This document shows, in pieces, positions 1 through 64,000 of a DNA stretch of 64,000 nt (positions within the stretch are counted from its first letter, which is position 1; each line of letters opens with the position of its first letter). Position numbers and translations under genes: made by a program. A model generated the notes under the pieces. The model saw only the letters and a program-made list of their open reading frames with translations, ran no database searches and had not been told where the DNA came from. This DNA comes from a virus (lineage: Duplodnaviria; Caudoviricetes). The stretch spans positions 16,001 to 80,000 of the IMG/VR virus record IMGVR_UViG_3300021958_011541; one strand, 5' to 3'.

Positions 1-225
1 GAAGGGATTACTGTATACCCTCAGCTTTCAGTGTGAACATCAGTTCTACGAGTTCCTACTTGCACTACGCTTGGACTGGGAATCCTGCCTCAAATCATTC
101 GATTCATTGGCACGCCACCACAGAGAAACGTATACTTTATCTCGCTCACAACGAGATTATTCAGTCACCCACAGGAGATCTCCGTCGAGATTTCCAAAGT
201 CATTAAAATGTTAAAGATCAATTAT
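1..225 (-). ncRNA. Candidate structured non-coding RNA, 3' part beyond the left edge, family not identified
   Basis: About 46% GC over 1-180 against strongly AT-rich flanks; no long minus-strand ORF; local hairpins (139-144/152-157, 178-182/187-191); directly downstream of a TTGACA-N17-TATTAT promoter. Confidence 0.55.
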
Positions 226-231
226 TCGTAT

Positions 232-260
232 ATAATACGAAAACTAACTAGATTTGTCAA
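232..260 (-). promoter_or_regulatory. Sigma70-type promoter for the candidate ncRNA
   Basis: TTGACA (260-255), 17 nt, TATTAT (237-232). Confidence 0.8.
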
Positions 261-495
261 CATTTTTTTTGCAAAAATTAAAAACTAAAAATATATTTTT
301 TATATGCTTTATAAAAACATAACTTTTGTTAAAGAAGTTTGGCGCTGGTTTGACTTTGTCCACCCTGTCTATTGATGACTGGGTTAAACTATTTAACATT
401 GGACACAATAACTTAACTTCTCTTTCAGAAAGGAAAAGTTTTTTATTTTTAAAATAAACAAACCAAAAATCTTCTTCGTGGTATATATTTTTCAA
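244..495 (-). CDS. Hypothetical protein
   Basis: 83-aa ORF coupled to the upstream gene by a 4-nt overlap; no recognised motif. Confidence 0.55.
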   Translation of the reverse strand: MKNIYHEEDFWFVYFKNKKLFLSEREVKLLCPMLNSLTQSSIDRVDKVKPAPNFFNKSYVFIKHIKNIFLVFNFCKKNVDKSS

Positions 496-1013
496 TGTAA
501 CCTTGCATAACAGTGAACAATATTATTATGTAATAAAGACTCGTAGTAATCATAATTAAATAATTCTGAATTTGAATCTACATAATCTTTTGACTCCGCA
601 AAATCTAAAAAATTTATAGAACCATCATTAAAAACTTGAATCGATTCTGTGTTTCTAACATGCTTAACTAAAATGTATACTTTTGTTTTAAATTTCATAA
701 AGTTTGATTTGTTCATTATTCGCTTTTTAATTAAGTATTCTGCTACGGTTTGCGCAGCAACTTTTGATTTGTATTTAACTTTTTGATGAGTATTTTTAAT
801 TAAACAGTAATACTCTTTATTTTCAAAACTTAAACCTACTAGCGCATGCGGAGCAGCGGTGTCAAAAGTTCCTGTAGGAGAAAAGCCCTGCCTGACTGTT
901 TGAAACCTACTAAATACAGAGGCTCTTACTAGATTTGAAATAAACATAGCATTGTTTTTACCCCAATTTCTATCATTTATATTCTCTGTATATTTTGTAG
1001 TATATTCTTTCAT
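492..1013 (-). CDS. Hypothetical protein
   Basis: 173-aa ORF with 4-nt overlap to phoH. Confidence 0.75.
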   Translation of the reverse strand: MKEYTTKYTENINDRNWGKNNAMFISNLVRASVFSRFQTVRQGFSPTGTFDTAAPHALVGLSFENKEYYCLIKNTHQKVKYKSKVAAQTVAEYLIKKRIMNKSNFMKFKTKVYILVKHVRNTESIQVFNDGSINFLDFAESKDYVDSNSELFNYDYYESLLHNNIVHCYARLH

Positions 1014-1732
1014 TTTGGAAGTTTTGAAAAATTCTGAATTTTTTGAATTATAAACTTCAAAATTTTGCTTCTTTTAATATCTGAATGATTAAAAAAGAAA
1101 GTATGTATCCCTTTTTTAACACTATCTTCATCATTGAAAATCTTAATGAAATCTGGTAAGCCACTTTTTCCGTTGATGTCACTTTGCATTGGATCTCCAC
1201 AAATAAACAAAGTGCAATTTTCTCCTATACGGGTAATAAGCGTAGTTAATTCTTTAAAAGAGAAATTCTGGGCTTCGTCAGCTATAATAATTTTGTTATT
1301 CCAGCTCGCTCCCCGAAGGAAATTAACTGGTAATGCGGAAATTCTACCTTTATTTAATAAATCAGTTTTAAGTGTGTTGTTTTTGGGCAGAACCTCATCA
1401 AGTTTATCGAGCAAAGGTAATATATAGGGGTTGAACTTTTCTTCTAAATCTCCAGGCAAAGCGCCCATGCCTTTGTCTGCGCTTTCAATTACTGTTCGAA
1501 TATATATTAAGTCTTTGTTTGGATCTGCAGAAAGCAAGCGCATAGCTGAGTAAACAGACATATATGTTTTACTTGTGCCTGCTGGTCCTGCGACCAACAT
1601 TACTTTGGTGTCTTCTGATAAACTTTTTTCTAGAAAACTTAACTGTTTTTCGTCAAGCTTGAGACAATTTACTGTTATAGTTTGTTCTAGTTGAGGTATT
1701 TGGAATGTTTTTTTCTTTTTAGAAACTGCCAT
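1010..1732 (-). CDS. phoH: PhoH family ATPase
   Basis: GPAGTSKT Walker A, FLRGASW, IIADEAQN, GDPMQSD. Confidence 0.95.
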   Translation of the reverse strand: MAVSKKKKTFQIPQLEQTITVNCLKLDEKQLSFLEKSLSEDTKVMLVAGPAGTSKTYMSVYSAMRLLSADPNKDLIYIRTVIESADKGMGALPGDLEEKFNPYILPLLDKLDEVLPKNNTLKTDLLNKGRISALPVNFLRGASWNNKIIIADEAQNFSFKELTTLITRIGENCTLFICGDPMQSDINGKSGLPDFIKIFNDEDSVKKGIHTFFFNHSDIKRSKILKFIIQKIQNFSKLPK

Positions 1733-1741
1733 ATAAAAGTA

Positions 1742-1746
1742 TACAC
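1742..1746 (-). promoter_or_regulatory. GTGTA upstream motif (candidate phage promoter element)
   Basis: GTGTA followed by AT-rich sequence, 9 nt before the phoH ATG; recurs before at least 11 other genes. Confidence 0.5.
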
Positions 1747-1750
1747 ATTT

Positions 1751-1939
1751 TTACTTTAATGATATACCTTTTGATTCGCAAATTCCAACTGAATATCCAA
1801 CTTTATAGTTAAAGCAATTAATGTAACACGCCAGAGCCAAAATAATATAGGGTTCAAATTTATAGAAACCAAAATTTAAAAATAGCAATGCTCCTATAAT
1901 TAGGAATGGCATGAATTTATTTAATAAATAATTGGTCAT
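1751..1939 (-). CDS. Small predicted membrane protein
   Basis: 62 aa with two hydrophobic segments. Confidence 0.65.
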   Translation of the reverse strand: MTNYLLNKFMPFLIIGALLFLNFGFYKFEPYIILALACYINCFNYKVGYSVGICESKGISLK

Positions 1940-2130
1940 TACGTAATAGTGTGAGGATGTTTTGTTTTGACAAAGCTTACCTTAGTGGCATCTGGATCTT
2001 TCCAACGCTTCAAGGTTTCTACTAAAGCCGAAGCTCTTTCTTGAACTTCTTCAATAGTTTTATAGCTTTCTGGTTCAACCCGTCTTTTATTGCGGGTAAC
2101 AACATATACATATTCTGTGTTAATTGTCAT
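1939..2130 (-). CDS. Hypothetical protein
   Basis: 63-aa ORF abutting both neighbours in a tight operon. Confidence 0.7.
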   Translation of the reverse strand: MTINTEYVYVVTRNKRRVEPESYKTIEEVQERASALVETLKRWKDPDATKVSFVKTKHPHTIT

Positions 2131-2131
2131 A

Positions 2132-2668
2132 TTATTTTTTCCACTTAGTTATATTTTTTAGTTTAAGTAAATCTTCGACTTTTACTTGTGTAATTTGATC
2201 TCTTCTTCCAGACCTTTGATAAATTCTATATTTTGCTTGAGAGGCCCTGTCTACATAATCTAAATCAAATCTAACGTTAGATTTAACGACCTCTATTAAA
2301 ACTTTTCTTGGGCAAAGAATAAAACAATCTTGTTGCTCAAAAGCAATAAAATCTGACTGACCATATAACCAACCATCTCTACCTTGAACATTTTTAATTT
2401 CTACCCAAACCCAAGAATCATTAAACTTTGAATCTTTTCTACTAGTCTTTTTTCTAGCTTTAATATCCACAGTAATTGTGTGGTCGCTTCCTGTATCTTT
2501 GCTCCGACCAGTGAGATAAAAATCGATATGATCAAAAATGTTTTGATTTCTCGTTGCTTTTTTAACAACATAATTTCTTGCTGTTGCCATATCTAAGAAT
2601 AGTTCTTCTGCGCTAGCACCTTGAGTAGCGCATTCTCCACTTTTGTCAAATTTGTTTTGGTATGTCAT
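2132..2668 (-). CDS. Putative PD-(D/E)XK restriction-endonuclease-fold protein
   Basis: HIDF...VDIKARKK...WVEIKNVQGRDGWLY pattern. Confidence 0.55.
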   Translation of the reverse strand: MTYQNKFDKSGECATQGASAEELFLDMATARNYVVKKATRNQNIFDHIDFYLTGRSKDTGSDHTITVDIKARKKTSRKDSKFNDSWVWVEIKNVQGRDGWLYGQSDFIAFEQQDCFILCPRKVLIEVVKSNVRFDLDYVDRASQAKYRIYQRSGRRDQITQVKVEDLLKLKNITKWKK

Positions 2669-2680
2669 GATTATGGTTAT

Positions 2681-2709
2681 ATAATACTAGTATATATTGA
2701 AAAAGTCAA
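2681..2709 (-). promoter_or_regulatory. Sigma70-type promoter
   Basis: TTGACT-N17-TATTAT, 12 nt before the ATG at 2668. Confidence 0.75.
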
Positions 2710-2712
2710 GGG

Positions 2713-3144
2713 TTATTTTCCAGAAGAACCAAATCCTCCTGTTCCTCTGTCTGAGTCAGAAAGCTCTGAGACTTCTTGCAGTTCAATTTTAGGCAACCTA
2801 AGAAAAACGATTTGTCCAATTTTATCCCCAATACTATAGCCTGAAGCAGTAGGATCTTCGGTGAATCTAAATTTAACTTCTCCTCTATACCCCGAATCAA
2901 TTACTCCAACAGAATTTCTTAAGGAGTGTCTGGTATTGCTAATACTTGAGCGAGGAAACAGAAGGCCTACGTAACCCCTGGGAATATCAAAACAAACTCC
3001 TGTTCCGTACTCGATATATAATCCTGTATTATTCATTGTTGGCTCTTGTTTGCTTTCTGCGTATAAATCAAAACCTGCATCATATTCGTGAGCCTTTGTT
3101 ATACCTTTGCTGAACTGTTCTAATTTTTTATATTTTATTTTCAT
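2713..3144 (-). CDS. dut: Trimeric dUTPase
   Basis: DAGFDL, PRSS, GVIDSGYRGE, RGTGGFGSSG. Confidence 0.97.
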   Translation of the reverse strand: MKIKYKKLEQFSKGITKAHEYDAGFDLYAESKQEPTMNNTGLYIEYGTGVCFDIPRGYVGLLFPRSSISNTRHSLRNSVGVIDSGYRGEVKFRFTEDPTASGYSIGDKIGQIVFLRLPKIELQEVSELSDSDRGTGGFGSSGK

Positions 3145-3563
3145 ATAATGTTATGTACTTGTATGTTTGCTTTTGATAGAAGGTCTACGCCCTCAAAATC
3201 TTTGTAAAATTCTTTATAAACAACTCTTTTGATTTCTGATTGTATAATCAATTTTGCGCACTCAACGCATGGATTAATTGTAATATACATTGTTGCGTCA
3301 ATGCTTGATTGAGTTGATTTTGCTAATTTAGTTATTGCATTACTTTCTGCATGTAAAACTTCTGGCTTAGTAGTCAAAGACGATCCTTTTTGATCTTCAC
3401 AGCAATTATCAAATCCAGCAGGAGTTCCGTTAAAACCATCAGAAATTACACATCCATTTTTAACAATTAAGCATCCAACTTTTTTTCTCTGGGCTTTTGA
3501 TAAACTTGCCCAAGTTTCAGCCATAGATAAATAAGTTTTATCTAACTCTGTTTGATTTGCCAT
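3141..3563 (-). CDS. dCMP deaminase
   Basis: GFNGTPAG, HAESNAI and PCVEC zinc motifs. Confidence 0.95.
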   Translation of the reverse strand: MANQTELDKTYLSMAETWASLSKAQRKKVGCLIVKNGCVISDGFNGTPAGFDNCCEDQKGSSLTTKPEVLHAESNAITKLAKSTQSSIDATMYITINPCVECAKLIIQSEIKRVVYKEFYKDFEGVDLLSKANIQVHNII

Positions 3564-3569
3564 GCCCCC

Positions 3570-3598
3570 ATGATACCCTATTTAAAAATAAGAGTCAA
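3570..3598 (-). promoter_or_regulatory. Sigma70-type promoter, probably leaderless
   Basis: TTGACT-N17-TATCAT with only 6 nt to the ATG at 3563. Confidence 0.75.
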
Positions 3599-3603
3599 TA
3601 GTT

Positions 3604-3858
3604 TTATCTTCTTCGTGGTCTCCTTAAAGGTTTTTTGCTTGGACTATTTTTTTTTGTTAGCCCTTTTTTGGACATAGACTCCTTTAGTTCCACAACAAAA
3701 TCGGTGACGATTGTACTATCTGGATCTTCTAACTGTTCTTTTCCTATAAAAAAAGAAAAAGTTAAAGGTTTATCTGGCAGTCTGCTACCAACAACAGTTA
3801 TAGTTTGATTATCTTTAGTCCAAGAATAAAACTGCAAGTTTTTCCCCTTTTCGATCAT
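3604..3858 (-). CDS. Hypothetical protein with basic C-terminus
   Basis: 84-aa ORF, 4-nt overlap with upstream gene. Confidence 0.65.
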   Translation of the reverse strand: MIEKGKNLQFYSWTKDNQTITVVGSRLPDKPLTFSFFIGKEQLEDPDSTIVTDFVVELKESMSKKGLTKKNSPSKKPLRRPRRR

Positions 3859-4178
3859 ATAAAAAATTTACATACTTGTCCTAGGCTTGCTGTATGCATA
3901 AGATTCTGAGTTTTAATTTGAGAATCTGAAAAGCCCTCTGCTATTGCCCATTTTGTCATTGATTCAGACCAATTTGGTGCATAAATCGCTGCTTCGAAAA
4001 TATTATGCTCTGCCGAAATGCTTGCCATATCACCCCTGTTGTTTACTATAATAGAATGAAACACGGGTTCTTCAACGTATTCGTGATCTAATTCTACATC
4101 TAATAACAAGCAAGTTTCTAAAATGAATTTAGTTTTCTCGATAACAATTTTTTTATTTTTATCTTCCATATAAGGCAT
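3855..4178 (-). CDS. Hypothetical protein
   Basis: 107-aa ORF in operon context. Confidence 0.65.
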   Translation of the reverse strand: MPYMEDKNKKIVIEKTKFILETCLLLDVELDHEYVEEPVFHSIIVNNRGDMASISAEHNIFEAAIYAPNWSESMTKWAIAEGFSDSQIKTQNLMHTASLGQVCKFFI

Positions 4179-4527
4179 TTAGTATTTCTTTTGACCTTGC
4201 TCTAAGCCTAGCTTGTTCTCTTTGCTCTGCCTCAAGCAATTCTTTTTGTTTTTCAACTTCAGATTTTTGCTTTGCTTCTTCAGCTTTTAATCTTGCTAAC
4301 TCAGCTTCTTCTTGTTCGATTCTTTCCTTTTCTGCAGCCTCTTCTTCTGGAGTTCCATGAGCAACAACTAAAACCATCACTTTTTCCGATGGTTTTCTAG
4401 GATCAAGATTCTTGGCATACTCTACAAGATCATACCATTGTTCTTTATCAACTTCCATAAAGGAAGAAGAAGCTCTAAGCTTTTCTGGTACAGCCGAGCT
4501 AGTTATTAGCCCGTACTCTACCTCCAT
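4159..4527 (-). CDS. Hypothetical protein with charged coiled-coil C-terminus
   Basis: 122 aa, E/A/K-rich helix. Confidence 0.75.
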   Translation of the reverse strand: MEVEYGLITSSAVPEKLRASSSFMEVDKEQWYDLVEYAKNLDPRKPSEKVMVLVVAHGTPEEEAAEKERIEQEEAELARLKAEEAKQKSEVEKQKELLEAEQREQARLRARSKEILNALYGR

Positions 4528-4910
4528 TAGGTTATAACTTCTCCGTTGATATCCATGCTGCCCACACCGTACTGGAAGCTGACTGTATAAGTTCTACGAC
4601 TCGTTGCTTCGCCAGTGAAGGAAAGAGCTCCTCTAGTAAGCGTAAAATTATCAATTGCAGTGTCAGCATCTAGTTCAGACATATGCTTATAATAGGCTTC
4701 AAGTACCCCCCAGGCAATCTTTCTGTGGTCATTCTGAGCTTCAGTGGCTGTTAGTTCGTGATCCGTGGGAGCTCCTGACTGGCCTACTAAAGTGCTAAGA
4801 GGCAAAAATATACCATCTTCTGGTATAGTTGGGGTTGCTCCTGTTGTGTAAACTGAATAATTGGTTCCAAAAACGCCCGATGGATGTAAATTGAATTCTC
4901 TTCCTGCCAT
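4527..4910 (-). CDS. Hypothetical protein, apparent paralog of 23017..23448
   Basis: Colinear shared blocks GIFLP/GIFIP, DHRKIAWGVLE/DSRYLIWNMLE, RRTYTVSF/KKDYNISL. Confidence 0.75.
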   Translation of the reverse strand: MAGREFNLHPSGVFGTNYSVYTTGATPTIPEDGIFLPLSTLVGQSGAPTDHELTATEAQNDHRKIAWGVLEAYYKHMSELDADTAIDNFTLTRGALSFTGEATSRRTYTVSFQYGVGSMDINGEVIT

Positions 4911-4989
4911 AATAAATAAAAGTTAGTGTGTTAAATAGTTACAAGATATTACACACTAAAATATTTTTTTGCCAGAAAAAAAGAAAATT

Positions 4990-5328
4990 TTATTTAAGCA
5001 GTTCCTCAAGCTCTTGTTCAAGATTATCTTCTTGATCATTTTTTGCAGCAGAAGTTTTTTGAGTCTGCTGTTTTTGCGCAGGCTCAGACTTATAAACTAC
5101 AAAATCAGGAGCTTTTTCATTGTCGTTCTTGTATTTATTTGAAAAAACAACTAGACGCACTTCTTGCGGATCTAACTCGTCTCCCATTTTAACATACCCT
5201 GATAAGTATTTTTGGCTCTTGCCACTGCGTCTCCACAGAGCTCCAATTTCGCGTTCTTTCCAATCGTTAGTTTGATTATTATCGTTTTCCATAATTTTAT
5301 TATTGTTTTGAGTTGTGAATAGTTTCAA
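4990..5328 (-). CDS. Hypothetical protein, possibly DUF736-like; likely start at the second Met (MENDNN)
   Basis: EIGALWRR...YLSGYV...LVVFSN...APDF pattern and acidic tail. Confidence 0.6.
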   Translation of the reverse strand: MKLFTTQNNNKIMENDNNQTNDWKEREIGALWRRSGKSQKYLSGYVKMGDELDPQEVRLVVFSNKYKNDNEKAPDFVVYKSEPAQKQQTQKTSAAKNDQEDNLEQELEELLK

Positions 5329-5512
5329 GATTCTTAATAAATTTTTCTCTGTCTTCTCTATTCATTGAATTATATTGTTTTTTTGCTAGTCTGTAAGCTT
5401 TTTTACTTGTTGCATCTCCTTCTTTAGGATTAAAGAGAAGCTTTAATCTTTTGGATGACTTTCCGTTCATTTTTGAGTGGACTGCTGTGATACTTGACCC
5501 TTTGCAAACCAT
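5300..5512 (-). CDS. Small basic hypothetical protein; real start probably the internal MNGK
   Basis: ORF track; overlaps both neighbours. Confidence 0.55.
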   Translation of the reverse strand: MVCKGSSITAVHSKMNGKSSKRLKLLFNPKEGDATSKKAYRLAKKQYNSMNREDREKFIKNLETIHNSKQ

Positions 5513-5838
5513 TTGTCCATTGCGCCAACCAAAGAGTCGTATTTTTCTGCCTCTTCGATTTTAGATTTTATTGTCTCTCCTACATTTGCGTGGTCTCCTA
5601 CTCCCACTCCGTGCTGCAAAAGCATTGATATGTCTGCGAGAGCTTGTTCTCTAAGGCCAACATACTGATTAAAAATTGACTGAATATATTGTTGGGTTGG
5701 TAGTTTCGGGCTTGCGCCCTGTAAGGCATCTCCAAGCATGGCGTTAAGTTGTTCTGGTGTAGGAGTAAATGAATCTCCTAATCTCGTTGCTCCCTCTAAA
5801 GGGTTTTTTGGACTGTTTGTCATTTCTTCTTGAGTCAT
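5467..5838 (-). CDS. Hypothetical protein
   Basis: 123-aa helical ORF. Confidence 0.75.
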   Translation of the reverse strand: MTQEEMTNSPKNPLEGATRLGDSFTPTPEQLNAMLGDALQGASPKLPTQQYIQSIFNQYVGLREQALADISMLLQHGVGVGDHANVGETIKSKIEEAEKYDSLVGAMDKWFAKGQVSQQSTQK

Positions 5839-5926
5839 AATTAAAATTTTCCTTTCTCTAAAACTTGATAAAATAAATAGCTAAAAATAATGAATAATAT
5901 TAAATCGAACATAAGTATTTTCTATA

Positions 5927-6463
5927 TTATCTGAATTGTTTTTGTAATAGTCTCCATCTATCTGAATCTATTGGTTTGTTTCCATTGTCTATAGCATACA
6001 ACATTTCAACAACTTCGTCAAGACTATTATAAATATATTTATGTGGCAACATGCCGAGCATCCATAGAGGAGTTTTAGCTTTGCCTCCCTCCATGCTAAT
6101 GAAAATTGGTTTTTTCATGCGTACAGCTGTTACAATTTCTTCTGCGCTACCCCATGAAGCTACATCTGGAACAAGATGGGCTATGATAAAGTCCGAACGA
6201 TCTACCAAATTTAAATCATAAGATCTTACGGTTTTCATTCTGTCAGTAACCCTATCGTATTGTTTAGTTTTCATCCATGTTTCCATTTCTATTCTTGAAG
6301 CTTCATCTTCTTCTACATCTTTCATGAATGGCTTTTTGTATGGATCAAAACAAGTAATCTCTAGCGGCTGAAGTTTATCTGTAACTTCTTCGCGCCAGTT
6401 TCGGCCACTAAGATATTGCATGTGGCCGACTAAATATGTTTTTGTTTTATATAAGAGATTCAT
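5927..6463 (-). CDS. Nucleoside 2-deoxyribosyltransferase-like protein
   Basis: YLVGHM...WRE...FDP...D..LVDRSDFIIA...SWGSAEEI family pattern. Confidence 0.75.
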   Translation of the reverse strand: MNLLYKTKTYLVGHMQYLSGRNWREEVTDKLQPLEITCFDPYKKPFMKDVEEDEASRIEMETWMKTKQYDRVTDRMKTVRSYDLNLVDRSDFIIAHLVPDVASWGSAEEIVTAVRMKKPIFISMEGGKAKTPLWMLGMLPHKYIYNSLDEVVEMLYAIDNGNKPIDSDRWRLLQKQFR

Positions 6464-6471
6464 TGTTGGGT

Positions 6472-6500
6472 ATTATTGCACATAATATATTATTTGTCAA
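6472..6500 (-). promoter_or_regulatory. Sigma70-type promoter with extended -10
   Basis: TTGACA-N17-AATAAT preceded by TGn, 8 nt before the ATG. Confidence 0.6.
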
Positions 6501-6527
6501 GAAAAATGGCGGAGCGTATATCCTATA

Positions 6528-7136
6528 CTATTTAATAAAATACCAAGTAGGAAAGGCTGATTCCATAGTTGTTGTCACTTCTTTACTAATACTTGATGCA
6601 AAATCATCAACAGCACCTTTTACACTTCTTGGTTCTATTGTGCCATCTTCACATATAGACCAGTCTTGGTCTGGTGTTACTCTCTTAACGTCTGCTGCGG
6701 TCATATAATCATGACCACTCACAATACCTCCTCGTTTAACTTTTGGGTAATAACACTCTATGTCCTCCTTACAGCCAAGATAGTCATGTCTTGCATCTAT
6801 AAAAACCCAGTCTAAACTATCGTTAGGTATCTCATGGCACATGATTGAGGAGCGGCCTCTCAGTATAGTAACTTTATCTTTCCATGGATGTATGTTATGT
6901 AGTGTTTCTTGATAGTAGGATTCTTGTATGTCGTTGTTGACATTAGCGCGGTCGTTATAATTGGACTGTCGTTCCCATATATCTATTAAGTATAATTTTT
7001 CTATAGAAGGTATGCATTCAAGTATTAGTTTTGAGAAAAAACCTTTTTGGACGCCTACTTCGCATACAACTCTTGGTTTATATTCATCATAAAATCCTTT
7101 AAGCATATGCCTTCTGCGTGTTCTGTATCTTTTCAT
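6528..7136 (-). CDS. Class I SAM-dependent methyltransferase (Methyltransf_24-like)
   Basis: EVGVQKG motif I; LDWVFIDARHDY; GGIVSGHDY. Confidence 0.9.
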   Translation of the reverse strand: MKRYRTRRRHMLKGFYDEYKPRVVCEVGVQKGFFSKLILECIPSIEKLYLIDIWERQSNYNDRANVNNDIQESYYQETLHNIHPWKDKVTILRGRSSIMCHEIPNDSLDWVFIDARHDYLGCKEDIECYYPKVKRGGIVSGHDYMTAADVKRVTPDQDWSICEDGTIEPRSVKGAVDDFASSISKEVTTTMESAFPTWYFIK

Positions 7137-7182
7137 AAATAATATTTATTATATTTTTGTATTAAATTTATCTGAAGTTTAT

Positions 7183-7211
7183 AGAATACAATTTTTTTAC
7201 ATTAGAGTCAA
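7183..7211 (-). promoter_or_regulatory. Sigma70-type promoter
   Basis: TTGACT-N17-TATTCT upstream of 6528..7136. Confidence 0.65.
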
Positions 7212-7242
7212 GAAAAAATTTGAATATCGTGTATATTTTATC

Positions 7243-7356
7243 ATGACAAAGAGAAAAATACTAATTATGGGGCTTCCTGGTTCTGGAAAAACAACCCTTG
7301 CTGAGAAGCTTGTGGAGAAATTAAATGCCGCGCTTCGCGCCAATTTCTGCCGCTAA
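7243..7356 (+). pseudogene. 5' fragment of a P-loop kinase (adenylylsulfate-kinase-like); homology ends near 7330
   Basis: MTKRKILIMGLPGSGKTTLAEKLVEKLNA, then runs into unrelated sequence and stops; GTGTA motif 9 nt upstream. Confidence 0.8.
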
Positions 7357-7408
7357 GATATTGCATGTGTCCAACTAAATAAGTTTTTGTATTTTCGAGT
7401 AAATTCAT
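7333..7408 (-). pseudogene. 5' fragment of a second copy of the 5927..6463 gene
   Basis: 63/76 nt and 23/25 aa identical to the start of 5927..6463 by manual alignment. Confidence 0.85.
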
Positions 7409-7419
7409 TTGATGATGAT

Positions 7420-7448
7420 ATATTACTATTAATAGAATCCAATGTCAA
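7420..7448 (-). promoter_or_regulatory. Sigma70-type promoter retained before the truncated copy
   Basis: TTGACA-N17-TAATAT. Confidence 0.5.
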
Positions 7449-7497
7449 GCTATAAATTATAAATTTGAACAAAAGCTAGTTGGTTTTATAATATAAC

Positions 7498-7632
7498 ATG
7501 AATAATTTAATAGACTGTTTTACTTCTGCCTGTCACCACCCTGAGCACTTGATTATACCCTTGCTTGTTGTTGCGAGCATTGGGGTAATTTTTTATAGCT
7601 TTTGTAAAGCGAAAAAATCTAAATCGAGATAA
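7498..7632 (+). CDS. Small single-pass membrane protein (44 aa), below the ORF-track cutoff
   Basis: MNNLIDCFTSACHHPEH-LIIPLLVVASIGVIFYSF-CKAKKSKSR; TTGAAC-N16-TATAAT ends 5 nt before the ATG. Confidence 0.55.
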   Translation: MNNLIDCFTSACHHPEHLIIPLLVVASIGVIFYSFCKAKKSKSR

Positions 7633-8902
7633 TATCTAAAACAGGCTCTCCTTTGTTTGAAACCTGAAAAGGTCGCCCAGAAGGAGAGTAATGAATATCA
7701 TTTAATGATAAACCCATTAAATGAGCAATTGTTGCATTTAAATCTTCAGGTTGAATAGGGTTTTCGACAACCTCCATAGCTCTATCATCGCTTTGCCCAT
7801 AAGTTGTTCCTCCCTTAATGCCTCCACCCACTAGCAAAGCAGAAAAAGCTTTCGGCCAATGATCTCTTCCGTTTCCTGGATTAATAATTGGCGTTCTGCC
7901 GAATTCAGAAGTTAAAACAACTAAAGTATCATAAAGCATGCCTCTAATTTCTAAATCTTGAAGCAAGGCACTAACAGCTTTATCTACATCTTGACAATTT
8001 GCCTCAACCCTTTCGAAATTATTACTATGCGTATCCCAACCGCCTTTCGTAACCTCTATATACCTAACATTGTGTTCTGCTAATCTTCGAGCGAGCAAGC
8101 AACCTTGCCCAAAGTTCGAAGAGCCATATAATTCATGCATGGATTCTGGTTCCGCAGTAATATCAAAAGCTTCAATGTCTTTACTTCTCATTAATTTTAC
8201 AGCATCTTTATATAAATCACTATAAGCTCTAACTTGTTTTTGGTTATATTTATTTACAAAATCTGAATTTAATGTTTGAGAGAGTAATATTCTGCTGTCA
8301 AATTGACTTTCGGTTAAATATTCATGCATTTTACTATTTGCGAGTCCAGCTTTTGGGTTTCCGATAGGTACTGCGTTATATTTTGCCTCAAGAAATCCAG
8401 CGTTTCCTCCTGCTCCGCCTCCAATTTTTACATGGGGTGGTATGCTTCTATTTAATGTTCCAGTTAATTTTACCGCCCAACTTCCAAAAGTAGGATGAGT
8501 AATCGTTCCTCGCTTCTGATAGCTCGTATGCATCAGATAGCTGGCTTGCATATGAGCTCCTTGGTTGCTAGTTAAAGACCTTATGATTGCTCCATTATGT
8601 AAGTGTTGGCCAATCTTTTGGAAATTCTGAGATATAAAAATTCCGTCTGCACTGGTTGGAACTGCTTCAACTGGGCCTTGAACTTCTGGGCCAGAATCTG
8701 GCTTTGGATCTAATGTGTCTATGTGAGACATTGCACCTGCCATATTTAAGTATATGACTTTGCGAGCCTTAGCAATCTTTTTTGTTGTTTCTATTCCATG
8801 CGCAAGATTATGGATGTAGTTGCCTGTCAGAGAAAATAAACCTACTCCGAGACAACTCTTAGCCATGCTTGCTATTACTTGTCTGCGAGATAATTCGTTC
8901 AT
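7619..8902 (-). CDS. DUF1501 family protein with twin-arginine signal
   Basis: SRRQVI Tat-like motif; VIYLNMAGAMSHIDTLDPKP, GQGCLLARRL, GGWDTH, SEFGRTP, GRDHWP. Confidence 0.9.
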   Translation of the reverse strand: MNELSRRQVIASMAKSCLGVGLFSLTGNYIHNLAHGIETTKKIAKARKVIYLNMAGAMSHIDTLDPKPDSGPEVQGPVEAVPTSADGIFISQNFQKIGQHLHNGAIIRSLTSNQGAHMQASYLMHTSYQKRGTITHPTFGSWAVKLTGTLNRSIPPHVKIGGGAGGNAGFLEAKYNAVPIGNPKAGLANSKMHEYLTESQFDSRILLSQTLNSDFVNKYNQKQVRAYSDLYKDAVKLMRSKDIEAFDITAEPESMHELYGSSNFGQGCLLARRLAEHNVRYIEVTKGGWDTHSNNFERVEANCQDVDKAVSALLQDLEIRGMLYDTLVVLTSEFGRTPIINPGNGRDHWPKAFSALLVGGGIKGGTTYGQSDDRAMEVVENPIQPEDLNATIAHLMGLSLNDIHYSPSGRPFQVSNKGEPVLDIISI

Positions 8903-8929
8903 TGTGTTTTTTTGTTTGGGTTAATAAAA

Positions 8930-9363
8930 TGGTGGAGGTGGCGGGAGTTGAACCCGCGTCCTGATAGCCTTCAAGCTAACACGTCTACAAGTATAGTTAA
9001 TTTTTTTTATGGTTTTGATATTAACATCCAACCCTCTGTTTCAATTATTCACCTAGAACTAGGGCCCCCGAATACTCAGTGGTACAGTTTTTGATACAGA
9101 TAAACTTTTTCTGTTTTGCAGATCGATGACCCCTTTGCCTCTTTATCTGCGTCAAGAAGTAAGAGGCTAACAGCCTATGCTGCTAGGGCGAGCTTGCGGC
9201 TCTTGTAACCGAAGCGCTTTGCAGCGATACGATTTTTGAAGCCGAGAGCTCTAACATGTTTTTTAGCGCCATGTAAAGCTTTTGCACATTGATAGGGGAG
9301 CCGTAGTGCAATCTCCCTCTTGCAGTGTTAGAATTCAACTTCAGTCAAATCCAGAACACCCCC
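8930..9363 (-). ncRNA. ssrA: tmRNA, one-piece, 434 nt
   Basis: 5' GGGGGTG pairs with 3' CACCTCC-ACCA including G3.U70; T-arm GCGGG-TTCAACT-CCCGC; internal reading frame ends LALAA-stop (9285-9175). Confidence 0.97.
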
Positions 9364-9393
9364 ATAAACTGTTAAAGAACTAAGTATAGTATA

Positions 9394-9398
9394 TACAC
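9394..9398 (-). promoter_or_regulatory. GTGTA motif upstream of the tmRNA
   Basis: GTGTATATACT 30 nt before the mature 5' end. Confidence 0.5.
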
Positions 9399-9406
9399 TA
9401 GAAAAG

Positions 9407-11857
9407 TTAAGTCAAATTAATTTTTAACTTTCCTTTTGAAATACTAAGAGTTAAACTCGAGGAAGATATTGGACAAGAGGAAGACTTACTTTCTAAAATT
9501 ATTTTAGCAAGGTCATTTTCTAATTCTTTTTTAATTATATGTTTAACTGGCCTTGCCCCATCATTTAATTTAATTGCTTTATCTGAAATATATTTGTATA
9601 CAGCAGGTTTAACGACAATATTATTAATCGAAGAATTGATTTTAGAAAGACTTTTGTCTAGCTCTAATTTAGAAATTTTGAGTAAATCTTGTTCTGAAAA
9701 TGTATTAAATACAGCAAAAGTTTCTATACGATTAACTAATTCAGGTTTTAATTTTTTCTTTGCCGCTTCAAGAATTTTATCAGTTTGATCTTCCTTGGTA
9801 TTTGAACTCATGAAACCAACTGTAGAGCTTTTTTTAAGAAAGTCTGATCCAATATTTCCTGTTATTATAATAATACAGTTTCGAAAAGAAATCAATCTTC
9901 CCGAGCTATCAGTTAATTTTCCTTCTTCAAGAATTTGAAGCAATAAATTTGTTACATCTTCGTGAGCCTTTTCCACTTCGTCAAAAAGCAAAACCGAATA
10001 AGGTTTTTTTCTAACTCTTTCTGTCAAAGCTCCAGAAGATTCAAAGCCTACATATCCTGGTGAAGCTCCCACAAATTTTGCCGTTGAAGCTTGTTCTGAA
10101 TACTCTGACATATCAATATGTATTAAGCTTTTTTTATCTCCAAAAGCTAAATTTGCAACTTGTTTTGCTAAGTATGTTTTTCCTACACCACTAGTTCCCA
10201 GACATAAAAAACTACCTATTGGCTTTTCTTCATCTTTTAAACCTGCCTTATTTCTAATTAAGGTCTCGCAAATAGAGTGAATTGCTTCGCCTTGGCCAAT
10301 AACAACGTTTTTAAGTAAAGATTCTAGCTTTAAAAATTTGTCAGCTTCTGAAGTTGAAATGTCATCAATTGGAACTCCAGTTTTTTGAGATACAACTTTA
10401 TATAAATCTTTTTTACTAACTACAATTTCTTTAGAAGTGGAGTCTTCTGCCCAATCTTCAATAACTTCTTGGTATTTTTTCATTAACTTGTCTCTTTTTC
10501 GCATAATAATATTAGGCTCGCTTGATTTTAGCTCGACTTCGTATAGTTTATTAATTTCTGATTCAATCAGCAATGCTTCTTCGGGCCTTTTGAATGCATG
10601 AATTTTTGATTTTGCCCCTGCTTGATCAATTAAATCAATTGCTTTATCTGGCAATTGTCGATCTAATATAAATCTCGAAGCAAGCTTTATAGATTCTTCT
10701 AATAATTCATCTTCATATCTTACTCCATGAAAAATTTCATACTTTTCTTTTAAACCTTTAAGAATCTCAAGGCAATCTTTTTCATTTGGCTCTTCTATTA
10801 AAATAGGTTGAAACCTTCTATCTAATGCTGCGTCTTTTAAAATTGTTTTTCTATATTCTTCTTGGGTCGTTGCGCCTATGCACATGATATCTCCCCTGGC
10901 AAGCATAGGTTTAAGTATATTGGCTGCATCCATTGTACCCTCTGCACTACCAGCTCCAACTATCGAGTGTATTTCATCAATAAATACAATTGCATTTGGG
11001 TCTTTTTTAATTTCATCCATAGTATTCTTTAAACGTTCTTCAAACTGACCTCTATATTTCGTGCCTGCAATCATGCTTGCCATATCTAAAGAGTAAATTT
11101 TTTTCTTGTATAAAAATTCAGTTACAGTTCCTTCGATAATTTTTTGAGTTAAACCTTCTATCACTGCAGTTTTTCCTACACCAGCATCCCCTAAAAGAAT
11201 CGGATTATTCTTACTTCTCCTACAAAGAACTTCTGAAATATCTTTAATTTCTTTATCTCTGCCTATGACTTTATCATACTTTCCCAGTTCTGCTTTAGAA
11301 TTCATACAAAAGAAAAAATTAGATTTAAGAGATTCTTTATTGTCTTCAATTTCTTTTGGAAGATACTTGGCTTCCGCAGATAATCTTGTAGATTCTAAAG
11401 TATCTGCACTTGATATCAAAAACTGAGATCTTATTGTCAGAATACAGGATTGTAAACTCACTTCATTGCTTAGAAAAAATTCAGAAATTAAATTTTCTTC
11501 CTTTTTGAAGATTGATAAAAGTATGTGTTGTACTCCTATGTAATCATGCTCGTGCTTTTCTGCTTCCAATACTGCTCCGCCCAAAATAGATTTGTATTCT
11601 GCTGAAAAATAATTTTTTTTCGTTGGAGATGTTTGATTCTTTTTTAGTTTTTTAGAAATAAAAATTGTGAGATCTTTTCTATTCAAAGAAAAAGTATCAA
11701 ATAAAACCTCCAACGCTTGATTGTCAACTTTAGCTAATGCTAAACATAAGTGGTCTTCATTCACTACTCTTTTGTTATAAGAAAGCGCAAGCTTTCTTGA
11801 AGCTGCAATAATTTCTTGCGCTCTTGGGGTAAAATTAGGTTTAAGGTCCATATTCAT
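9407..11857 (-). CDS. clpC: ClpC-type AAA+ chaperone/protease ATPase subunit
   Basis: Clp-N domain, GDAGVGKT and GTSGVGKT Walker A motifs, GTKYRGQFEERL, short middle domain, VGF ClpP-docking loop. Confidence 0.9.
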   Translation of the reverse strand: MNMDLKPNFTPRAQEIIAASRKLALSYNKRVVNEDHLCLALAKVDNQALEVLFDTFSLNRKDLTIFISKKLKKNQTSPTKKNYFSAEYKSILGGAVLEAEKHEHDYIGVQHILLSIFKKEENLISEFFLSNEVSLQSCILTIRSQFLISSADTLESTRLSAEAKYLPKEIEDNKESLKSNFFFCMNSKAELGKYDKVIGRDKEIKDISEVLCRRSKNNPILLGDAGVGKTAVIEGLTQKIIEGTVTEFLYKKKIYSLDMASMIAGTKYRGQFEERLKNTMDEIKKDPNAIVFIDEIHSIVGAGSAEGTMDAANILKPMLARGDIMCIGATTQEEYRKTILKDAALDRRFQPILIEEPNEKDCLEILKGLKEKYEIFHGVRYEDELLEESIKLASRFILDRQLPDKAIDLIDQAGAKSKIHAFKRPEEALLIESEINKLYEVELKSSEPNIIMRKRDKLMKKYQEVIEDWAEDSTSKEIVVSKKDLYKVVSQKTGVPIDDISTSEADKFLKLESLLKNVVIGQGEAIHSICETLIRNKAGLKDEEKPIGSFLCLGTSGVGKTYLAKQVANLAFGDKKSLIHIDMSEYSEQASTAKFVGASPGYVGFESSGALTERVRKKPYSVLLFDEVEKAHEDVTNLLLQILEEGKLTDSSGRLISFRNCIIIITGNIGSDFLKKSSTVGFMSSNTKEDQTDKILEAAKKKLKPELVNRIETFAVFNTFSEQDLLKISKLELDKSLSKINSSINNIVVKPAVYKYISDKAIKLNDGARPVKHIIKKELENDLAKIILESKSSSCPISSSSLTLSISKGKLKINLT

Positions 11858-11868
11858 AATAGGTTACA

Positions 11869-14439
11869 CTAATCTACATCACTAAGTTTCATATAAATCT
11901 TGTGATCTAAGATATTCATGCTGTTTGCGAATAAAATATCATCTCCCTTTCTTCCAGTTACTGTAATTATATTGCCTTTCTCTGGAATAATTCCGCCAGA
12001 ATCGGTATATTTTGATAAAGTTAATCTATTTCCAAAGTCTCCCATCATAATATCCATACTTCCCACTTCATCAGTCATTGTTAGTTTAACATAAGGATTT
12101 CCATTTCTGGACTTTCTTTTTATAACATCCGATACAGTGCCTATAAAAACGTCAGACTCGTCTTTAGATAAAGATCTAAAATCAAAACTGTCTTTTATAA
12201 GATGTCCCGAGGACTTAAAAATTGAGTTAAGTTTACAGGTATAAGAATATCCTAATAATTTATTCTCGAAATACCAATTTGCAAATAATTCATGAGATTT
12301 ATTTTTGTCATAGATTTTTTTATAAGAATCAAATTTCTTTTTAAATGTTGCAAAACGCTTTTCTGTCATTAGTTTTTTGCCGTCATCTCCTACCAATATT
12401 CCTTTTTTTGCATCTGAAATTGCTTTTAATAAACTAAAGTTATACTTTTCTCCTAACTGATAAAAGTTTCTTTTTTCCCTCTCAGTTAATAGATTAAAAG
12501 ACTGGGCTTCCAAAACTAAAAGCGATCGATTGGTTTTATAGCTAGACAGCGCTCCTGCCTGAATTAAGGAAGATAAGGCTCCAATGTTTAGGCCCGCTTG
12601 CTTTGCAGCAATAAAGATATCGTATTTATTTGGAGTGTCTGAATCTCTAAAATCTCTCAGAGCTTCAAAGGATTTTTCGCTAACACCCTTAATGCTATTT
12701 AAGCCAAATCTAATGTTTGATTCTTCTATAGAAAAGTCTATGTTTGACTTAGCTAAATCAGGAGGAAGTAATTGAAAATTAAACCGAGAAAGTTCTTGGC
12801 AAATCTTATTGATTTCTTCCTGAGGAGACGGCTCGAATTTAGTCATCTTAAGCAAAGATAAGAAAAACTGTTGAGGATATTTAAATTTTAAGTATACTGT
12901 CCAAGCAGAAAGTATTGCATAACTGATACTGTGAGACTTATTAAAAGAATAGTTTGCGCTATCTTCTGCAACCCTCCACAGAACATCTCCTGCATCTTCT
13001 GAAAGATTGTTTTCTTCAATTTTAGATTTGATTTTTTCTTGCCAAGCAGGCATTTGATCTACCTTTTTCTTTCCAACGATTCTTCTTAATTGCTCGGCTT
13101 CATCAAGAGTGAAGCCTATTTTAACCGCCATTTGCATTAACTGTTCTTGGTAAAGAGGAATGCCTGCTGTAGGCTCTAAAATTTCATCAAATAGTTCGTG
13201 AACGCTTTGAGAGTTTCCTGTTTCTCTATAGGCCGAGTAGTCGTTTAAAAAATCTAGGGCTCCAGGCCTTGCAATAGCAATTACAGCACTAAGCTCATCT
13301 AGATTTCTAGGTTTAATTTTTTTGCATACTCTAAAATCTGTATCCGCTTCAATTTGAAATATTCCATGAGGAGAAATCAAGTCTTGCAAGCTATCATATA
13401 TAAGCTTGTCTGAAGTCTTGATGTCTTGAGGTTTGATATTTAAAGCATTACAAGTATTGTATATTACACTCAAAGTTCTTAAGCCTAAAATGTCAAACTT
13501 AACAGTAAGTTCTGCTACCCAATTCATATCATAACCACTAATAATATCTCCTTCGGAGTTGGTCTGTAAGGGGCAAATATCCTCTAATTTTTGATATGAA
13601 ATTGCTATGCCACTTGGGTGAACGCCTGTATTTTTATTAAGGCCCTCTAACTTTTTTGCAATTTTTATAATGTGCTTGTTATCTTTAGACCAAGCGTTAA
13701 ACTTTTCGCTTTCTTTTGCAGCTTCTTCTATAGGTAAGACTTTACCAAACCTTTTAGGAATAAAGTCGCTAACTTCATTTACTTCTTGTTCTGTAAGATT
13801 ACCTACTAATTTACCACATTCTTTAATGCAAAGTTTGGAGCTTAGGGTATTAAGCGTTAAGATTTTGCATGTTCTTGATGGATACTTATTTTCAATATAT
13901 TTAATTACTTTTTGTCTATGTTCGTAAGCAATATCATTATCTACGTCTGCAAGTAGACTGCCATCTAAATAAGTTATACCATTCTCTTCTATTTTCTTTG
14001 CCCTACTCTTAGAAACAAATCGCTCAAAGAATAAATCGTTCTCTATAGGATCTACTTGCGTTACCCCAATAAGATAAAGAACTAAACTACCTGCAGCAGA
14101 GCCTCTTCCTGGCCCTGTAGGTATGTTATTGTTATGGCAATAATTTAATATATCCCAGTTAAGCAATATATAATCTATGAAACCTAGTTCATTAAGAATT
14201 GATAGCTCTTCCTTTACCCTTTCTTTGTAAGATTTAATATTCTTTTTATTAATAGGTTTTTCTTTTAAGCCTTGAAGGCATAAAGATGTCAGGAATTTTG
14301 TATTCGAAGAATCTGCACTTAAGCCTAACCCTTCATACATTTCTTTCTCGATAATAATTTCTGGCAATCTTACTCCAGGAGGAGCAAAATTTTTGTAAGT
14401 TTCAAACCCTTCTTCAAAACTCATATTTCTACCTCCCAT
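11869..14439 (-). CDS. dnaE: DNA polymerase III alpha catalytic core lacking the PHP domain; likely start 14424
   Basis: GPGRGSAAGSL, DVDND, HPSG, KFDILGL, YSFNKSH, C-terminal OB fold; ATGA overlap with the exonuclease gene at 14421-14424. Confidence 0.95.
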   Translation of the reverse strand: MGGRNMSFEEGFETYKNFAPPGVRLPEIIIEKEMYEGLGLSADSSNTKFLTSLCLQGLKEKPINKKNIKSYKERVKEELSILNELGFIDYILLNWDILNYCHNNNIPTGPGRGSAAGSLVLYLIGVTQVDPIENDLFFERFVSKSRAKKIEENGITYLDGSLLADVDNDIAYEHRQKVIKYIENKYPSRTCKILTLNTLSSKLCIKECGKLVGNLTEQEVNEVSDFIPKRFGKVLPIEEAAKESEKFNAWSKDNKHIIKIAKKLEGLNKNTGVHPSGIAISYQKLEDICPLQTNSEGDIISGYDMNWVAELTVKFDILGLRTLSVIYNTCNALNIKPQDIKTSDKLIYDSLQDLISPHGIFQIEADTDFRVCKKIKPRNLDELSAVIAIARPGALDFLNDYSAYRETGNSQSVHELFDEILEPTAGIPLYQEQLMQMAVKIGFTLDEAEQLRRIVGKKKVDQMPAWQEKIKSKIEENNLSEDAGDVLWRVAEDSANYSFNKSHSISYAILSAWTVYLKFKYPQQFFLSLLKMTKFEPSPQEEINKICQELSRFNFQLLPPDLAKSNIDFSIEESNIRFGLNSIKGVSEKSFEALRDFRDSDTPNKYDIFIAAKQAGLNIGALSSLIQAGALSSYKTNRSLLVLEAQSFNLLTEREKRNFYQLGEKYNFSLLKAISDAKKGILVGDDGKKLMTEKRFATFKKKFDSYKKIYDKNKSHELFANWYFENKLLGYSYTCKLNSIFKSSGHLIKDSFDFRSLSKDESDVFIGTVSDVIKRKSRNGNPYVKLTMTDEVGSMDIMMGDFGNRLTLSKYTDSGGIIPEKGNIITVTGRKGDDILFANSMNILDHKIYMKLSDVD

Positions 14440-15062
14440 AATTGTTTTTTGAGCACTTCATAATTAATATTAATATCGTATAATGCATCATGAAGTTTAT
14501 TTGGATCAAAATCTATTTTATATTTCTTTGCACACATTTGCAAGCTTGTTCTTAAACCTTTTTCAATATGATTGTTTAGGCTATACTGCCAGCAAATAGA
14601 GCTTTTATTCTGGGGTTTTGTAAGCTTTTTAGCTATACCTTTTGCTAGGCAATTTGTGTCAATAATTCTATTGATATAACTATAATCAGAAGACATATTT
14701 AAAAGCTTTCTATGTATATTATGAATATATACATCAAAACCTAAAACATTATGACCTGCTGGAATATATTCTTCGTTATAAAGATAAGACTCAAAATGAG
14801 ATAAAACTTCTAAAGGGCAGACAGCGAGTTTATTATACTTTGCCATTGAGAAACCAGTAATTTTTGCCGCGTCTTTAGAAATTTCTAAGTCGTCCCATTT
14901 TAAATAATAATCATGGGTTTCGAGGACTTTGTTGTTAGCAGCTATAATAAAAGATAACTGCCAAGGTTTGTTCTTTGTGCTGCAAAGATTGAGATTGCAA
15001 GTTTCATAATCAAAGATTAGGAATTTTTGATTTTTATTAAATCTTAATAAATTGTTATTCAT
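14421..15062 (-). CDS. DEDDh 3'-5' exonuclease (epsilon/DnaQ-like)
   Basis: IFDYET, GHNVLGFD, HDALYD. Confidence 0.92.
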   Translation of the reverse strand: MNNNLLRFNKNQKFLIFDYETCNLNLCSTKNKPWQLSFIIAANNKVLETHDYYLKWDDLEISKDAAKITGFSMAKYNKLAVCPLEVLSHFESYLYNEEYIPAGHNVLGFDVYIHNIHRKLLNMSSDYSYINRIIDTNCLAKGIAKKLTKPQNKSSICWQYSLNNHIEKGLRTSLQMCAKKYKIDFDPNKLHDALYDININYEVLKKQLWEVEI

Positions 15063-15067
15063 TGCAA

Positions 15068-15796
15068 TTAGATTTGTTGTAAGCTTTCAATACAAAATTC
15101 TTGGCTTCCGCAGTGATCTAGATTGGGACATTCCAAAGAAGTACTTTTACCTTTCCATCCTGATCGATTGCATATTAATTTATAAGATTGAAAAGCTGAA
15201 AAGTCTTCTCTATTTTTATAATAAATAGTTTTAACCATTTCAGTTTCAAGGTTATTCTTTTTTGCAAACTTTAATACTTCATCTTTTACAATTGAATCAA
15301 AAGGTAATTGATTTTCTTCTATAAATAAGGTTGGCTTAGTAAAATTAAAGCTGGGCATGCATTTTGAAAACAATAAAGTATTATTAAATATAAAAGAATC
15401 ATAAAAGGGGATTACAAGCTTAAGGTTTTCTTCGCTCCATAAGTTTTTAAAATCTTTAAGTAAAATACTGTTTCCTCCTTCACTAAAGGTTTTTGTGTAA
15501 ATTTTATTTAATAGCTTACAACCTTCTCCATTTTTTGCAAAGACTATTAATTTGTGACAGTCTCCCTTAGACGAGGTTGAATCCGACTCGCAAACTGAAA
15601 TTCTTAAACCAAACACAAAATCAATATCGTAACATTTACTCATTTTTGCTGTTTCTAGAAAACCAGTTAAGCTATCTTCTACGATAAAAATTTTTTTTAG
15701 TTTAAGGTCTCTAGCTATATCAAATATTCCTTCTCCTCCTCCGAGCCTGAGAATACTTTTACCTATACTGAAGTGAGATTTAAATAAAGGAATCAT
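15068..15796 (-). CDS. Stand-alone PHP domain of DnaE, metal ligands degenerate
   Basis: LFKSHFS...EDSLTGF...FGLRI...HKLIVFAKNGEG matches the PolIII-alpha N-terminal PHP pattern. Confidence 0.85.
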   Translation of the reverse strand: MIPLFKSHFSIGKSILRLGGGEGIFDIARDLKLKKIFIVEDSLTGFLETAKMSKCYDIDFVFGLRISVCESDSTSSKGDCHKLIVFAKNGEGCKLLNKIYTKTFSEGGNSILLKDFKNLWSEENLKLVIPFYDSFIFNNTLLFSKCMPSFNFTKPTLFIEENQLPFDSIVKDEVLKFAKKNNLETEMVKTIYYKNREDFSAFQSYKLICNRSGWKGKSTSLECPNLDHCGSQEFCIESLQQI

Positions 15797-15805
15797 ATGT
15801 GTTAT

Positions 15806-15834
15806 ATGATACCACCATGAAGCTATATTGTCAA
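15806..15834 (-). promoter_or_regulatory. Sigma70-type promoter for the PHP-exo-DnaE operon
   Basis: TTGACA-N17-TATCAT with TGn extension, 9 nt before the ATG. Confidence 0.8.
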
Positions 15835-16052
15835 GGTTTAAACTTCTCTAAAATGCTTTTTACAACTAACTCTCTAGTGTTATCTACCTCATCTGGAAGA
15901 CTAGTCTTTTTTCCTATAAGAGACTCAGCTTCAAGTATAGAATTATCTATAATTTTTTGCATTTCCCCACTGTATATTGAATGCTCTTTAATATAGTCTG
16001 CAAGAATCAATAAGTTTTCTATTGCAGTTTTTTGTTTTTTGTTTAACATCAT
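15831..16052 (-). CDS. Hypothetical protein
   Basis: 73-aa ORF; GTGTA at 16060-16064. Confidence 0.65.
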   Translation of the reverse strand: MMLNKKQKTAIENLLILADYIKEHSIYSGEMQKIIDNSILEAESLIGKKTSLPDEVDNTRELVVKSILEKFKP

Positions 16053-16897
16053 AATTTATTACACAAAAAATTATCCAAAGCAACTTCTTCAAAAGTTTGC
16101 AATTTTTCAAATTCAATTGGAGGTTGCAAGTAACAACAACCATCTGAAATATAAGGATTTGCCAAGTAAGCTCTATATGCAGGCATTCCAAACACAGAAA
16201 GTTTTTGATTGTAAATACTGCACACACCACTAAATGCAGACACTCCATATCTAAACAATATATCTGCTGATATCATATCGTGCATACATCTTTTTAATGG
16301 AGTTTTATAATGCGTATAGATTGAAAATTTAGGATCTCGATAAAGATCGTGGTCCCACTTTAAATGTAAATGTTCGTTTGAATAGATGTGTACGCTAATA
16401 AGATCGGCATTAACAGTTGCAAGCTTTCTAAAACAAGCAGGTATATAAGATTCAGGAGCCTCCCTGATTTCCCACATAGATTTATTAGGGTCGTTTCCCT
16501 CTTTATGTTTTTCTTTAGAGCATCCCCTGATATGTATTGCAACTTTCAAGCCTTTTGATGCTTTAAATTTTTCGGAATTTACTTTTTGTTCTAAGAAATA
16601 TTTATATCTTAATTTTGCAACAAAAGTTTTGTTAAATTTTATAGGGTTATACCTACAGAAATCTCTGGACAAGAAAGCTGGGATTATTTTATCTCCAATA
16701 TCTTCAATTGAATCTTTACAATCTGATGCAGGCTTACTGTTAAAACCTAAATTAAAAAAATTTTCAAAGTTTTTATACCTTTTAGGGAATGGCGTGTGAA
16801 AATACTCTAAATTATTAGCTTCTGCATAAGCCATGGCGTAAATCCTGCAATATAGTTGCATTCCTAGCTGGTCTTTTCTACTTGCGGTTATTTTCAT
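16049..16897 (-). CDS. Alpha-1,2-fucosyltransferase (GT11)-like protein
   Basis: DQLGMQL N-terminal motif, VAIHIRG, HDMISADIL. Confidence 0.6.
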   Translation of the reverse strand: MKITASRKDQLGMQLYCRIYAMAYAEANNLEYFHTPFPKRYKNFENFFNLGFNSKPASDCKDSIEDIGDKIIPAFLSRDFCRYNPIKFNKTFVAKLRYKYFLEQKVNSEKFKASKGLKVAIHIRGCSKEKHKEGNDPNKSMWEIREAPESYIPACFRKLATVNADLISVHIYSNEHLHLKWDHDLYRDPKFSIYTHYKTPLKRCMHDMISADILFRYGVSAFSGVCSIYNQKLSVFGMPAYRAYLANPYISDGCCYLQPPIEFEKLQTFEEVALDNFLCNKL

Positions 16898-17817
16898 TTA
16901 TTTTTTAAAAACTTTTTGTGACACAAGACGGCTTTGGGAAATTTAGTTTGCACCTCTTTTATAGCTGTCTTTCTGTCTATGGCTAGAGATAGATCTAAAA
17001 TCAAATCTATATCCATAATTTTATTATTAGTATTGTTTAGCTTAAAAAGATCTGGGCCGACTTCTTTACAGTACCTATAAATTGCAACATCATAATTCAT
17101 AATTAGTGAATTTCTTTTACGATTATTTTTTTGATCGTTAAACCAATTAGTAATATTAGAAGGGGTCTCTAGAGTTAAGTCCCAAGACTTTTGACCTATA
17201 TCATTTGCTTGAATTCTTTGTTCGGCTATCTTGTTTATTAAATATAATTTAACTGATCGAACTAAATCATGCAAGAATTTTGAGTTTTTGTAAATAGCAA
17301 CTCCGTTTATGTGATTCCATTCCGTTTGTAAACAGTAAGGGTTTAGCCCTTTGTATTTACTTCCCGCAATAAGAAAATTTTTATTACAAAAAGATAAAAT
17401 CTTATCTAGCCAGTAATCTTGCAATGCAAATACGTCTGTCTCTAAGCATAAAAAATATTTATACCTTTTTCTTTGCATTAAATTTAAAGCCCCAAAGAAT
17501 AAAGAGTTTGGTCCAGCACTTAAGCCGAGTTCGCTTTTGGCTTCTTCTTTTCCTCGGGAAAGATAAACGTCGTCTTTATTATCTATATTTAAAAAATGTA
17601 TTTTAAGTTTTGAGTAGCTATTTTTTGGTAGACATTCTGATAAGTATTTAATATCTACTGGGAAGGATTTATTAAAAACAAAATAAAAAGAAATAGCATT
17701 ATCTTTACTTGCCGTAAATTTATTAAATAATTGATTTAAGCAAGATTTTATTGCCCCAGATTTATATTCAGCATATGTTACTAAAAATATTAGAGCAAAA
17801 TCCTGTCGAAGATTCAT
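16894..17817 (-). CDS. Putative glycosyltransferase-like protein, paralog of the N-terminal domain of 20151..22673
   Basis: SAGPN...LETD...YWLD...FLIAGSKYKG...HINGVAIY. Confidence 0.65.
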   Translation of the reverse strand: MNLRQDFALIFLVTYAEYKSGAIKSCLNQLFNKFTASKDNAISFYFVFNKSFPVDIKYLSECLPKNSYSKLKIHFLNIDNKDDVYLSRGKEEAKSELGLSAGPNSLFFGALNLMQRKRYKYFLCLETDVFALQDYWLDKILSFCNKNFLIAGSKYKGLNPYCLQTEWNHINGVAIYKNSKFLHDLVRSVKLYLINKIAEQRIQANDIGQKSWDLTLETPSNITNWFNDQKNNRKRNSLIMNYDVAIYRYCKEVGPDLFKLNNTNNKIMDIDLILDLSLAIDRKTAIKEVQTKFPKAVLCHKKFLKNK

Positions 17818-19475
17818 TATTTTGGACTCTGGAAAGCGTGTTGCATGAAGTCATCATAAGCATGTTGGATTTTATTTACATATTTTGGATCTCCAGTAAA
17901 AGCTTGACACTCAAAAGTCCAAGATGTTTTATATTTAAGTTCATCATCGCTAGTGCAAAAGAATCCAATAACGCTTGAACAATCTCCTAAGTCTGACTTT
18001 TGGATTTTGTATATATTATCCTCTTCAGTATGTATAATATCCGCTCCATTGTTCTTTTTTAAATTTAATGAAAATTTTTGATCACTGTTTTCGTTAAGGT
18101 TTGAATGAATTAATAACTCGTCTTGTTTGAACTCGCAAAAAGATAAATTAAAATCTGCGGCTAGTAGAGGCTCTCGACCGTTAGATTGCCTACCTATATA
18201 CTCCATTAAATGAATTCTTATTTTGTCAGTAGGTTTAATCCCTAAATCATCTATTGAAAATTCCGCACACCCATAAGGGTGACCACCATTTTTGATAACT
18301 TTTTGTTCGCTTGTGCCAAATCCAGTAAAAAGCTTTAATATTAGATGGGAGTCTTTATGTTTTGAATCTCTATTATCTTCCCAAAAAAGTTTAGCCCTAA
18401 AGGGTTCTAGCCTAATATGAACACCTATGTCTTCATTTTGTATGGGCAATATTCCTTGTGATGCTTGAGCTTGATTGTTAACCGAAAGATCTTTATAAAT
18501 ATAATTTCTTAAATCTAAACTCATAGAAGCCGTAGATTTAAATTTATAAAAATGTTGCCTGCAAGACTGCTCATACTGCAGGAAAAGAGATTTTAAAAAT
18601 TTATTGTAAGAATTTCTTAGGCCTGGATTATTGATAAAAAACTTTTTAAAAAATGTTTCATCTTGTTGACGAAAATTTCCGTCAGACCAAACATGTTCTC
18701 CACCCCTGCAATCTTCTTGTCTCCAGACTCCAGCTTTGCTTTGTCCATCTAAGTGAATATTGTTTCTTGAGGGGTGTATACATCCACCGAAACGAGCCCA
18801 CGAAGAAAGATCTCCTTCTTCTATTTTGGATAACTCTGACTGTATGGAATCTTCTAAAAAATGCGTAACTTCTGGCCGATAAAATTCATCAATAATTGAT
18901 TGAAACTTATCTTTTTTTACGATGCAGCAATTATCCTGATTCCCAAAAGAAATTTTACAATCGTCCCAGTATGGATTGCTACAATAGTCTGGATGTTTTT
19001 GGATAGGGGTATTTCTCCACCAGGTTGGATCTAAGCTATTACTTGTATGCCTTGGAAACATTAAAATGTTAACAAAATCTGGAAAATTTCTCAACACGTT
19101 TAAAAAATCTACTCCAAACATTAGGTCAGTAAACACGGTATCGTGATTCATTAATAATACATACGGCGTTTTGATTAAACTTTCGTTCCATGCCTGCATA
19201 TAGTTCATTGTTAAGCCTATATGTTTTTTTGATCTTATTAAGCTAATATCTTTTAAATTAATATTAATTGAATTTAAATAATCCTCATAAAGTTTCTTAT
19301 TTTCTTCTTTGTTAAAATTAGATCTTGGGTTAACTCCATCTGCCGTTATTATAAACTCACAATCTTTTAGTGCAGAAGATTTAATCAAAGAATAATTAAA
19401 CTCAATCATAGAAATATCTGAACCAAATCTATGCGGGCTGGTTGCGCAGACAACTGTAAGTAGATTTTTTACCAT
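17817..19475 (-). CDS. GT-A-fold glycosyltransferase-like protein with unknown C-terminal domain
   Basis: VVCATSPH, IITADG, HIGLTMN, LLMNHD. Confidence 0.6.
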   Translation of the reverse strand: MVKNLLTVVCATSPHRFGSDISMIEFNYSLIKSSALKDCEFIITADGVNPRSNFNKEENKKLYEDYLNSININLKDISLIRSKKHIGLTMNYMQAWNESLIKTPYVLLMNHDTVFTDLMFGVDFLNVLRNFPDFVNILMFPRHTSNSLDPTWWRNTPIQKHPDYCSNPYWDDCKISFGNQDNCCIVKKDKFQSIIDEFYRPEVTHFLEDSIQSELSKIEEGDLSSWARFGGCIHPSRNNIHLDGQSKAGVWRQEDCRGGEHVWSDGNFRQQDETFFKKFFINNPGLRNSYNKFLKSLFLQYEQSCRQHFYKFKSTASMSLDLRNYIYKDLSVNNQAQASQGILPIQNEDIGVHIRLEPFRAKLFWEDNRDSKHKDSHLILKLFTGFGTSEQKVIKNGGHPYGCAEFSIDDLGIKPTDKIRIHLMEYIGRQSNGREPLLAADFNLSFCEFKQDELLIHSNLNENSDQKFSLNLKKNNGADIIHTEEDNIYKIQKSDLGDCSSVIGFFCTSDDELKYKTSWTFECQAFTGDPKYVNKIQHAYDDFMQHAFQSPK

Positions 19476-19510
19476 TTGAATATAATATAAATGAACGCCG
19501 CTATTTCAAA

Positions 19511-20188
19511 ATGGTAATTAAAGATTTTAATAAAAATAATATAATTTTTGTACATGTCCCTAAAACTGCAGGAGGTACAGTTGAAAATATAATACTAAAT
19601 GAATATTTTAAATATAAAAATCATGAAAATCATGACTTAACTGAAGAAAGAAAAGCTTTACATAGTCTTAATAAAAAATGGACTCAGCATGATACTATCA
19701 CAGAAATAATTAGTTCTAGGAAAATTTATAATCCAGAAGATTATTTTAAGTTCGCTTTTGTTAGGAACCCTTGGGATAGAGTGGTGAGTGAGTTTTTATA
19801 TGTTAAAAACCAAGGAGGTTGCGCATGTAGAGGAAATATAAGAAGAATGCCTAAGAATTTTACAGAATACATTAAGCAAAACTTTAAATGCAGTTGGAGA
19901 AACCATGTAATCCCTCAGTATAAATTTATATATAATTCAAAAAATGAAATCAAGGTTGATTTTATTGGGAGGTTTGAAAATCTTGAAGAAGATATTAAAA
20001 AAGTTTTAAGAACGTTGAATATAAACGAGCCTTACGAGCTACCGAAAGTTAATCAGTCTAGAAATTTAAAACAAAAATTAATTAAACCATACTGGTTATA
20101 TTACGATAAAGAAACAAAAGAAATTGTTGAGGATAAGTTTAAAAAAGATATTAAACTTTTTGGATATCATTTTGAATCTCCAAATTAG
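19511..20188 (+). CDS. Carbohydrate sulfotransferase (Sulfotransfer_2-like)
   Basis: FVHVPKTAGGT 5'-PSB motif, FAFVRNPWDRVVS 3'-PB motif, DFIGRFENLEED. Confidence 0.93.
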   Translation: MVIKDFNKNNIIFVHVPKTAGGTVENIILNEYFKYKNHENHDLTEERKALHSLNKKWTQHDTITEIISSRKIYNPEDYFKFAFVRNPWDRVVSEFLYVKNQGGCACRGNIRRMPKNFTEYIKQNFKCSWRNHVIPQYKFIYNSKNEIKVDFIGRFENLEEDIKKVLRTLNINEPYELPKVNQSRNLKQKLIKPYWLYYDKETKEIVEDKFKKDIKLFGYHFESPN

Positions 20189-22673
20189 TATTTTCAAAAT
20201 CTTTATACTCTATAAAATCTGAATCTATTGCGCTCAAATTTGTAGACCTTACCCAACCTAGCTGCTTGATGTCGTCAAATAATAAATATAAGATATTGCC
20301 TAAGGTAAAATTAAAATTAAAATCTTGATTAACTAAAGATTTGATTTTGTGTTTATTGTCAAAAAGAAACCTTAGTAAAGAAACTGCTTGATCTGAATTG
20401 CAGCTAAAAAAATTAGCATAATGAGAGTCCATAAAATGGAAAATTGAATCTGGCTCCCAAGCTTGAAAGGTTTTGTTATATATAAAGGGCTGAGAAAAAT
20501 AAAAAGGTTCCGAGGAATTCAATTCTGCAGCTGCAATCAAAGGATAAAAAGATTCGATTTCAAAGTTATTGAAACTGGAATCACTAAGATTTAAGACTTT
20601 TTCCTCTGAGCCTACTGTATAGTTTATAAGATTACTTGACAAATATTTTGCAAATAACTTTAATTCAGGCAGCAATAAAGAATTTAAAACAGAAGATTCT
20701 TTTTTAATTAAAGCATTAAACCCTTTACTTTCCCAAGATGACATCCAAGAATTAACAAGATCTTTTCTTGCAAAAGATTCCGAAATAAAAGTAAAAATAG
20801 TTAACTGTCTAGAGCTTAATTCAAAATCAAATAAATTACTTTTAACCGATCGGTTTTTATAAAATAAATCTATTTTAGGATCTTTAGGAATAAATGTTGC
20901 ATATAATAAGTCGTCAAAAAATACTCTACCTTTAAAATATTCTCCAAGATTAATGTTTTTATTTTTTTTATAAATATATCCTTCTAAATCTTTTTGAGAT
21001 AATGAAACTAAATGCTGCGATTTGAGTGAGTATTTACTGTTTTTTTGAAAAAAAGAAATTGGACGATCAATGCCAAATGTTTTTTTAAAAGAAGTTGTTA
21101 GAAGATCATCTGTTTGAGAGATGTCAAATAAAGAAAATTCTTCTAAAATTCTTATAGCTTCTTCGTAATGAAAAAACTCTATTTCAGAAGGTTTAACTAC
21201 ATTTGTTAAGGTTCTTATTAAAAAACTGTCTGGTAATTGATTAGAATTTAAAAAATTAATAAACGATTCTTTTGAGGACGTTGTTGGATTTAGTTTTTCG
21301 GTATACAGTGACTTTGTTTTATCAAAAGACTTTCTTAACACCGCATAGAAGTCAAGATTGTAACCAAAAAAGTTTTCTTTAATAAATAAACTTAATAAAG
21401 TTCTAAAATTATTACTATGAGTAAAAGGGTCGTTACATATTAATATCGGCCTAACAAATTCTTTTATTTCTGCATAAACTGTCCTGAATTGAGCTGGAGT
21501 TAATTCCGCAGTAGCGCTTTTAAAGCCCCTCTTAAAAGACTCGATTAGCCTGTTTGACATAAAAAAAAAGTCACATACTGTATGCTTTTTAGTTTTTGGT
21601 ATTGGTACTTTAATTTTTAAGAAATAAGGGACTGGGTAGGCATCTTGTATGTAATTGCTAGTTAAGGCTATGCTTGCTGTAATTGAATTTATTAGCCAAT
21701 TTCCTGCACCTCTCGGCTGCCTTAAAAGAAACATGCAAGACTCTGGATAGTTCTTGGAGCTAAATAAACCTTTGAATTCGTCTTCAACATATTTTCTCCT
21801 GAATTTCTGAAGATTTTGATATTTTTTTTGATGAATAATAATTGTATTAGGGTGATTATCTAGAATATTTTTTTCTGATAAATAATAGTCATTAGGATCG
21901 CTAACGTTAGTTATGAAATCCGTGTTAATAAAAGGGTTTTTATGATTAATTACGCTCTTTCCTTTATGAGTTTGTAAAAATTTATAAAGTAAAATATCAA
22001 AATTAATGCACCAGTCTGATTCATTGATAACCGTAGAATTATAATCTTTGCAAGATTTGACAAAATCTAAAAGCCGCTTGTCGTTTTTATAGATTCCTAT
22101 TCCATTTAAGTGATCTTTATAATTAAGTACGTAGTGCCACTTTTGGTGGCCTTTGTATTTACTCCCAGCAATTAAAAAATCTTTTTCATCTACATAATCA
22201 AACATATGATCAAACCAATAATCTTGGCAAGGCCTACTATCATGTTCTACCATAAAGAAGTAATCATGCTTATATCTAGAAAAAAGAATCTCTATAGCTA
22301 AATAAAAACCTAAATTTGGACCAGACGCTCCCCCTAAGGCAGGAAGAAATTCAGGCATTTTAACTTGAGTATATTCGATTTTTTCTAATTCATTAGAAAA
22401 TCTAAGGCTGTGTTGCCTGATGTAAACATCTTCTTTTTCTGGTATTTTTTCATTAATTAAATAAATTTTATTAATATTTGGATGTCCCTCATAAATTAAA
22501 AGGTCTTTATAATTTTCTTCTTCTCCTCTATTAAACATAAAAAACCAATCGAATTTATATTTAGAAGAGGGAACCTTTATTAAATAATTTTCTAAAAGCT
22601 CTTGAAGCTTGCCTTCTGCGTGTTCGAAATGAGTGCAGGGGTCAAAGATGGCGATTTTAGCAGTGTAGTCCAT
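20151..22673 (-). CDS. Multidomain glycan-modifying protein: GT-like N-terminus plus degenerate sulfotransferase-like region
   Basis: FLIAGSKYKG...HLNGIGIY shared with 16894..17817; FLLRQPRGAGNW and AVLRKSFDKTKSLY resemble sulfotransferase motifs. Confidence 0.55.
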   Translation of the reverse strand: MDYTAKIAIFDPCTHFEHAEGKLQELLENYLIKVPSSKYKFDWFFMFNRGEEENYKDLLIYEGHPNINKIYLINEKIPEKEDVYIRQHSLRFSNELEKIEYTQVKMPEFLPALGGASGPNLGFYLAIEILFSRYKHDYFFMVEHDSRPCQDYWFDHMFDYVDEKDFLIAGSKYKGHQKWHYVLNYKDHLNGIGIYKNDKRLLDFVKSCKDYNSTVINESDWCINFDILLYKFLQTHKGKSVINHKNPFINTDFITNVSDPNDYYLSEKNILDNHPNTIIIHQKKYQNLQKFRRKYVEDEFKGLFSSKNYPESCMFLLRQPRGAGNWLINSITASIALTSNYIQDAYPVPYFLKIKVPIPKTKKHTVCDFFFMSNRLIESFKRGFKSATAELTPAQFRTVYAEIKEFVRPILICNDPFTHSNNFRTLLSLFIKENFFGYNLDFYAVLRKSFDKTKSLYTEKLNPTTSSKESFINFLNSNQLPDSFLIRTLTNVVKPSEIEFFHYEEAIRILEEFSLFDISQTDDLLTTSFKKTFGIDRPISFFQKNSKYSLKSQHLVSLSQKDLEGYIYKKNKNINLGEYFKGRVFFDDLLYATFIPKDPKIDLFYKNRSVKSNLFDFELSSRQLTIFTFISESFARKDLVNSWMSSWESKGFNALIKKESSVLNSLLLPELKLFAKYLSSNLINYTVGSEEKVLNLSDSSFNNFEIESFYPLIAAAELNSSEPFYFSQPFIYNKTFQAWEPDSIFHFMDSHYANFFSCNSDQAVSLLRFLFDNKHKIKSLVNQDFNFNFTLGNILYLLFDDIKQLGWVRSTNLSAIDSDFIEYKDFENTNLEIQNDIQKV

Positions 22674-22687
22674 GATTATAATATACT

Positions 22688-23008
22688 TTATTCGTGCTTT
22701 TTAAAAGAATTGATTGAAGAAATTAAAAAATTTAAATTTTCATAACAAATTCTATCTACATTTATATTACAAGAAGTTGTTCCTATTGTAAAACCATGTT
22801 CTTTTTCATGGTTTAAAATTAAATCATCAACAAAATCAAAAGCTCCATAGTTTTTTAACCAATCTCTATAAAAAGTTCTAGTACCTGATTCACACTTTAA
22901 TAAAACAATATCAAATGCAAAACACTTTGCATACAAAGTTAAATCTCTAAAACAATAAACTTTACTAGGTGGAGCAGATAAACTTGAATCTATAATTAAC
23001 TGACTCAA
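22688..23008 (-). CDS. Hypothetical protein
   Basis: 106-aa ORF in operon context. Confidence 0.7.
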   Translation of the reverse strand: MSQLIIDSSLSAPPSKVYCFRDLTLYAKCFAFDIVLLKCESGTRTFYRDWLKNYGAFDFVDDLILNHEKEHGFTIGTTSCNINVDRICYENLNFLISSINSFKKHE

Positions 23009-23016
23009 GCCTAGAA

Positions 23017-23448
23017 TTAATTTTCGTATGTTTTATCTATATTAAAATCTAGGTTCTCTGAAATCTCTAATTGAGTTAAAGGTTTAAACCAAAGAGATAT
23101 ATTATAATCTTTCTTTCTTAAACTTCCAAGGTCAGACTGGAAGAAATTAATATTGGACTCTGATATAGAGATTGATCTATACTCAGGTTGCTCGAAGGCT
23201 ATATAGTCAGAAAGTCTTTCAAGCATATTCCATATTAAATATCTACTATCTTGATTTGGATTGTCTGTATCAACTTTATCAACTTCATATTTAAAGTCGC
23301 AAGCAGGAATAAATATTCCAGATTCATTTGCTCCTAGAGTTAGCGTTTCTCCAGAATTAAGAAACTGGGCTGGGTGGTGTTCATCACTTGTTAAAGCAGA
23401 TCCCGACCAACCAGGAAACAACTCGGCTACATCATATATACTTGGCAT
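23017..23448 (-). CDS. Hypothetical protein, apparent paralog of 4527..4910
   Basis: See 4527..4910. Confidence 0.75.
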   Translation of the reverse strand: MPSIYDVAELFPGWSGSALTSDEHHPAQFLNSGETLTLGANESGIFIPACDFKYEVDKVDTDNPNQDSRYLIWNMLERLSDYIAFEQPEYRSISISESNINFFQSDLGSLRKKDYNISLWFKPLTQLEISENLDFNIDKTYEN

Positions 23449-23450
23449 AA

Positions 23451-24152
23451 TTAATCATCTTTCTTTTGTTGGGCTTTTTTCCATGATTTTGGATCTGGTC
23501 GATCTTTATCTCCAGGCTTTGCGGCTTTATATTTTTTGCCCATTCTTTTTTTCTTGTCTCTGATATTATCCCATAATCCTCGTTTTGCTTCTGACTCTTC
23601 GCTTTTTTCTTCTTTTTTGTTGGAATATTTTTTGTCGGCATCTTTTTTATTAGGAGTTTTTTTGTCTTTGCTTTGATTTTTTAGAATTTTTTTCTGTACT
23701 GCAGGTGGTAATTTTTTTTGTTGTTCTGTAAGCTCTCCTTCTGATTCATCTAGAAATGCGAGGACTTCTTCATCTGTCATATCTGAACCTTTGGTGATCT
23801 TATTGACACTTTTTCCTGACCACATTCTGCAACTCCAGTATCTAGCTTTCCATTTTGGGCCAGGGTTGCTGCAGTTGTGGCGAGCTCTAAAAGATTTTTT
23901 TCTTTCGGGGTTGTCTCGCTTTATAGACATATTCGGGTCTCCAAAATTTACTTTAACTACATTGCCTTTATCGTTTTTAACATAAACAGAAAATTTCTTT
24001 GGTCCTCCAGAGGTTCTAAAAGGTTTATTTAATGCTTTACCTTTATTTTTTTCTTCTGCCCATGCTTCAAAACTGACTTCTGTTTCTAGGCCTTCAGTTT
24101 CGCATGCGTAGCACTCCATATATTTTATTTCTTCTGAAAAGTCTAATTCCAT
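23451..24152 (-). CDS. Basic virus-type hypothetical protein
   Basis: KVNFGDPNM...SFRARHNC...ARYWSCRMW block and GLWDNIR tail, recalled from large-phage hypotheticals; GTGTATAAT 9 nt upstream. Confidence 0.75.
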   Translation of the reverse strand: MELDFSEEIKYMECYACETEGLETEVSFEAWAEEKNKGKALNKPFRTSGGPKKFSVYVKNDKGNVVKVNFGDPNMSIKRDNPERKKSFRARHNCSNPGPKWKARYWSCRMWSGKSVNKITKGSDMTDEEVLAFLDESEGELTEQQKKLPPAVQKKILKNQSKDKKTPNKKDADKKYSNKKEEKSEESEAKRGLWDNIRDKKKRMGKKYKAAKPGDKDRPDPKSWKKAQQKKDD

Positions 24153-24186
24153 AAACTATTATACACGAAAAAAAGAATGTTTGTGC

Positions 24187-24213
24187 AAAAAAAAAGCCGC
24201 CCGAAGGCGGCTT
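24187..24213 (-). terminator. Intrinsic terminator
   Basis: AAGCCGCC-TTCG-GGCGGCTT hairpin (24213-24194) running into a T-tract on the minus strand. Confidence 0.9.
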
Positions 24214-24235
24214 AAAAAGTAATTATTAAATTTAA

Positions 24236-24478
24236 TTACTTGCTTTTGCAGCAGTTTTTGTTGAGTAGACCAACAATAAGTAGTAAAGTTACTAAACCTG
24301 CCAGACTTGCTCCTGGACCGACAAAGCCGCTAACAATGCTTTGTAGGTTGCCAATGACATTCATACCTGCAGCTTCACCGAAAACTACTTGAGCTACGAT
24401 AAGTAAGCCTACGATTGATACGAGTAATCCGAAAAGACCAGTAATTGCGGTCTTGAGTGTGTTAATGATATTATCCAT
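24236..24478 (-). CDS. Small membrane protein with two hydrophobic segments
   Basis: 80 aa, Gly/Leu/Val-rich. Confidence 0.8.
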   Translation of the reverse strand: MDNIINTLKTAITGLFGLLVSIVGLLIVAQVVFGEAAGMNVIGNLQSIVSGFVGPGASLAGLVTLLLIVGLLNKNCCKSK

Positions 24479-24497
24479 GATATTATTATTGTTTTGA

Positions 24498-25148
24498 TTA
24501 GAAATTTACATTAAGAGCGATTCCAAATACATTATCTTCAGCAGAAAGATCTGAATCTACGTAGTCGTAGGTTAACTCAATATCTGCTGAGTCAGAAATG
24601 CTTACAGATGTACCTGCGCTAAGTACGTAATATGTTTCATCTGTGGATTCTGTAATATCTGTATAACCATATAAAGCTCCAAAGCTTAATGTTAGATCTT
24701 TTAAAGTTACATCGTGAGAAACTGACCCTTCAAAAGTATAAAGGTCATCATCAGTATCTCTAGCAACATAAAGACCAGGATTAAGTGCAGAGTTGATGCC
24801 AACTTCTGCGGCAACATCTAGATCTGCATCCCCATTAAGCGTTTCAAAATGCTCAAGTCCAACATAAACATTGAGAAGTTCTCCTAGCTGTGTTCCTGCA
24901 CCGCCTTTAATAAGATATGTGTCTTCTTCAGCTCCAGTTGGCTGGTTAGAGAAAACAGATCCGCTTAACCGTAGCCCAGACACATCCGCTGAATAACCTA
25001 CAGACGCTTGAAGAGCTTCTGCTGAAACAAGAGCTCCTCTTCGCACATAGTCCGAGGAATAACCCAAGGAAAGTGCTCCTGCGCCAAGCAGGGATACGTT
25101 AGAAATCAAGGCCAAAAAGGCCGTAAGAATAGTTGTTTTTGTTTTCAT
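24498..25148 (-). CDS. Outer-membrane beta-barrel, TorF/Gcw_chp-like putative porin
   Basis: Signal peptide, SSDYVRRG near the N-terminus, alternating beta-strands, terminal Phe (ALNVNF). Confidence 0.75.
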   Translation of the reverse strand: MKTKTTILTAFLALISNVSLLGAGALSLGYSSDYVRRGALVSAEALQASVGYSADVSGLRLSGSVFSNQPTGAEEDTYLIKGGAGTQLGELLNVYVGLEHFETLNGDADLDVAAEVGINSALNPGLYVARDTDDDLYTFEGSVSHDVTLKDLTLSFGALYGYTDITESTDETYYVLSAGTSVSISDSADIELTYDYVDSDLSAEDNVFGIALNVNF

Positions 25149-25183
25149 AATAAAAATAAAGTAATATGTTATACTTTAAAAAA

Positions 25184-25600
25184 TTAATTTCTATTTTTTA
25201 TATAACTTTTTATAACTTTTATAATTTCTTCATCTATGGGTTCTATAGTATGAAGATGTTCTATTAAAAATGTTCCTTGTTCTGTATGCTCCTCATCTAA
25301 AACTACTTCTGGAATTGAATCAAGTTCTACAACAAACAAATGAAAATCTTTATTGTATTGTTCGTTTATAGTTCTTAAAATAGTCTTATTAAACTTAAAA
25401 AGTTCTATAGGTAAATCAATTTCAGATTCTTCATATAGTTCTCGTTTGGCTGCTTGAGCTGGAGTTTCTCCTTGTTCAATAGCACCTGCAAATGGAGACC
25501 AAAAACCTCCGTACGGCAATCTCTGACCTTCAAAAAACTCAGCCCGCTTACATAACAAGACTAAATCTCCAGAAATTAAAACTACCCCCGCAGCAGACAT
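25184..25600 (-). CDS. NUDIX hydrolase
   Basis: GAIEQGETPAQAAKRELYEES Nudix box. Confidence 0.92.
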   Translation of the reverse strand: MSAAGVVLISGDLVLLCKRAEFFEGQRLPYGGFWSPFAGAIEQGETPAQAAKRELYEESEIDLPIELFKFNKTILRTINEQYNKDFHLFVVELDSIPEVVLDEEHTEQGTFLIEHLHTIEPIDEEIIKVIKSYIKNRN

Positions 25601-26613
25601 TAGAAATCGTCTTCTAGAGAACCGCTTTGTTGGTACTCTCTGACTCTTCTTTCAAAAAAGTTGCCCATAGCTTGTACATCAACAACTTCTCCTAGCCATG
25701 GAAATGGATTATTATCACTTGGGAACCTATAATCTAAACCAATTGCTTCAAGCCTTCGATTGCCAATGTAATGCATGTAATCTACAAACATATCAGCGTT
25801 TAAACCTAAGATTCCAGTCGGTAATACATCATGTGCATATTTAATCTCTAACTCAACAGCTTTTTTAATGTGTTCTACGAATTCTTCTTGAATAGCTTTA
25901 GTCCATATAGAAGGGTTCTGCTCAATTAAAGTATTAATCAAGTAAGTTCCGAAAGCAATATGAGAACTTTCATCTCTCAAGGTATATTTGATTTGATCTG
26001 AAATGCCTTGAAGTTTATTTTGTCTACCCAAAGCAAGCAGCATAGCAAAACCACTAAAGAAAAACGTTCCCTCGCAAACAATCCAATAAGTTAAAAAGTT
26101 TCTTAAAATTTCTTGTTTGCCTTCTTTAGAATGAGGGTTAAAGTCTTGTCTACTGATATCATTCGTAATCTCCATCAAGAAATCATCTTTAGCTTTAATA
26201 CTAGGGATAGTTTCATAAGCGGCAAACACTTCATCTATATCTAAATCTAGACTGTCGCAGATATATACAATAGTTAAATTGTGAAGACTCTCTTCAAATG
26301 CTTGGCGCAAGATATACTGACGGCACTCAGCGTCTGTAATATACTTAAAGGCGCTAAGCAAAAGATTATTACCAACCAAAGACTCAGATCCAGCGAAAAA
26401 CCCAAGACAGCGTTTAACAAGTAATTTTTCATCATCTGTAATTTCATTGTTTTTCCATTGTTTGATATCGTTTTGCATAGAAATTTCTGTTGGCATCCAA
26501 TTGTTTGCACAACTTTTTAGAAATAAGTCCCATGCATATTTGTGTTTGTGGGGGAGTATGCGGTTTACTCCTGCGATATTTTTAGTTAAAAGTTCTCCTG
26601 TTTTGTCATTCAT
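25600..26613 (-). CDS. nrdB: Ribonucleotide reductase small subunit, class Ic (R2c)-type signature
   Basis: E77, E108, H111, EGTFFFSGF, DESSH; Ile115 at the radical-Tyr position. Confidence 0.95.
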   Translation of the reverse strand: MNDKTGELLTKNIAGVNRILPHKHKYAWDLFLKSCANNWMPTEISMQNDIKQWKNNEITDDEKLLVKRCLGFFAGSESLVGNNLLLSAFKYITDAECRQYILRQAFEESLHNLTIVYICDSLDLDIDEVFAAYETIPSIKAKDDFLMEITNDISRQDFNPHSKEGKQEILRNFLTYWIVCEGTFFFSGFAMLLALGRQNKLQGISDQIKYTLRDESSHIAFGTYLINTLIEQNPSIWTKAIQEEFVEHIKKAVELEIKYAHDVLPTGILGLNADMFVDYMHYIGNRRLEAIGLDYRFPSDNNPFPWLGEVVDVQAMGNFFERRVREYQQSGSLEDDF

Positions 26614-26664
26614 ATCTATATATAACGATCATAACATAAATAAGGACCAAAAACAAGAAAAAAA

Positions 26665-26925
26665 TTAAGCTTTAATTCCTGTTACAGTTGTAGGTCTGAA
26701 GCCTGCATCATAGGTATCGTTGATTGCAGTTAATTCAGTGGTCATTCCAAAATTATACAACTTACTAAATAATTCTCTACCCGTATGATTTTTATAATAA
26801 ATCTCGTCTTCAACTCTATTTGCTAAGAGAACGGTTTTTATACTGTTTTTCCACGTGGATAAATTGGATTGTAGTTCCGCTTTTGTTGCGGAATGTATTT
26901 TATTATTTAGTTCAACTAGATCCAT
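26665..26925 (-). CDS. Hypothetical protein
   Basis: 86-aa ORF between nrdA and nrdB; GTGTA at 26936-26940. Confidence 0.7.
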   Translation of the reverse strand: MDLVELNNKIHSATKAELQSNLSTWKNSIKTVLLANRVEDEIYYKNHTGRELFSKLYNFGMTTELTAINDTYDAGFRPTTVTGIKA

Positions 26926-26950
26926 CTATTATATATACACGTATTTTTAT

Positions 26951-29395
26951 TTATTGGCAACTCTCACAAGTTTCTCCGTTTTTCATTGCTTCAATGCTGC
27001 AAGCCGTAGCTTCTTCGCTATTATGTGTAGTATCAACATTAGATTTTTCAACTTTAGATGCGGCCCTATTTCTTAAGTAATAAGTTGTTTTTAAACCTTC
27101 TTCCCAGCATGCCATATATATGTCATTTAAATATTTAAGAGATGTAGACTTATTATAAAGATTGAAACTTACTGCTTGGTCTATCCATTTTTGGCGAACT
27201 CCATTAGCTTTAATTAATTGAAACATGTCTCTGTCAAATGCCGTTTTGTATTTATTTACAATATTTTCTGGTATTACTTCTTTTAGTAAAGATAAATCTC
27301 CGTCTGCATTCTTTACCATAGTGGCAATTTCAGAGGACCAAAGACCTGCATCTTTCATATCTTTAACAAAATGAGGGTTTGTAATATAAAAGTTTCCGCT
27401 TTTATTTTCGTAAACAAATAAGACTGAAAAGTTTGGTTCAATGCTTTGTTCAACGCCATTAATGTAACCAATTGTAGCAGTTGGAGCGATTGCCATAACA
27501 TTACTATTACGCATTCCGTTTTCTGCAATGCTATTGCGAACAATGTCCCAATCTAGTGAAGTCTCTTGTTTAAATTCTTTACGCTTGTACTTCATTAAGT
27601 CTGCATAAGAGTCTATCGGCAACTTATTTTGACTCCATAAAGAACCTTCAAAGGTTTGATACTTGCCTTTTTCTTTTGCTAATTTAGAACTTGCAAGAAT
27701 AGCATGGTAAGAATAAAATTCAAACAGTTTATCATTGAATTCAATAGCTTCATCGCTATCAATATTGATATTCATTCTGTGACAAACATCATGCAGGGCC
27801 ATCATTCCTAAGCCGATAGGCCTATGTCTTAAATTACTATTTTCAGCTTCTTTAGTTGGGTAAAAGTTAATATCTACCACACTATCTAGAGCTCTAATAG
27901 CAGTATGTATTGTTGATTCTAGCTTTTCGAAATCTAAAGTATTGTCTTCTTTTAAGTGGTTTAATAAATTAACTGAACCAAGATTACAAACCGCTGTTTC
28001 TCCTACTTCAATCTTTTCTCCTTTTTTGTATTTCGATGCTTTTGTATGCAAAGTGATTTCTGTACAAAGATTCGAACTCCTGACAACTCCTTCTTGCTGA
28101 TTTGTATAACGAATGTTACATGGGTCTTTAAAAGTATTCCAAGGGTGAGAAGTTTCAAAAAGAACTTTTAACATTTTTTTCCAGAGTTCTTTGGCTGGAA
28201 TTTTTCTAAAATTTTTAATCTCTCCATATTCCGCAGCTCGACAAGCGTCTTCATACCTGTCATCAAAAGCTTTACCAAAATAATCGTGAAGAGTTTTTCC
28301 ATCTTCATAAACCATTTCGCCTGGATCAAAGAAATACCAATCCTCTTCGTTCTTAACTCTACGCATGAACTCATCTGGTATCCATGAAGCCGTATTCATA
28401 TCATGACAACGCAAGCGGTCATCACCAGTATTCCTTCTTAAGTTAAGAAAATCTTCAAAGTCTAAGTGCCAAGGCTCTAGGTAAGCACATCCAGCGCCTG
28501 GCCTCTTACCACCTTGATTTACTGCCACCAAAAGATCGTTGTATATTTTAAGCCAAGGAACAAGCCCGCTAGAGATGCCGTTAGTTCCCTGAATATGAGA
28601 GCCTGTAGAACGAAAAGGGGTAACATCAAGGCCAAGGCCACCAGCGTATTTTGATTTCCTAGCTTCTTGCCAAGCACCGTCAAAGATACCATCAATACTA
28701 TCGTCAAAAGTATTAAGATAACAGGAACTAAGTTGTGAATGTGTTGTTCCACTATTAAAAAGCGTTGGGGTTGATGAGGTGTATAAAAACTGACTAAATA
28801 GATTATAGTATTTTATTGCCCACTCTTCTTTATTTTCTTCGTTAAGTGCTAAACCCATAGATACACGCATCCAGAAACTTTGAGGAGCTTCCATAATTTT
28901 TCCATCTTGTCTAATAAAATATCTATCGGCTAAAATTTGTATGCCTAGATACTTAAAAGATTTATCTCTTCTAATTTTTAAAGCTTCTGATAATTTACCT
29001 AAATCATATTCTAGTAGTTTAGGATTAAGGAATCCTTCTTTTACTAATTTTTTAGTGTTTTGTATAAAACTTTTTCTATATTGAAGTTTAAAGGCATCTG
29101 AATCTGCGCTCTCTTTGAATACTTCTTTATATAAAGTGTTAAGTAGTAGTCCTGCTGCAGCGTAAGAATAATTCGGCTCTTTTTCTATTTTTTCTCTTGC
29201 TGAAAGTATTAAGGCTTTATCTATATCTGTTGTTTTAATCTTGTCGAACAATTGTAATTGAGCATCTAAAACTATTTCGCTGGCTGAGACATTTTCTATG
29301 TTTTCACACGCTCTTTGAGCGCATGCATTGATCTTATCAACATTAAAATCTTCAAGCCTTCCGTTCCTCTTTTTTACGTTCATGGGGGTGGTCAT
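26951..29395 (-). CDS. nrdA: Ribonucleotide reductase large subunit with ATP cone
   Basis: VKKRNG ATP cone, TPTLFNSG, SSCYL, SNLCTEI, IAPTAT, KTTYY, C-terminal CESCQ. Confidence 0.97.
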   Translation of the reverse strand: MTTPMNVKKRNGRLEDFNVDKINACAQRACENIENVSASEIVLDAQLQLFDKIKTTDIDKALILSAREKIEKEPNYSYAAAGLLLNTLYKEVFKESADSDAFKLQYRKSFIQNTKKLVKEGFLNPKLLEYDLGKLSEALKIRRDKSFKYLGIQILADRYFIRQDGKIMEAPQSFWMRVSMGLALNEENKEEWAIKYYNLFSQFLYTSSTPTLFNSGTTHSQLSSCYLNTFDDSIDGIFDGAWQEARKSKYAGGLGLDVTPFRSTGSHIQGTNGISSGLVPWLKIYNDLLVAVNQGGKRPGAGCAYLEPWHLDFEDFLNLRRNTGDDRLRCHDMNTASWIPDEFMRRVKNEEDWYFFDPGEMVYEDGKTLHDYFGKAFDDRYEDACRAAEYGEIKNFRKIPAKELWKKMLKVLFETSHPWNTFKDPCNIRYTNQQEGVVRSSNLCTEITLHTKASKYKKGEKIEVGETAVCNLGSVNLLNHLKEDNTLDFEKLESTIHTAIRALDSVVDINFYPTKEAENSNLRHRPIGLGMMALHDVCHRMNINIDSDEAIEFNDKLFEFYSYHAILASSKLAKEKGKYQTFEGSLWSQNKLPIDSYADLMKYKRKEFKQETSLDWDIVRNSIAENGMRNSNVMAIAPTATIGYINGVEQSIEPNFSVLFVYENKSGNFYITNPHFVKDMKDAGLWSSEIATMVKNADGDLSLLKEVIPENIVNKYKTAFDRDMFQLIKANGVRQKWIDQAVSFNLYNKSTSLKYLNDIYMACWEEGLKTTYYLRNRAASKVEKSNVDTTHNSEEATACSIEAMKNGETCESCQ

Positions 29396-29489
29396 TTATG
29401 TTTGTACACAGACATTCTATGTTATGTTTTTTGTTATTGTATTTTGTTTAAAAAGGTATTTTAGCATTTATTTTTGTGTATATCAAGCG

Positions 29490-30494
29490 TTAATCAAGCT
29501 TGTTAATAACTTGCAATGCTGAACCTATAGCTTGGTGCATATCTATATACTTATAAGTTGCTAATCTACCGAGAAATATTACGTCTTTTTTATTTTTAGC
29601 GAGTTGTCTATATTTTTCATATAGCTCAGCGCCTTCTCCAAAATTTTTAGGATAAATCGGTTCATTTTTTCCTGGAACGTATTCTTCTGGGTAGTCTTTT
29701 GTAAGCACCGTATACTCAGGGCGTTGATCTAAGAATACAGAAGAATCAGAGGTTCTATTGAATGGTTTTTTATTGCATTCATTAATGACCCCGCCAAGAT
29801 TAAAAGAAAATTTATTATGATCTCTTTTCGTTTTTTTATGTACAAATTTTAAAGATCGATATGGTAGTTCTCCTAACTGAGAGTCAAAGTATTGAGATAT
29901 TGGAGCGGTCCAAATAGTTAAATCTGCTTTAAGTTTTTTACACGTATCTCTGTCTACCGATAGATTTACCTTAATTCCATCAAGCATAGCATTAAACATT
30001 GGGGTGTAACCATTTATAGGTATACCTTGGTACTTTGATGTAAAATACCTATCATCGTAATTATCTCTTTTATTTGGGATCCTTTTCGATATTGATTTAG
30101 GAAGTTTATTCCAAGGTATTCCCCAGTGCCTTTCTGAATACTCTTTAAAAATTAAATCTATAATTTCTTTGCTGTTTAAATCTTTACCTATTTGTTCTAT
30201 AGTTTTTTTGCTAAAAGGTATAGATATTAAGCCCTCCTTTGTATTTGCTCGCGTTTTATGAATGTAATTATTAAATTCAGAGTATCTATTTACGAATTCC
30301 CATACTTTTTTGTTGCTAGTATGAAAAATATGGCATCCGTACTCGTGAACATTGACACCTTCGACTTCATGGTCATAGCAATTTCCCCCTATATGATTTC
30401 TGGTTTCAAAAATTTCTACCTTATGACCTTTTTCTTTAAGTTTAATCGCCGCAGTAACCCCAGAAAGACCGCAGCCTACAATATTGACCCTCAT
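29490..30494 (-). CDS. glf: UDP-galactopyranose mutase
   Basis: GCGLSG FAD motif, HIGGNCYD, HEYGCHIFHT, LPYRSL, GRLATYKYIDM. Confidence 0.95.
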   Translation of the reverse strand: MRVNIVGCGLSGVTAAIKLKEKGHKVEIFETRNHIGGNCYDHEVEGVNVHEYGCHIFHTSNKKVWEFVNRYSEFNNYIHKTRANTKEGLISIPFSKKTIEQIGKDLNSKEIIDLIFKEYSERHWGIPWNKLPKSISKRIPNKRDNYDDRYFTSKYQGIPINGYTPMFNAMLDGIKVNLSVDRDTCKKLKADLTIWTAPISQYFDSQLGELPYRSLKFVHKKTKRDHNKFSFNLGGVINECNKKPFNRTSDSSVFLDQRPEYTVLTKDYPEEYVPGKNEPIYPKNFGEGAELYEKYRQLAKNKKDVIFLGRLATYKYIDMHQAIGSALQVINKLD

Positions 30495-31543
30495 AAATCA
30501 AAATCATCTTTTTGATTCCAATGTGGACAACCTTCGTAATACTGTTTAATTATTTTATCTGAATCTTGTTTTAAATTTTCAAGATCTGACTTGTTCATTG
30601 AGGTTTTAATTAATTCTCCATCTTTATTTAATAATTTAAAATAGTTATAAGGAAATTTATGAGGGCAATGCCACATTTTAGTCCCATCTTTTTTGAGTTG
30701 GCCTGGTTTTTTTGCAAAACCACAAGATAAGGGGCCTCCGAAGCTTCCATCTGAAGGATAGTCTTGTGTTGCCGCCAAGTTAGATTCAGCATCTCTTTCA
30801 TTAAAGTTATCAACTACAGATTGTATTTCAGTCAAAAAATACTCAAAGCCTTTAAGCTCTGCATCTCTTATATTTGAGATATTAACAACCCCTTCTCCTT
30901 TGCCTCCTAGCATATCATCTTCAAGATTGAACTTTAAAAATAAAAATTCAGCATCTCTATTCTTGATTTTAGGGTATAATTTACTAACTGCAAGAGTATA
31001 CATTAGGGCTTGCAAATTATCTGTAACATCTTTTCCTGTAAAAACTTTTTTACTAGTTTTAAAATCTCTAATTAAGGCGAGTGACTTTTTTTTATATAAA
31101 AATAGTTTATCTATGAAACCTCTAATGGAGTATTTAACGTCTTCAGTATCTTCATGAATTAAAAAAGATTTTTCTGATATTGCTTCTGATGGTTTACTTT
31201 CTGACCCACCAAAAAAATCATATTTTAAACCATTCATTATCATATCGTTAATTAAAGCTAAATTCTCTTCGTTATCTACATTTAAACTTGAAGATAGAGT
31301 TTTTATATATCTTGATATCACTTTATTTTTCCATATATTTCCGCTTTTTATTATTGAATTGTAGTGTTTTTTGTGCCTAGGGTTGCCTAGGCACTCGAAC
31401 AATTGGTGGCATACTGTACCTCTAGAAGCTCCATCATTTGCAGTGTCTGGCAGTTTTAAATGATAAGAACACCAATATAACCAAGAGCAACTTTGTAATG
31501 TTTTTATTTTACTCGCTGAGAGCGGTGACCTATCTTCAGACAT
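30491..31543 (-). CDS. PD-(D/E)XK nuclease, RecB/AddB/Cas4-like
   Basis: LSASKI, IRGFIDKL, RDFKTSK, QALMY; N- and C-terminal Cys residues. Confidence 0.85.
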   Translation of the reverse strand: MSEDRSPLSASKIKTLQSCSWLYWCSYHLKLPDTANDGASRGTVCHQLFECLGNPRHKKHYNSIIKSGNIWKNKVISRYIKTLSSSLNVDNEENLALINDMIMNGLKYDFFGGSESKPSEAISEKSFLIHEDTEDVKYSIRGFIDKLFLYKKKSLALIRDFKTSKKVFTGKDVTDNLQALMYTLAVSKLYPKIKNRDAEFLFLKFNLEDDMLGGKGEGVVNISNIRDAELKGFEYFLTEIQSVVDNFNERDAESNLAATQDYPSDGSFGGPLSCGFAKKPGQLKKDGTKMWHCPHKFPYNYFKLLNKDGELIKTSMNKSDLENLKQDSDKIIKQYYEGCPHWNQKDDFDL

Positions 31544-31544
31544 A

Positions 31545-32555
31545 TTATAGTTTTTTTAAATTATTGAGCAAGGTTTTTGACAATTTTATTTTTTTTGAGT
31601 AGTCTATTATATAGCTAGACTGATCTTTGTTAAATATATTATTTAGTTTATTATTAAATGAGTCGTAATCTTCTTTATTCATGTCTCCGAAATCATTTTT
31701 AACAGGTAAACAAATATTAAGTTTAGACTGATCAAAAAACGAAAGTAACTTTAAGTAGTTTTTGATAGCTCCATTTAACCCTCTGTTTTCAGAAGAGCTA
31801 GAATCGTTATTAAAAGATATAATAATTTTTTCAGGGTTAATGGATACCAAAAACGTTAGTAAAGTAGGAGACACTTCTAAACCAAATGTAACCAAACAAT
31901 CATAATCGGAATGACTTTTTATTGAAAGCATATCTCCAACACTCTCAACTAAAAGAACTTGAGAATAATTTTCAATGTTTAGATTATAATGAGGGTAAAT
32001 CCAGTTACTCTTTCTGCCGATATGTTTCCATTTAGGTCTGGTAGAACTGTTTGACATATCTCTTCCAGCAAAACCATGAATTTGATTATATTCATTCCTA
32101 ATAGGAAATACATAGCGTTGGTACATTTGACCCTTAGTTGCTAAACCAGAATCTAATTCAATTAATAAATCTTTTGGAATACCTTTATTTTGATAAAATT
32201 TATAATGAGGTAGTAAATCTTCCAAACATAATTCATTATATAGATCTTCATATAAAACTGTTGAGTTTTCATTTTTAACTAATGGTTCATTTATGGATTC
32301 ATTTTTTAAAATAGCTTCCAACTCTTCCTTAGTTAAGTTATGACTACTCTTTTTAACTAAAGCTGAAAATGGTAAAAATTTACTATCTTCTACATAATCT
32401 TTCCAAACTCCAGAATTTTTATAAATTTGTATAGCTGTAGGGTTATCTCCGTCTCTAAATACTGCTGAAGTTTGCCAATAGTCTCCACGGTCATTCAACG
32501 AATAACCTAAAGTTTCTAATATTGACTCAAAGTCTACATCTACTTCACTACTCAT
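31545..32555 (-). CDS. dnaG: DNA primase, DnaG/Toprim type
   Basis: RYVFPIRN...GFAGR, PKWKH, LVESVGDMLS, ISFNND, NDFGDM. Confidence 0.88.
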   Translation of the reverse strand: MSSEVDVDFESILETLGYSLNDRGDYWQTSAVFRDGDNPTAIQIYKNSGVWKDYVEDSKFLPFSALVKKSSHNLTKEELEAILKNESINEPLVKNENSTVLYEDLYNELCLEDLLPHYKFYQNKGIPKDLLIELDSGLATKGQMYQRYVFPIRNEYNQIHGFAGRDMSNSSTRPKWKHIGRKSNWIYPHYNLNIENYSQVLLVESVGDMLSIKSHSDYDCLVTFGLEVSPTLLTFLVSINPEKIIISFNNDSSSSENRGLNGAIKNYLKLLSFFDQSKLNICLPVKNDFGDMNKEDYDSFNNKLNNIFNKDQSSYIIDYSKKIKLSKTLLNNLKKL

Positions 32556-34084
32556 ATATCTAAAAGTAAGTCGTCTTCGTTTGAGGTCAAGGATATGTTA
32601 TTTGAGTTTTGATAATTAACCATATCTTGAAGATCTCCTACGTCTTTGATGTCAAAGTTATTCATCTCAAGATTAATGTAATTCTTTTTCTTTCTTCCGT
32701 CTGGGAGCTCTACTTCATTTAATGCTCGCTCGGCATCTTTACCTAAAAATCTATTCTTGAAGCATATTAATTTATGAGTTCCGAAACCTTCGGGGTCTTC
32801 AGCTAGTTCATCGAGAGTTTTCTTTCGTAGAGAAAACAAATGAGAGCTGAATTGAGTTATTTGATCTGATAAAGAAACAATGCTCTCGTCGTCCACAACG
32901 TTATCAGAGTTTCTGTTATTTGTGATACCTAACCTGTTCGATTGGACGCTAGTTAACATTCCTATAACTGGACCATCTTCAAAAACGATCTCGTCCTGAA
33001 TGAAGTTTTTAAATTTTGTAACCATATCTCCAACTAATTGCCAGTGAGATAAGTTGTTTGAGTTTTGTTCAGAGGTAGTTTTAATGTAATCAAAACTAAA
33101 AATCATTTTGTTGCCTCTTCCTACTTTGGAAAAATAAAATCTGCGCATTATATTTATCATTTGATCTACTGATTGACCTGCTACATTATAATAATATAAT
33201 TTCATATTTTTAATTACTGGCCAAACCTTCCTTACCTTCTCTACTAAATCTGGATTTTGCCTCCAAGAACCTGTTTCTAGGTAATACATTGGAACTCCTG
33301 ATAAGGCTGCGCACTGACGCATCATTATTTCTTCTTCGCTCATTTCACCATTATCAAAATGCAAAACAGGGACATTATCATATTTGAGCGATACTTTTGT
33401 ACAGTAATCCAAACAAAAGGTTGTCTTTCCTACTCCAGATCTAGAAACTATAACGGTAATGTTTCCTGGCCTTAATAAAGATCCATATAAATTATTAATA
33501 CTTTCATGAGGACCCATTAACCCAAATTCTGTTTGAGGGTTATTACCTCTTTCTTCAATAATCTCCTCCATTTTATCAAAAATGTTTTCTGGAGTATGTT
33601 TTCTTCTAAAGTATAGGTCTATATTTGAGTTGTATTTAGAATCTGCTGCATCAATTATCTCATCAAAACTTGAGGCAGTACTAATTTTTTTCATGGTATT
33701 TGCAACATTTAATGCAGATCCCATGATTTCATTTCTAACAGTAAATTTTTTAAGATCTTTCGCTACATCTAATATTGAAGCTTCAGAGATTTTTCTCATG
33801 GATAAAGATTTAATAAAATCTGTAGGATTTACTTTGCTCGCAAAGCTTATATTTAAATCTTTAACTCTCTGGGCAATTAATATATCATCTACTGTATCTC
33901 CAGCTTCTATACATTGCTTTAATATTTTAAAAATAGTTTTGTTTAAGTCTTCGTCACTTGCTCTAAAATCATCTTCATTTATGAAGTTTGATATTTGAAA
34001 AAAGCTGTTTGGATATTTTAATAATCCTGCAAGAAGGTGTTGTTCTAATTCGTGTGAAAAAATCATTAAAAAGTAATATATCAA
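32552..34084 (-). CDS. dnaB: Replicative DNA helicase; likely start 34066
   Basis: SRSGVGKT, FDNGEM, FDYIK, SVQSNR, KNRF. Confidence 0.92.
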   Translation of the reverse strand: MIYYFLMIFSHELEQHLLAGLLKYPNSFFQISNFINEDDFRASDEDLNKTIFKILKQCIEAGDTVDDILIAQRVKDLNISFASKVNPTDFIKSLSMRKISEASILDVAKDLKKFTVRNEIMGSALNVANTMKKISTASSFDEIIDAADSKYNSNIDLYFRRKHTPENIFDKMEEIIEERGNNPQTEFGLMGPHESINNLYGSLLRPGNITVIVSRSGVGKTTFCLDYCTKVSLKYDNVPVLHFDNGEMSEEEIMMRQCAALSGVPMYYLETGSWRQNPDLVEKVRKVWPVIKNMKLYYYNVAGQSVDQMINIMRRFYFSKVGRGNKMIFSFDYIKTTSEQNSNNLSHWQLVGDMVTKFKNFIQDEIVFEDGPVIGMLTSVQSNRLGITNNRNSDNVVDDESIVSLSDQITQFSSHLFSLRKKTLDELAEDPEGFGTHKLICFKNRFLGKDAERALNEVELPDGRKKKNYINLEMNNFDIKDVGDLQDMVNYQNSNNISLTSNEDDLLLDI

Positions 34085-34103
34085 ATATTACTTATTAAGT
34101 CAA
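34075..34103 (-). promoter_or_regulatory. Sigma70-type promoter for dnaB-dnaG
   Basis: TTGACT-N17-TATATT with TGn; implies a start at 34066. Confidence 0.75.
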
Positions 34104-34109
34104 GGAATA

Positions 34110-34382
34110 TTATTGAGGGTCTAGGCCTCCAGATTCACTTTCTTCTAGTTCAATTAAATACTTTTCGAGACCTTTTCTTAAACCTAAGTCAATAATCTGG
34201 CTATCTGCCTTATGTATAACCATTACTTCTCCATTTTGTGTGACATAAGATAAACAAAATCCCCTATCTTTATTGGTAGAACCTGTAAAATCATAAAGCC
34301 TTTCTAGCATGCTCTTAGGTATTGCAAATTGTTCGATTTGTTCTGGGTCAAATTCTTCTGGATCAAATTCTTCTTTACTCAT
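34110..34382 (-). CDS. Hypothetical protein
   Basis: 90-aa acidic ORF. Confidence 0.75.
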   Translation of the reverse strand: MSKEEFDPEEFDPEQIEQFAIPKSMLERLYDFTGSTNKDRGFCLSYVTQNGEVMVIHKADSQIIDLGLRKGLEKYLIELEESESGGLDPQ

Positions 34383-34383
34383 G

Positions 34384-34797
34384 TTATAATAATATTACAC
34401 CTTGTTTTTTAAATAGCATTTTATTTATTTTATCGTCAGGATAGATTTCAACAAGTTTTATGTCGTTTAACCTGCAAAAATTTAATTTATCTTTATCTCT
34501 TTTAAGTTGTGCTATAAAATTAGACTTGCTGTTGCCATGAAAGAAGGGAGTGTATTTTGTGTGCTGTGCTCCTTGGACTTCTACAGCAATCTTTTTAGAG
34601 GCATTAAAAAAATCCAAGCTTAATTTTGTTCCTGCAATTGGAAATTCTTCAAATACTACGTGATTAGACCAAAAAGGTTCTAGAAATTTTTTAACAGAGA
34701 ATTGAAATTCGCTTAAACTTTTGCCACCCCATGAAATTAAATATTTCTGAGGTTTTTTTACTGATCTTACTGCCCCGTGGAGAGTTTGAAATTTCAT
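34384..34797 (-). CDS. DUF559/Vsr-like endonuclease-fold protein
   Basis: EEFPI...LDFF...AVEVQGAQH...RDKDKLNFC. Confidence 0.75.
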   Translation of the reverse strand: MKFQTLHGAVRSVKKPQKYLISWGGKSLSEFQFSVKKFLEPFWSNHVVFEEFPIAGTKLSLDFFNASKKIAVEVQGAQHTKYTPFFHGNSKSNFIAQLKRDKDKLNFCRLNDIKLVEIYPDDKINKMLFKKQGVILL

Positions 34798-35888
34798 TAA
34801 ATATTAGATATTAATTTATTTATAAAATCTAACAAAAATGTTTGAGTTTCTAAACTTTCCTCTATTAAATTAACTAACTTTTGCTCTCCTTGTATTTTTT
34901 CTGGCAGTTCGATTTTTTCTTTTGCAGCAGCTTCAATAATATCTTTGTCGAAATTGATCCAAGCCCCTTTTTGTTCAATCAAGCCCCAGATTCTTAACAT
35001 ATCCAATAGCTCTTTTTCTACCCATATACTTCTTCCATCTGTCATTCCGTATCTAATGGGGTATCTTACTGAAGCATTGGTTTTTTCATTAATACTTTTT
35101 CTAAATTTAATTTTACAAATATGTCCGATAGGATTGCCTTTATCTTCTATTCTTGCTGCAGATGGATTTTCCCATATAATGTCATTAGAGTAACGCTCTT
35201 CAAATTCTAGTATGTAATTAGCATAATGCTTAACCGCGTTTCCTCCTGCTTGTTTAGTCTTTGGCCCTCCTCTCGAAGCATATGGATTTGAAGAAACTTC
35301 AATCCTAACTTGAGAAGTTAAAATCATTACGTGGTTTGATTTCATTATAGGGAGAACCATTTTCTTTAAAAATACAGAAGTAATTAAAGCTCCTCCTGCA
35401 ACTTGTTCTGATTCTACGAAAGGCTTATTATAATCGTTTTCTCTACAAAGCGCGTCAACGCTATCAATTATAAAGAAAAACTTTTTATTATCTTTATTTT
35501 CTGACACCAACATTCTGATTAGTTCAAAAACTTTTTCAAATACATTACAATCAAAAACGAAAAAGCTTTCTTTATCTGTATTAATTCCAGATCTTTTTAG
35601 AGATTCTGGAGATAATCTCCCTTCACTTCTTATATATACAACCATTCCATCTTTAGGAAACATCTCTTGAAAGTTCCTAGCGAACATCATGGCGCAACTA
35701 GTTTTGCCCCCTTCGTTTATTCCTGTAAACCTATGAACTCCTGCTGGTAAGCCTCCGTCTAAAGCTAGATCTAGGTTAAGGCTTCCACTTGGGATTTTGT
35801 AATTAATTTCTTCGTGATGATTGAAGTGAAATTTTTTATTTTCTTTTGCATTAAGAAAATCTTCTATTAGTTCTTGTGTTGCTCCCAT
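34797..35888 (-). CDS. recA: RecA/UvsX-like recombinase
   Basis: SGSLNLDLALDGG, GINEGGKT, IIDSVDAL, SQVR, GGNAVKHYA. Confidence 0.92.
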   Translation of the reverse strand: MGATQELIEDFLNAKENKKFHFNHHEEINYKIPSGSLNLDLALDGGLPAGVHRFTGINEGGKTSCAMMFARNFQEMFPKDGMVVYIRSEGRLSPESLKRSGINTDKESFFVFDCNVFEKVFELIRMLVSENKDNKKFFFIIDSVDALCRENDYNKPFVESEQVAGGALITSVFLKKMVLPIMKSNHVMILTSQVRIEVSSNPYASRGGPKTKQAGGNAVKHYANYILEFEERYSNDIIWENPSAARIEDKGNPIGHICKIKFRKSINEKTNASVRYPIRYGMTDGRSIWVEKELLDMLRIWGLIEQKGAWINFDKDIIEAAAKEKIELPEKIQGEQKLVNLIEESLETQTFLLDFINKLISNI

Positions 35889-36217
35889 TATTTTAAAAAT
35901 TGATTAATTGTTGATGGTTGTTTTTTTATTTTTTTATCCTCTCCTATTTTTTCTTCTAGTTTAGGAGATTTTATTTCTGGTAACTTATAATTATATTCAT
36001 TGAATCTCTTTTTTAACATTTTTTTTCCATATTCAGATATAAAATAAGCTAGGCTATCATACTTATCTCTAAAGGAAAGATCTCGCCAGAATTTTTCATT
36101 GTTAAATTCAGACATAAGTCCATTAAGCATTTTCATTTCCCTTGCCCAAAAAGGTCTTTTTTGGGTTTTTGGTACTATGACTAATTTTTCTATTATATGC
36201 TTTTTATTTAACTTCAC
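35888..36217 (-). CDS. Hypothetical protein with GTG start
   Basis: 109 aa; promoter ends 6 nt upstream. Confidence 0.75.
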   Translation of the reverse strand: MKLNKKHIIEKLVIVPKTQKRPFWAREMKMLNGLMSEFNNEKFWRDLSFRDKYDSLAYFISEYGKKMLKKRFNEYNYKLPEIKSPKLEEKIGEDKKIKKQPSTINQFLK

Positions 36218-36223
36218 CGTAAT

Positions 36224-36252
36224 AGTATACGGTAATTAAAGAAAAAAGTCAA
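36224..36252 (-). promoter_or_regulatory. Sigma70-type promoter for the recA operon, probably leaderless
   Basis: TTGACT-N17-TATACT. Confidence 0.8.
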
Positions 36253-36260
36253 GCTGTACT

Positions 36261-37604
36261 TTATTGATTCCAATGGTTTCTGCCACTACCAATTTTAGAA
36301 GAATTAATCTTGTCTTTAATTTCTCGAAGTTGTTTGATTTCTTTCTCTAATTGAGTTTTTTTATTTTGTATATCTTGCTGAATTGAAGATAATTCTCCAT
36401 CTATTTTAGATTTTAGTTTTTGATTTTCTTGGGAAAGAATTTTTTCTGATTTATTAATATATTTTTGATATTCTTGTTCCAACTTTAATATTTGAACTTC
36501 TGCTTCTGCAACTTGTTGTTCTAAGGCTGTGGCTTTTTTTATTTTTCCATAAGAAGTAGTTAAGGAATGTACAGATATAACAATAAGAATAACTGCCAAT
36601 GGATCAAAAACAAAAATTAAAGATATAATTACAAAGCGAACTGCTGTCCCTAGGGATACATCTTTATCAAAAAAGTCTCCTACTAATTCAACTATATATT
36701 TTACTGGTCCAACTTCTACTTCAAGTTCTCTCATTGAGTTTTCAAAATCAAACTTTTCTAGGGCTAATTCATCGATAATTGCTTGAGCTTCGTCTATTTT
36801 TTTCTGAGCTAAATCAGCATCTTCGCTTTTACCTGTTGTTCTTTCGATAATGGAGTTTTGTAACTCTTTGATTTTATCGGTGATTTCTTTTATATTATTT
36901 TGGTTATTATTTTTAATCGACTGTATTGAATCTTCTGCTCCTGATATTTTTTTATTTAATCCTTCTATAATGGGAGCCTGTCTGATTTGTTCTGCTTCTA
37001 TTTTCTTTTTATTATTAGAGAATAAACCAGATTTTTTTTCTAAATCAGATATAATTTGATTAAGTTGTTGTATTTCTGTTTTCCATCTATTTATATTTGA
37101 TTCTTCTTGAGCAATAGATTCTTTTGCTATTGTATTTAATTTTGATATTCTTTCTTCTTCTTGTTTAATGAAAACTGTAATTTTATCCGTGGTATTTACT
37201 GATTGGTCTCTTCGAGAATCAATAATTTTTTGAGCTTCAGCGATAATAAATTGTTGCCTTTCGATTTTATTTTCTATTTGAGTTAATTTAGCAGCTTCTT
37301 TGTTTGTTTGCGCTTCGTGAATAACGTAAGACTTACTTAGAAAGCCGAAAATTCCCATGCTGGTTATAAACATTAATATAACTACGGCAATACATAAATA
37401 TGTTTTTACTAGCTTAGCTAACGAATTCCAATGGCCGTGAAGCCATAAAGCTGCAATAATTTTTCCTAGCTCTAGTACTCCACCCATGAGTATGATTGCC
37501 CCTTCTGCACCAGGGAACATGGTTGCTAAACCAATTATACTAAAATATGCTGCCGTTATAGATATACTTAAGGCAGTAATTGCTGTTAATATAGATAAAA
37601 CCAT
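36261..37604 (-). CDS. Membrane protein with long coiled-coil
   Basis: Three N-terminal hydrophobic segments, heptad-rich middle, further hydrophobic segment at IISLIFVFDPLAV; GTGTA at 37616-37620. Confidence 0.8.
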   Translation of the reverse strand: MVLSILTAITALSISITAAYFSIIGLATMFPGAEGAIILMGGVLELGKIIAALWLHGHWNSLAKLVKTYLCIAVVILMFITSMGIFGFLSKSYVIHEAQTNKEAAKLTQIENKIERQQFIIAEAQKIIDSRRDQSVNTTDKITVFIKQEEERISKLNTIAKESIAQEESNINRWKTEIQQLNQIISDLEKKSGLFSNNKKKIEAEQIRQAPIIEGLNKKISGAEDSIQSIKNNNQNNIKEITDKIKELQNSIIERTTGKSEDADLAQKKIDEAQAIIDELALEKFDFENSMRELEVEVGPVKYIVELVGDFFDKDVSLGTAVRFVIISLIFVFDPLAVILIVISVHSLTTSYGKIKKATALEQQVAEAEVQILKLEQEYQKYINKSEKILSQENQKLKSKIDGELSSIQQDIQNKKTQLEKEIKQLREIKDKINSSKIGSGRNHWNQ

Positions 37605-37624
37605 AGGTTTAGTATTACACTAAA

Positions 37625-38029
37625 CTAAAGAAAAAGAGTATTATCTGGAGTCTCGAATTTTTCTGGTCTATCATAATCATCTTCTATGCGTATGATATCA
37701 TCTTCACCAAAATAGCTTCCTGTTTGAACTTCAATAAAAATCAAGTCTTTTTTAGGGTCTTTGTTTTCTACCCTATGCTTTGCTTTAAGAGGGATTAAAG
37801 CTGTTGATCCAGTTTGATAATCTTTTATCTCATCATTTAAAGTAATTGTTGCAGTCCCTTGGATAATTGTCCAGGCTTCTTGACGCTTGAAGTGATATTG
37901 ATAACTTAGTCTTTGTTGAGGTTTTACGATAATTCTTTTTACTTTACAAGTTTCAGATTCGTAAAGCACTTCATATCTGCCCCAAGGTCTTATAGGGCCA
38001 ATTGGGTTAGATGTATCTATGATTGCCAT
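37625..38029 (-). CDS. Mannose-6-phosphate isomerase type II cupin (ManC C-terminal-like)
   Basis: RPWGRY, RLSYQYH...E.W, HRVEN, IEVQTGSYFGEDDIIRIEDDY. Confidence 0.92.
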   Translation of the reverse strand: MAIIDTSNPIGPIRPWGRYEVLYESETCKVKRIIVKPQQRLSYQYHFKRQEAWTIIQGTATITLNDEIKDYQTGSTALIPLKAKHRVENKDPKKDLIFIEVQTGSYFGEDDIIRIEDDYDRPEKFETPDNTLFL

Positions 38030-38979
38030 AATTGGAGAGCGTGTTGATAAGTTTTTAATAAGGCTTCTTCTAGAGAATATTTTTGTTTGAAGCCGAGGTT
38101 CTTAATTAAAGTATTATCCATCTTCTTTCTCATTGTTCCATCTGGTTTGGAGCTATCAAATTTTAAATAACCCTCATAACCTATAACTTTACATATAATT
38201 TCAGCCAATTCTTTAATTGATACTTCGTCATCAGACCCTATGTTAATATGACTAATATTTTGACTGTATATATCTTTTGCTTCAACATTAGTTATGCAGG
38301 TTTCAACTGCTCTCGCTAAATCTTGAACGTATAAAAATTCTCTAAGAGGTTTGCCTGAACCCCATACCTCAACAAACTCAGAATTTTGCTCTTTAGCTTC
38401 ATGGACTTTTCTTATTAATGCTGGTAGAACATGAGATGTTTCCAAGTCGAAATTATCATTTTCACCAAAAAGATTACAAGGCATTATAGAGTAAAAATTA
38501 CTATTGTATTGATCATAATAGCTTTCACACATTTTGAGTCCAGCGATTTTTGCTATCGCATAAGGTTCATTAGTATATTCTAAAGATGAAGTAAGTAGAT
38601 ATTCCTCTTTAATGGGTTGTGGGCAAGATTTAGGGTATATGCAAGATGAACCTAGAAAGATTAATTTTTCTACTCCTTGGCAGTGGGCTGCATGAATTAA
38701 ATTTGAAGCAATAGATAAATTATCATATAAGAATTGGCCTCTGTATGTATTATTCGCTAAAATTCCACCAACCTTGGCAGCGCAAATTATAACAACTTCA
38801 GGTCTTTCATGAACCATAAAATCATTAACTTTCTGTTGGCTTCTTAAGTCTACTGAATGCCTATCACTTACAATGAGTTTTTTGTAACCTTGATCGAATA
38901 GCCTGTCTACCACTGCAGAACCAACCATTCCGTTGTGACCAGCGATGTATATTTTTTTATCTAAGTAATTTGATGTCAT
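38017..38979 (-). CDS. fcl: GDP-L-fucose synthase
   Basis: AGHNGMVGSA, AAKVGGILAN, LGSSCIYPK, YAIAKIAG, WGSGKPLREF, KPDGTMRK. Confidence 0.96.
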   Translation of the reverse strand: MTSNYLDKKIYIAGHNGMVGSAVVDRLFDQGYKKLIVSDRHSVDLRSQQKVNDFMVHERPEVVIICAAKVGGILANNTYRGQFLYDNLSIASNLIHAAHCQGVEKLIFLGSSCIYPKSCPQPIKEEYLLTSSLEYTNEPYAIAKIAGLKMCESYYDQYNSNFYSIMPCNLFGENDNFDLETSHVLPALIRKVHEAKEQNSEFVEVWGSGKPLREFLYVQDLARAVETCITNVEAKDIYSQNISHINIGSDDEVSIKELAEIICKVIGYEGYLKFDSSKPDGTMRKKMDNTLIKNLGFKQKYSLEEALLKTYQHALQLWQS

Positions 38980-40018
38980 TCTCTACCATTTTTTGAACCA
39001 AGCCCATAAAGTTTACATCTCTTTTCCAGCCAAGCTCTTTCTCAGCTTTGGTTGGATCTCCCAAGAGTTGATGAACTTCTGCAGGTCTATAATATTTTGG
39101 GTCAACCGATACTATTAATTTGCCATCATTGGTATAAAATTTTTCCTCACTTCCAGAACCTTCTCTTTTATAACTTATTTCTGCGAAAAATAAAGCGTGT
39201 TGCACGAATTCTCTAACAGTATGCATTTCTCCACTAGCCAAAACATATTCTTTTGGTTCTTTGTTATTAACCATTAACCAAACTCCAGCCATAAAGTCTT
39301 CCGCATCAGTCCAGTCTCTTTGGGCATCTAGATTTCCTAACTTTAGTACGGGAGGCTCCTTGCCGTTTTCAAGAGCTATTTTTATTTTTGCTACTCCATT
39401 AGAGATTTTTCTCGTTACGAAATCCAAACCTCTTCTTACTCCTTCATGGTTGAATAGCCAGCCTTGTACTGCAAATAAATTATAAGACTCTCTGTATACT
39501 CTAACCAAATGTCTTGCCGCACATTTAGCTGCTCCATAAGGAGACTGAGGTCTTAGTGGGTGTTCTTCTGATTGAGGCGAAGTTACAATATCTCCAAATT
39601 CTTCCGAGGATCCAGCATTATAGAACTTACATTTTGGCGCAAACCTCCTTATGGACTCTAGGATATGTAGTACAGCATTAGCATCCGTATCCCAAGTTTG
39701 TATAGGGTATTTCCAGCTTCCAGCTACAAATGATTGTGCTGCAAAATTTAAAAAGTAATCTGGTTGTATATCTATTATAACATCTCTAATACTGTGAGCG
39801 TCATTTAAATCCATATCTATTAAAGTAAAATTAGGATCGCTCTCTAAGTGTAAAATGTTTTCGTGATTTTTAACACTCAGTCTTCTAACCGCTCCATGAA
39901 GCATAAAACTATCTTGACCCAGATCCTCTCTTAAAAATTTAAGAAGATAATCTGCCATATGACTTCCGTCTTGACCTGTAACGCCAGTTATAATAATATT
40001 TTTTACTTTTTTAACCAT
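38957..40018 (-). CDS. gmd: GDP-mannose 4,6-dehydratase
   Basis: ITGVTGQDGS, AAQSFV, SPYGAAK, FNHEG, FVTRKI, LGNLDAQRDW, YRPAEV. Confidence 0.97.
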   Translation of the reverse strand: MVKKVKNIIITGVTGQDGSHMADYLLKFLREDLGQDSFMLHGAVRRLSVKNHENILHLESDPNFTLIDMDLNDAHSIRDVIIDIQPDYFLNFAAQSFVAGSWKYPIQTWDTDANAVLHILESIRRFAPKCKFYNAGSSEEFGDIVTSPQSEEHPLRPQSPYGAAKCAARHLVRVYRESYNLFAVQGWLFNHEGVRRGLDFVTRKISNGVAKIKIALENGKEPPVLKLGNLDAQRDWTDAEDFMAGVWLMVNNKEPKEYVLASGEMHTVREFVQHALFFAEISYKREGSGSEEKFYTNDGKLIVSVDPKYYRPAEVHQLLGDPTKAEKELGWKRDVNFMGLVQKMVENDIKLLR

Positions 40019-40680
40019 GTGTTTTTGTGATTTAAATATTGGTAGGGATCTTTTGATGTTTTATTTATAATAGGGGTTGTTTTATAAAAATTAAAAAAAT
40101 TTTTAAATTTACTATTAATCATTTCTTCAAAAGATACGACCAATGGTTTTATTACACCAGAATATAGGTTTCCGTCTTTGATGATTGAATCTCTTGATCG
40201 TATATAAAATATATTATTCTCTAAAACACAGGGTTCTAATAAGGGTTCTTCTCTGTAATTTATTGAAAAATTGTAGGGTTGATTATTTTTCCATAAAGGA
40301 AAATCGCAAGAGTTGATACAAGAAAAGCTAGAATCAAATTTTTTTAAAGAAGCTTCGTGCGAATATTGCATTATGGTTGACTGCTCTAAGTTAGGGTAGT
40401 CTGGGTTGATGAAAAAACCGTAAGAGAAAAGATATTTTTTTGCCGCAATACTCATCCACCCGCTTAACTTTTTTTGCTCTTCAAAAATACATTCAATAGA
40501 ATATTTTCTTGCTTCTAGTTTTGCGTGATTGCAATTTGTTAATAAAACTATTTTTGAGAAATCGCACTTCCTTACTTTATTTATGCAAATTTCTAAAAGA
40601 GATTCTCCTTGGAAGCTTTCAATTGATGAAGAAATTTCACTTTCCTTGTCTTTTATAACGTATATAAAACAGATTTTCAT
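40003..40680 (-). CDS. Degenerate acylneuraminate cytidylyltransferase-like protein
   Basis: Overall NTP-transferase pattern (SLLEICI, LLTN, ENNIFYI); catalytic motifs poorly conserved. Confidence 0.5.
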   Translation of the reverse strand: MKICFIYVIKDKESEISSSIESFQGESLLEICINKVRKCDFSKIVLLTNCNHAKLEARKYSIECIFEEQKKLSGWMSIAAKKYLFSYGFFINPDYPNLEQSTIMQYSHEASLKKFDSSFSCINSCDFPLWKNNQPYNFSINYREEPLLEPCVLENNIFYIRSRDSIIKDGNLYSGVIKPLVVSFEEMINSKFKNFFNFYKTTPIINKTSKDPYQYLNHKNTWLKK

Positions 40681-40736
40681 ACTTTGTTTGAGTTTATTGG
40701 TTAATCGAATCCTTTATAATGTTTTACTTGAGTTCA

Positions 40737-41405
40737 TTAGACTGTGTGTCTGTGCCAAGTATTTATATTAAATGAAGGATTTAGTAAATCGTTCATTTTC
40801 TTTGCTTCATTATTAACATATACTGCATCGAATTGTGACATCATATTTTCAATATAACAGATGTCATTAATGTGAAATAAACTGAAATTATTATCAGTAA
40901 GAATATTATTTATTTGTGTGAATCGCCCTATAAAGCATTCAATTATAACGAAGCAAAATTTATCTAAATTATTCAGGCCACTATTAAGGATGTTGATTTC
41001 TTCTCCATCTACATCAATTTTCAGTAATGACCACTTATTTATATTAAATTCCTCGCATAATCTGTCTAAGGTTTTAGTCTTAACTTTTATTTGAGACTTT
41101 TCTGTGCTAATATGGTTGTGTGTTGAGATTTCGCTTCCCCAGTGGTATTCCTCATGTAAATACATTTCTCCATTATAATTCGTGCAGGCAGAATTATCCA
41201 AAGTATAATCAATTCCTTTGTAATTAGACTCAATTAATTTATTATACGACTTTTGTGGCTCGATTAATATTTGCTTTTTATCTTTAAAAAATTTCCTTAA
41301 TACATGGGTTTGTGATTGGACTCCAATGTCTAAAACTTGCGAAATGTTAATATCTAGCGAGGTAATAAAATCGCAAGAAAATGAAGAAGTGGGATTTGGT
41401 TTCAT
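40737..41405 (-). CDS. FkbM family methyltransferase
   Basis: LDIGVQ, LIEP, KTLD, LLKIDVDGEE. Confidence 0.85.
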   Translation of the reverse strand: MKPNPTSSFSCDFITSLDINISQVLDIGVQSQTHVLRKFFKDKKQILIEPQKSYNKLIESNYKGIDYTLDNSACTNYNGEMYLHEEYHWGSEISTHNHISTEKSQIKVKTKTLDRLCEEFNINKWSLLKIDVDGEEINILNSGLNNLDKFCFVIIECFIGRFTQINNILTDNNFSLFHINDICYIENMMSQFDAVYVNNEAKKMNDLLNPSFNINTWHRHTV

Positions 41406-41420
41406 ATTATTTCCTAAGTC

Positions 41421-42095
41421 TTAAATAAGTATCTTGGGAGGCAGCTTTTTCCATGATACTTCGTAGTGGTGAATGCAGTAAGTATTTTCATTTTGATCAA
41501 TAAATAAGTCTTCTCCATGTGCTTGCTCGTTATACCAGTTTGGTATGCCAGGAGAAAAAAATTCATGCGTATATATATTTATGTCTTCAATTTTTTGATT
41601 CTTGTATTCATTTAAACCCATTTCCTTTAAGACATCTGTTGTGATTCTTGGGCTGGAAAGGTTAGCTTCTTCTGTTCCGTCATATTGTCTTTGAATTTCT
41701 TTAAACATTTTTTCCATAAATGGAAATCCTTTTACAGATCCCATGGTTGCATTATTTACCCATTGTTTTGATATTATTCTTTTGCTCTGAAAGCCTATAA
41801 AGCATTTATGTTCCAGTAGTGGGCTGAACGTTTTAATTGCCTCAATATCTGTATCTAGGTAAATACCTCCCTCGCGAGACAAGGCGTAATACCTTGTTAG
41901 GTTTGCGGCGTTGGCGTATTTTTTATTTTTAAGGGCTGTTTGCAAATAAGGTATATTTGTTGGAGAGTTACTCTCGTTCCATTCTTTAATGGTGAAATCT
42001 GGCATTATTTCTGTCCAGCTGTTTATGCATTTTTTTATTAAGTCTGACTTTTCTGCTTGCCCGTACCAGCAGTAATGTATTGTTTTGGGTATCAT
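41421..42095 (-). CDS. GT32/DXD-motif glycosyltransferase
   Basis: MIPKTIHYCWYG, RYYALSREGGIYLDTD, HHYEVSW. Confidence 0.92.
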   Translation of the reverse strand: MIPKTIHYCWYGQAEKSDLIKKCINSWTEIMPDFTIKEWNESNSPTNIPYLQTALKNKKYANAANLTRYYALSREGGIYLDTDIEAIKTFSPLLEHKCFIGFQSKRIISKQWVNNATMGSVKGFPFMEKMFKEIQRQYDGTEEANLSSPRITTDVLKEMGLNEYKNQKIEDINIYTHEFFSPGIPNWYNEQAHGEDLFIDQNENTYCIHHYEVSWKKLPPKILI

Positions 42096-42763
42096 GTCTG
42101 TACTGTAAATTTTTCGCTATTTTCTTTTATGCAGCATTTTTGTTTTGGACAGTTTTCGTATCTTTTTTTATCGAGATGAGGGTTGTGGTATATAAAAAGC
42201 TCATCTTTATTCATTTCTAATATTTTCTTTTTTAGACCCGAGTCTTCGAGCCTTAGGTAGCAGTCTCTATCGTCATACCCGTAATTTTCTATTGCTTCAT
42301 TCCAGCCTCCAATTTTATTTAAGTCATCTTTCCTTACATACAAAAATCCATTAAGGAATCTCATAAAACCTGCGCCGTTATCAATTGAGTTTAAGGGGAA
42401 CCACTCTGCATTAATAAATTCTCCTTTCTTTAGTTCAAGGTAATCAAATATATTAAAATATGGGTTAAGAATATAGTCTGCGTCAAGCTTCATTATTATT
42501 TCATTGCTTGCGTTATGTAGGGCTAGGTTGTAGGCTTTGGTTAGTCTCCATTTTTTTTTACCATTAACCCTTATTATTTTTATTCTTTGATCTAACTTTT
42601 CGAGATCTGGGATAGGGGGAGTTGATGACCAGTCTACTATGATAAATTCATCTATATTTTTGTTTTGTATCCAAGAATGTATTGAAACTTTTAATATCTC
42701 TGTTCTGTTCATGACCGCACAGATTGCTGAGACTTTATCTCTAGACTGAATGCTAGTGGTCAT
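42092..42763 (-). CDS. GT2/GT7-like glycosyltransferase
   Basis: CAVMNR, IIVDWSS, KLDAD, GGWNE...YGYDD. Confidence 0.85.
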   Translation of the reverse strand: MTTSIQSRDKVSAICAVMNRTEILKVSIHSWIQNKNIDEFIIVDWSSTPPIPDLEKLDQRIKIIRVNGKKKWRLTKAYNLALHNASNEIIMKLDADYILNPYFNIFDYLELKKGEFINAEWFPLNSIDNGAGFMRFLNGFLYVRKDDLNKIGGWNEAIENYGYDDRDCYLRLEDSGLKKKILEMNKDELFIYHNPHLDKKRYENCPKQKCCIKENSEKFTVQT

Positions 42764-42768
42764 GTTTT

Positions 42769-43323
42769 TTATTTCTGTATGACGTATATTTCTGAATTAA
42801 AATCAGTCGCCTGCTTTCCTAGACTCCAATGTTTATTTAAGTAATCTGTTGCAGCCATATAATCAGGATGGTTGTAATCGTGAACTAATATAGCTCCTCC
42901 TTTTTCTAATCTTGGCCATAAGTTTTCTAAGCAAAGTTTCGTATTATCTAAGGAATGATCATGGTCTATAAAAATATAAGAATATGTTTGTTTTAAATGA
43001 TGCTTCTGTGCGAAGAATTTTCCGCAAGCCATGTTGTAAAAAGAGAGTGTTTTTTCAAAGCCATTATTTTTGATGTTTGGTAAAAATGTTTCATAATTAT
43101 TTATATCTACTGAATGCATTTGTTTTTTTCCTTGAGTACTTTCTAGAGCGCAGAGGGTTGAAGCTCCTTGGTAACACCCTATTTCAAGTAGATCCCCTTT
43201 TAATTCTAGTGATGATTTACTCCAATGAATTAAGGTATCTATATCTCCTTGAGATAGTAAAATATTTGGGGCGGTTTTGTGACAAGTTGGTAATAATTTA
43301 TTTGATAGATTTTCTATTTTCAT
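42769..43323 (-). CDS. Class I SAM methyltransferase (Methyltransf_24-like)
   Basis: LEIGCYQGAS, IFIDHDHS, GGAILVHD. Confidence 0.88.
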   Translation of the reverse strand: MKIENLSNKLLPTCHKTAPNILLSQGDIDTLIHWSKSSLELKGDLLEIGCYQGASTLCALESTQGKKQMHSVDINNYETFLPNIKNNGFEKTLSFYNMACGKFFAQKHHLKQTYSYIFIDHDHSLDNTKLCLENLWPRLEKGGAILVHDYNHPDYMAATDYLNKHWSLGKQATDFNSEIYVIQK

Positions 43324-43328
43324 TTATC

Positions 43329-44303
43329 TTATTGGTTAGGTTTAGTATTTTTCTTAAAAATTTTAATAACATCTTCTTGGTACATTCCTACCCTCATCTT
43401 TTCGAAAAAATTATCATGAAAAAATTTCGATGGATCAATATCGGAGATTCCAAATGTTCTTAATACGCAACCTAAAACACTGATAAATTTACCCCTGAAT
43501 ACTCCCATTTTTTTAATATGTTCTTCTCTTATTAATTCTGGGTCTAATTTTTTTTCAATTATTTGTTTGACAGCTTTAATTACGTCTTCTTGATTAGGTT
43601 CAGTTATTATACTATTGTTTGAATTATACCATAATTGCCTGCCTCCTTTCGATTGAGTTGATACAACTGGCACTCCGCAAAGCAAGTATTCTGCAGAACA
43701 AAAAGATGCCCCTTCTTCTTCTGATAGACAAAGTCCGCAATGGCTTTCGTTTATAATATTAATAACTTCTTCTCTATTAAGATTTTTGAAAGGGTCATTT
43801 AAACTTTTGGGTAATTCTACCTTTGGATTGTTGTGGTTATGCCCTCCAGCTGCCAAGGCTAATTTTTCTAGACCTGATGCTAGATAATGCCTCTTAAATT
43901 CTGAGGGCCTTGCGATATATAAAGCGTCATATTTTTTTTCAGATTGAATGATTTTGAATTTTGATTCATCCATCCAGGCTGCCTGGGGAATTAAATCTCC
44001 GTTAAAACCTGCGTCGCTACCATAAGCCATTTCGTCTAAGTCGTTATAAAGTATGAAGAAATGTTTTTGATTAATTCCTAATTCACTCAGAACTCTTTTA
44101 TTGGTTTGAGCTATATATTCACTCATATTCCAGCCAGATAGAACAAAAAAGAAGTCCGTATCCTTTATTGAATCTTTGACTTGTTTTAACCAATTATAAT
44201 TATGAAAGATATTTTCAATTATAAAAATCCTACATTCTGGCCTATCTAAATATAGGCGGAATGGGAATGCATTTCCTGGCCAGGTATAAAAACTTTCTTT
44301 CAT
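43329..44303 (-). CDS. GT-B (GT4-like) glycosyltransferase
   Basis: LCLSEEEGASFCSAEYLLCGVPVVST. Confidence 0.8.
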   Translation of the reverse strand: MKESFYTWPGNAFPFRLYLDRPECRIFIIENIFHNYNWLKQVKDSIKDTDFFFVLSGWNMSEYIAQTNKRVLSELGINQKHFFILYNDLDEMAYGSDAGFNGDLIPQAAWMDESKFKIIQSEKKYDALYIARPSEFKRHYLASGLEKLALAAGGHNHNNPKVELPKSLNDPFKNLNREEVINIINESHCGLCLSEEEGASFCSAEYLLCGVPVVSTQSKGGRQLWYNSNNSIITEPNQEDVIKAVKQIIEKKLDPELIREEHIKKMGVFRGKFISVLGCVLRTFGISDIDPSKFFHDNFFEKMRVGMYQEDVIKIFKKNTKPNQ

Positions 44304-44327
44304 GAAGTTGGGTTATGAATAAAAAAA

Positions 44328-44852
44328 TTAATTAAGAGCTGTCCACCAATTATAATACGCTTCTGTATTTAATTTTAAATTTGTATGAGCGCTAAAAAAT
44401 TCATCAATAGCTTTAGTGCAACCTGTAAAATTACCATGTTTGTAATCATGTCCAGCAAGAACTTTATTGCATTTAGGGAACCAGGCTTCTAGTTCTGATT
44501 TAACCGAATCATAACTATGATCCGCATCTATATAAACCAAGTCAAAAGATTTATCTTTTAGTAATTCTGCTGCCTCTATTGAGTCTATTGTTAATTGAGT
44601 GAGGTTTTTGTATTTTTTGTGTAAATCAGGCCTGAGGTGATTTATGTCAATAGAATGCACTTCCATATCTGGAAAACGCTTAGCCATAAGTTCACTTAAG
44701 CCTCCTGACTGGGATCCAATCTCTACAACCGATTTAATGTTGTATTGTTCGATTAATTTAATTAATACTGGACCGCTTTGAGCATGTCCCCATCTATCTT
44801 TAGTTAACCCTAGAAATTCTAGGCAGTCTTGTTCTGTTTTAAGGTTATTCAT
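44328..44852 (-). CDS. Class I SAM methyltransferase (Methyltransf_24-like)
   Basis: VEIGSQSGG, FDLVYIDADHSY, AGHDY. Confidence 0.88.
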   Translation of the reverse strand: MNNLKTEQDCLEFLGLTKDRWGHAQSGPVLIKLIEQYNIKSVVEIGSQSGGLSELMAKRFPDMEVHSIDINHLRPDLHKKYKNLTQLTIDSIEAAELLKDKSFDLVYIDADHSYDSVKSELEAWFPKCNKVLAGHDYKHGNFTGCTKAIDEFFSAHTNLKLNTEAYYNWWTALN

Positions 44853-44888
44853 AATGTTGTATATTATACTATAGAGTTTTAAAAAAAA

Positions 44889-45764
44889 TTATATTTTTTG
44901 TAAGTGTGGGTTGCCTTTTATTAAGGGAAAGGTCCAGCCTGCGGATTTTAATTTATTAATATGTTCTTGTGGAGGTTTATTTTTAAAACAAAAAACGCAA
45001 ACAAATTGACCTATATTAGTTGAGTGTCTATCGTGGAATTGTTTGATTAAATTTCTGATATGGGGTTCTGTTTTTTTGAATTCTTCTCCTCCTACATAAC
45101 CCCCGTTTTCGTTGATTATAAATTCAATCTCAAATAAGTTTCTATAGCAAATATTGGTATAACCTAAGGCGATAAAAGATTTTATTAATTCTTTGATTGA
45201 GAACGCAAATTTAAAATTCCCGCAAGACTCATAGGGTTCGTCTCCTATGCTGTAGCTATTGTCTTGCGGTTCTACTATATATATTCCCTCTTTGCAGACT
45301 CTTAGCATTTCATAGATTGCCATGTACGGCCTTGGTAAATGATGTAAGGATTCCTTTACGACAACATAGTCGAATGATTCGTTTTCGAATGATAGTTCTT
45401 CAGCGTCTTGCTTTGAATATTCGTCGATAAACCCTATGTCTTTTGCTGCTTTTAAGGCTTCTATTGATATATCCGCTGAGCACGATTTATGTCCTAAGGA
45501 ATTAAAAAAATGGCCTTCGCACCCACCTTTGCCATCCATGAGGTTTAGGATCTTGCTTTGAGGCAAGGACTTCCAAAATTCCTTGCAAGCATAAAAGGGA
45601 AATGTGTGCCTTAAATAGTTTGAGTTTTGACTATTCCACCACCAATTACTTGCTAAACTGCCAGACTCTAAAGCTTTATCAACCTTTGATTGGAAGTCTA
45701 GACTGTGATGCGATTCCTGTAGATTTTTTAATTTATCCGCTTGAGTGTTTAGTTTATTCTTCAT
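44889..45764 (-). CDS. Class I SAM methyltransferase (Methyltransf_11-like)
   Basis: ADIS, QDAEELSFENESFDYV, LHHL...EMLRV. Confidence 0.85.
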   Translation of the reverse strand: MKNKLNTQADKLKNLQESHHSLDFQSKVDKALESGSLASNWWWNSQNSNYLRHTFPFYACKEFWKSLPQSKILNLMDGKGGCEGHFFNSLGHKSCSADISIEALKAAKDIGFIDEYSKQDAEELSFENESFDYVVVKESLHHLPRPYMAIYEMLRVCKEGIYIVEPQDNSYSIGDEPYESCGNFKFAFSIKELIKSFIALGYTNICYRNLFEIEFIINENGGYVGGEEFKKTEPHIRNLIKQFHDRHSTNIGQFVCVFCFKNKPPQEHINKLKSAGWTFPLIKGNPHLQKI

Positions 45765-46677
45765 AATAATCTCTTATACATTTTGTAAAATTTTTACCAG
45801 AGACTTGTTTGTATGCTTTGATACAATTTTCTCTTAGTTCTTTTTCTTTGTCAGGAGTAATGTTATTTATTATGCCTCTTAGATCTTTATAGTCTGATTC
45901 AGGTATTTTTATAATACAGCTATCCCAATTTAAGCCTTTTATTTCTGGCAAAAGCATTGTATCTGAAATTAATATAGGTATGGATCCAGCACTAAGACTT
46001 TCGTAAAATCTAATAGAGGAAGGCCCTACTCCTCCAGGACATAAGGAGAATCTTGATCTGTTTAATAGATCTATGTATTCGTTTTTATTTATAGCAGAAA
46101 ATAAATCATCTAATTGTGTTTTCTGTAGACTTCCTACTTGATTTCCGTAAACATCACTATCAAAATGCCATTTCTGCCTTTCTATAATCTCACAATTTTT
46201 GGGGTGATTGTCATTAAAGATTTCTCTTCTTATGGAAGAAACGTAGTCAGATCTATGCATTCCGCAAAAAGAATATAATAAATCCTTAGGGGAATTAGAA
46301 TTAAGTTCATTATGTAATGGGTTAAATAGAGGAAAAGGTAATATTTTTATTCCGTCTATAACCTTTTTTTCTTTTGTGGCGTGAGGAGTGAAAACAGTAT
46401 CTATTTTTAGCCTTTTAAAATGGCTAATTAATTCTTCAAAACGGTAAGTCTGGCAAATAGTAAAACTTGGAGTGTCATTTTTTAAGGAGTTAATGAAATC
46501 ATTAGCGATTCTAAACTTAGGAAAATCAGGGGTTAGGTTAATTATGCAATCTATTAGAGTTGCCCACGGAACCTGAAAGTAAGCTTTTGAATTTATTGGA
46601 TTTTCTTTTAAGAGTTCGTAGCTATACTGTTCAGTTATAACTGGCTTTTGCCAATCTATTCCATTTGGTAAATTCAT
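45754..46677 (-). CDS. Exostosin-family (GT47) glycosyltransferase
   Basis: LYSFCG, SRFSLCPGG, RFYESLSAGSIPILISD. Confidence 0.88.
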   Translation of the reverse strand: MNLPNGIDWQKPVITEQYSYELLKENPINSKAYFQVPWATLIDCIINLTPDFPKFRIANDFINSLKNDTPSFTICQTYRFEELISHFKRLKIDTVFTPHATKEKKVIDGIKILPFPLFNPLHNELNSNSPKDLLYSFCGMHRSDYVSSIRREIFNDNHPKNCEIIERQKWHFDSDVYGNQVGSLQKTQLDDLFSAINKNEYIDLLNRSRFSLCPGGVGPSSIRFYESLSAGSIPILISDTMLLPEIKGLNWDSCIIKIPESDYKDLRGIINNITPDKEKELRENCIKAYKQVSGKNFTKCIRDYYEE

Positions 46678-48170
46678 GATATAAGACTCCTGTTCTTTAG
46701 ACTTGTAAAGGTTTGGTGAATTGGAACTCCAAAAAGTTTAGATTGTTTTGAGTTCCATCGGGATAATTTAGTTTCCGTGCTCCATTTCTGTTCGTGAAAC
46801 AATTGAAATATGAACCCGCCACTGCATTGATCAAATAGTTTTACTTGTTTTGATTTTGTTAGAACATGAAAAAGGCCTATGTCCCACTCTGGCTCACCTA
46901 TTAAATAATCTGGCAAACCTGCTTGAATAACTGGCCATAGAGATTTTCTGAATAGAAAGAAATCTCTACCTCCCCTTAATGGTATTAGAGCTTTAGATTC
47001 TTTCGCTTCATTTAAATCTTTAACTTCTGGAGAAATACTGTATGTCATAGAAGATATTGCATTGTAACCCAGTGAGTATATCTCGGATAACCGAGGTAAA
47101 AAATCTTTTGAAAAAATAACATCTGCATTTACATAACCTACCCAGTCACAATTTGATTGACAGGCTTTTTCAATTAAGTCTTTTAAGAAAGGTTTATCTG
47201 TTTCTGATTTTAGAAATGAAGAATTTTTATTAGGTAAGTGATTTATAAATCTTATATTATTTTCACTTGCTTCCTCTGTTAGTTTCCTGCTTTCATTCGC
47301 AAGATTAAATCTTTTGTCTTTTAAGTGTATTGGTTGATTGTACACAACAACTGTTTTTGGTATTTCTTTTTGATTGTCAGGTTTTATTGAGCCGTTGATT
47401 TTAAACTCGTCTAATTTTATTTTAATTAAGTCAACGTACGCTTTCAGATTTTCAAAAGAGTTCTCAAACTGTGATACTAGTTGATGAGTTTCGTTACCCA
47501 ATGTTTGAAGGTTCTCGAGTTGAGAATTGTTTATTAATTTCGTTTGTGATTGAAGCCTTGTTTTATGTTTTAAAAATAAATCCATACATTCTTGCACGTC
47601 TTTTACATTGGATACTCTATCATAGTGACAAGAATAAAATGCTTTAGGTAGTTCTAATATTTTAGCTTTTTCGAATATTTTCTCATAGACTTTATTAAAA
47701 ACTACTGTAGGTAAATGTATAAATCTACTGTCGATAGCTTTGATTCTGCAATAATTTTTGGATAAAATGTTAAATATAGAAGCTAGTCCAGCTGATTGGT
47801 AAGTTTGATTGAGTGGGGAATTTACAGAAGTGCATTCTAACACTTTTTGGAAAAACTGTTTAGTTTGAGAATTTGCTTTAATATATAAAAATGATAGCGT
47901 CAAACCATTAGGGGTGCTTATTGCTAGTATATCTTTGTCTTGTATTTGGAATTTTAACTCCAAAGAAAAATCATGATAGATATTGATTCCTGGCTCAGAT
48001 ATGCAAATATAAGAATTCCACTCTTCATCTATTTTTTTTAATATAAATTTTAGTTTTTCTTGGTCTAAGGCTGTTGATTTAAATTTTTCGACAACAAGCT
48101 CTAGCCCTTCAGGAACTTCTTTAGGTAATAATTCTTCTTCACCTACCCTGTACTGAATATAAAATTTCAT
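46674..48170 (-). CDS. Two-domain putative glycosyltransferase with coiled-coil linker
   Basis: C-terminal YVNADVIF and GEPEWD; N-terminal NDP-sugar-transferase-like segment. Confidence 0.5.
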   Translation of the reverse strand: MKFYIQYRVGEEELLPKEVPEGLELVVEKFKSTALDQEKLKFILKKIDEEWNSYICISEPGINIYHDFSLELKFQIQDKDILAISTPNGLTLSFLYIKANSQTKQFFQKVLECTSVNSPLNQTYQSAGLASIFNILSKNYCRIKAIDSRFIHLPTVVFNKVYEKIFEKAKILELPKAFYSCHYDRVSNVKDVQECMDLFLKHKTRLQSQTKLINNSQLENLQTLGNETHQLVSQFENSFENLKAYVDLIKIKLDEFKINGSIKPDNQKEIPKTVVVYNQPIHLKDKRFNLANESRKLTEEASENNIRFINHLPNKNSSFLKSETDKPFLKDLIEKACQSNCDWVGYVNADVIFSKDFLPRLSEIYSLGYNAISSMTYSISPEVKDLNEAKESKALIPLRGGRDFFLFRKSLWPVIQAGLPDYLIGEPEWDIGLFHVLTKSKQVKLFDQCSGGFIFQLFHEQKWSTETKLSRWNSKQSKLFGVPIHQTFTSLKNRSLIS

Positions 48171-48880
48171 TAATGATGATAGTAAATTTTTTTAATTTTT
48201 TCTATTTCTTTTAAAGCTGGGTCTATATTTTCTTTCTTTGAACTAAGGCCTTCTGGGTTTCTGTAGTAAAGAGAAAGTTTTGAATTAATTTTTTTAAATG
48301 TAGAACCTTTATGTGCAGCCCTTAACCAGAATTCATAATCCGCGCAATATTTATAATCCGTATTGAAATGGCCAAACTTTTGATGTATTGACCTTCTCCA
48401 CATTGGGGATGAGTGAGGCGAGTTTACTTTTAAAAGGTTTTCAAGAGAGTGATCTAAACAAGGGAAAATTTTTAACGCTGTATTTCTTTCAAAAGTTTCA
48501 AGGGGAGTGTCAGTCTCTAAGGTTTCCCCATAAACCATATCTATATCGTTGTTATTGTCCAGCATTAATACTTGCTCCTCTATGCACCAAGGAGCTTTAA
48601 TGTCATCTAAATTTGCATTGGTTATATAAGGAGCTGTTGAACTCTCGATAGCTAAATTCCAACAAGCGTAAAGTCCTGGGTCTTGTTCCAATTTAATATA
48701 TTTTATATTTGGGTAATCTTCCAGAAATCCATTAATTATCTCGAACTCTCGGTCTGGAGAATTTGCGTTAATTAAAATTAATTCACATTCATTAAAAATT
48801 GTTTGTCTAGTTATCTGCTCGAGAAAGTGATTTATAAATTTATCCCCTTTATATATTGAAGTTATAATTGCTGCTTTCAT
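48170..48880 (-). CDS. GT2 glycosyltransferase
   Basis: ITSIY, GLYACWN, YITNANLDD, ADYEFWLR. Confidence 0.92.
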   Translation of the reverse strand: MKAAIITSIYKGDKFINHFLEQITRQTIFNECELILINANSPDREFEIINGFLEDYPNIKYIKLEQDPGLYACWNLAIESSTAPYITNANLDDIKAPWCIEEQVLMLDNNNDIDMVYGETLETDTPLETFERNTALKIFPCLDHSLENLLKVNSPHSSPMWRRSIHQKFGHFNTDYKYCADYEFWLRAAHKGSTFKKINSKLSLYYRNPEGLSSKKENIDPALKEIEKIKKIYYHH

Positions 48881-49174
48881 TTAAATTTTTGTTAAAATAA
48901 TTGTTTTTGCCGATCTAAAGGAATGTTGTCTCTCGATATGTCCTGCCTCCCTTAACCTACGCAAAGACTTAGTAACCTTACTTAAAGAACAAGGTCTTCC
49001 ATTGATGATTAATTTGTTTGCGATCTGCTGTTCTGTTTCTAAAATAAATTTTCCCCCACTTTTAATTGTAGACTGTAGTAGATAAGAATACATGATAAGA
49101 TCATTAGTAATCAGCTTACCTGATTCTATATCCGATAGGATACTAACTGGAATTTGTACAAACTTCAAGGACAT
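48881..49174 (-). CDS. Winged helix-turn-helix protein
   Basis: TEQQIANKL...SLSKVTKSLRRLREAGHIER. Confidence 0.75.
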   Translation of the reverse strand: MSLKFVQIPVSILSDIESGKLITNDLIMYSYLLQSTIKSGGKFILETEQQIANKLIINGRPCSLSKVTKSLRRLREAGHIERQHSFRSAKTIILTKI

Positions 49175-49179
49175 TTTTA

Positions 49180-49209
49180 AAATGTATCACATTTACATTC
49201 TTCTATCAA
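49180..49209 (-). promoter_or_regulatory. Probable promoter for the HTH gene
   Basis: TTGATA-N18-TACATT with TGn extension, 5 nt before the ATG. Confidence 0.45.
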
Positions 49210-49247
49210 GTAAAAAAATACTACCCATATAGTAAAAAAATACTACC
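49209..49247. repeat. Two perfect 17-bp direct repeats at a 22-bp period
   Basis: AGTAAAAAAATACTACC at 49209-49225 and 49231-49247. Confidence 0.9.
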
Positions 49248-49285
49248 TCAAATAAACTATAGGTAATCATATATTATAATAAAAA

Positions 49286-49311
49286 CAGACCTATTGCTTG
49301 CAATAGGTCTG
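49286..49311. repeat. 12-bp perfect inverted repeat with a 2-nt centre
   Basis: CAGACCTATTGC-TT-GCAATAGGTCTG. Confidence 0.9.
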
Positions 49312-49329
49312 GAAAAGAGAAAATAATAC

Positions 49330-49358
49330 TTGACTAAATTTAAAGTTAATGATAGAAT
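49330..49358 (+). promoter_or_regulatory. Sigma70-type promoter opening the plus-strand block
   Basis: TTGACT-N17-TAGAAT with TGn; implies a start at ATG 49369. Confidence 0.8.
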
Positions 49359-49368
49359 TAATTCAATT

Positions 49369-49668
49369 ATGGAAAATAAACATAAAAATTACATTATATC
49401 CTGTGGTGGCTGGACAACAATGGCTCGAGGTAAAAATGCAGAAGATGCAGCTACAGTAGCAATTGAGCAGATGGTTAAAGCTCAGGGTGATAAACTAGCA
49501 ATTTCACCAATTATAGATTCAATTTGTTTTTCAGATATAAATGAAGATCTAGAGTTAGAGCAATATAGAGAATTAATTTATTGTCCCAAAATATTATCAA
49601 ACGCAGGCTTTCACGAAACTGCAAAAAATTTTACAAAACTAATAGATGAAAAAACTAAATCTTCCTAA
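49369..49668 (+). CDS. Hypothetical protein; the track start at 49330 overlaps the -35 box
   Basis: MENKHKNYIISCG...; start chosen from promoter position. Confidence 0.7.
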   Translation: MENKHKNYIISCGGWTTMARGKNAEDAATVAIEQMVKAQGDKLAISPIIDSICFSDINEDLELEQYRELIYCPKILSNAGFHETAKNFTKLIDEKTKSS

Positions 49669-50221
49669 AATTATAGGCATATCTGGAGTGGCTCGCTCGG
49701 GTAAAGATACCTTCTGCTTGCTATCAGCCAAACGTTTAAATAAATCCAAACAAGCTGTAATGAGATGTGCATTCGCAGATAATGTGAAGGCAGACTTACA
49801 TCAATTACTTATCAAAAAAGCAGGAATATCGGCTTATACTAATATAGATAAAGAAAAAGAACTTATAAGACCTCTACTTGTTGCTTATGGATCAGACCTT
49901 ATGCGAAAAGTTGATGAGGACTACTGGATAAAAAGACTAGAGCTAACAGTCAAAGCTGCGAGCCAAATAGATGCGACTGCATTTATCACAGATGTTAGAT
50001 ACATGAATGAAGTAGAATGGATTAAAAAACAAGGTGGTAAAATAATTCATATAACAAAAAAAGGAACAAAGCCAGCTAACGAGCAAGAAGAAATTAACGA
50101 CCCTCTTATTAAAGATGCTGCAGATTTACTAGTAGAATGGAACCACGTAGGAGAAGATAATTTAGAGAAAGAATTATCAGCAAAAGTAACAAGATATTTA
50201 GGTAAATTAAAAATTAAATGA
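49646..50221 (+). CDS. Deoxynucleoside monophosphate kinase
   Basis: GISGVARSGKDT, FADNVK, YWIK, ITDVRYMNE. Confidence 0.88.
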   Translation: MKKLNLPKIIGISGVARSGKDTFCLLSAKRLNKSKQAVMRCAFADNVKADLHQLLIKKAGISAYTNIDKEKELIRPLLVAYGSDLMRKVDEDYWIKRLELTVKAASQIDATAFITDVRYMNEVEWIKKQGGKIIHITKKGTKPANEQEEINDPLIKDAADLLVEWNHVGEDNLEKELSAKVTRYLGKLKIK

Positions 50222-50796
50222 TTGAACTAGATGATGAACAGTTAATAAATAAAGTTCAATACGGAACTGATGACTCTTCTGAAGCAATGTCAGAAATAAT
50301 TGATAGACATAGCGGAATCTTTATAGAAATTATTAATCAATATGTACCTTGTAATAATATCTACTGCAATAAAGATGATATGATTTCTGAAAAAAACTTT
50401 CATATATATAAAGCAGTAATGAAATTTGATAAAGAAAGAGGCGCTAAATTTAGCACTCATCTAGGCAACGAAGCTAAATGGTTATGCTTAAATACTTACA
50501 ATAAAAATAAAAACAGAATATCTATTTCTTCCTCAGATCAAGACTTTGATAAAGACCTAACAGAAGACCCTCATAAAAAATCCCTAAGAAAAGAAACTTT
50601 TAAATATATCATTAAATTCATTAATACTCACCCAGATCCAAGGGTTAAAAAAATATTCACAATGAGATACATAAAAGGAGAAATGAATAAATTAATGCCA
50701 TGGAAAAAAATATCAAAAGAATTAAACATGAGTATACAAGGATGTATTAATATACATAACTCGGTAGTCAAGAATCTAAAAAACAAAGTTAAATAA
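50218..50796 (+). CDS. Sigma70-family sigma factor (regions 2 and 4)
   Basis: YKAVMKFDKERGAKFSTH region 2; KIFTMRY...WKKISKELNMS HTH. Confidence 0.85.
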   Translation: MIELDDEQLINKVQYGTDDSSEAMSEIIDRHSGIFIEIINQYVPCNNIYCNKDDMISEKNFHIYKAVMKFDKERGAKFSTHLGNEAKWLCLNTYNKNKNRISISSSDQDFDKDLTEDPHKKSLRKETFKYIIKFINTHPDPRVKKIFTMRYIKGEMNKLMPWKKISKELNMSIQGCINIHNSVVKNLKNKVK

Positions 50797-50798
50797 TT

Positions 50799-51194
50799 AT
50801 GTTAAATAAATTCATAGGAATAGGAAACTTAACCAAGGATCCAGTATTTAAAGAACTTAATAATGATAAGTGTGTTTGTATTCTTTCTGTAGCTATAAAT
50901 CTAAGCAAGGAAGACAAGTCTCCATTATATATAGATGTACAATACTGGGATAATATCGCAAAGAATTGCAATACTTATCTAAAGAAAGGCCGCCCAGTTT
51001 TTATTGAGGGAAAGATAGCCATAAACTCCTGGGAAGATAAAAACGGAAACAAGAGGCAGAAATTTTACTGCAAGGGAGAATCAATCAGGTTTTTAAACGC
51101 AGAACAAAAAAACGAAAAAGAGTCTTCGGAAAATAAACAAGAAAATAAAGAAGCAGTTATTGAAGATGAAGAACTCGCAGACATTCCATTCTAA
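50799..51194 (+). CDS. ssb: Single-stranded DNA-binding protein
   Basis: GIGNLTKDP, YLKKGRPVFIEG, acidic tail ending DIPF. Confidence 0.95.
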   Translation: MLNKFIGIGNLTKDPVFKELNNDKCVCILSVAINLSKEDKSPLYIDVQYWDNIAKNCNTYLKKGRPVFIEGKIAINSWEDKNGNKRQKFYCKGESIRFLNAEQKNEKESSENKQENKEAVIEDEELADIPF

Positions 51195-52279
51195 TGAAAG
51201 ATTTAATAATCCACGCACCAATAAATGATACAAGTATAGGTAATGTATCCATAGCTTTATTAAGGGAATTATACAATACGAATATAGATATATCATTATT
51301 CCCTGTTTCAGATGTTATCCAGCTTGATGTATATGATGACCTAGATAATGAATTCGTAAATTGGTTGCATTCTTCTTTCGAGCATAGGTTTAAGAAACTC
51401 AGTAAGAACACGCCTTCTCTTCAGGTCTGGCATATTAATGGTTCAGAGAAAAAAATATCTAACAAAAACTTTTTATACACCTTTCATGAAACAAACAAAC
51501 CCACAATTAGCGAGCTAAACATTTGTAAGCTCCATGAAAAAGTAATATTCTCAAGTACATTCTCTAGGGACTTATTTAGTAAATGCGGCTTAAGTAATTC
51601 CCTCTATGTTCCAATAGGGCTAGATGAATGCTTTAAAACTACAGAAAGAAAATTTAGTAATGATATTACCCATTTTGGCCTAATGGGTAAATTTGAAAAA
51701 AGAAAGAATACAGCTCAAATCCTAAGATGTTGGGCTAATAAATTTGGCAATAACCCTAACTTCCAGCTTTCTTGCGCTATAGTAAATAGATTCATGGATG
51801 GAGGTAAACTAAATGAAGAAATAGGAAATGCTTTAAATAAAAAAATATATCACAATATAAATTTCTTGCCATTCTTACCACAAAATAGCGATGTTAATAC
51901 TTTAATTAACTCAATAGATATTGACTTAACTGGCTTAAGTGGGGGAGAAGGTTGGAATATTCCCTCCTTTACTGCAACTTGTTTAGGTAAATGGAGTTGC
52001 GTTTCTAATTGTACAAGCCATAAAGATTGGGCAACGGAATCAAATTCTATACTAGTTGAACCAAATGGTTTTTTTGATGTCGAAGATGGAATATTTTTTA
52101 AAGATGGTGCAGAATTTAATCAAGGCGAATTCAATTCCTTATCCGATGAAACTATATACAATGCTTTTGATCGAGCTTTAGAAAGAAAGAATCAAAAAAA
52201 CACCGAAGGCATGGAATTAACAAATACATTTAATTATAAAAAAAGTGTAGAATCAATATTAGATATTATTAATATATAG
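51194..52279 (+). CDS. GT4-like glycosyltransferase
   Basis: MGKFEKRKN, SGGEGWNIPSFTA. Confidence 0.8.
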   Translation: MKDLIIHAPINDTSIGNVSIALLRELYNTNIDISLFPVSDVIQLDVYDDLDNEFVNWLHSSFEHRFKKLSKNTPSLQVWHINGSEKKISNKNFLYTFHETNKPTISELNICKLHEKVIFSSTFSRDLFSKCGLSNSLYVPIGLDECFKTTERKFSNDITHFGLMGKFEKRKNTAQILRCWANKFGNNPNFQLSCAIVNRFMDGGKLNEEIGNALNKKIYHNINFLPFLPQNSDVNTLINSIDIDLTGLSGGEGWNIPSFTATCLGKWSCVSNCTSHKDWATESNSILVEPNGFFDVEDGIFFKDGAEFNQGEFNSLSDETIYNAFDRALERKNQKNTEGMELTNTFNYKKSVESILDIINI

Positions 52280-52283
52280 TTAT

Positions 52284-53360
52284 ATGTTTGATTTATTCCC
52301 AGATTTTAAAATTATATCAAAATTAAATAAGTACTCTAAAAATACTGTATCTAGAACTATAGGTTGGACAGCAATAGAATCCAACCTGCCAGATTCATGG
52401 CTAGTTTCCGAAGGAGAGTCTGTCGAAATAGCTTTTATATGTTTAGGCGAAACAGATCATTTTGATATAAACCCTTCTAAAATTTTAGAATGGAGAGCGA
52501 ATAAAAGCTTATACCATATAAACCCAATCAACTGCAAATCATCAATCCTTACTAGTCCTAATTTAAATCCGATAGATAAAACAGGGGGTTCTACAATTGA
52601 TATGGGAATAATAAATTCCCAGAACCCTCAAACAGGGATGGTAGGAATAAGCCCTAGAGCTCAAATACAACCAATCTGTATAGGTAATGAAGTAATAGGT
52701 AATACTGAAAATGAATTCTTAAAAGCTCTTGATGAATGCATTAAGATCAAACCAGATATAGTTTTTACAAACTTATACTCAAAGCAGTTTTCTGGAAATA
52801 TTGACCTTAAAATAAAAACCTTATACGACATGAATATCCCCTTTGTATGTTCAGCTGGTTCAATTTCAGAAAAAAATACAAATTTTCCCGCTTCTTCAAA
52901 TTATTCTATATGCACTGGCACGTTCGACCCAGAAGATAATTTAGTTAACATAAAAGATAATGGATTAAAACCTAATACAGTAACTAGCACTTTTATAGAT
53001 AATACTTATTGCAGTTATGAATCTTTATCTACTTCTGCAGCCTTCATTACTTCAATACTAGCTTTAGTTATTTCTAAAAATAAAAAAATGATTAAAATTT
53101 GTGGAAATTCTAACTTTACAACAGTCCCAGGCATGATAAGCTTTATACAATCTTCTGGTTTTAAAAACTTAAAGTTTGGACCAAAGAACGACTACCACTA
53201 CGGAATTATAGATATAGATAAGGAGCTTGAAAATGCGAAACATAAGCTTGAAGAAAATAAATTAGAACCTGTCGAGGAAAAAACCTTCAAAAAAGAACCC
53301 AAAAAAGTCAAAACTCCTTGGTATAAAAAACTTCTCACTAAAATTAATCTATTCAAATAA
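52284..53360 (+). CDS. Subtilase (S8) homolog, predicted inactive
   Basis: Aligns to 53593..54807 but catalytic Asp is Cys, His is Gly, oxyanion Asn is Ser. Confidence 0.75.
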   Translation: MFDLFPDFKIISKLNKYSKNTVSRTIGWTAIESNLPDSWLVSEGESVEIAFICLGETDHFDINPSKILEWRANKSLYHINPINCKSSILTSPNLNPIDKTGGSTIDMGIINSQNPQTGMVGISPRAQIQPICIGNEVIGNTENEFLKALDECIKIKPDIVFTNLYSKQFSGNIDLKIKTLYDMNIPFVCSAGSISEKNTNFPASSNYSICTGTFDPEDNLVNIKDNGLKPNTVTSTFIDNTYCSYESLSTSAAFITSILALVISKNKKMIKICGNSNFTTVPGMISFIQSSGFKNLKFGPKNDYHYGIIDIDKELENAKHKLEENKLEPVEEKTFKKEPKKVKTPWYKKLLTKINLFK

Positions 53361-53596
53361 TGCCATTTTACTTTTTTGAAAACCCTAAAACTGGAGAGAT
53401 AATAGAGGTAATGCAATCAATGAATGATGAACACATTTATGTAGACGAAAATGGCTTAAATTGGAAAAGAGTATTTAGTTCGCCAACCTACTCCATTAAA
53501 GGAACTGCTTTAGATTTTAGAAGCGAAAAAGATAAAGAAAAGTGGGCAAATGTATACAAAAAAAGATACAATTATAACAAAAATAAAAACAAATGA
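53360..53596 (+). CDS. FmdB-like small protein without zinc-ribbon cysteines
   Basis: MPFYFFENPKTGEIIEVMQSM...WKRVF. Confidence 0.7.
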   Translation: MPFYFFENPKTGEIIEVMQSMNDEHIYVDENGLNWKRVFSSPTYSIKGTALDFRSEKDKEKWANVYKKRYNYNKNKNK

Positions 53597-54807
53597 AGCA
53601 CTATCACTCAACACAAGAATTTAAAAAAACCAGGTTAATTGCTGCATCTAAAGATGTATCTATACCTAAAGTCAAACTAGAAGAAGTTTCTCCCTTTTTC
53701 TCTAATTTAAATGCTTGGCATCTTGATAAATACAATATACCAAAGTACTGGGCAGATACCAAAGGAGAAGGTATTAATATTTTAATGTTAGATACTGGAT
53801 TACCAGATCATAATGATTTAAAAGATAGAGTTTTTAGAAATAGTAATATAACTGAGGAATATTCTGATCTTGATCAAAACGGACACCAGACTCATTGCTG
53901 TGGAATAATTGCTGGTAAACTTACTGGAGTTGCTCCTCTAGCAAAAATTTATTGCGATAAAGTTTTAAATAAAAACGGGGTAGGGAATTTTAAATCGGTA
54001 TTAAGATCGCTGGAGCTCGCGGCCATGAGCCCTAGACATTACGATATTATTTCCATGAGCTTAGGAGGGAACATGCCAAAAGATAAAGGCGTATTAGACG
54101 CTCTCTCAAACTGTATAGAGCAATTATTAAAAAAGAATACGATTGTAGTTTGTTCTGCTGGTAATTCTGGGTCAGCTGGTGTTAAATACCCAGCAGTACT
54201 TCCCAACACCCTCGCAATTGCAGCACATGATAGCGATGAAATTATTGCAAGTTTTTCATCAAAAGGTAAAGAAGTTGACTTTGCAGCGCCAGGAGTAAAA
54301 ATAAACAGCACTTTTTTAGATCAAAATTATGCTAAGCTTAGCGGAACCTCAATGGCATGCCCTTTTATCGTTGGAGTGATATCATTAATGTTAAGCAAAC
54401 ATAAAAAACAAGAGAAAGAAGGTAAGAAAAATGATTGTAAAACTCCAAAGCAAATCGTAGAACACTTAAAAAGATGCTCTATAGATAAAGGTAAACCAGG
54501 TAAAGATTCAAGTTTCGGTTTTGGTGTTATAAGCTTAGATAAGTTATTAGATCAAGAAGAAGACTCTCCTAACCCATCTCCTAAGCCTAAACCAACTCCT
54601 GACCCTAAACCAAACCCTGACCCAGAAAAAACATGGTTTAAAAAACATATGGCTTGGGTAATTTTCGGTGTTTTTCTTTGTACTGCGCTTATGTCTTTTC
54701 TTTTTAGCCAATGCTCTGAAGAAGAATTGCCCAAACCTCCTTATATAGACGAACAAGGAAATATAGATTGGGATAAAAAATTCGAAGAAGAGAAAAATAA
54801 AAAATAA
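53593..54807 (+). CDS. S8 subtilase with Pro-rich linker and C-terminal membrane anchor
   Basis: LDTG, GHQTHCCG, SAGN, SGTSMACP; PSPKPKPTPDPKPNPDP linker; hydrophobic segment. Confidence 0.95.
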   Translation: MKHYHSTQEFKKTRLIAASKDVSIPKVKLEEVSPFFSNLNAWHLDKYNIPKYWADTKGEGINILMLDTGLPDHNDLKDRVFRNSNITEEYSDLDQNGHQTHCCGIIAGKLTGVAPLAKIYCDKVLNKNGVGNFKSVLRSLELAAMSPRHYDIISMSLGGNMPKDKGVLDALSNCIEQLLKKNTIVVCSAGNSGSAGVKYPAVLPNTLAIAAHDSDEIIASFSSKGKEVDFAAPGVKINSTFLDQNYAKLSGTSMACPFIVGVISLMLSKHKKQEKEGKKNDCKTPKQIVEHLKRCSIDKGKPGKDSSFGFGVISLDKLLDQEEDSPNPSPKPKPTPDPKPNPDPEKTWFKKHMAWVIFGVFLCTALMSFLFSQCSEEELPKPPYIDEQGNIDWDKKFEEEKNKK

Positions 54808-54808
54808 A

Positions 54809-55201
54809 ATGCCATTATACGTTTATCAACATCCAGAAACAGGAGAAACTATTGAAGTCATTCAGTCAATGAATGAAGAACATAGCTACACAGATGAACA
54901 CGAAACACAATGGAAAAGAGTATTCCTAACTTCTCAAATATCTTCTCAAAAAATTTGCGACCCTTGGAATAATGCAGACTTTGTAAATCAAACAAAAAAT
55001 ATGAAAGGCACAGTAGGTGACATGATGGACAAAAGTAGAGAAATGTCAGAAATGAGAGCGCAACAAAACGGAGGAATAGATCCTGTAAAAGAAAAAATGC
55101 ATTCTGATTATAGCAAACTGAGAGGAGGCATAAAAGATCCACATAAACCTCAAGACAAAAAAGTTTTTGAAAATAAGCACGTAAAAATTAAATTAGATTA
55201 A
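54809..55201 (+). CDS. FmdB-like protein without zinc-ribbon cysteines, paralog of 53360..53596
   Basis: MPLYVYQHPETGETIEVIQSM...WKRVF. Confidence 0.75.
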   Translation: MPLYVYQHPETGETIEVIQSMNEEHSYTDEHETQWKRVFLTSQISSQKICDPWNNADFVNQTKNMKGTVGDMMDKSREMSEMRAQQNGGIDPVKEKMHSDYSKLRGGIKDPHKPQDKKVFENKHVKIKLD

Positions 55202-55203
55202 TT

Positions 55204-55602
55204 ATGGCAAATTCCAAATCAAAAGAAATATATTCAAATGCTCCAGATGAAGCTCTGTTAGTTATAGATAAAATGATGGCTCCCAATGAACCTGATAATG
55301 AAAAAATAATTAATTTCCTAAAAACTGTAAAACATGACGGAATTGAGTTTGATGAATACGAGCTTGAAGCAATCAAAACTTCTTTAAAAATTTGGGATTC
55401 AATATCGTTTAAATGTACAAAAATGGTATTCTTAAAAATATTGATAAACGTAAATTTTAGATATGATTTAGCCCTAGAAACCATGGCTTTAATGTTAACA
55501 AGAGGATGCGCCAAGACACATAACTCGGAAAATGGCGAAGAATGTTCCAGTTTAATAGCTACTGGAAAATGCGAAAAAACGATGCCTAACCTATCTACTT
55601 AA
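55204..55602 (+). CDS. Hypothetical protein
   Basis: 132-aa ORF continuing the operon. Confidence 0.65.
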   Translation: MANSKSKEIYSNAPDEALLVIDKMMAPNEPDNEKIINFLKTVKHDGIEFDEYELEAIKTSLKIWDSISFKCTKMVFLKILINVNFRYDLALETMALMLTRGCAKTHNSENGEECSSLIATGKCEKTMPNLST

Positions 55603-55603
55603 T

Positions 55604-56656
55604 TTACCAGTCGCTTATATGAAATCCGCTTAGAGAATCAATAATCTGTTGTTGTTGTAATAGTAATCCAGAATTTATTGCGATAAGGTCTGCATTTTGC
55701 TTGGATAAAACCTGATTCTCTAAAGTAATTTCATGTATAGGAGGAATCCATTCTAATATCCTTTTATTTTGCGCAAGAACATGTTCAACCTTCGGGTTTA
55801 ATAACTCAAAAGCTGTATTAACTAAATTTGGATTTGGTTCAGTATTATATTTTATATCAAATGCTCCAGGAGATGACCTTAACATCATCCATTCGTGCCC
55901 AGCAACTCCATGATACATGAATTCTGCATACCCATAATTTCCAGTAATCGCCCAACTTAAATTACCATCAATTTTTTCATATTCGAAAGCGGGACAAATA
56001 TGATAAGTATTAAAACCTTTATGGACTTGACCTACGCCTGTACCATCTATTTTAATTAAAACTTTTTGACCCTGTTCTGGATTAGATGGCAAATGTATAT
56101 CAAATTCTTGCGTATTTGCTGAATCGTTTTCTACTATAATTATCTGATCATCATCTTCCAGGTAAGTAGGATAAGGATGGCTTAAGTCAAATGTTTTAAC
56201 TCTAGGAAAAATTTTTTCAACTAGATTAATATTTCTACCAGTTCTATCATTTCGAGCATAATAATTATAAGCAACCATATCATCTCCAGAAATATGCTGG
56301 CCAGTTATATTTCCTATGATTTCGTTTGCGTGAATTTCTGCTGCATAAAGATTTCCTTCTATTATAGCATTTCCATCTTCTACATTTAATTTAATATTAT
56401 TAAAATTACCCGTATCATTAATAAAATATTGCTCATTATCGTAAAATATATCAGACCCCTCTCCGTTGGTAAATATATTTATATGCTTCTGAGTTAAATC
56501 CCCTGAATTTCCAGATACAATTTCTAGGTGGTCGTAAATTCTATTAGTCCACAAAAACTGACCTGAAACTTCTTCCTCTAAATCAAAAAGGCCTTTTGCC
56601 AACGCATTTAAAGTTGTAGTCAGTCCGTCAATTTGTTTTATCTGAATCAAATTCAT
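55604..56656 (-). CDS. Putative virion structural or fibre-associated protein
   Basis: N/G/I-rich beta-type composition with coiled-coil ends; isolated minus-strand gene with GTGTA at 56670-56674. Confidence 0.5.
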   Translation of the reverse strand: MNLIQIKQIDGLTTTLNALAKGLFDLEEEVSGQFLWTNRIYDHLEIVSGNSGDLTQKHINIFTNGEGSDIFYDNEQYFINDTGNFNNIKLNVEDGNAIIEGNLYAAEIHANEIIGNITGQHISGDDMVAYNYYARNDRTGRNINLVEKIFPRVKTFDLSHPYPTYLEDDDQIIIVENDSANTQEFDIHLPSNPEQGQKVLIKIDGTGVGQVHKGFNTYHICPAFEYEKIDGNLSWAITGNYGYAEFMYHGVAGHEWMMLRSSPGAFDIKYNTEPNPNLVNTAFELLNPKVEHVLAQNKRILEWIPPIHEITLENQVLSKQNADLIAINSGLLLQQQQIIDSLSGFHISDW

Positions 56657-56713
56657 ACCTTATATAATATACACAAAAAACTAGATTTATAATAATATAG
56701 TTATATTATCGGC

Positions 56714-57301
56714 ATGAGCATATCTTTATACAAACCTAACTCTAAAAACACTGGATGCGGTTTTAGTTTTCAGTCTGGCCTAGATAAGAAAACTAAATTA
56801 ACAACTTTGTATGTAAAAGCCATTAAACAACATTCTTGGGACAGTAGCAAAAAACAAGGTTATTTCGCACAAAATGCAAAAGTGCCAGATAAAAATATAG
56901 CTATCAAATTTAATGAATTCGAGTGTGGAGAAATTATCAACGCCATTAAAAACAGAAAAGAATATTCTACTTTTCATAGCTTTGGAGAGGATAAAACTGT
57001 AATTAAGTTTGCCCCTTGGGATAAGAAATCAAAAAAATCTTTTAAAAATCCAGATACAGATCAATGGGAAGAAAAATGGGTTACGCTTGAAGCATTCTCT
57101 TTAAGTTTTACGCGTAACGGAAATCAGTTATTTGGCATAGGAATCGAACCTGGAGAAGCGCAATGCATACTTGAGTTTATGAAATTTATACTGCATAAAA
57201 TATATTCAGAAAGAAATGCCATCGATATGTCAAAACTCAATAACCCCGATCAATATAAAGATGTCGAACAAGAAGAAAGCCCTGAGTCAGCCCCCTTCTA
57301 A
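56714..57301 (+). CDS. Hypothetical protein with acidic tail ending APF
   Basis: 195 aa; tail resembles SSB-type C-termini. Confidence 0.75.
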   Translation: MSISLYKPNSKNTGCGFSFQSGLDKKTKLTTLYVKAIKQHSWDSSKKQGYFAQNAKVPDKNIAIKFNEFECGEIINAIKNRKEYSTFHSFGEDKTVIKFAPWDKKSKKSFKNPDTDQWEEKWVTLEAFSLSFTRNGNQLFGIGIEPGEAQCILEFMKFILHKIYSERNAIDMSKLNNPDQYKDVEQEESPESAPF

Positions 57302-59177
57302 AAAAAAGGTATTTTTTCATAGTTGCCACTCTAGACAGTTTTCTGGTTTCGGAAAAAACTGCAAAAATATATTAAAATATTTACACTCTACAGGTAAATA
57401 TGAAATTATCGAATTCGCAAATGCTTATAAAGAAAATGATCCAACTCTAAAAACGTTACCATGGAAATGTATTGGCTCTGGACCATCTGACCCTCAAGAG
57501 ATTATTAAACACAATTCTAATCCAGACTCAAGTAAACGAATGTCTTATGGTTTGCTAAATATAGATAAATTTATAAAAGAAGAAAAGCCCGATGTATACA
57601 TTGGTGCTGAAGATATATGGGCATTAATGGAATTAACCAATAAGCCTTGGTGGAATAAAATAAATTGTATGATCTGGACAACCTTAGATAGTCTTCCGAT
57701 TTTTCCAGAAGCTATTAATTTAGGACACACAATAAAACATTATTACACTTGGGCAACCTTTGCAAGCGACGCATTAAGAGAGAAAAATATAAAACATGCA
57801 AACTGCCTACATGGAGCGGTCGAGACAAAAAACTTTTTTAAAATGAAAGAAGAAGAAAGAAGTGCCTTAAGAAAGTTTCATAAATTAAGCGACGAATTTA
57901 TTGTTGGTTTTGTTTTTAGAAATCAATTAAGAAAAAGCGTTCCTAATTTACTTAAGGGTTTTCAAGATTTTAAAAACAACATAAGCTCAAACCAAAAAAC
58001 AAAACTACTACTACATACTGGGTGGCATGAAGGATGGGACATAACATCCTTAATGATTGAAAATGGAATAAATCAAAATGACGTATTAACAACTTACCTC
58101 TGTAAAAACTGTAAAAAATATTCTATCAAACCATTTACAACAAGAAACGAAGATTGTCCATTTTGCCAATCAAAAAAAACTTTAAGTACTATAACTGTAA
58201 AAGATAGTCCAACAGAAAAACAACTAAATGAAATTTATAATTTAATGGATGTATATTGTCACCCATTTACTAGTGGAGGACAAGAAATACCTATTCAAGA
58301 AGCAAAGCTTACAGAATTAATTACTTTATCAACAAACTATAGTTGCGGAACAGATATGTGTAAACCAAACTCTGGAGGATTTCCGCTTAAATGGTCTGAA
58401 TTCAGAGAGCAAACAACTCAATTCATCAAAGCAAGTACAGACCACCAATCAATATCAGAAAACTTACTTATGGTCCTAAAACTTAGCGACGAAGAAAAGA
58501 AGTCGTTAGGTAAACAGGCTAGAGAATTTGTAATTAACAATTACTCCGTTCCAGTAATAGGAAAAAAACTAGAATCAATTATAGATAATATGCCAGACAT
58601 AGATTACGATTTTGTATTCGAAAAACGTAAGTTAAATCTAGACTTCAAACCAAAAGAAGAATTAAATGATCTAGAATGGCTCATAGATATTTATAAAAAC
58701 ATGCTAGGTGTTTACCAAACTCAACACGATAAAGATGTCCAATACTGGATGGAAAAAATTTCTGAAGGAGCCAAAAGAAAAGATTTATACAAAAAATTTC
58801 AGTCGATCTGCAGAATGGAACTTGATAAACGAGAGAATGATAAAAAACTAGACGACTTCATTTCGAAAGAAAAAGAAAAAGTCATAGGCGTTAGGGCAGA
58901 AGCAAACGAATACCATGTACTCATGGCATCAAGTTTTATTGATTCAATAAAAAAAGAACCTTGTTATAAAAATTCAAAGCTTATTTTTTTCTGTCCCCAC
59001 GAATATAAAGATGTTATTCGCAATAATCAAAATATAGACCTCATTATTCCACCAGACCAAAGAACTCTGGATCATAAATTTTTATCTAAGCATTTTAAAT
59101 CTTTTATAAATGTCGATTTAATTCTCTCTCACAACCCCGAACAGATCACTCAATCTGAAATCAATCAATTTGCATGA
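57216..59177 (+). CDS. Large GT4-like glycosyltransferase with zinc-ribbon insertion; likely start 57261
   Basis: FRNQLRK, HPFTSGGQEIPIQEAK; CKNC...CPFC insert. Confidence 0.85.
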   Translation: MPSICQNSITPINIKMSNKKKALSQPPSKKKVFFHSCHSRQFSGFGKNCKNILKYLHSTGKYEIIEFANAYKENDPTLKTLPWKCIGSGPSDPQEIIKHNSNPDSSKRMSYGLLNIDKFIKEEKPDVYIGAEDIWALMELTNKPWWNKINCMIWTTLDSLPIFPEAINLGHTIKHYYTWATFASDALREKNIKHANCLHGAVETKNFFKMKEEERSALRKFHKLSDEFIVGFVFRNQLRKSVPNLLKGFQDFKNNISSNQKTKLLLHTGWHEGWDITSLMIENGINQNDVLTTYLCKNCKKYSIKPFTTRNEDCPFCQSKKTLSTITVKDSPTEKQLNEIYNLMDVYCHPFTSGGQEIPIQEAKLTELITLSTNYSCGTDMCKPNSGGFPLKWSEFREQTTQFIKASTDHQSISENLLMVLKLSDEEKKSLGKQAREFVINNYSVPVIGKKLESIIDNMPDIDYDFVFEKRKLNLDFKPKEELNDLEWLIDIYKNMLGVYQTQHDKDVQYWMEKISEGAKRKDLYKKFQSICRMELDKRENDKKLDDFISKEKEKVIGVRAEANEYHVLMASSFIDSIKKEPCYKNSKLIFFCPHEYKDVIRNNQNIDLIIPPDQRTLDHKFLSKHFKSFINVDLILSHNPEQITQSEINQFA

Positions 59178-60286
59178 ATATATCTGAAAAATTATCACTA
59201 TCATCAGGACTCAAAATAAATAAACCCTTTATATATGAGCGTTTTTTTCCTCCTCCTAGTCAAAAATATATATTAGTAGAAAATAATAGTAGACCTGGCT
59301 TATTCGAATACAAGAGCTTTGACGAATTATCTGCAATAATCTTCCCATTTTTAGCAAAAGAAAATATTGAAATATTTCAGTATAAAATCAATCCACAAGA
59401 CTCAAATATATTTAGGGTTAAACAATTAAATAAAATTCCACTACAACAACTAAACAATTTAATTAAGCACTCTAGTTTAATTATTACTAACAATCCTTAT
59501 ACTGCTCACATATCTAATGTATTTAATGTTAAAAATATTTTCCTACATAAAGAAGAGCTTTACCCCTTACATACTCCACAATATTCTAATTCTACCACAA
59601 CAATAAAAGGGGGAACGAATTGCTTTCCAGAATTAATTTGTAAAGAAATTTTAAAAACTTTCGAAATAGATTCTATTCTATCTAAGATTAACCCAATATA
59701 TAAAGGCAAAAAATACGAACAAAAAAGAATTGAATGCGTCCCTGACTTTGACATTAAGCAAAATCCAATCAAAGATCAATTTATTACAATTCGGGCAGAT
59801 TTACATTTTAATTTACAAAATATATTAAATCTAATTATGAACAATCAGTCAGTATTAAAATGCAATCAAATCCCTAATTTAAAATATTTAACTAATCCCT
59901 CTATCTCTAAAAACTTAAAAGAAATTATATACGAAGTATTTGATACTACTACAGAAAAAGAAATGAGTAACTTAAATGATTTAAATAAACCTGTAACTTT
60001 TTTCACAAAAGATGAAGAAAATTTAAACAAAATACGATTAAAACATATCGACTACTCAATAGACTTTACATGCAAAAATAAAAACCTTGACAAATTAAAG
60101 TCGTTATGCAATAATAAAATATATTATAAATCATCCAAAGTAATAATGTCAAACAACAATCAATACAGTAGCGAAACTAATTGGAAAAAAAATATCCAAA
60201 TAAGCAACTCGTTTGAAGAAATATCACCTAGTGAAGATTTTGCGCAAGAATTAGAAGAATTTAAATTATTTCAATTAAATGACTAA
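59174..60286 (+). CDS. Degenerate GT9 (heptosyltransferase)-like protein
   Basis: LQQLNNLIKHSSLIITNNPYTAHIS resembles the GT9 'L..A.L.IG.DS...H.A' motif. Confidence 0.5.
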   Translation: MNISEKLSLSSGLKINKPFIYERFFPPPSQKYILVENNSRPGLFEYKSFDELSAIIFPFLAKENIEIFQYKINPQDSNIFRVKQLNKIPLQQLNNLIKHSSLIITNNPYTAHISNVFNVKNIFLHKEELYPLHTPQYSNSTTTIKGGTNCFPELICKEILKTFEIDSILSKINPIYKGKKYEQKRIECVPDFDIKQNPIKDQFITIRADLHFNLQNILNLIMNNQSVLKCNQIPNLKYLTNPSISKNLKEIIYEVFDTTTEKEMSNLNDLNKPVTFFTKDEENLNKIRLKHIDYSIDFTCKNKNLDKLKSLCNNKIYYKSSKVIMSNNNQYSSETNWKKNIQISNSFEEISPSEDFAQELEEFKLFQLND

Positions 60287-61097
60287 ACAAAAAGAAACAG
60301 GAACCTATCAAGGTCCAATTGGAGATAAAGGACCTTTAGGTCCTCCAGGAGCAGATAATAGCTTTGGGCCGAATTTCTACTCTAGAGACGAACACGGTTT
60401 GCTTAAGACCGTTCAATATGAATTCAATGAAGATGGCTCTATCAACTGGAGAGCAATGATTAAAGAAGAGCATTTGTTTCCTAATAAATCCCATTTTGAA
60501 ATGTATAAAAAACCTTTACCTAAGTCCATCAAAGGGCTTAAGGACAACCAGTTATTAATTAAACTATCAGGAATTAAAGAATTAGCAAAATTAAGAGGCT
60601 TTACTAACGTAACTTATGACACTGTAAGATGCGAACAGAATCATGTAGCTGTATCTTGTGGAATATCTTTTATCGGAAACTACGAAACAGGAGGTGAAGA
60701 AATATTCTTTCAAGATATGGCTAATGCAACACTTAATAACACAAGTAGTTTTGCAACTAAATTCTTAGAAACAATAGCTTGTAATAGAGCTTTTGTTAGA
60801 TGTGTAAGAAACTTTTTAAATGTGCATATTGTTGGTGACGATGAAATAGATAAATCTGAAAAAGAACCTATTTCTCAAGTCCCAACCACACAAACCTCTA
60901 CATCACTTTCTCCGAATTCTTTATTAACAAGTTACCTAAGCAATGAAAAGGGGATTAAATCCTTTGAAGAATTTAAAGACTTCTTAAGGATTTTATGGGC
61001 GGAAGATAAATACAGAAATGATGACATTAAAAATTGGTCTTCATTCTCAGATATACCAGCAAAAGAAGCAAGGATTTTATTAGGATTAATTAAATAA
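60279..61097 (+). CDS. Hypothetical protein, possibly Rad52/Sak-like ssDNA annealing protein
   Basis: LIKLSGIKELA...VAVSCGI.F...A.A...N...ETIACNRAFVRCVRNFL; five Gly-X-Y triplets near the N-terminus. Confidence 0.45.
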   Translation: MTKQKETGTYQGPIGDKGPLGPPGADNSFGPNFYSRDEHGLLKTVQYEFNEDGSINWRAMIKEEHLFPNKSHFEMYKKPLPKSIKGLKDNQLLIKLSGIKELAKLRGFTNVTYDTVRCEQNHVAVSCGISFIGNYETGGEEIFFQDMANATLNNTSSFATKFLETIACNRAFVRCVRNFLNVHIVGDDEIDKSEKEPISQVPTTQTSTSLSPNSLLTSYLSNEKGIKSFEEFKDFLRILWAEDKYRNDDIKNWSSFSDIPAKEARILLGLIK

Positions 61098-61160
61098 TAT
61101 AAAATAAACTTTAGGGATCAAGAAAAGTGTATATAATATACTGTACTCTTTCTATCCTTA

Positions 61161-64000
61161 ATGGCATATAATCCATCATTTCAATTTTTCGACGAAGGCG
61201 AAACTGAATTCGGCATTCTTAGGCCATATGTTCAATTTACCGAGCTAGATCAGTCTCTAGAAGGAGACCCTTCAGAATACACAATAAATGGTGCAGATCA
61301 TAATAGAGCGCTAACCTTATTTCAAGTTAAAGTTCAGACAATTTGTCCCCCAGGGGGGCCATATGCGCACTGTCTATGTGGCCCACCTCCTGCTTCAGTT
61401 GTATGTTGTGGTGGAGCCCACTTTTGTGCAAAAAGTGGCTCAGCAATGACTGAAGAAGGATTCTGCCAAGTAGGTAAAGGTTATGATTGGACATGTTCGG
61501 ATGGAACTTGTGGACCTAAAGCAAATATAGAAGATCAGTGCTGTGATGGAGAACCTTGGGCAGGTTCTCGATGCGAAGCAGAAAGCGCATTCAGCGACCC
61601 AGACGAAGATGAAGATCCATTTGCAATTTCTGGACCTCCTAGTTTACCTTTACCCCCCCTGTTTCCTCCATTTATTCCTGATGAAGAACAGAAACATCAT
61701 AAATATACTGGCTTTATAGACGACTATTTAACAGATGAGCCATGCGATAAAGACGGAAACCCCCTGCCTCAAATTCATATTCATTTAGCGAATGGCTCTG
61801 TAGTTAATTCATATTTAGACTGCCAAATTAACTCAAATGCTGTTATGAAAAACCCTGGGCTAGGCAGATTACAAATTAACGCTAAAGAAGGCGGAAATCA
61901 GGGTATTGGGAGGGGCGGGCGACCTTGGGGCAGTATTATTCCTGATATAACAAACACGCCTGGCGAAAATCCTTGGCCTAAAGAAAAGGCAGACATGTAT
62001 GAAAGAATGATGGAATACATGATTCCAGGTGCAGAAGCAGCGGTTAAAAAATATTTTGGCTTTGATCCAAAACCAAGCGACCCTTACGACGTTTTAATTG
62101 TAGCAAACGGATTTGGTTTTTACAATAAACGATATGACCAGGCTTTAGCTTACGTACTTTCGAATCATTTTAATGATGGAACCGCTGAAGTTGTAGAAAT
62201 GGCGCTCAGTCTACCAGTCGCGTTACAACAATGGAATTCGGGAAACAAACATGAACTTTATCACACAGTACTTCATGAATTAGTCCACCTTTTTCAAGCA
62301 CAAAATTCTTATTTTGCAAATGTAACAGGAGCAAACCCCAAACAAGTTTTTGGACGTGGCGCATCATTGTATAATAATTTTTGGCAAGCGAGTTGGTTCA
62401 ATGAGGGACTTGCTGAATTATTAGGTGGCGGAGATAGTCGTCTGAAAGCTGACTATTATGGACTCAGGAATATGAGAAACCCTGACAGAACATTAAAATA
62501 TCCTACTCACAAGTCTGTTATTAAAGAAATGGTCTATGCCGTAGGTCCAAGAGGACAAGGAAAATGGACCAGAGATAATCAAGGTATAGAAAGAAGATTA
62601 GAGCCTCACGAGCAAGGAGACGGCGGGTGGGATCATTCGTTTGAATATGATGGAGCAATTATTGTTGTAAGATATTTAGACTACATGATCAGAAAACAAG
62701 TTTCTCCATTAGGCATTAAACACATGACCTTATGGATGAAAAAACAATATGACAATAAAGCAGGAACTTATAACTCTGGAATTAGTCAATATTTTTCTAA
62801 GCACTTTAAAGGTTCTAGTGCAAGCGCTCAAATTGGAATTAATTTCAATACATCAAGTTTTATTTTTGGAGCAGGAACTAAAGATTATTCAGACTTTGGA
62901 AGCTTTTTGGATGATTTTGGTGATTTTGGGCAAGACTGGATCGATGACCCACAAGGAATGGATTTTCCAAACAAGGTTCTTAAAGATACTGCAGATAGCG
63001 ATCAAGGAGCTTATGCTGGAACGGATGTAGGAGGGGGCGAAACTACAGGAAAAGATTGGATTGTTGATCTCATGGAGGGCTCAGATAACCCTAGAAAAAT
63101 CCAAGGGGCTGCAAATGCTCCTACCAGTAACGGACCCGTAGGAGGAACAAGTACACCTCCTTCTCCTGGATCAGGAGGTGCGCCTGCACCAGCAGGATCA
63201 GGAGGAGCCCCTTCAAATTCTCCTGGTAGATCTAGCCCAGTGACTTCTGATTATGAATATAATTGGGAAAACCAGTGTAAACCAGAACAAACTCCTCCAA
63301 AAAATTTGCTTAGTTTAAGTACTTTAGATTTATATTGGCAAGACGGTGATGATGAAGGAGTTGGCCAAACTCCTGGCTCAAATGCTGTGCCCAAAGTTCC
63401 CTGGCCAGGCGCTCCGCATAGAGGCCTACCTGTAAGATTTCAAAGAGTTTATTTTGATGCTACACGAACAGATAGCAAAGGAGATCCAGCTCAAGGTTTT
63501 GACAGTCCTTGTTGTACAAGAGATTGCGAAAACGAGTTATGTACAGGTAACGAAGATGAAGATCCTTGCAACACTGCAGTAAGAGAATATTCCGCCTATT
63601 TTTTAGTTGCTGACCCAGTTTTAATTGAGCCAGAAATTTGTCAAGTTTACGGAAATTACGAAGATGAACATGATTTCGGTTCAATTACTGACTGGGGTAA
63701 AAACGGAAGAAATGCTTTAGTCATAGGTAGATCCGCTTGTTGTGACAATGCAGGGCCTCCAGGCCCCCCAGGCCCCCCAGGCCCCAAAGGCCCCCCAGGC
63801 CCTCCAGGCCCAGCAGGCCCTCCAGGCCCAGAAGGCCCTCCAGGCCCAGAAGGCCCTCCAGGCCCAGAAGGTCCTCCAGGCCCAGAAGGCCCTCCAGGTC
63901 CAGAAGGTCCCCCAGGCCCAGCAGGCCCTCCAGGCCCAGCAGGCCCTCCAGGCGAAAAAGGAGATGCGGGTCCTCCAGGTGCAGCGGGTCCTCCAGGGGC
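61161..64000 (+). CDS. Large Cys-rich protein (>946 aa, truncated at window end) with gluzincin zinc-metallopeptidase domain and collagen repeats; probable virion fibre
   Basis: Manual translation from ATG 61161 is open to the end; HELVH at 62274-62288, WFNEGLAE near 62394-62417; Gly-X-Y from 63753; missing from the track because no stop is in the window. Confidence 0.88.
63753..64000 (+). repeat. Collagen triple-helix coding repeat
   Basis: 27 uninterrupted Gly-X-Y triplets, 15 of them GPP; 18-nt unit ggccctccaggcccagaa/gca. Confidence 0.97.

Follow-up and report, generated by a model that had tools for sequence, protein, structure and literature searches.

A manA-family RNA gene in a viral contig

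The left edge of the DNA that we analysed, a 64-kb stretch of an 80-kb viral record (hereafter the window; G000:C1:16001-80000, with a legible left flank), carries what is very probably a gene for an RNA of the manA family, Rfam RF01745 (probability about 0.95). Run against the window only, the Rfam model matched the minus strand at 192..1 with 58.5 bits and was flagged as cut at the 3′ end; the E value against the whole 64-kb window was 2.4e-12. When the left flank was included, the match covered model positions 1-192 of 192 (L001 1692..1492, where window position = L001 position − 1500) with 76.7 bits and an E value of 5e-19. Both matches, that of the truncated window copy included, exceed the curated Rfam gathering threshold for this family (55.2 bits), which rules against the suggestion of the initial annotation that the RNA might be an unnamed one. 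Our own covariance model extended the first hairpin, P1, by three pairs beyond the start of the Rfam match at window 192. The gene has the following extent:

Window 195..1 and the next 9 nt beyond the edge (G000:C1:15992-16195), minus strand: manA RNA, about 204 nt

The 80-kb record has no second manA copy, and the Rfam search, which the initial annotation had proposed, found no family besides manA in the stretch. A BLASTN search with the locus found no match among 50,697 deposited phage genomes; manA at this locus is detectable by pattern or model searches only. Minimum free energy (MFE) folding of the stretch gave z = −1.49, which is not significant, and it is the covariance-model match and the covariation described below, not the folding energy, that indicate an RNA beyond chance.

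The initial annotation had described a structured non-coding RNA transcribed leftward from its own promoter; the model match and covariation uphold that description. Its supporting observations were also borne out: the GC content, given as about 46%, was measured as 0.46 at window 1-200 compared with 0.24-0.35 in the next kilobase; no minus-strand open reading frame (ORF) of at least 30 aa lies within window 1-243; the GAGGAAAGUCC box of RNase P RNA is absent from the stretch at up to two mismatches; and no tRNA was found there. It had, however, taken the stretch for the beginning of a large ornate RNA, and leftward extension, which it had itself recommended, showed that the RNA ends 9 nt past the edge, at about 204 nt in total, and that a conserved protein gene begins 15 nt later. 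That a giant RNA of GOLLD or ROOL size, or an unnamed one, continues leftward of the window was suggested by the window-edge position and the phage context only. The manA match spans the RNA from end to end, and searches with the GOLLD and ROOL models were negative at E values up to 10 in the window and up to 1 once the flank was added, so this reading is now exceedingly improbable.

The same can be said of a coding explanation, which the initial annotation had named as a possible refutation of its own call: that the stretch is the 3′ end of a conserved plus-strand protein. Plus-strand frame 2 is open over window 2-214, and a TAA closes it at L001 1469-1471, 30 nt left of the edge. ORFs in this frame have only TTG or GTG starts, with no ATG, and are 47-69 aa long, and single-nucleotide indels among relatives break the frame. 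Substitutions within the helices are compensatory and not synonymous-biased, so we rejected a plus-strand C-terminus with a spurious RNA signal as having almost no chance of being correct.

Fold and covariation

The manA fold consists of P1 followed by a closing helix, P2, around arms P3 to P9. In the window copy, these elements are arranged as follows:

Window 174..195, minus strand: P1 hairpin, GGAAAUCUC-GACG-GAGAUCUCC, with one A·C mismatch
Window 168..173, minus strand: P2, 5′ strand of the closing helix, UGUGGG
Window 1 to 5 nt past the edge, minus strand: partner strand of P2, CCCACA, from the flank sequence
Window 134..165, minus strand: P3a/P3b arm with the conserved junction GACUGAAUAA, from model match and covariation
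Window 113..125, minus strand: P5 and loop L5, UGUGGUG, with a U·C mismatch in P5 of the window copy
Window 86..112, minus strand: P6, a long clade-specific arm, UGCC...GGCA, with an inner GAAUC/GAUUU stem
Window 73..85, minus strand: P7 and loop L7, UUCCCAG, with CCCA in place of ACCA
Window 24..63, minus strand: P8 arm, with the L8 segment ACUG at 44..41 and a GAAC/GUUC stem that has two possible registers
Window 2..22, minus strand: P9 hairpin, GAGGG-UAUACAGUAAU-CCCUU, with the L9 segment CAGU at 13..10

P2 was invisible to the initial annotation because its partner strand lies mostly beyond the window edge. Three conserved blocks of manA, the GUGACUGAAUAA junction, the GUGGUG loop and the UAUACAGUAAU loop, are exact in the window copy, and the fourth, the ACCA loop, is altered to CCCA.

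Two pattern scans of viral contigs yielded more than 130 manA loci. Eleven close clade-mates of the window copy each scored 71-88 bits on the Rfam manA model, and from these we built a model, R1, and aligned its 94 matches, 90 of which were distinct. Across these 90 homologues, standard pairs filled 90.3% of cells, compared with 33-46% when the partners were slid by 1-3 columns; the alignment was fitted to R1 and therefore leans towards structure, although the margin is large. Comparison of homologues, another step advised by the initial annotation, revealed compensatory changes on both sides at 46 of 59 pairs, and none of 500 shuffles reached the observed values. The nearest relatives comprise contig L129 together with L136, L137, L142, L143 and L144, which we reached through the conserved downstream protein. 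Pairing among them is about 94% (94.2%), with eight compensatory pairs distributed over P1, P3a, P3b, P6, P7 and P9. Compensatory changes in P1 were seen in L129, L136 and L142, and P3b of L136 carries U-A to C-G changes at two pairs. R1 scored 152-257 bits within the clade but 27-70 bits on members of the main group. The window manA thus belongs to a divergent clade.

Two loop-loop complementarities deserve separate treatment. GUGGUG in L5 is identical in all 88 members compared, a uniformity that is partly built in, as the pattern used to collect most loci demanded GTGGTG. Its partner in L7 is ACCA in 86 of the 88, and ACCA was absent from the collecting pattern. L7 reads CCCA in the window copy and in L129, UCCA in L136 and GCCA in L004; with CCCA, the L5-L7 contact of the window copy is reduced to three pairs. 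For the second contact, CAGU in L9 is complementary to ACUG in L8, giving four pairs in the window copy. Across the family, L8-L9 maintains 4-6 pairs in one fixed register with compensatory changes (C-G to A-U, G-C to U-A and U-A to A-U). Comparing the longest L8-L9 complement with that of swapped partners gave no signal; one motif is common to most members, which explains this outcome, and the register-fixed table is the informative one. As read from the sequence, the L8-L9 pairing may form within one molecule, as a pseudoknot, or between molecules.

Promoter and leader

The promoter reported by the initial annotation, TTGACA-N17-TATTAT, was recovered by our scan as the top site in the region (window 260..232, L001 1760..1732; 11 of 12 matches). 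Together with the neighbouring elements it is laid out as follows:

Window 244..495, minus strand: upstream 83-aa gene, ending between the −35 and −10 boxes
Window 255..260, minus strand: −35 box, TTGACA, within the 3′-terminal codons (V-D-K) of that gene
Window 232..237, minus strand: −10 box, TATTAT, after a 17-nt spacer, from the promoter scan
Window 196..225, minus strand: transcribed leader of about 30 nt, outside the Rfam model
Window 221..203, minus strand: leader core, TTGATCTTTAACATTTTAA, 19 nt, AU-rich, as conserved as the RNA core in the lineage

Promoter-like sites are not in excess over chance in this region (8 found, 5.5 expected). This one recurs in place in the nearest relatives, as TTGACA-17-TATAAT in L129 and TTGACA-17-TATTAT in L142. 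Transcription probably starts near window 225. Near-consensus sigma-70-type promoters were found in 77 of the 87 manA contexts on viral contigs with enough flank. The end of the −10 box lies 4-6 nt before P1 in most contexts, which would place the start at the first base of the RNA; the distance from promoter to manA is 36-88 nt in the window's clade.

The 83-aa gene that contains the −35 box is real: its protein is 48% identical in L129, with all indels in multiples of three, whereas the RNA itself is about 90% identical between the window copy and L129. Even among relatives with protein identities of only 50-67%, the leader core is unchanged or almost unchanged. Sister phages (described below) retain the leader without the ORF that follows the RNA in the window phage, and the leader of L136 differs. 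We rejected, as a conserved device, a clamp between leader and start codon (AACAUUUU with AAAAUGUU in the MFE fold); the pairing is missing in L136 and the ORF is missing in the sister phages. Searching the 64-kb window for trans targets turned up neither a second nor an antisense copy of the leader or the 3′ tail.

Other upstream arrangements were seen among the relatives. In L136 (3730-3783) and L004, the leader gives way to a long conserved hairpin (GGAACAAUGAGUUGAUAGCUGAGUAUC.GACAUUGACUCGUUCC) that immediately precedes manA and could be another RNA element. A second promoter-like site, TTGAGA-16/18-TAAAAT, lies between manA and the first promoter in L005 (1286-1313), L011 (8128-8155) and L012 (8098-8069). 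In these sister phages the site overlaps a AATAAATAAAATA run resembling a T4-type late promoter, and tandem promoters may therefore make manA there.

The phage lineage

The window encodes a DnaE-like Pol III alpha subunit (11869-14439, minus strand) that is less than 30% identical to that of any deposited phage, and its PhoH is less than 42% identical to those of deposited phages. Three CheckV-complete sister genomes of 184-214 kb have polymerases 60-67% identical to that of the window phage. No match to Photo_RC (psbA) or Pfam Gp23 was found in these three genomes; the Gp23 search found no match anywhere, controls included, so this null says little by itself, and the DnaE polymerase is the positive evidence against a T4-like phage. 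Main-group manA loci carry gp32. Together, the polymerase of the lineage and the sister genomes without a psbA or Gp23 match place this manA clade beyond the group from which the family was described, the T4-like cyanophages. Genomes of the lineage are about 135-215 kb at 33% GC, and the lineage seems to be uncultured.

The window also contains a full-length one-piece tmRNA gene (8930-9363, minus strand; Rfam RF00023, 102.6 bits), for which ARAGORN reads a long basic tag ending in ALAA. The gene sits immediately downstream of one for an 816-aa Clp/ATP-dependent protease-like protein (window 9407-11857).

Gene neighbourhood

All genes left of manA lie on the same strand as the RNA, which sits in the potential 5′ UTR of the next one, the 104-aa gene noted above. 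This gene encodes a conserved hypothetical protein with homologues 56-64% identical in about a dozen clusters, and is followed by a 76-aa gene, a 67-aa gene, a DUF6557 gene and a GT7-type glycosyltransferase gene. Further on, seven Sulfotransfer_2 genes stand among glycosyltransferase and capsule-synthesis genes. Over about 15 kb, this part of the record (G000:C1:1-14800, L135) has its genes on a single strand; the transferases among them are of the GT7, GT32-like, nucleotide-diphospho-sugar, capsule-synthesis and GT1 types, and the block as a whole is a phage locus devoted to a sulfated glycan. Near-consensus promoters of their own precede several genes of the block, for example a 12/12 site at L135 14817..14789. 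Our scan found no terminator between manA and the 104-aa gene and no strong minus-strand terminator in the 16 kb downstream of manA. With no terminator after manA in the window phage, the same transcript should run into the 104-aa gene. An unusual terminator made of P2 and the U-run is no more than speculation, since the scan found no terminator and the geometry is non-canonical.

The gene order dCMP deaminase, dUTPase, PhoH, 172 aa, about 85 aa, manA gap, 104 aa is repeated in relatives, and L136 and L142 retain both the U-run and a manA-to-ORF spacing of 14-18 nt. In relatives L139-L141, manA is absent and the 104-aa cassette follows immediately on another gene. The sister phages have a strong, self-contained, GC-rich terminator of 13-14 bp located 13-40 nt past manA, followed by a new TTGACA promoter; manA in these phages is a gene of its own. 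In 56 of 87 contexts across the family, manA is followed within 60 nt by the start of an ORF, and no terminator intervenes. The first downstream genes are mutually unrelated and include gp32, DUF6561/Sm-like, transaldolase, ThyX, phosphomannomutase, Hsp20 and 2OG oxygenases.

At many loci (for example L045, L065, L095 and L016), phoH and manA share a strand and are no more than about 1-2.5 kb apart, with phoH downstream of manA in the T4-like main group and upstream of it in the window phage. This proximity may be a chance co-location in early/auxiliary gene regions. One small viral contig, L093, carries two manA copies 3.3 kb apart (117-315 and 3636-3836).

What the RNA may do

We consider that there is about an even chance that manA in this lineage is an autonomous, self-associating RNA module rather than a metabolite switch. 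A host RNA polymerase of sigma-70 type would start at TTGACA-17-TATTAT and make the leader of about 30 nt, as the conservation of the promoter suggests. Next would come the 204-nt RNA, which model match and covariation show to fold into a nine-helix body, and the transcript would continue, judging from the gene layout, into the 104-aa gene and the three small genes that head the glycosyl/sulfotransferase block. manA would thus be a module in the 5′-terminal part of an early transcript. Like the manA RNAs of solved structure, its copies would associate through L8-L9 and the weakened L5-L7 loop-loop contacts. We favour autonomy on the basis of the promoter-manA-terminator units of the sister phages, the 104-aa cassettes that occur without manA, the varied downstream genes and a cryo-EM preprint (10.64898/2026.07.01.735769). 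Several observations weigh against this reading. Where an ORF follows within 60 nt and no terminator intervenes, the layout is that of a classic 5′ UTR, in keeping with the Rfam label 'Cis-reg'; and self-association would be weakened in this sublineage, where L5-L7 is limited to three pairs by CCCA or UCCA in place of ACCA. The reported manA multimers were formed in vitro only, at high RNA and Mg concentrations, with constructs that have no long P6 of the kind seen in this clade (10.64898/2026.07.01.735769). The stronger proposal that manA is not a cis-regulator but a trans-acting, self-assembling phage RNA particle is one that we put forward tentatively, as we consider it somewhat doubtful. 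If it is true, the stand-alone manA genes of the sister DnaE phages would be genomic evidence that cages matter in infection, and the long P6 arm and 19-nt leader would tune assembly or processing.

The 5′-UTR layout also fits a rival reading, in which manA is a cis-acting leader or riboswitch that senses a metabolite or condition and sets the translation of the 104-aa gene and sugar genes, or the survival of their transcript. manA was rated a probable cis-regulator and riboswitch candidate when it was linked to mannose and fructose genes (Weinberg et al. 2010; PMC2864571). The end of manA 15 nt before an ATG with no terminator between, the retention of the 14-18-nt spacing and U-run in L136 and L142, the 56 of 87 contexts with a nearby ORF, and the glycosyltransferase and sulfotransferase genes downstream all agree with such a role. 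However, the downstream genes are functionally unrelated across the family and thus hard to fit to one ligand, and in the literature that we searched neither a ligand nor a tested function is reported for manA. In sister phages the RNA is terminated before a fresh promoter; in relatives L139-L141 the 104-aa cassette occurs without manA, and the sugar genes of the window phage are served by strong promoters of their own. The leader-to-start-codon pairing of the MFE fold is not kept in L136, and no expression platform or conserved alternative pairing with the start region was found across L136 and L142. Overall, we regard regulation in cis as possible but rather unlikely.

Heterogeneous downstream genes would also be compatible with an RNA that acts on the polymerase itself. 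Processive antiterminator RNAs such as HK022 put and Bacillus EAR provide precedents, and a promoter-proximal manA could by analogy let early transcripts read through terminators. The fixed placement, with 4-6 nt between the −10 box and P1 in most contexts, and the presence of terminators just downstream in some phages are consistent with this; these supporting points are all positional. Against it, the window phage has no strong minus-strand terminator within 16 kb downstream, manA is far larger than put with no experimental hint of such an activity, and conserved loop-loop complementarity would be superfluous for this role. Antitermination is therefore improbable, and an autonomous, self-associating module remains the reading that we favour.

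Comparison with known RNAs

GOLLD and ROOL, to which the initial annotation had likened the RNA, are also phage-borne, ornate and non-coding, but they are three to four times longer and their models do not match. Both reportedly form RNA-only multimers, according to structures from 2024. The analogy thus failed as an identification and held in one respect, as manA also builds RNA-only cages in vitro (10.64898/2026.07.01.735769). The wcaG motif (RF01761), the other marine-phage riboswitch candidate of the 2010 study, is associated with exopolysaccharide genes (PMC2864571); it has a different fold and no match in the window or flank.

With manA RF01745 as originally described (PMC2864571), the window RNA shares the helices, the conserved blocks GUGACUGAAUAA, GUGGUG and GGGUAUACAGUAAUCCC, and a promoter-proximal, phage-borne setting near sugar-metabolism genes. 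The clade differs by its long P6 arm, 7-nt L5 and conserved 19-nt leader, and the window copy by CCCA for ACCA in L7, the P5 mismatch and a host phage of the DnaE-polymerase lineage instead of a T4-like cyanophage. As the family is already catalogued, the novelty is modest and consists of these clade-specific features and the unusual uncultured phage lineage; taken alone, a match to a catalogued RNA family would be routine annotation. It gains value because manA has newly been reported as a former of RNA-only cages, yet is filed as a riboswitch candidate.

In that cryo-EM work, manA formed decamers and a 60-mer cage in vitro via L5-L7′ and L8-L9′ kissing loops, with a short GNRA-capped hairpin at P6 of the constructs (10.64898/2026.07.01.735769). 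Compared by eye and script, at the level of sequence and not of structure, the window RNA has the same family and core as manA_A0F1, 67AA and 6FAB, and the same kissing-loop sequences as A0F1 and 67AA (L5 GUGGUG, L8 ACUG and L9 ACAGU). It differs in its P6 of about 27 nt and in having only three L7-to-L5 pairs. The L8-L9 contact, one of the two structural loop contacts, covaries in nature, and the family reaches past the T4-like cyanophages into DnaE-polymerase phages. Together with the self-contained genes of the sister phages and the unrelated downstream genes, these comparative facts argue that manA has a function of its own that is worth testing.

Follow-up and report, generated by a model that had tools for sequence, protein, structure and literature searches.

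A complete tmRNA displaying the sequence hallmarks of this molecule is encoded by an uncultured phage, represented by an 80-kb IMG/VR virus record (IMGVR_UViG_3300021958_011541, estimated to be ~59% complete), of which positions 16,001 to 80,000 were analyzed as one 64,000-nucleotide stretch, referred to as the window. Taken as a whole, the sequence data are probably best explained by a working phage tmRNA of Opitutales-type origin, which carries an enlarged, dual-constrained hairpin within its tag reading frame and encodes a basic tag of 31 residues. As a rule, tmRNA tags are regarded as short, simple signals for degradation, and the tmRNAs of phages as components taken over from the host. 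Within the widespread marine phage family described here, the rescue scaffold is nearly constant and the tag template varies by hairpin expansion and cassette replacement; the resulting tags exceed those of the likely host two- to threefold in length and carry the opposite charge. Four aspects appear to be new: the size and coherence of this family of uncultured marine phage tmRNAs, its descent from a tmRNA of the Opitutales type, the tight coupling of tag length to an expandable ORF-internal hairpin, and the existence of +10 and -10 sister tags, up to 40 residues long, on near-identical scaffolds. The family provides a testable system for the role of phage tmRNAs in infection and for the contribution of a long tag body beyond Ala-Ala, as well as for the co-evolution of RNA structure and coding in the translated part of a non-coding RNA.

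Published phage tmRNAs include those of the mycobacteriophage Bxz1 group and Bacillus phage G (PMC4131195) and the two-piece ssrA of the Methylophilales phage Melnitz (PMC9004378); about 2.3% of sequenced phages carry a tmRNA (PMC9004378), huge phages among them (PMC7162821). The tmRNA described here resembles these examples in being carried by a large phage and in that function is usually without proof. The passages searched in PMC4131195, PMC9004378, and PMC7162821 mention neither a coupling of tag length to a hairpin in the ORF nor sister tags with net charges of +10 and -10.

The tmRNA gene and its resume codon

The one-piece tmRNA (ssrA) gene occupies positions 8930–9363 on the minus strand (434 nt). 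Rfam model RF00023 aligns to it with 102.6 bits (E 6e-39; gathering score 47 bits) over model positions 1–374 without truncation, and ARAGORN calls a single tmRNA in the window, at the same coordinates and on the same strand. As read from the sequence, the acceptor stem is formed by GGGGGUG and CACCUCC with G3 facing U (G3.U70), and the 3' ACCA is gene-encoded. Compensatory changes are found across the phage tmRNA family in both the acceptor stem (G4-C/C4-G) and the T-arm. Pseudoknot 1 (PK1; 9282–9317, minus strand) is composed of stem A, GGGAG/CTCCC, and stem B, in which TTGCAC at 9311–9306 pairs with GTGCAA at 9287–9282. A per-sequence helix search of 32 family members recovered both stems in all of them, with 12 different sequence pairs for stem A and 19 for stem B, every one complementary, and PK1 can therefore be regarded as real. 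Helix 5 (9167–9186, minus strand), predicted by RNAfold as well as by the consensus of the long alleles and also contained in our list of hairpins, is an 8-bp stem presenting the stop codon in an AUAG loop. The region of PK2–PK4 is covered by the covariance-model alignment at low posterior probability; a PK2 motif, GACGCAGAUA...AUCUGC, is invariant in the phage tmRNA family.

Between PK1 and the tag ORF lies a single-stranded spacer of 11 nt (9271–9281, minus strand), ending in UACAU and thereby placing U at -5 and A at -4. These nucleotides match U85 and A86 of E. coli tmRNA, of which A86 is the main frame determinant (PMC2481249), and 11 nt is also the PK1-to-ORF distance given in a recent review (PMC11431127). 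The tag reading frame (9175–9270, minus strand) begins at GGC 9270–9268, comprises 31 sense codons, and terminates at TAG 9177–9175; its product is designated P0001. ARAGORN, the Rfam alignment, and the family context, UA(C/U)(A/U)U followed by G(G/C)C, agree on GGC as the resume codon. This context is conserved in all family members and located 11–13 nt past PK1 in 29 of the 32.

An earlier note on this sequence had placed the resume codon at GCA 9285 and deduced a tag of 36 codons. Frame and stop codon were correctly identified, and the frame from 9285 does read 36 codons with 11 Lys/Arg and without Asp/Glu, but GCA 9285–9283 is base-paired, belonging to the 3' strand of stem B in PK1, and sister tmRNAs either lack the five additional codons or have them out of frame. 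ARAGORN and the structural alignment thus uphold the tmRNA and its frame while moving the start to GGC 9270, a shift of only 15 nt that leaves the tag long, at 31 residues.

Its overall architecture is that of bacterial one-piece tmRNAs such as that of E. coli, sharing the tRNA-like domain with G3.U70 and CCA, PK1 with the 11-nt spacer, the U -5/A -4 context, a G-initial resume codon, the LALAA end, and a stop codon in the helix 5 loop. The E. coli tmRNA encodes a 10-residue tag ending in ALAA. Relative to it, the window tag is longer (31 versus 10 residues) and strongly basic (+10) rather than acidic, and its template contains an additional 62-nt ORF hairpin; unlike bacterial tmRNA genes, the gene is phage-borne, and a gene for SmpB was not found next to it.

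Tag classes and the likely host lineage

Searching IMG/VR with scaffold patterns yielded 20 viral contigs with a first pattern and 85 (4–214 kb) with a second. The phage location of the gene is supported by the virus record itself and by the recurrence of the scaffold on these 85 related viral contigs. BLAST of the tmRNA against 50,697 GenBank phage records returned no match at E 1e-5, and at E 1 only the terminal ~45 nt were matched. Application of the family resume rule gives coherent open frames throughout. Most of the family encodes short basic tags of 20–21 residues with a net charge of +3 to +6 (28 unique ORFs), and short near-neutral tags of 19–21 residues and -3 to +2 are encoded by 11 unique ORFs (for example L154, L155, and L213). 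Long basic, acid-free tags of 31–32 residues and +10 to +11 (9 unique ORFs) are found in the window and in L020, L162, L164, L177, L180, L193, L200, L206, and L209, and long, strongly acidic tags of 34–40 residues and -10 to -11 (5 unique ORFs) in L011, L012, L014, L016, and L151. In a scaffold tree computed with the tag removed, nine long-basic, four long-acid, and two short-basic members form one 15-member clade, and L016 combines an acidic cassette with a scaffold from another clade. Tag templates therefore change class while the scaffold stays conserved, in part through exchange.

Standard annotation misses or mis-calls tags in this family, which is of practical relevance: among the first 20 loci, ARAGORN called no tmRNA in six complete members, and it assigned a wrong frame (L013 group) or a truncated tag (acidic group) in 11 members. 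Rfam scores are 118–143 bits for short-tag sisters compared with the 102.6 bits of the window, a difference that we attribute to the insertion in the tag ORF described below.

The host of the phage is likely a member of the marine Opitutales (Verrucomicrobiota), as suggested by a neighboring gene and by the tmRNA sequences themselves. The DUF1501 gene directly downstream of the tmRNA (7619–8902, minus strand; PF07394, E 7.5e-111) encodes a protein 57–64% identical to products of marine Opitutales/Opitutia MAG genes. Its single best match (68%) lies on a contig of 210.8 kb that binning had assigned to a Cellvibrionales MAG; this contig carries a tmRNA of the family beside DUF1501 and evidently derives from a related phage. 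An nhmmer profile of the phage family aligned over its full length only to the Opitutia tmRNAs L112 and L121, the sole cellular ones to do so, whereas in gammaproteobacterial tmRNA only the tRNA-like ends matched. Outside the tRNA-like domain, phage and Opitutales tmRNAs have diverged beyond BLAST detection.

Tags of the host order comprise 8–21 residues (30 tmRNAs). Those of the family containing the best DUF1501 relatives (18 further tmRNAs) are acidic, with 16–18 residues including 3–4 Glu, and follow the pattern G-x-x-N-[IV]-[IV]-x-F-E-P-E-[LF]-E-A-L-A-A, the skeleton of which is shared with the common phage tags. Host Opitutales tmRNAs moreover contain a small ORF hairpin of 8 bp in the same place as the phage hairpin, the sequence F-E-P-E-L-E being its translation. 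The phage family therefore resembles marine Opitutales/Opitutia tmRNAs in both the G-x-x-N-[IV]-[IV]-x-F...ALAA skeleton and hairpin position, and differs from them in that Opitutales/Opitutia tags have at most 21 residues with 3–4 Glu and 0–1 Lys, and a hairpin of ~8 bp versus 21–25 bp in the long phage tags. Since the skeleton is shared with acidic host tags of 16–18 residues, the phage tag is, judged by sequence comparison, a homolog of the host tag with inverted charge and, in the window, 13–15 additional residues. None of the ~50 host-order tmRNAs encodes a tag that is both long and basic. Comparison with Opitutales and phage tags qualifies the proposal of the earlier note that everything but the degron had been rewritten: the body of the window tag does differ sharply from tags of the likely host lineage, but it corresponds to the 20–21-residue tag of the phage family extended by an insert.

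A hairpin within the tag ORF and constraint on the encoded peptide

Codons 7–27 of the tag ORF form an imperfect hairpin of 62 nt (9190–9251, minus strand), closed by a GCAA tetraloop at 9222–9219. It is the minimum free energy structure predicted by RNAfold (z = -2.6 over a 126-nt region) and likewise the consensus structure of nine long alleles, among which four pairs are altered on both sides. One of the exchanges is specific to the window, where Phe is replaced by Tyr at codon 22 and its pairing partner, codon 12, has changed synonymously from AAG to AAA (pair 54/84). The 63-nt core of the window ORF has a folding energy of -26.1 kcal/mol compared with -8.4 +/- 2.6 kcal/mol in 500 synonymous recodings drawn with the codon usage of the phage, none of which was equally stable. 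Analysis of 12 representatives gave the same picture, the native core being more stable in all 12 (0–2 of 500 recodings as stable). With all unique ORFs and a threshold of at most 2 in 200 recodings as stable, five of five long-acid and seven of nine long-basic cores stood out. Hairpins are present in every tag class and measure 8–13 bp in short tags, ~21 bp in long basic tags, and ~25 bp in acidic tags.

Alignment of long and short alleles reveals that the long basic form equals the short basic form plus a palindromic insert of ~33 nt (11 codons) at the hairpin tip, located in the window at 9205–9237 (minus strand; approximate borders) and missing from sister tags of 20–21 codons. When L162 and L156 are compared, the hairpin base is common to both and the apical part is extra. 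Insertion at the hairpin tip indicates that RNA structure, besides peptide function, shapes the length and probably the composition of the tag. RNAalifold detected no consensus hairpin in 39 aligned short-tag ORFs, as the hairpins occur in differing registers and frames; short-tag hairpins were therefore judged by per-sequence folds and recoding tests. Two possible origins of the long templates were considered and rejected. The apical insert has no other copy in the window that would mark it as a repeated element, and acidic and basic cassettes are not frameshifted versions of one sequence, their nucleotide similarity being no better than that of shuffles.

The peptide P0001 contains 10 Lys/Arg, one His, and no Asp/Glu among its 31 residues, with a calculated net charge of ~+10 and a pI of ~12. 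Its LALAA terminus fits the C-terminal L-A-A of ClpX-type ssrA degrons and bears out the earlier suggestion that the ALAA degron is kept. With respect to length, the tag falls inside the published range of 8–35 residues (PMC11431127). Nine distinct long-basic alleles (31–32 codons) on 11 phage contigs all maintain the open frame, and each encodes 10–11 Lys/Arg, no Asp/Glu, and a net charge of +10 or +11. Variable sites among eight distinct 31-codon alleles are distributed 6:5:19 over the three codon positions, which, together with the open frame in nine alleles on 11 contigs, indicates that the long basic frame is more than a product of chance. When codons are read in the tag frame, 196 differences are synonymous and 112 non-synonymous; the corresponding values of the two shifted frames are 74/247 and 25/277. 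In the long alleles, the +1 frame likewise stays open over 28 codons; it was rejected as tag frame on account of its 74 synonymous versus 247 non-synonymous differences, which lack a coding signature. Third-position bias is pronounced in hairpin codons 8–27 (4:2:15) and not found in codons 1–7 (1:3:2), so that constraint on the peptide is demonstrated mainly for the hairpin-encoded part. This segment of the tag is thus subject to two constraints: the hairpin is preserved through the choice of codons, and the peptide through variation biased to third positions.

How the two constraints relate bears on the origin of the basic body. It is conceivable, though in our view on the unlikely side, that selection acted on the enlarged hairpin, which might shield the mRNA-like region against nucleases, serve as a binding site for a protein, or set the pace of the ribosome, and that the basic peptide, apart from LALAA, is a tolerated by-product. 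Read in frame, a palindrome rich in A and U gives codons for Lys, Phe, Leu, and Ala, and the basic composition could largely be explained in this manner. Consistent with such an origin, an ORF hairpin is found in every tag class even though nucleotide similarity between the basic and the acidic cassettes is not significant, codon choice strongly favors pairing, and tag length tracks the number of paired bases with r = 0.99 across 53 unique ORFs. A single stem motif is moreover read in different frames among family members, the AAGCUU-type stem being translated as K-A-F in some and as K-S-F in others; the codon-22 exchange is compensated by a synonymous one at codon 12, and a small precursor hairpin already exists in host tmRNAs. 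Pairing alone, however, does not predict the 4:2:15 concentration of variation in third positions of the hairpin codons. It is likewise challenged by the constancy of charge, which is +10/+11 in all nine long-basic and -10/-11 in all five acidic alleles, and by an excess of synonymous over non-synonymous differences solely in the tag frame. As the competing explanation, the peptide may be selected for a partner other than the reader of the acidic host tag. The data support RNA and peptide constraints alike, without ranking them.

A further-reaching interpretation, which we put forward with low confidence, regards the tag template as an exchangeable dual-coded cassette, whose hairpin growth or replacement would give rise to +10 or -10 peptides on near-identical tmRNAs. 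If this were the case, phages would diversify what trans-translation appends to nascent chains of host and phage. The fates of tagged proteins could then differ, be it by degradation via phage ClpC and host ClpP, by sequestration, or by escape from host factors, and the hairpin itself could lend the tmRNA a regulatory or protective function.

Genome context, candidate protein partners, and expression

Directly upstream of the tmRNA, at a distance of 43 nt, lies a gene for a ClpC-type double-AAA+ unfoldase (9407–11857, minus strand), identified by the Pfam domains AAA_2, AAA_lid_9, AAA, ClpB_D2-small, and a weak Clp_N. Neighbors on the same strand also include a DnaE core and an exonuclease, and synteny with DnaE, clpC, and a nucleoside deoxyribosyltransferase-like gene is conserved in the family. 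In L020, L021, L014, L015, and L028, clpC is located upstream on the same strand, 0.1–6 kb away. No tmRNA was present within 4 kb of the first nine clpC-related loci, some of whose contigs carry a tmRNA farther off. Identity to the ClpC of the window is 42% in the long-basic L162 and L007, 49% in the long-acid L014, and 40–46% in the short classes; in this comparison of few partial sequences, ClpC identities do not track tag class. Neither SmpB nor ClpP was found in the 80-kb, ~59% complete phage record. The five genomes examined from the candidate host family all encode a ClpX zinc-finger domain, and SspB (PF04386) was not found in any of the five, with E. coli and Caulobacter as positive controls.

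These data also bear on the functional part of the earlier note, according to which the basic body of a 36-residue tag starting at GCA 9285 was rewritten either for routing, by way of SspB and of ClpXP versus phage ClpC, or for nucleic-acid or ribosome affinity of tagged products. An open frame from 9285, retention of the LALAA C-terminus, a charge opposite to that of host-lineage tags, and the recurrent proximity of clpC and tmRNA speak in its favor. As a whole, we consider this proposal improbable; a routing role of the basic body as such may still apply. Its start codon is paired within PK1, the five extra codons are not maintained in sister tmRNAs, and ClpC identity is not aligned with tag class. 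An SspB-type adaptor is an implausible reader, given a tag without Asp/Glu and the result for SspB in the five candidate host genomes. Significant helical amphipathicity was not observed in the tag either, the hydrophobic moment not exceeding that of shuffled sequences, 171 of 1000 of which reached the value of the window; an amphipathic helix is accordingly not supported.

That translation instead resumes at an internal, downstream Ala codon, for example at the hairpin tip, so that the long frame would remain partly untranslated, is very unlikely. ARAGORN does choose internal or wrong starts in several sisters (only 21 of the 34 codons are reported for L011 and L012, and the L013 group is given a wrong frame), and these errors illustrate how fragile automatic start calls are in this tmRNA family. 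The U -5/A -4 context at a fixed distance from PK1 is nevertheless invariant across the family, whereas internal positions are unconserved. The frame is open from the family resume point in 53 of 53 unique ORFs, and third-position bias spans codons 8–27, upstream of any such internal start.

According to the reading that we favor, a working phage tmRNA with a 31-residue tag, the RNA would be transcribed from its own predicted promoter; its sequence is present in environmental RNA libraries. Most likely, it would be charged by the host alanyl-tRNA synthetase (G3.U70) and would use host SmpB. On a stalled ribosome, translation would resume at GGC 9270, and the charging Ala plus 31 encoded residues would be appended, consisting of a basic, acid-free body and the LALAA end. 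This tag presumably descended from the 16–21-residue type of marine Opitutales, whose tmRNAs already had a small ORF hairpin. Within the phage family, the hairpin would have been remodeled and enlarged, giving the common tags of 20–21 residues and +2 to +6. The sub-lineage of the window appears to have gained the 33-nt palindromic apical insert, resulting in a 62-nt hairpin and a tag of 31–32 residues with +10, and sister tmRNAs an unrelated hairpin of 66–90 nt, resulting in tags of 34–40 residues with a net charge of -10. The LALAA end would route tagged proteins to host ClpXP, and phage ClpC together with host ClpP possibly degrades tagged chains as well. A basic body in place of the acidic host segment may alter the handling of these chains.

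The tmRNA sequence was detected in 20 public sequencing runs on material of marine, estuary, and salt-marsh origin, among them six metatranscriptome libraries. Two salt-marsh metatranscriptome runs contain contigs of 423 and 424 nt that lie wholly on 8932–9355 and differ at five positions; variants within the ORF are three synonymous changes and one Ser-to-Gly exchange, the latter also found in L180. The size of these contigs weakly hints at a discrete transcript of tmRNA length, bearing in mind that assembled contigs cannot show RNA ends and that DNA carry-over is possible. Flanking genes have little or no cover in contigs from RNA libraries, and missing cover carries no evidential weight. 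We give hardly any credence to a non-functional, host-acquired tmRNA copy with a drifting tag frame, for which the Rfam score below those of short-tag sisters and the lack of a detected SmpB in the phage record might be invoked, given the compensatory changes in acceptor stem, T-arm, and PK1, the retention of the long allele on 11 contigs and in many samples, the occurrence of the sequence in RNA libraries, and the insertion that accounts for the lower score. A putative sigma-70-like promoter, TTGACT-16-TATACT (9388–9415, minus strand), overlaps the end of clpC and matches the consensus at 10 of 12 positions; as a pattern match, it predicts a leader of ~17 nt ahead of the mature 5' end.

Reading frames and resume region of the phage tag

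In the three long-basic tmRNA alleles inspected (tags of 31-32 residues), the +1 frame (9175-9269, minus strand, in the window) through the hairpin within the tag reading frame is also open for 28 codons and terminates at a stop codon on the 5' side of helix 5, the 8-bp stem with the tag stop codon in its loop. No coding signature was detected in this frame of the long-basic alleles, where 74 differences are synonymous versus 247 non-synonymous. Around the resume codon (9258-9275, minus strand), the sequence ACAUGG is able to pair with codons 5-6 (CAUGU or CGUGU, specifying the conserved Arg/His-Val); every long allele and many of the short alleles share this potential 5-6-bp hairpin. It resembles the possible pairing of positions 85-90 with 95-100 discussed for E. 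coli tmRNA (PMC2481249).

Tag length and mosaicism

In members of the likely host lineage, Opitutales (L112, L216-L233), an 8-bp hairpin made of UUCGAGC and GCUCGAA around a loop of 4 nt, when translated in frame, gives the tag segment F-E-P-E-[LF]-E. The extra length of the 16-21-residue Opitutales tags may therefore also be owed to an RNA helix. Among the phage loci, the tmRNA of L016 (6810-7251) is a mosaic: its acceptor stem and 3' scaffold cluster with the short-tag clade, whereas its pseudoknot PK1 and 34-residue acidic cassette agree with those of the long-acid loci L012 and L151. This arrangement suggests recombination inside the tmRNA gene.

ARAGORN predictions across the family

ARAGORN mis-handles this phage tmRNA family. 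For the L013 group (L013, L015, L023, L025-L027 and L029), a wrong-frame tag of 15 residues starting inside PK1 is returned, and the acidic tags of L011, L012, L014 and L016, 34-40 residues in length, are cut to 16-21. ARAGORN reported no tmRNA in six complete family members (L020, L021, L024, L028, L030 and L116), all of which score 103-137 bits with Rfam.

Genomic neighbourhood

Phages of loci L002-L010, L162, L185 and L205 also harbor a family tmRNA together with a ClpC 42-44% identical to that of the window, the two genes lying several kilobases apart; the gap in the window is 43 nt. This close clpC-tmRNA adjacency represents one of the layouts of a neighbourhood that is conserved more loosely. 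A family tmRNA with a 21-residue basic tag, adjoining the closest DUF1501 homologue (68%), was identified on the L031/L116 contig (contig C4 of G001, 210,818 bp), binned in a "Cellvibrionales" MAG that has its own tmRNA and smpB on a different contig. At 211 kb, L031/L116 has the appearance of a related jumbo phage placed in the wrong genome bin, or else is a hint of another host. A further structured RNA, the manA RNA motif (RF01745), matches window positions 1-192 on the minus strand (Rfam, 58.5 bits; cut-off 55.2), and this match extends past the first base of the window.

Follow-up and report, generated by a model that had tools for sequence, protein, structure and literature searches.

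The window analysed here, a stretch of 64,000 nucleotides from a Caudoviricetes phage record, ends inside a large gene that lies on the + strand, as do all other features described below. Its open frame begins with an ATG at 61161 and continues to 63998, encoding 946 amino acids without a stop up to the end of both window and record; the sequenced part of the gene (61161..64000) amounts to 946 uninterrupted codons and, open at its 3' end, runs off the record, where the preliminary description of this DNA had placed it. We refer to it as the fibre gene after the role proposed below. Three more phage lineages, found in estuary and marine metagenomes, share the architecture, the upstream gene and the promoter-like element, and across the four lineages the proteins are 62-65% identical overall, with variable linkers. 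The orthologue alignment shows that the start of the protein, MA-x-NPSFQFF, is kept in L005, L006 and L007. Given that the start, the upstream gene and the upstream element are all common to the four phages, and that independent DNA runs yielded the fibre gene with 100% identity, we conclude that the gene is real. The upstream element (61108..61139), which is almost invariant in the four lineages, reads as a putative promoter: it ends in GTGTATATAAT and contains a perfect TATAAT at 61132-61137, 24 nt 5' of the ATG, while no clear Shine-Dalgarno sequence lies between the two. Directly 5' of the fibre gene there is always a gene for a protein of 272 residues (60279..61097), about 80% identical in the four phages and containing five Gly-X-Y triplets near its N-terminus; the protein has no family match and is a possible partner of the fibre protein. 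Contigs from two RNA libraries carry fibre-gene sequence, but they are short, and too few to be taken as proof of expression, DNA carry-over being possible. We also rejected the stop that follows ...DLCKF in L003 as the natural C-terminus of a collagen-less form, since in L006 and L007, which are nearly identical to L003, the frame continues into the junction domain and the collagen, and since only 64 nt separate this stop from a contig end.

From its N-terminus onward, the protein consists of a conserved domain, a 12-cysteine module, a zinc peptidase, a Gly/Pro/Ser linker, a cysteine-bearing domain and a collagen-like tail. Pfam scans of the whole protein and of the separate domains gave Collagen as the sole match. 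Most columns of the N-terminal domain (residues 1-60; 61161..61340) are invariant in alignment A4, and we regard it as a candidate attachment domain; it has no family, Atlas or paralogue match. In the Cys-rich module (residues 61-140; 61341..61580), which is without a Pfam match, a feature-placing script located 12 cysteines within residues 62-138, 10 of which are invariant among the four orthologues; two further cysteines follow at C195 and C221. An acidic, Pro-rich linker that varies in length and sequence among the orthologues (residues 141-178; 61581..61694) leads into a conserved pre-peptidase segment (residues 179-269; 61695..61967), recognized in A4 by the motifs KYTG..DYLTD, KEGGN and IPD..N..GENP. 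This segment could be a pro-segment; the AlphaFold model assigns the pre-peptidase stretch low confidence (model residues 1-68, pLDDT 25-47). Beyond the peptidase lies a flexible linker rich in Gly, Pro, Ser and Thr (residues 641-688; 63081..63224), which was delimited by composition and varies in length among the orthologues, with a high content of Ser, Pro and Gly extending over residues 641-700; that it serves as an O-glycosylation tract is speculation on our part. The junction domain (residues 689-862; 63225..63746) is the most conserved domain of the protein (83% mean column identity in alignment A5). It contains C706 and then eight cysteines within 784-861, and ends in an invariant block of 13 residues, 2 residues before the first Gly of the triplets. 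We infer for it a candidate role in trimerisation or nucleation, with a cysteine staple between the chains. It has no Pfam or Atlas match: in ESM Atlas searches neither residues 1-200 nor residues 690-862 reached a TM score above 0.33, and AlphaFold, run on residues 686-867 of four sequences, reached a pLDDT of only 34. The Cys-rich N-terminus with about a dozen cysteines, the Gly/Pro/Ser linker and the second cysteine cluster had all been pointed out in the preliminary description, and the positions given above agree with it.

The collagen-like region (residues 865-946 and beyond; 63753..64000) is cut by the record end. It consists of one unbroken run of 27 Gly-X-Y triplets (residues 865-945) that reaches the window edge, in keeping with the earlier count of at least 27; an 18-bp DNA repeat encodes the stretch, where Pro accounts for 39 of 86 residues. 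The collagen likeness far exceeds chance: Pfam Collagen matches at E 2.7e-13 (49.9 bits, cut-off 27.2), and a profile of the four orthologues retrieved collagens only from the PDB (E 1e-43), where a sequence search with the single fibre protein gave no match. PHROG tail-fibre matches cover only the low-complexity collagen part, at residues ~816-946. The relative L008 has a tail of no fewer than 581 residues. Relatives carry CPPC motifs, and their tails contain Gly-X-Gly interruptions at each third to fourth triplet, an uncommon feature in stable triple helices. All five contigs, the window and its relatives, break off inside the collagen repeat, and the C-terminus was not recovered from the relatives. 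No collagen was found at the far end of G001, which encodes rIIA, rIIB, a clamp loader and an oxygenase, nor in a 61.6-kb contig that was reached via a terminase and shares its sample of origin with G001; the exact repeat words of the window and of L008 matched no other viral contig.

The peptidase module (residues 270-640; 61968..63080) was identified as a flagellinolysin-type gluzincin by profile, sequence and fold. With hmmscan, the NCBIfam profile NF033876 matches over positions 40-304 of 384 (E 1.6e-19, 70.6 bits). A phmmer search against 1.8 billion (1.8e9) representative proteins gave 20 matches, nearly all proteolytic flagellins, mostly of ~570 residues, whose own NF033876 scores are 130-178 bits. 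Profile-profile comparison with hhalign gave a probability of 100% (E 1.9e-38) over 272 columns, covering residues 270-622. The likeness to flagellinolysin noted in the preliminary description is borne out by each of these searches. An AlphaFold model of the peptidase is of moderate quality (pTM 0.72, mean pLDDT 66), and in a comparison with 48,161 chains by VIA-align its top three matches are M9 peptidase domains of the ColT, ColG and Grimontia collagenases, with a thermolysin-like gluzincin fold (4ar8, Z 11.8, 242 aligned, rmsd 4.7; 2y3u, Z 11.6; 7wss, Z 11.3). Next in rank come, with few exceptions, further gluzincins (M1, M30), and also TFIID subunits at Z 9-10; Foldseek on the same model was weak, with a best E of 0.038. 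The relation to M9 collagenases suggested earlier is upheld at the level of the modelled fold but not at that of sequence profiles, Pfam Peptidase_M9 (PF01752) being absent up to E 10 with both the domain and the whole protein. Judged by profile and predicted structure, the region ~270-622 is a flagellinolysin-family gluzincin peptidase whose nearest solved folds are those of M9 collagenases. It has the same gluzincin zinc site as the M9 collagenases (ColG, ColH, ColT and the Grimontia hollisae collagenase), but identity in the structural alignment is only 12-13%, there is no sequence-level match, and the activator, PKD and collagen-binding domains of M9 are absent. The protein is not itself a flagellin: it has no Pfam match to Flagellin_N or Flagellin_C, its 70.6 bits compare with an equivalog cut-off of 205 for NF033876, and the peptidase is flanked by Cys-rich modules and collagen in place of the flagellin helical domains. 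Similarity to flagellins is, on the sequences compared, limited to the ~350-residue peptidase module.

The same script placed VLHELVH at residue 370, which puts HELVH at 372-376 (62274..62288), and a 17-residue block with WFNEGLAE at 412, which gives E415 and A418 in E415-G-L-A418 (62403..62414); a 12-residue block was placed at 496, GIKHMT at 518 and an 11-residue block at 616. His372, the gluzincin signature of HExxH plus a downstream EGxAE, GIKHMT and the 11-residue block had thus been correctly read before. By alignment, H372, E373 and H376 correspond to the HEMVH of flagellinolysins (His233, Glu234 and His237 in FliA(H)) as two zinc ligands and the general base, and E415 and A418 to the EGLAE of the EGLAEF motif (Glu262 and Ala265 in FliA(H)) as the third zinc ligand and the 'basement' alanine, the roles being those assigned by Eckhard 2017 (PMC5595980). 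In the AlphaFold model the pLDDT is 92 for the HELVH helix and 86 for the EGLA helix. HELVH is preceded, 8 residues upstream, by another HExxH string, HELYH (364-368); we rejected the latter as the catalytic motif, as its Glu is not conserved (HKFYH and HDFYH in relatives). All five residues, H372, E373, H376, E415 and A418, are invariant across the four orthologues, which argues against a dead enzyme. Given that these residues and 10 of the 12 N-terminal cysteines are invariant while the linkers vary, the fibre protein appears to be under selection, and the peptidase is apparently active and conserved in at least four estuarine or marine phage lineages.

One substitution in the window's copy deserves comment. 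The F-D-L-P-D of flagellins aligns with L-S350-L-P-V353 in the window protein, and the three relatives have D-L/M-P. The acidic Ca-site ligand of FliA(H) is Asp206, upstream of HExxH (PMC5595980), and if the D-L-P Asp is this ligand, the Ca dependence of the window's peptidase may differ. The replacement of that Asp by Ser would also suit a reading in which the peptidase fold is a receptor-binding pseudo-enzyme, or a cutter of peptidoglycan peptides during entry. We consider this reading most improbable: the catalytic residues are invariant in four lineages, and while virion-associated cell-wall peptidases are common in phages, they are of the M23, M15, CHAP and NlpC types and not M9-like gluzincins, and our profile scans gave no match to families of those types.

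The entire module of ~350 residues is homologous to that of the flagellinolysins FliA(H) of Clostridium haemolyticum and HgrFlaMP of Hylemonella gracilis (PMC5595980, PMC7643111). Shared are the motifs HE-x-VH-x-x-QAQN-x-Y, WF-x-EGLAE, GIKHMT-x-WMK-x-Q-[FY]-D and SG-x-x-x-Y, a YLAVRYLD-like motif, and a trailing D-x-G-x-x-x-G-x-D, in which the D-x-D-QGAY-G-D of the phage corresponds to the DTGS-x-G-x-D of the flagellins. The phage module differs in having insertions of ~14 residues before the Glu helix (39 residues separate HExxH from the Glu ligand, against 25 in FliA(H)) and of ~20 residues around 462-490, and the phage protein has Cys-rich modules whereas HgrFlaMP is without Cys (PMC7643111). 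Flagellinolysin domains are active Zn/Ca endopeptidases whose activity is abolished by an E-to-A mutation (PMC5595980, PMC7643111). They did not cut collagen (PMC5595980), and collagenase activity is therefore not to be assumed for the phage peptidase. The concept would be similar in both cases, namely an extracellular filament displaying many copies of a protease, with the difference that the carrier is a phage collagen-like chain, predicted from the gene, and not a flagellar filament. Alternatively, the protease might act on the phage's own proteins, either in maturation or in a procollagen-peptidase-like trimming of fibre or virion proteins, and might later be cut off, like the intramolecular chaperones of some tailspikes. 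We think this very unlikely, given that known phage maturation proteases come from other families, that flagellinolysins are broad, outward-facing endopeptidases, and that the two regions preceding the enzyme, the N-terminal domain and the Cys module, match it in conservation, suggesting that their structural role is a lasting one. Points consistent with self-processing are the location of the enzyme N-terminal to a flexible linker, a possible cleavage site, and the self-digestion of recombinant flagellinolysin (PMC7643111).

Searches beyond the four lineages returned little. A tblastn search of 50,697 phage records gave no match to the fibre protein, word-indexed protein searches found only a fragment, P0002, and one P0004-like protein, and scans of IMG/VR and GTDB genomes found only the 121.6-kb record (G001) and no bacterial genome. 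P0004 and P0022 are proteins of 2583-2586 residues from a 124-kb marine phage contig that contain the same peptidase type; P0004 scores 142.6 bits with NF033876. Like the window protein, P0004 is phage-encoded, very large and not a flagellin, and carries a flagellinolysin-type peptidase; unlike it, P0004 bears FG-GAP propeller repeats, lacks collagen, and has a peptidase much nearer the flagellin type. The two share the peptidase only, at 27% identity. The P0004 gene lies two genes before the large terminase, and is absent from five related phage genomes.

Taken together, these observations show that the gene encodes a large modular protein of an uncultured estuarine or marine phage, and we consider it somewhat probable that this protein is a trimeric, collagen-stalked protease fibre that cuts proteins at or around the host surface; proteolytic enzymes are thus probably presented on a fibre of this phage. 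Three chains would zip into a collagen triple helix, nucleated by the conserved junction domain just before the triplets and stapled by an invariant Cys-Cys pair, with the CPPC motifs in addition in relatives, and the resulting structure would be a stalk bearing three protease heads. As no signal peptide was found in the protein, its exit from the cell would be together with the virions, most probably as an outer fibre or whisker of the particle. Once outside, the Zn-dependent, and probably also Ca-dependent, protease would cut proteins on the host surface or nearby, candidate targets being the S-layer, outer-membrane proteins, filaments or a protein-rich matrix, and the fibre would be a protein-directed counterpart of the polysaccharide depolymerase tail fibres. 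The context is in line with a virion or host-recognition gene: phage collagen repeats are annotated as tail fibres, GT-like genes precede the fibre gene, and P0004 is encoded near a terminase. In marine myophages, host-recognition regions mix fibre genes with glycosyltransferases (PMC7029224).

The same neighbourhood can be read differently. The fibre gene has glycan-building and protease genes as its neighbours, no recognisable structural gene adjoins it, and five probes found no capsid, portal or terminase gene in the 80 kb of the window's record (G000) or the 121.6 kb of G001. Together with the lack of a signal peptide, and of any paralogue with the same N-terminal domain, such as many fibre sets have, this would fit a soluble collagen-tailed enzyme that is freed at lysis and is not part of the virion; its collagen tail would stick to debris, marine gels or neighbouring cells, and its protease would destroy receptors or matrix proteins, for example preventing the trapping of progeny. 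We regard such an enzyme as unlikely, though deserving of consideration, given that a tail of at least 580 residues and a conserved junction domain would be costly, that phage collagen-repeat proteins of known location are fibres, and that the P0004 gene with its peptidase of the same type is near a terminase. Several points count against the virion-fibre reading, among them the lack of structural genes on the assembled DNA, the confinement of the PHROG matches to the collagen part, the Ser350 substitution, the longer loop before the Glu ligand and the interrupted tails of relatives. In addition, phage fibres usually attach by the N-terminus and have the functional tip at the C-terminus, whereas here the enzyme is N-terminal; and the many cysteines in a protein made in a reducing cytoplasm need explaining. 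A search for an Erv1/Alr sulfhydryl oxidase gave no match, but control genomes gave none either.

For a protease-bearing virion fibre there are partial parallels among known systems. Phages and prophages have collagen-like tail fibre and minor tail proteins (PHROGs 6320, 5073, 8745, 1806) that contain Gly-X-Y repeats and are thought to trimerise, and HylP, a streptococcal phage hyaluronidase, is an enzyme built into a Gly-X-Y-bearing fibre; the repeat of the window protein is far longer and Pro-rich (GPP, GPE), and the known fibre enzymes cut polysaccharides whereas this one is, by its motifs, of endopeptidase type. Asymmetric acetylcholinesterase with its ColQ tail, and collectins and C1q with their Cys-rich N-terminal staples, are collagen-stalked assemblies of animals. 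They would share by analogy the principle of a disulfide-stapled stalk with globular heads or an anchored enzyme, and have no homology to the phage protein beyond the repeat. Sugar-cutting enzymes on phage fibres are well known, but protein-cutting ones are, to our knowledge, barely documented, and a conserved endopeptidase borne on a collagen stalk suggests an infection strategy in which host surface proteins or matrix are attacked proteolytically. Our literature search found no publication on a phage collagen fibre with a flagellinolysin-type protease; the earlier remark that no such phage architecture had been described holds for the combination, while the peptidase itself is also present in the phage protein P0004. 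The domain boundaries and an E373 control give a direct assay route.

The flagellinolysin peptidase, until now a hallmark of proteolytic flagella only, is thereby seen outside flagella, in phage-borne proteins that are not flagellins. The 2017 discovery paper left undetermined the origin of the protease inserted in flagellins (PMC5595980), and the phage-borne copies are material for testing the origin and movement of this peptidase. A bolder reading, to which we give little credence, is that very long, disulfide-stapled, protease-bearing collagen fibrils form a matrix-like coat, and that free-standing phage peptidase modules were the source of the flagellin-inserted domain. With more than 20 glyco-genes in the phage and two P4H-family oxygenases (PF13640) in a relative, the fibrils of such a coat may be prolyl-hydroxylated and glycosylated or sulfated; the coat would then parallel, in a bacteriophage, the glycosylated fibrils that giant viruses carry. 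Independently of its function, a GPP-rich collagen of a prokaryotic virus with a built-in cysteine staple is of interest for recombinant collagen work.

The window contains, at 61161-63998 on the plus strand, one open frame of 946 codons that begins with ATG and is still without a stop at the last base of the window, where the 80,000-base virus record finishes as well. Features were located by script on the translated sequence, and the layout given in the preliminary description was recovered throughout. The N-terminal part, described as having about a dozen cysteines, holds a Cys-rich module with 12 at residues 62-138; HELVH occupies residues 372-376, in agreement with the VLHELVH string and His372 named there; and the downstream blocks begin at residue 412 (the EGxAE-type segment, with E415 and A418), 496, 518 (GIKHMT) and 616. 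The linker, second Cys cluster and at least 27 Gly-X-Y triplets listed there correspond to a Ser/Pro/Gly-rich stretch (residues 641-700), to C706 with eight cysteines between 784 and 861, and to an unbroken run of 27 triplets from residue 865 to the window edge, encoded by an 18-bp tandem DNA repeat. We also observed a second HExxH string, HELYH (residues 364-368, window 62250-62264), eight residues ahead of the catalytic one. Its H364, Y367 and H368 are invariant across the phage family while its Glu varies, and the three may provide extra metal or substrate contacts.

A Pfam scan of the whole protein matched the collagen part only, and a PDB sequence search with the single protein returned no relative. 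The NCBIfam flagellinolysin model NF033876 matches residues 274-639 (E = 1.6e-19) at 70.6 bits, which falls below its equivalog cut-off of 205 bits. In an exhaustive phmmer search of 1.84 billion representatives with residues 200-640, no more than 20 proteins matched: one close fragment and, for the most part, flagellins of about 570 residues, which score 130-178 bits on NF033876 and have flagellin N- and C-terminal regions. Aligned motif by motif, the protein and the flagellinolysins agree at HE-x-VH-x-x-QAQN-x-Y, WF-x-EGLAE, the RYLD helix, GIKHMT-x-WMK-x-Q-[FY]-D, SG-x-x-x-Y and a trailing Asp/Gly motif. The family's defining residues (PMC5595980) are His233/Glu234/His237, with Glu262 as third ligand and Ala265 in the basement position; their counterparts here are H372/E373/H376, E415 and A418. 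A profile-profile comparison of four phage orthologues with flagellinolysins gave a probability of 100% (E = 1.9e-38) over 272 columns, residues 270-622. The likeness to flagellinolysin put forward earlier is thus correct for the peptidase module. The protein is not itself a flagellin, as Pfam finds no flagellin domains, and by sequence, in Pfam scans of protein and domain, it is not a member of the M9 family. In some marine proteolytic flagellins (L009-L012, P0005) a D-T-G-S-x-x-G-x-D segment stands before the peptidase and not after it, so that two domain orders of the module seem to occur.

An AlphaFold model of the peptidase, built from 21 sequences (pTM 0.72), places the active-site helix (pLDDT 92) and then the Glu helix (pLDDT 86) after a beta-sheet. 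Foldseek matches to it were weak (best E = 0.038), and nearly all were gluzincins. Compared with 48,161 representative chains, the model ranked closest to three M9 collagenases, ColT (4ar8, Z 11.8), ColG (2y3u, Z 11.6) and the Grimontia enzyme (7wss, Z 11.3), followed by M1 aminopeptidases and the M30 peptidase lugdulysin. M9 is likewise the nearest fold reported for flagellinolysins, and the relation to M9 collagenases that had been suggested holds, for the predicted structure, at the level of the fold.

Four other loci of this architecture came from a scan of metagenome contigs: L005, on a 36.7-kb contig and near-identical to L008; L006; and L007, in an IMG/VR record of 121,649 bases (G001). 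A 1.5-kb fragment, L003, belongs to the same group. The relatives share the protein start MA-x-NPSFQFF and are 62-65% identical to the window's protein overall, very unevenly along its length: conservation covers the first 60 residues, 10 of the 12 cysteines, the peptidase core with all catalytic residues and the 689-862 domain, and both linkers differ in length and sequence. Since domains and catalytic residues are kept while linkers vary, the sequences have the pattern expected of a working multi-domain protein; that the domain is a binding pseudo-enzyme, or a cell-wall peptidase, we regard as very improbable. Independent DNA runs from estuary and marine samples contained the gene at 100% identity, and no relative was found among 185,579 bacterial and archaeal species genomes or 50,697 phage records. 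In L003 a stop (1469-1471) directly follows ...DLCKF; L006 and L007, which are near-identical to it, continue from there into junction and collagen, and the stop is probably a contig-end artefact, less likely a natural truncated form. Two metatranscriptome libraries (aquatic and salt marsh) hold contigs of 151-292 nt, 95-98% identical, on window 63070-63489 within the junction-domain coding part, a weak hint that this gene or a close relative is transcribed.

Every contig of this phage and its relatives ends within the collagen repeat. The tail in L008 (1846-3573), still open after at least 581 residues, has 11 perfect triplets and then GPP-type blocks of three to four triplets parted by Gly-X-Gly steps (GY, GV, GS), with recurring CPPC motifs; that in L007 (12490-12844) repeats G-E-C-P-P-C-P-E units. 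The relatives' tails are irregular in a regular way. Just ahead of the repeat, the junction domain (residues 689-862) ends in one conserved 13-residue segment common to four of four lineages. Animal collagen helices adjoin disulfide knots and Cys-rich staples, and by analogy we infer an inter-chain staple beside the repeat, with the 689-862 domain nucleating the helix. For this domain there was no family or Atlas match, and structure prediction gave no usable model (pLDDT 34). No PF13640-type oxygenase was seen in the window's 80-kb record; G001 carries two such prolyl-4-hydroxylase-family 2OG-Fe(II) oxygenases, L101 (G001:C1:120018-120299, plus strand, E = 4.9e-16) and L102 (83502-83786, plus strand, E = 1.6e-9), which bear on the question of hydroxylation of GPP-rich collagen.

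Directly upstream of the fibre gene, in this phage and its relatives alike, lies a gene for a 272-residue protein (window 60279-61097, plus strand; L005 9115-9927; L006 5419-6234; L007 9106-9924). Its product, with about 80% identity among four phages, is better conserved than the fibre protein itself. It has a short run of five Gly-X-Y triplets near the N-terminus, matched no family and could serve as partner, adaptor or chaperone. An element at window 61108-61139, with a perfect TATAAT, ends in GTGTATATAAT, 24 nt before the fibre-gene ATG; it hardly varies among four phage lineages, and no Shine-Dalgarno sequence follows it. Both genes close a plus-strand block that runs from a sigma-like gene through glycosyltransferase-like genes, two subtilases and more glycosyltransferase-like genes. 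The window comes from a large phage of a Gram-negative-type host, with genes for a DnaE-like polymerase, ribonucleotide reductase, DnaB, UvsX, a Clp-type ATPase, a sigma-like factor, dNMP kinase and, by similarity, PhoH; rIIA and rIIB are present in G001. Five probes (Gp23, HK97 capsid, Terminase_6N, another marine phage's terminase and its neighbour-encoded protein) had no match in the 80-kb record or in the 121.6-kb G001, although CheckV puts G001 at 90% completeness. Two explanations fit: strong divergence of the structural genes, or a genome well above the estimated size. Because all five probes came back empty, we infer that the structural genes lie in the unassembled part, with the fibre gene at that boundary, a position compatible with its opening a late or structural block.

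The analysis establishes the architecture, homology, fold, intact conserved catalytic site, collagen repeat and conserved gene context; beyond these, we lean towards a stapled trimeric collagen fibre acting in extracellular proteolysis. Three chains would form a stapled stalk with three protease heads and, because the protein has no signal peptide, would be released along with the progeny, most probably as a fibre on the outside of the particle; there the protease would act on host surface or matrix proteins. A soluble collagen-tailed enzyme freed at lysis is a less likely account. Flagellinolysins act as broad endopeptidases that require Zn and Ca and favour hydrophobic residues at P1'; they did not cut collagen, and one cuts another species' flagellins (PMC5595980, PMC7643111). 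Neither collagen nor an S-layer in particular should be taken as the target; a protease that processes itself or the virion seems distinctly improbable. In marine myophages, genes for fibres, collagen-repeat proteins and glycosyltransferases are known to occur intermingled in host-recognition regions (PMC7029224). Flagellinolysin-type peptidases, collagen-like phage fibres and enzyme-bearing fibres are known parts; their combination, which several uncultured phages conserve, has no description in the literature searched. Searches on flagellinolysin found no phage context, the primary papers (PMC5595980, PMC7643111) make no mention of phages, and a search on phages with collagen-like, metalloprotease and tail fibre gave nothing relevant, in keeping with the original remark that no such phage architecture had been described.

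The same peptidase occurs in P0004, a protein of 2583 residues (L018 10001-17752, plus strand) in which the peptidase, at about 100-430, is followed by FG-GAP repeats; it has only the peptidase in common with the window's protein, at 27% identity. On its contig, 124 kb of marine phage DNA, the gene is preceded by a sigma-like gene and stands two genes ahead of the large terminase. Neither a P0004-type peptidase nor collagen occurs in five genomes whose terminase is 67-81% identical, so the gene behaves like a variable, host-range-type gene. P0015, of 1166 residues, is a non-flagellin copy of the peptidase in a bacterial assembly.
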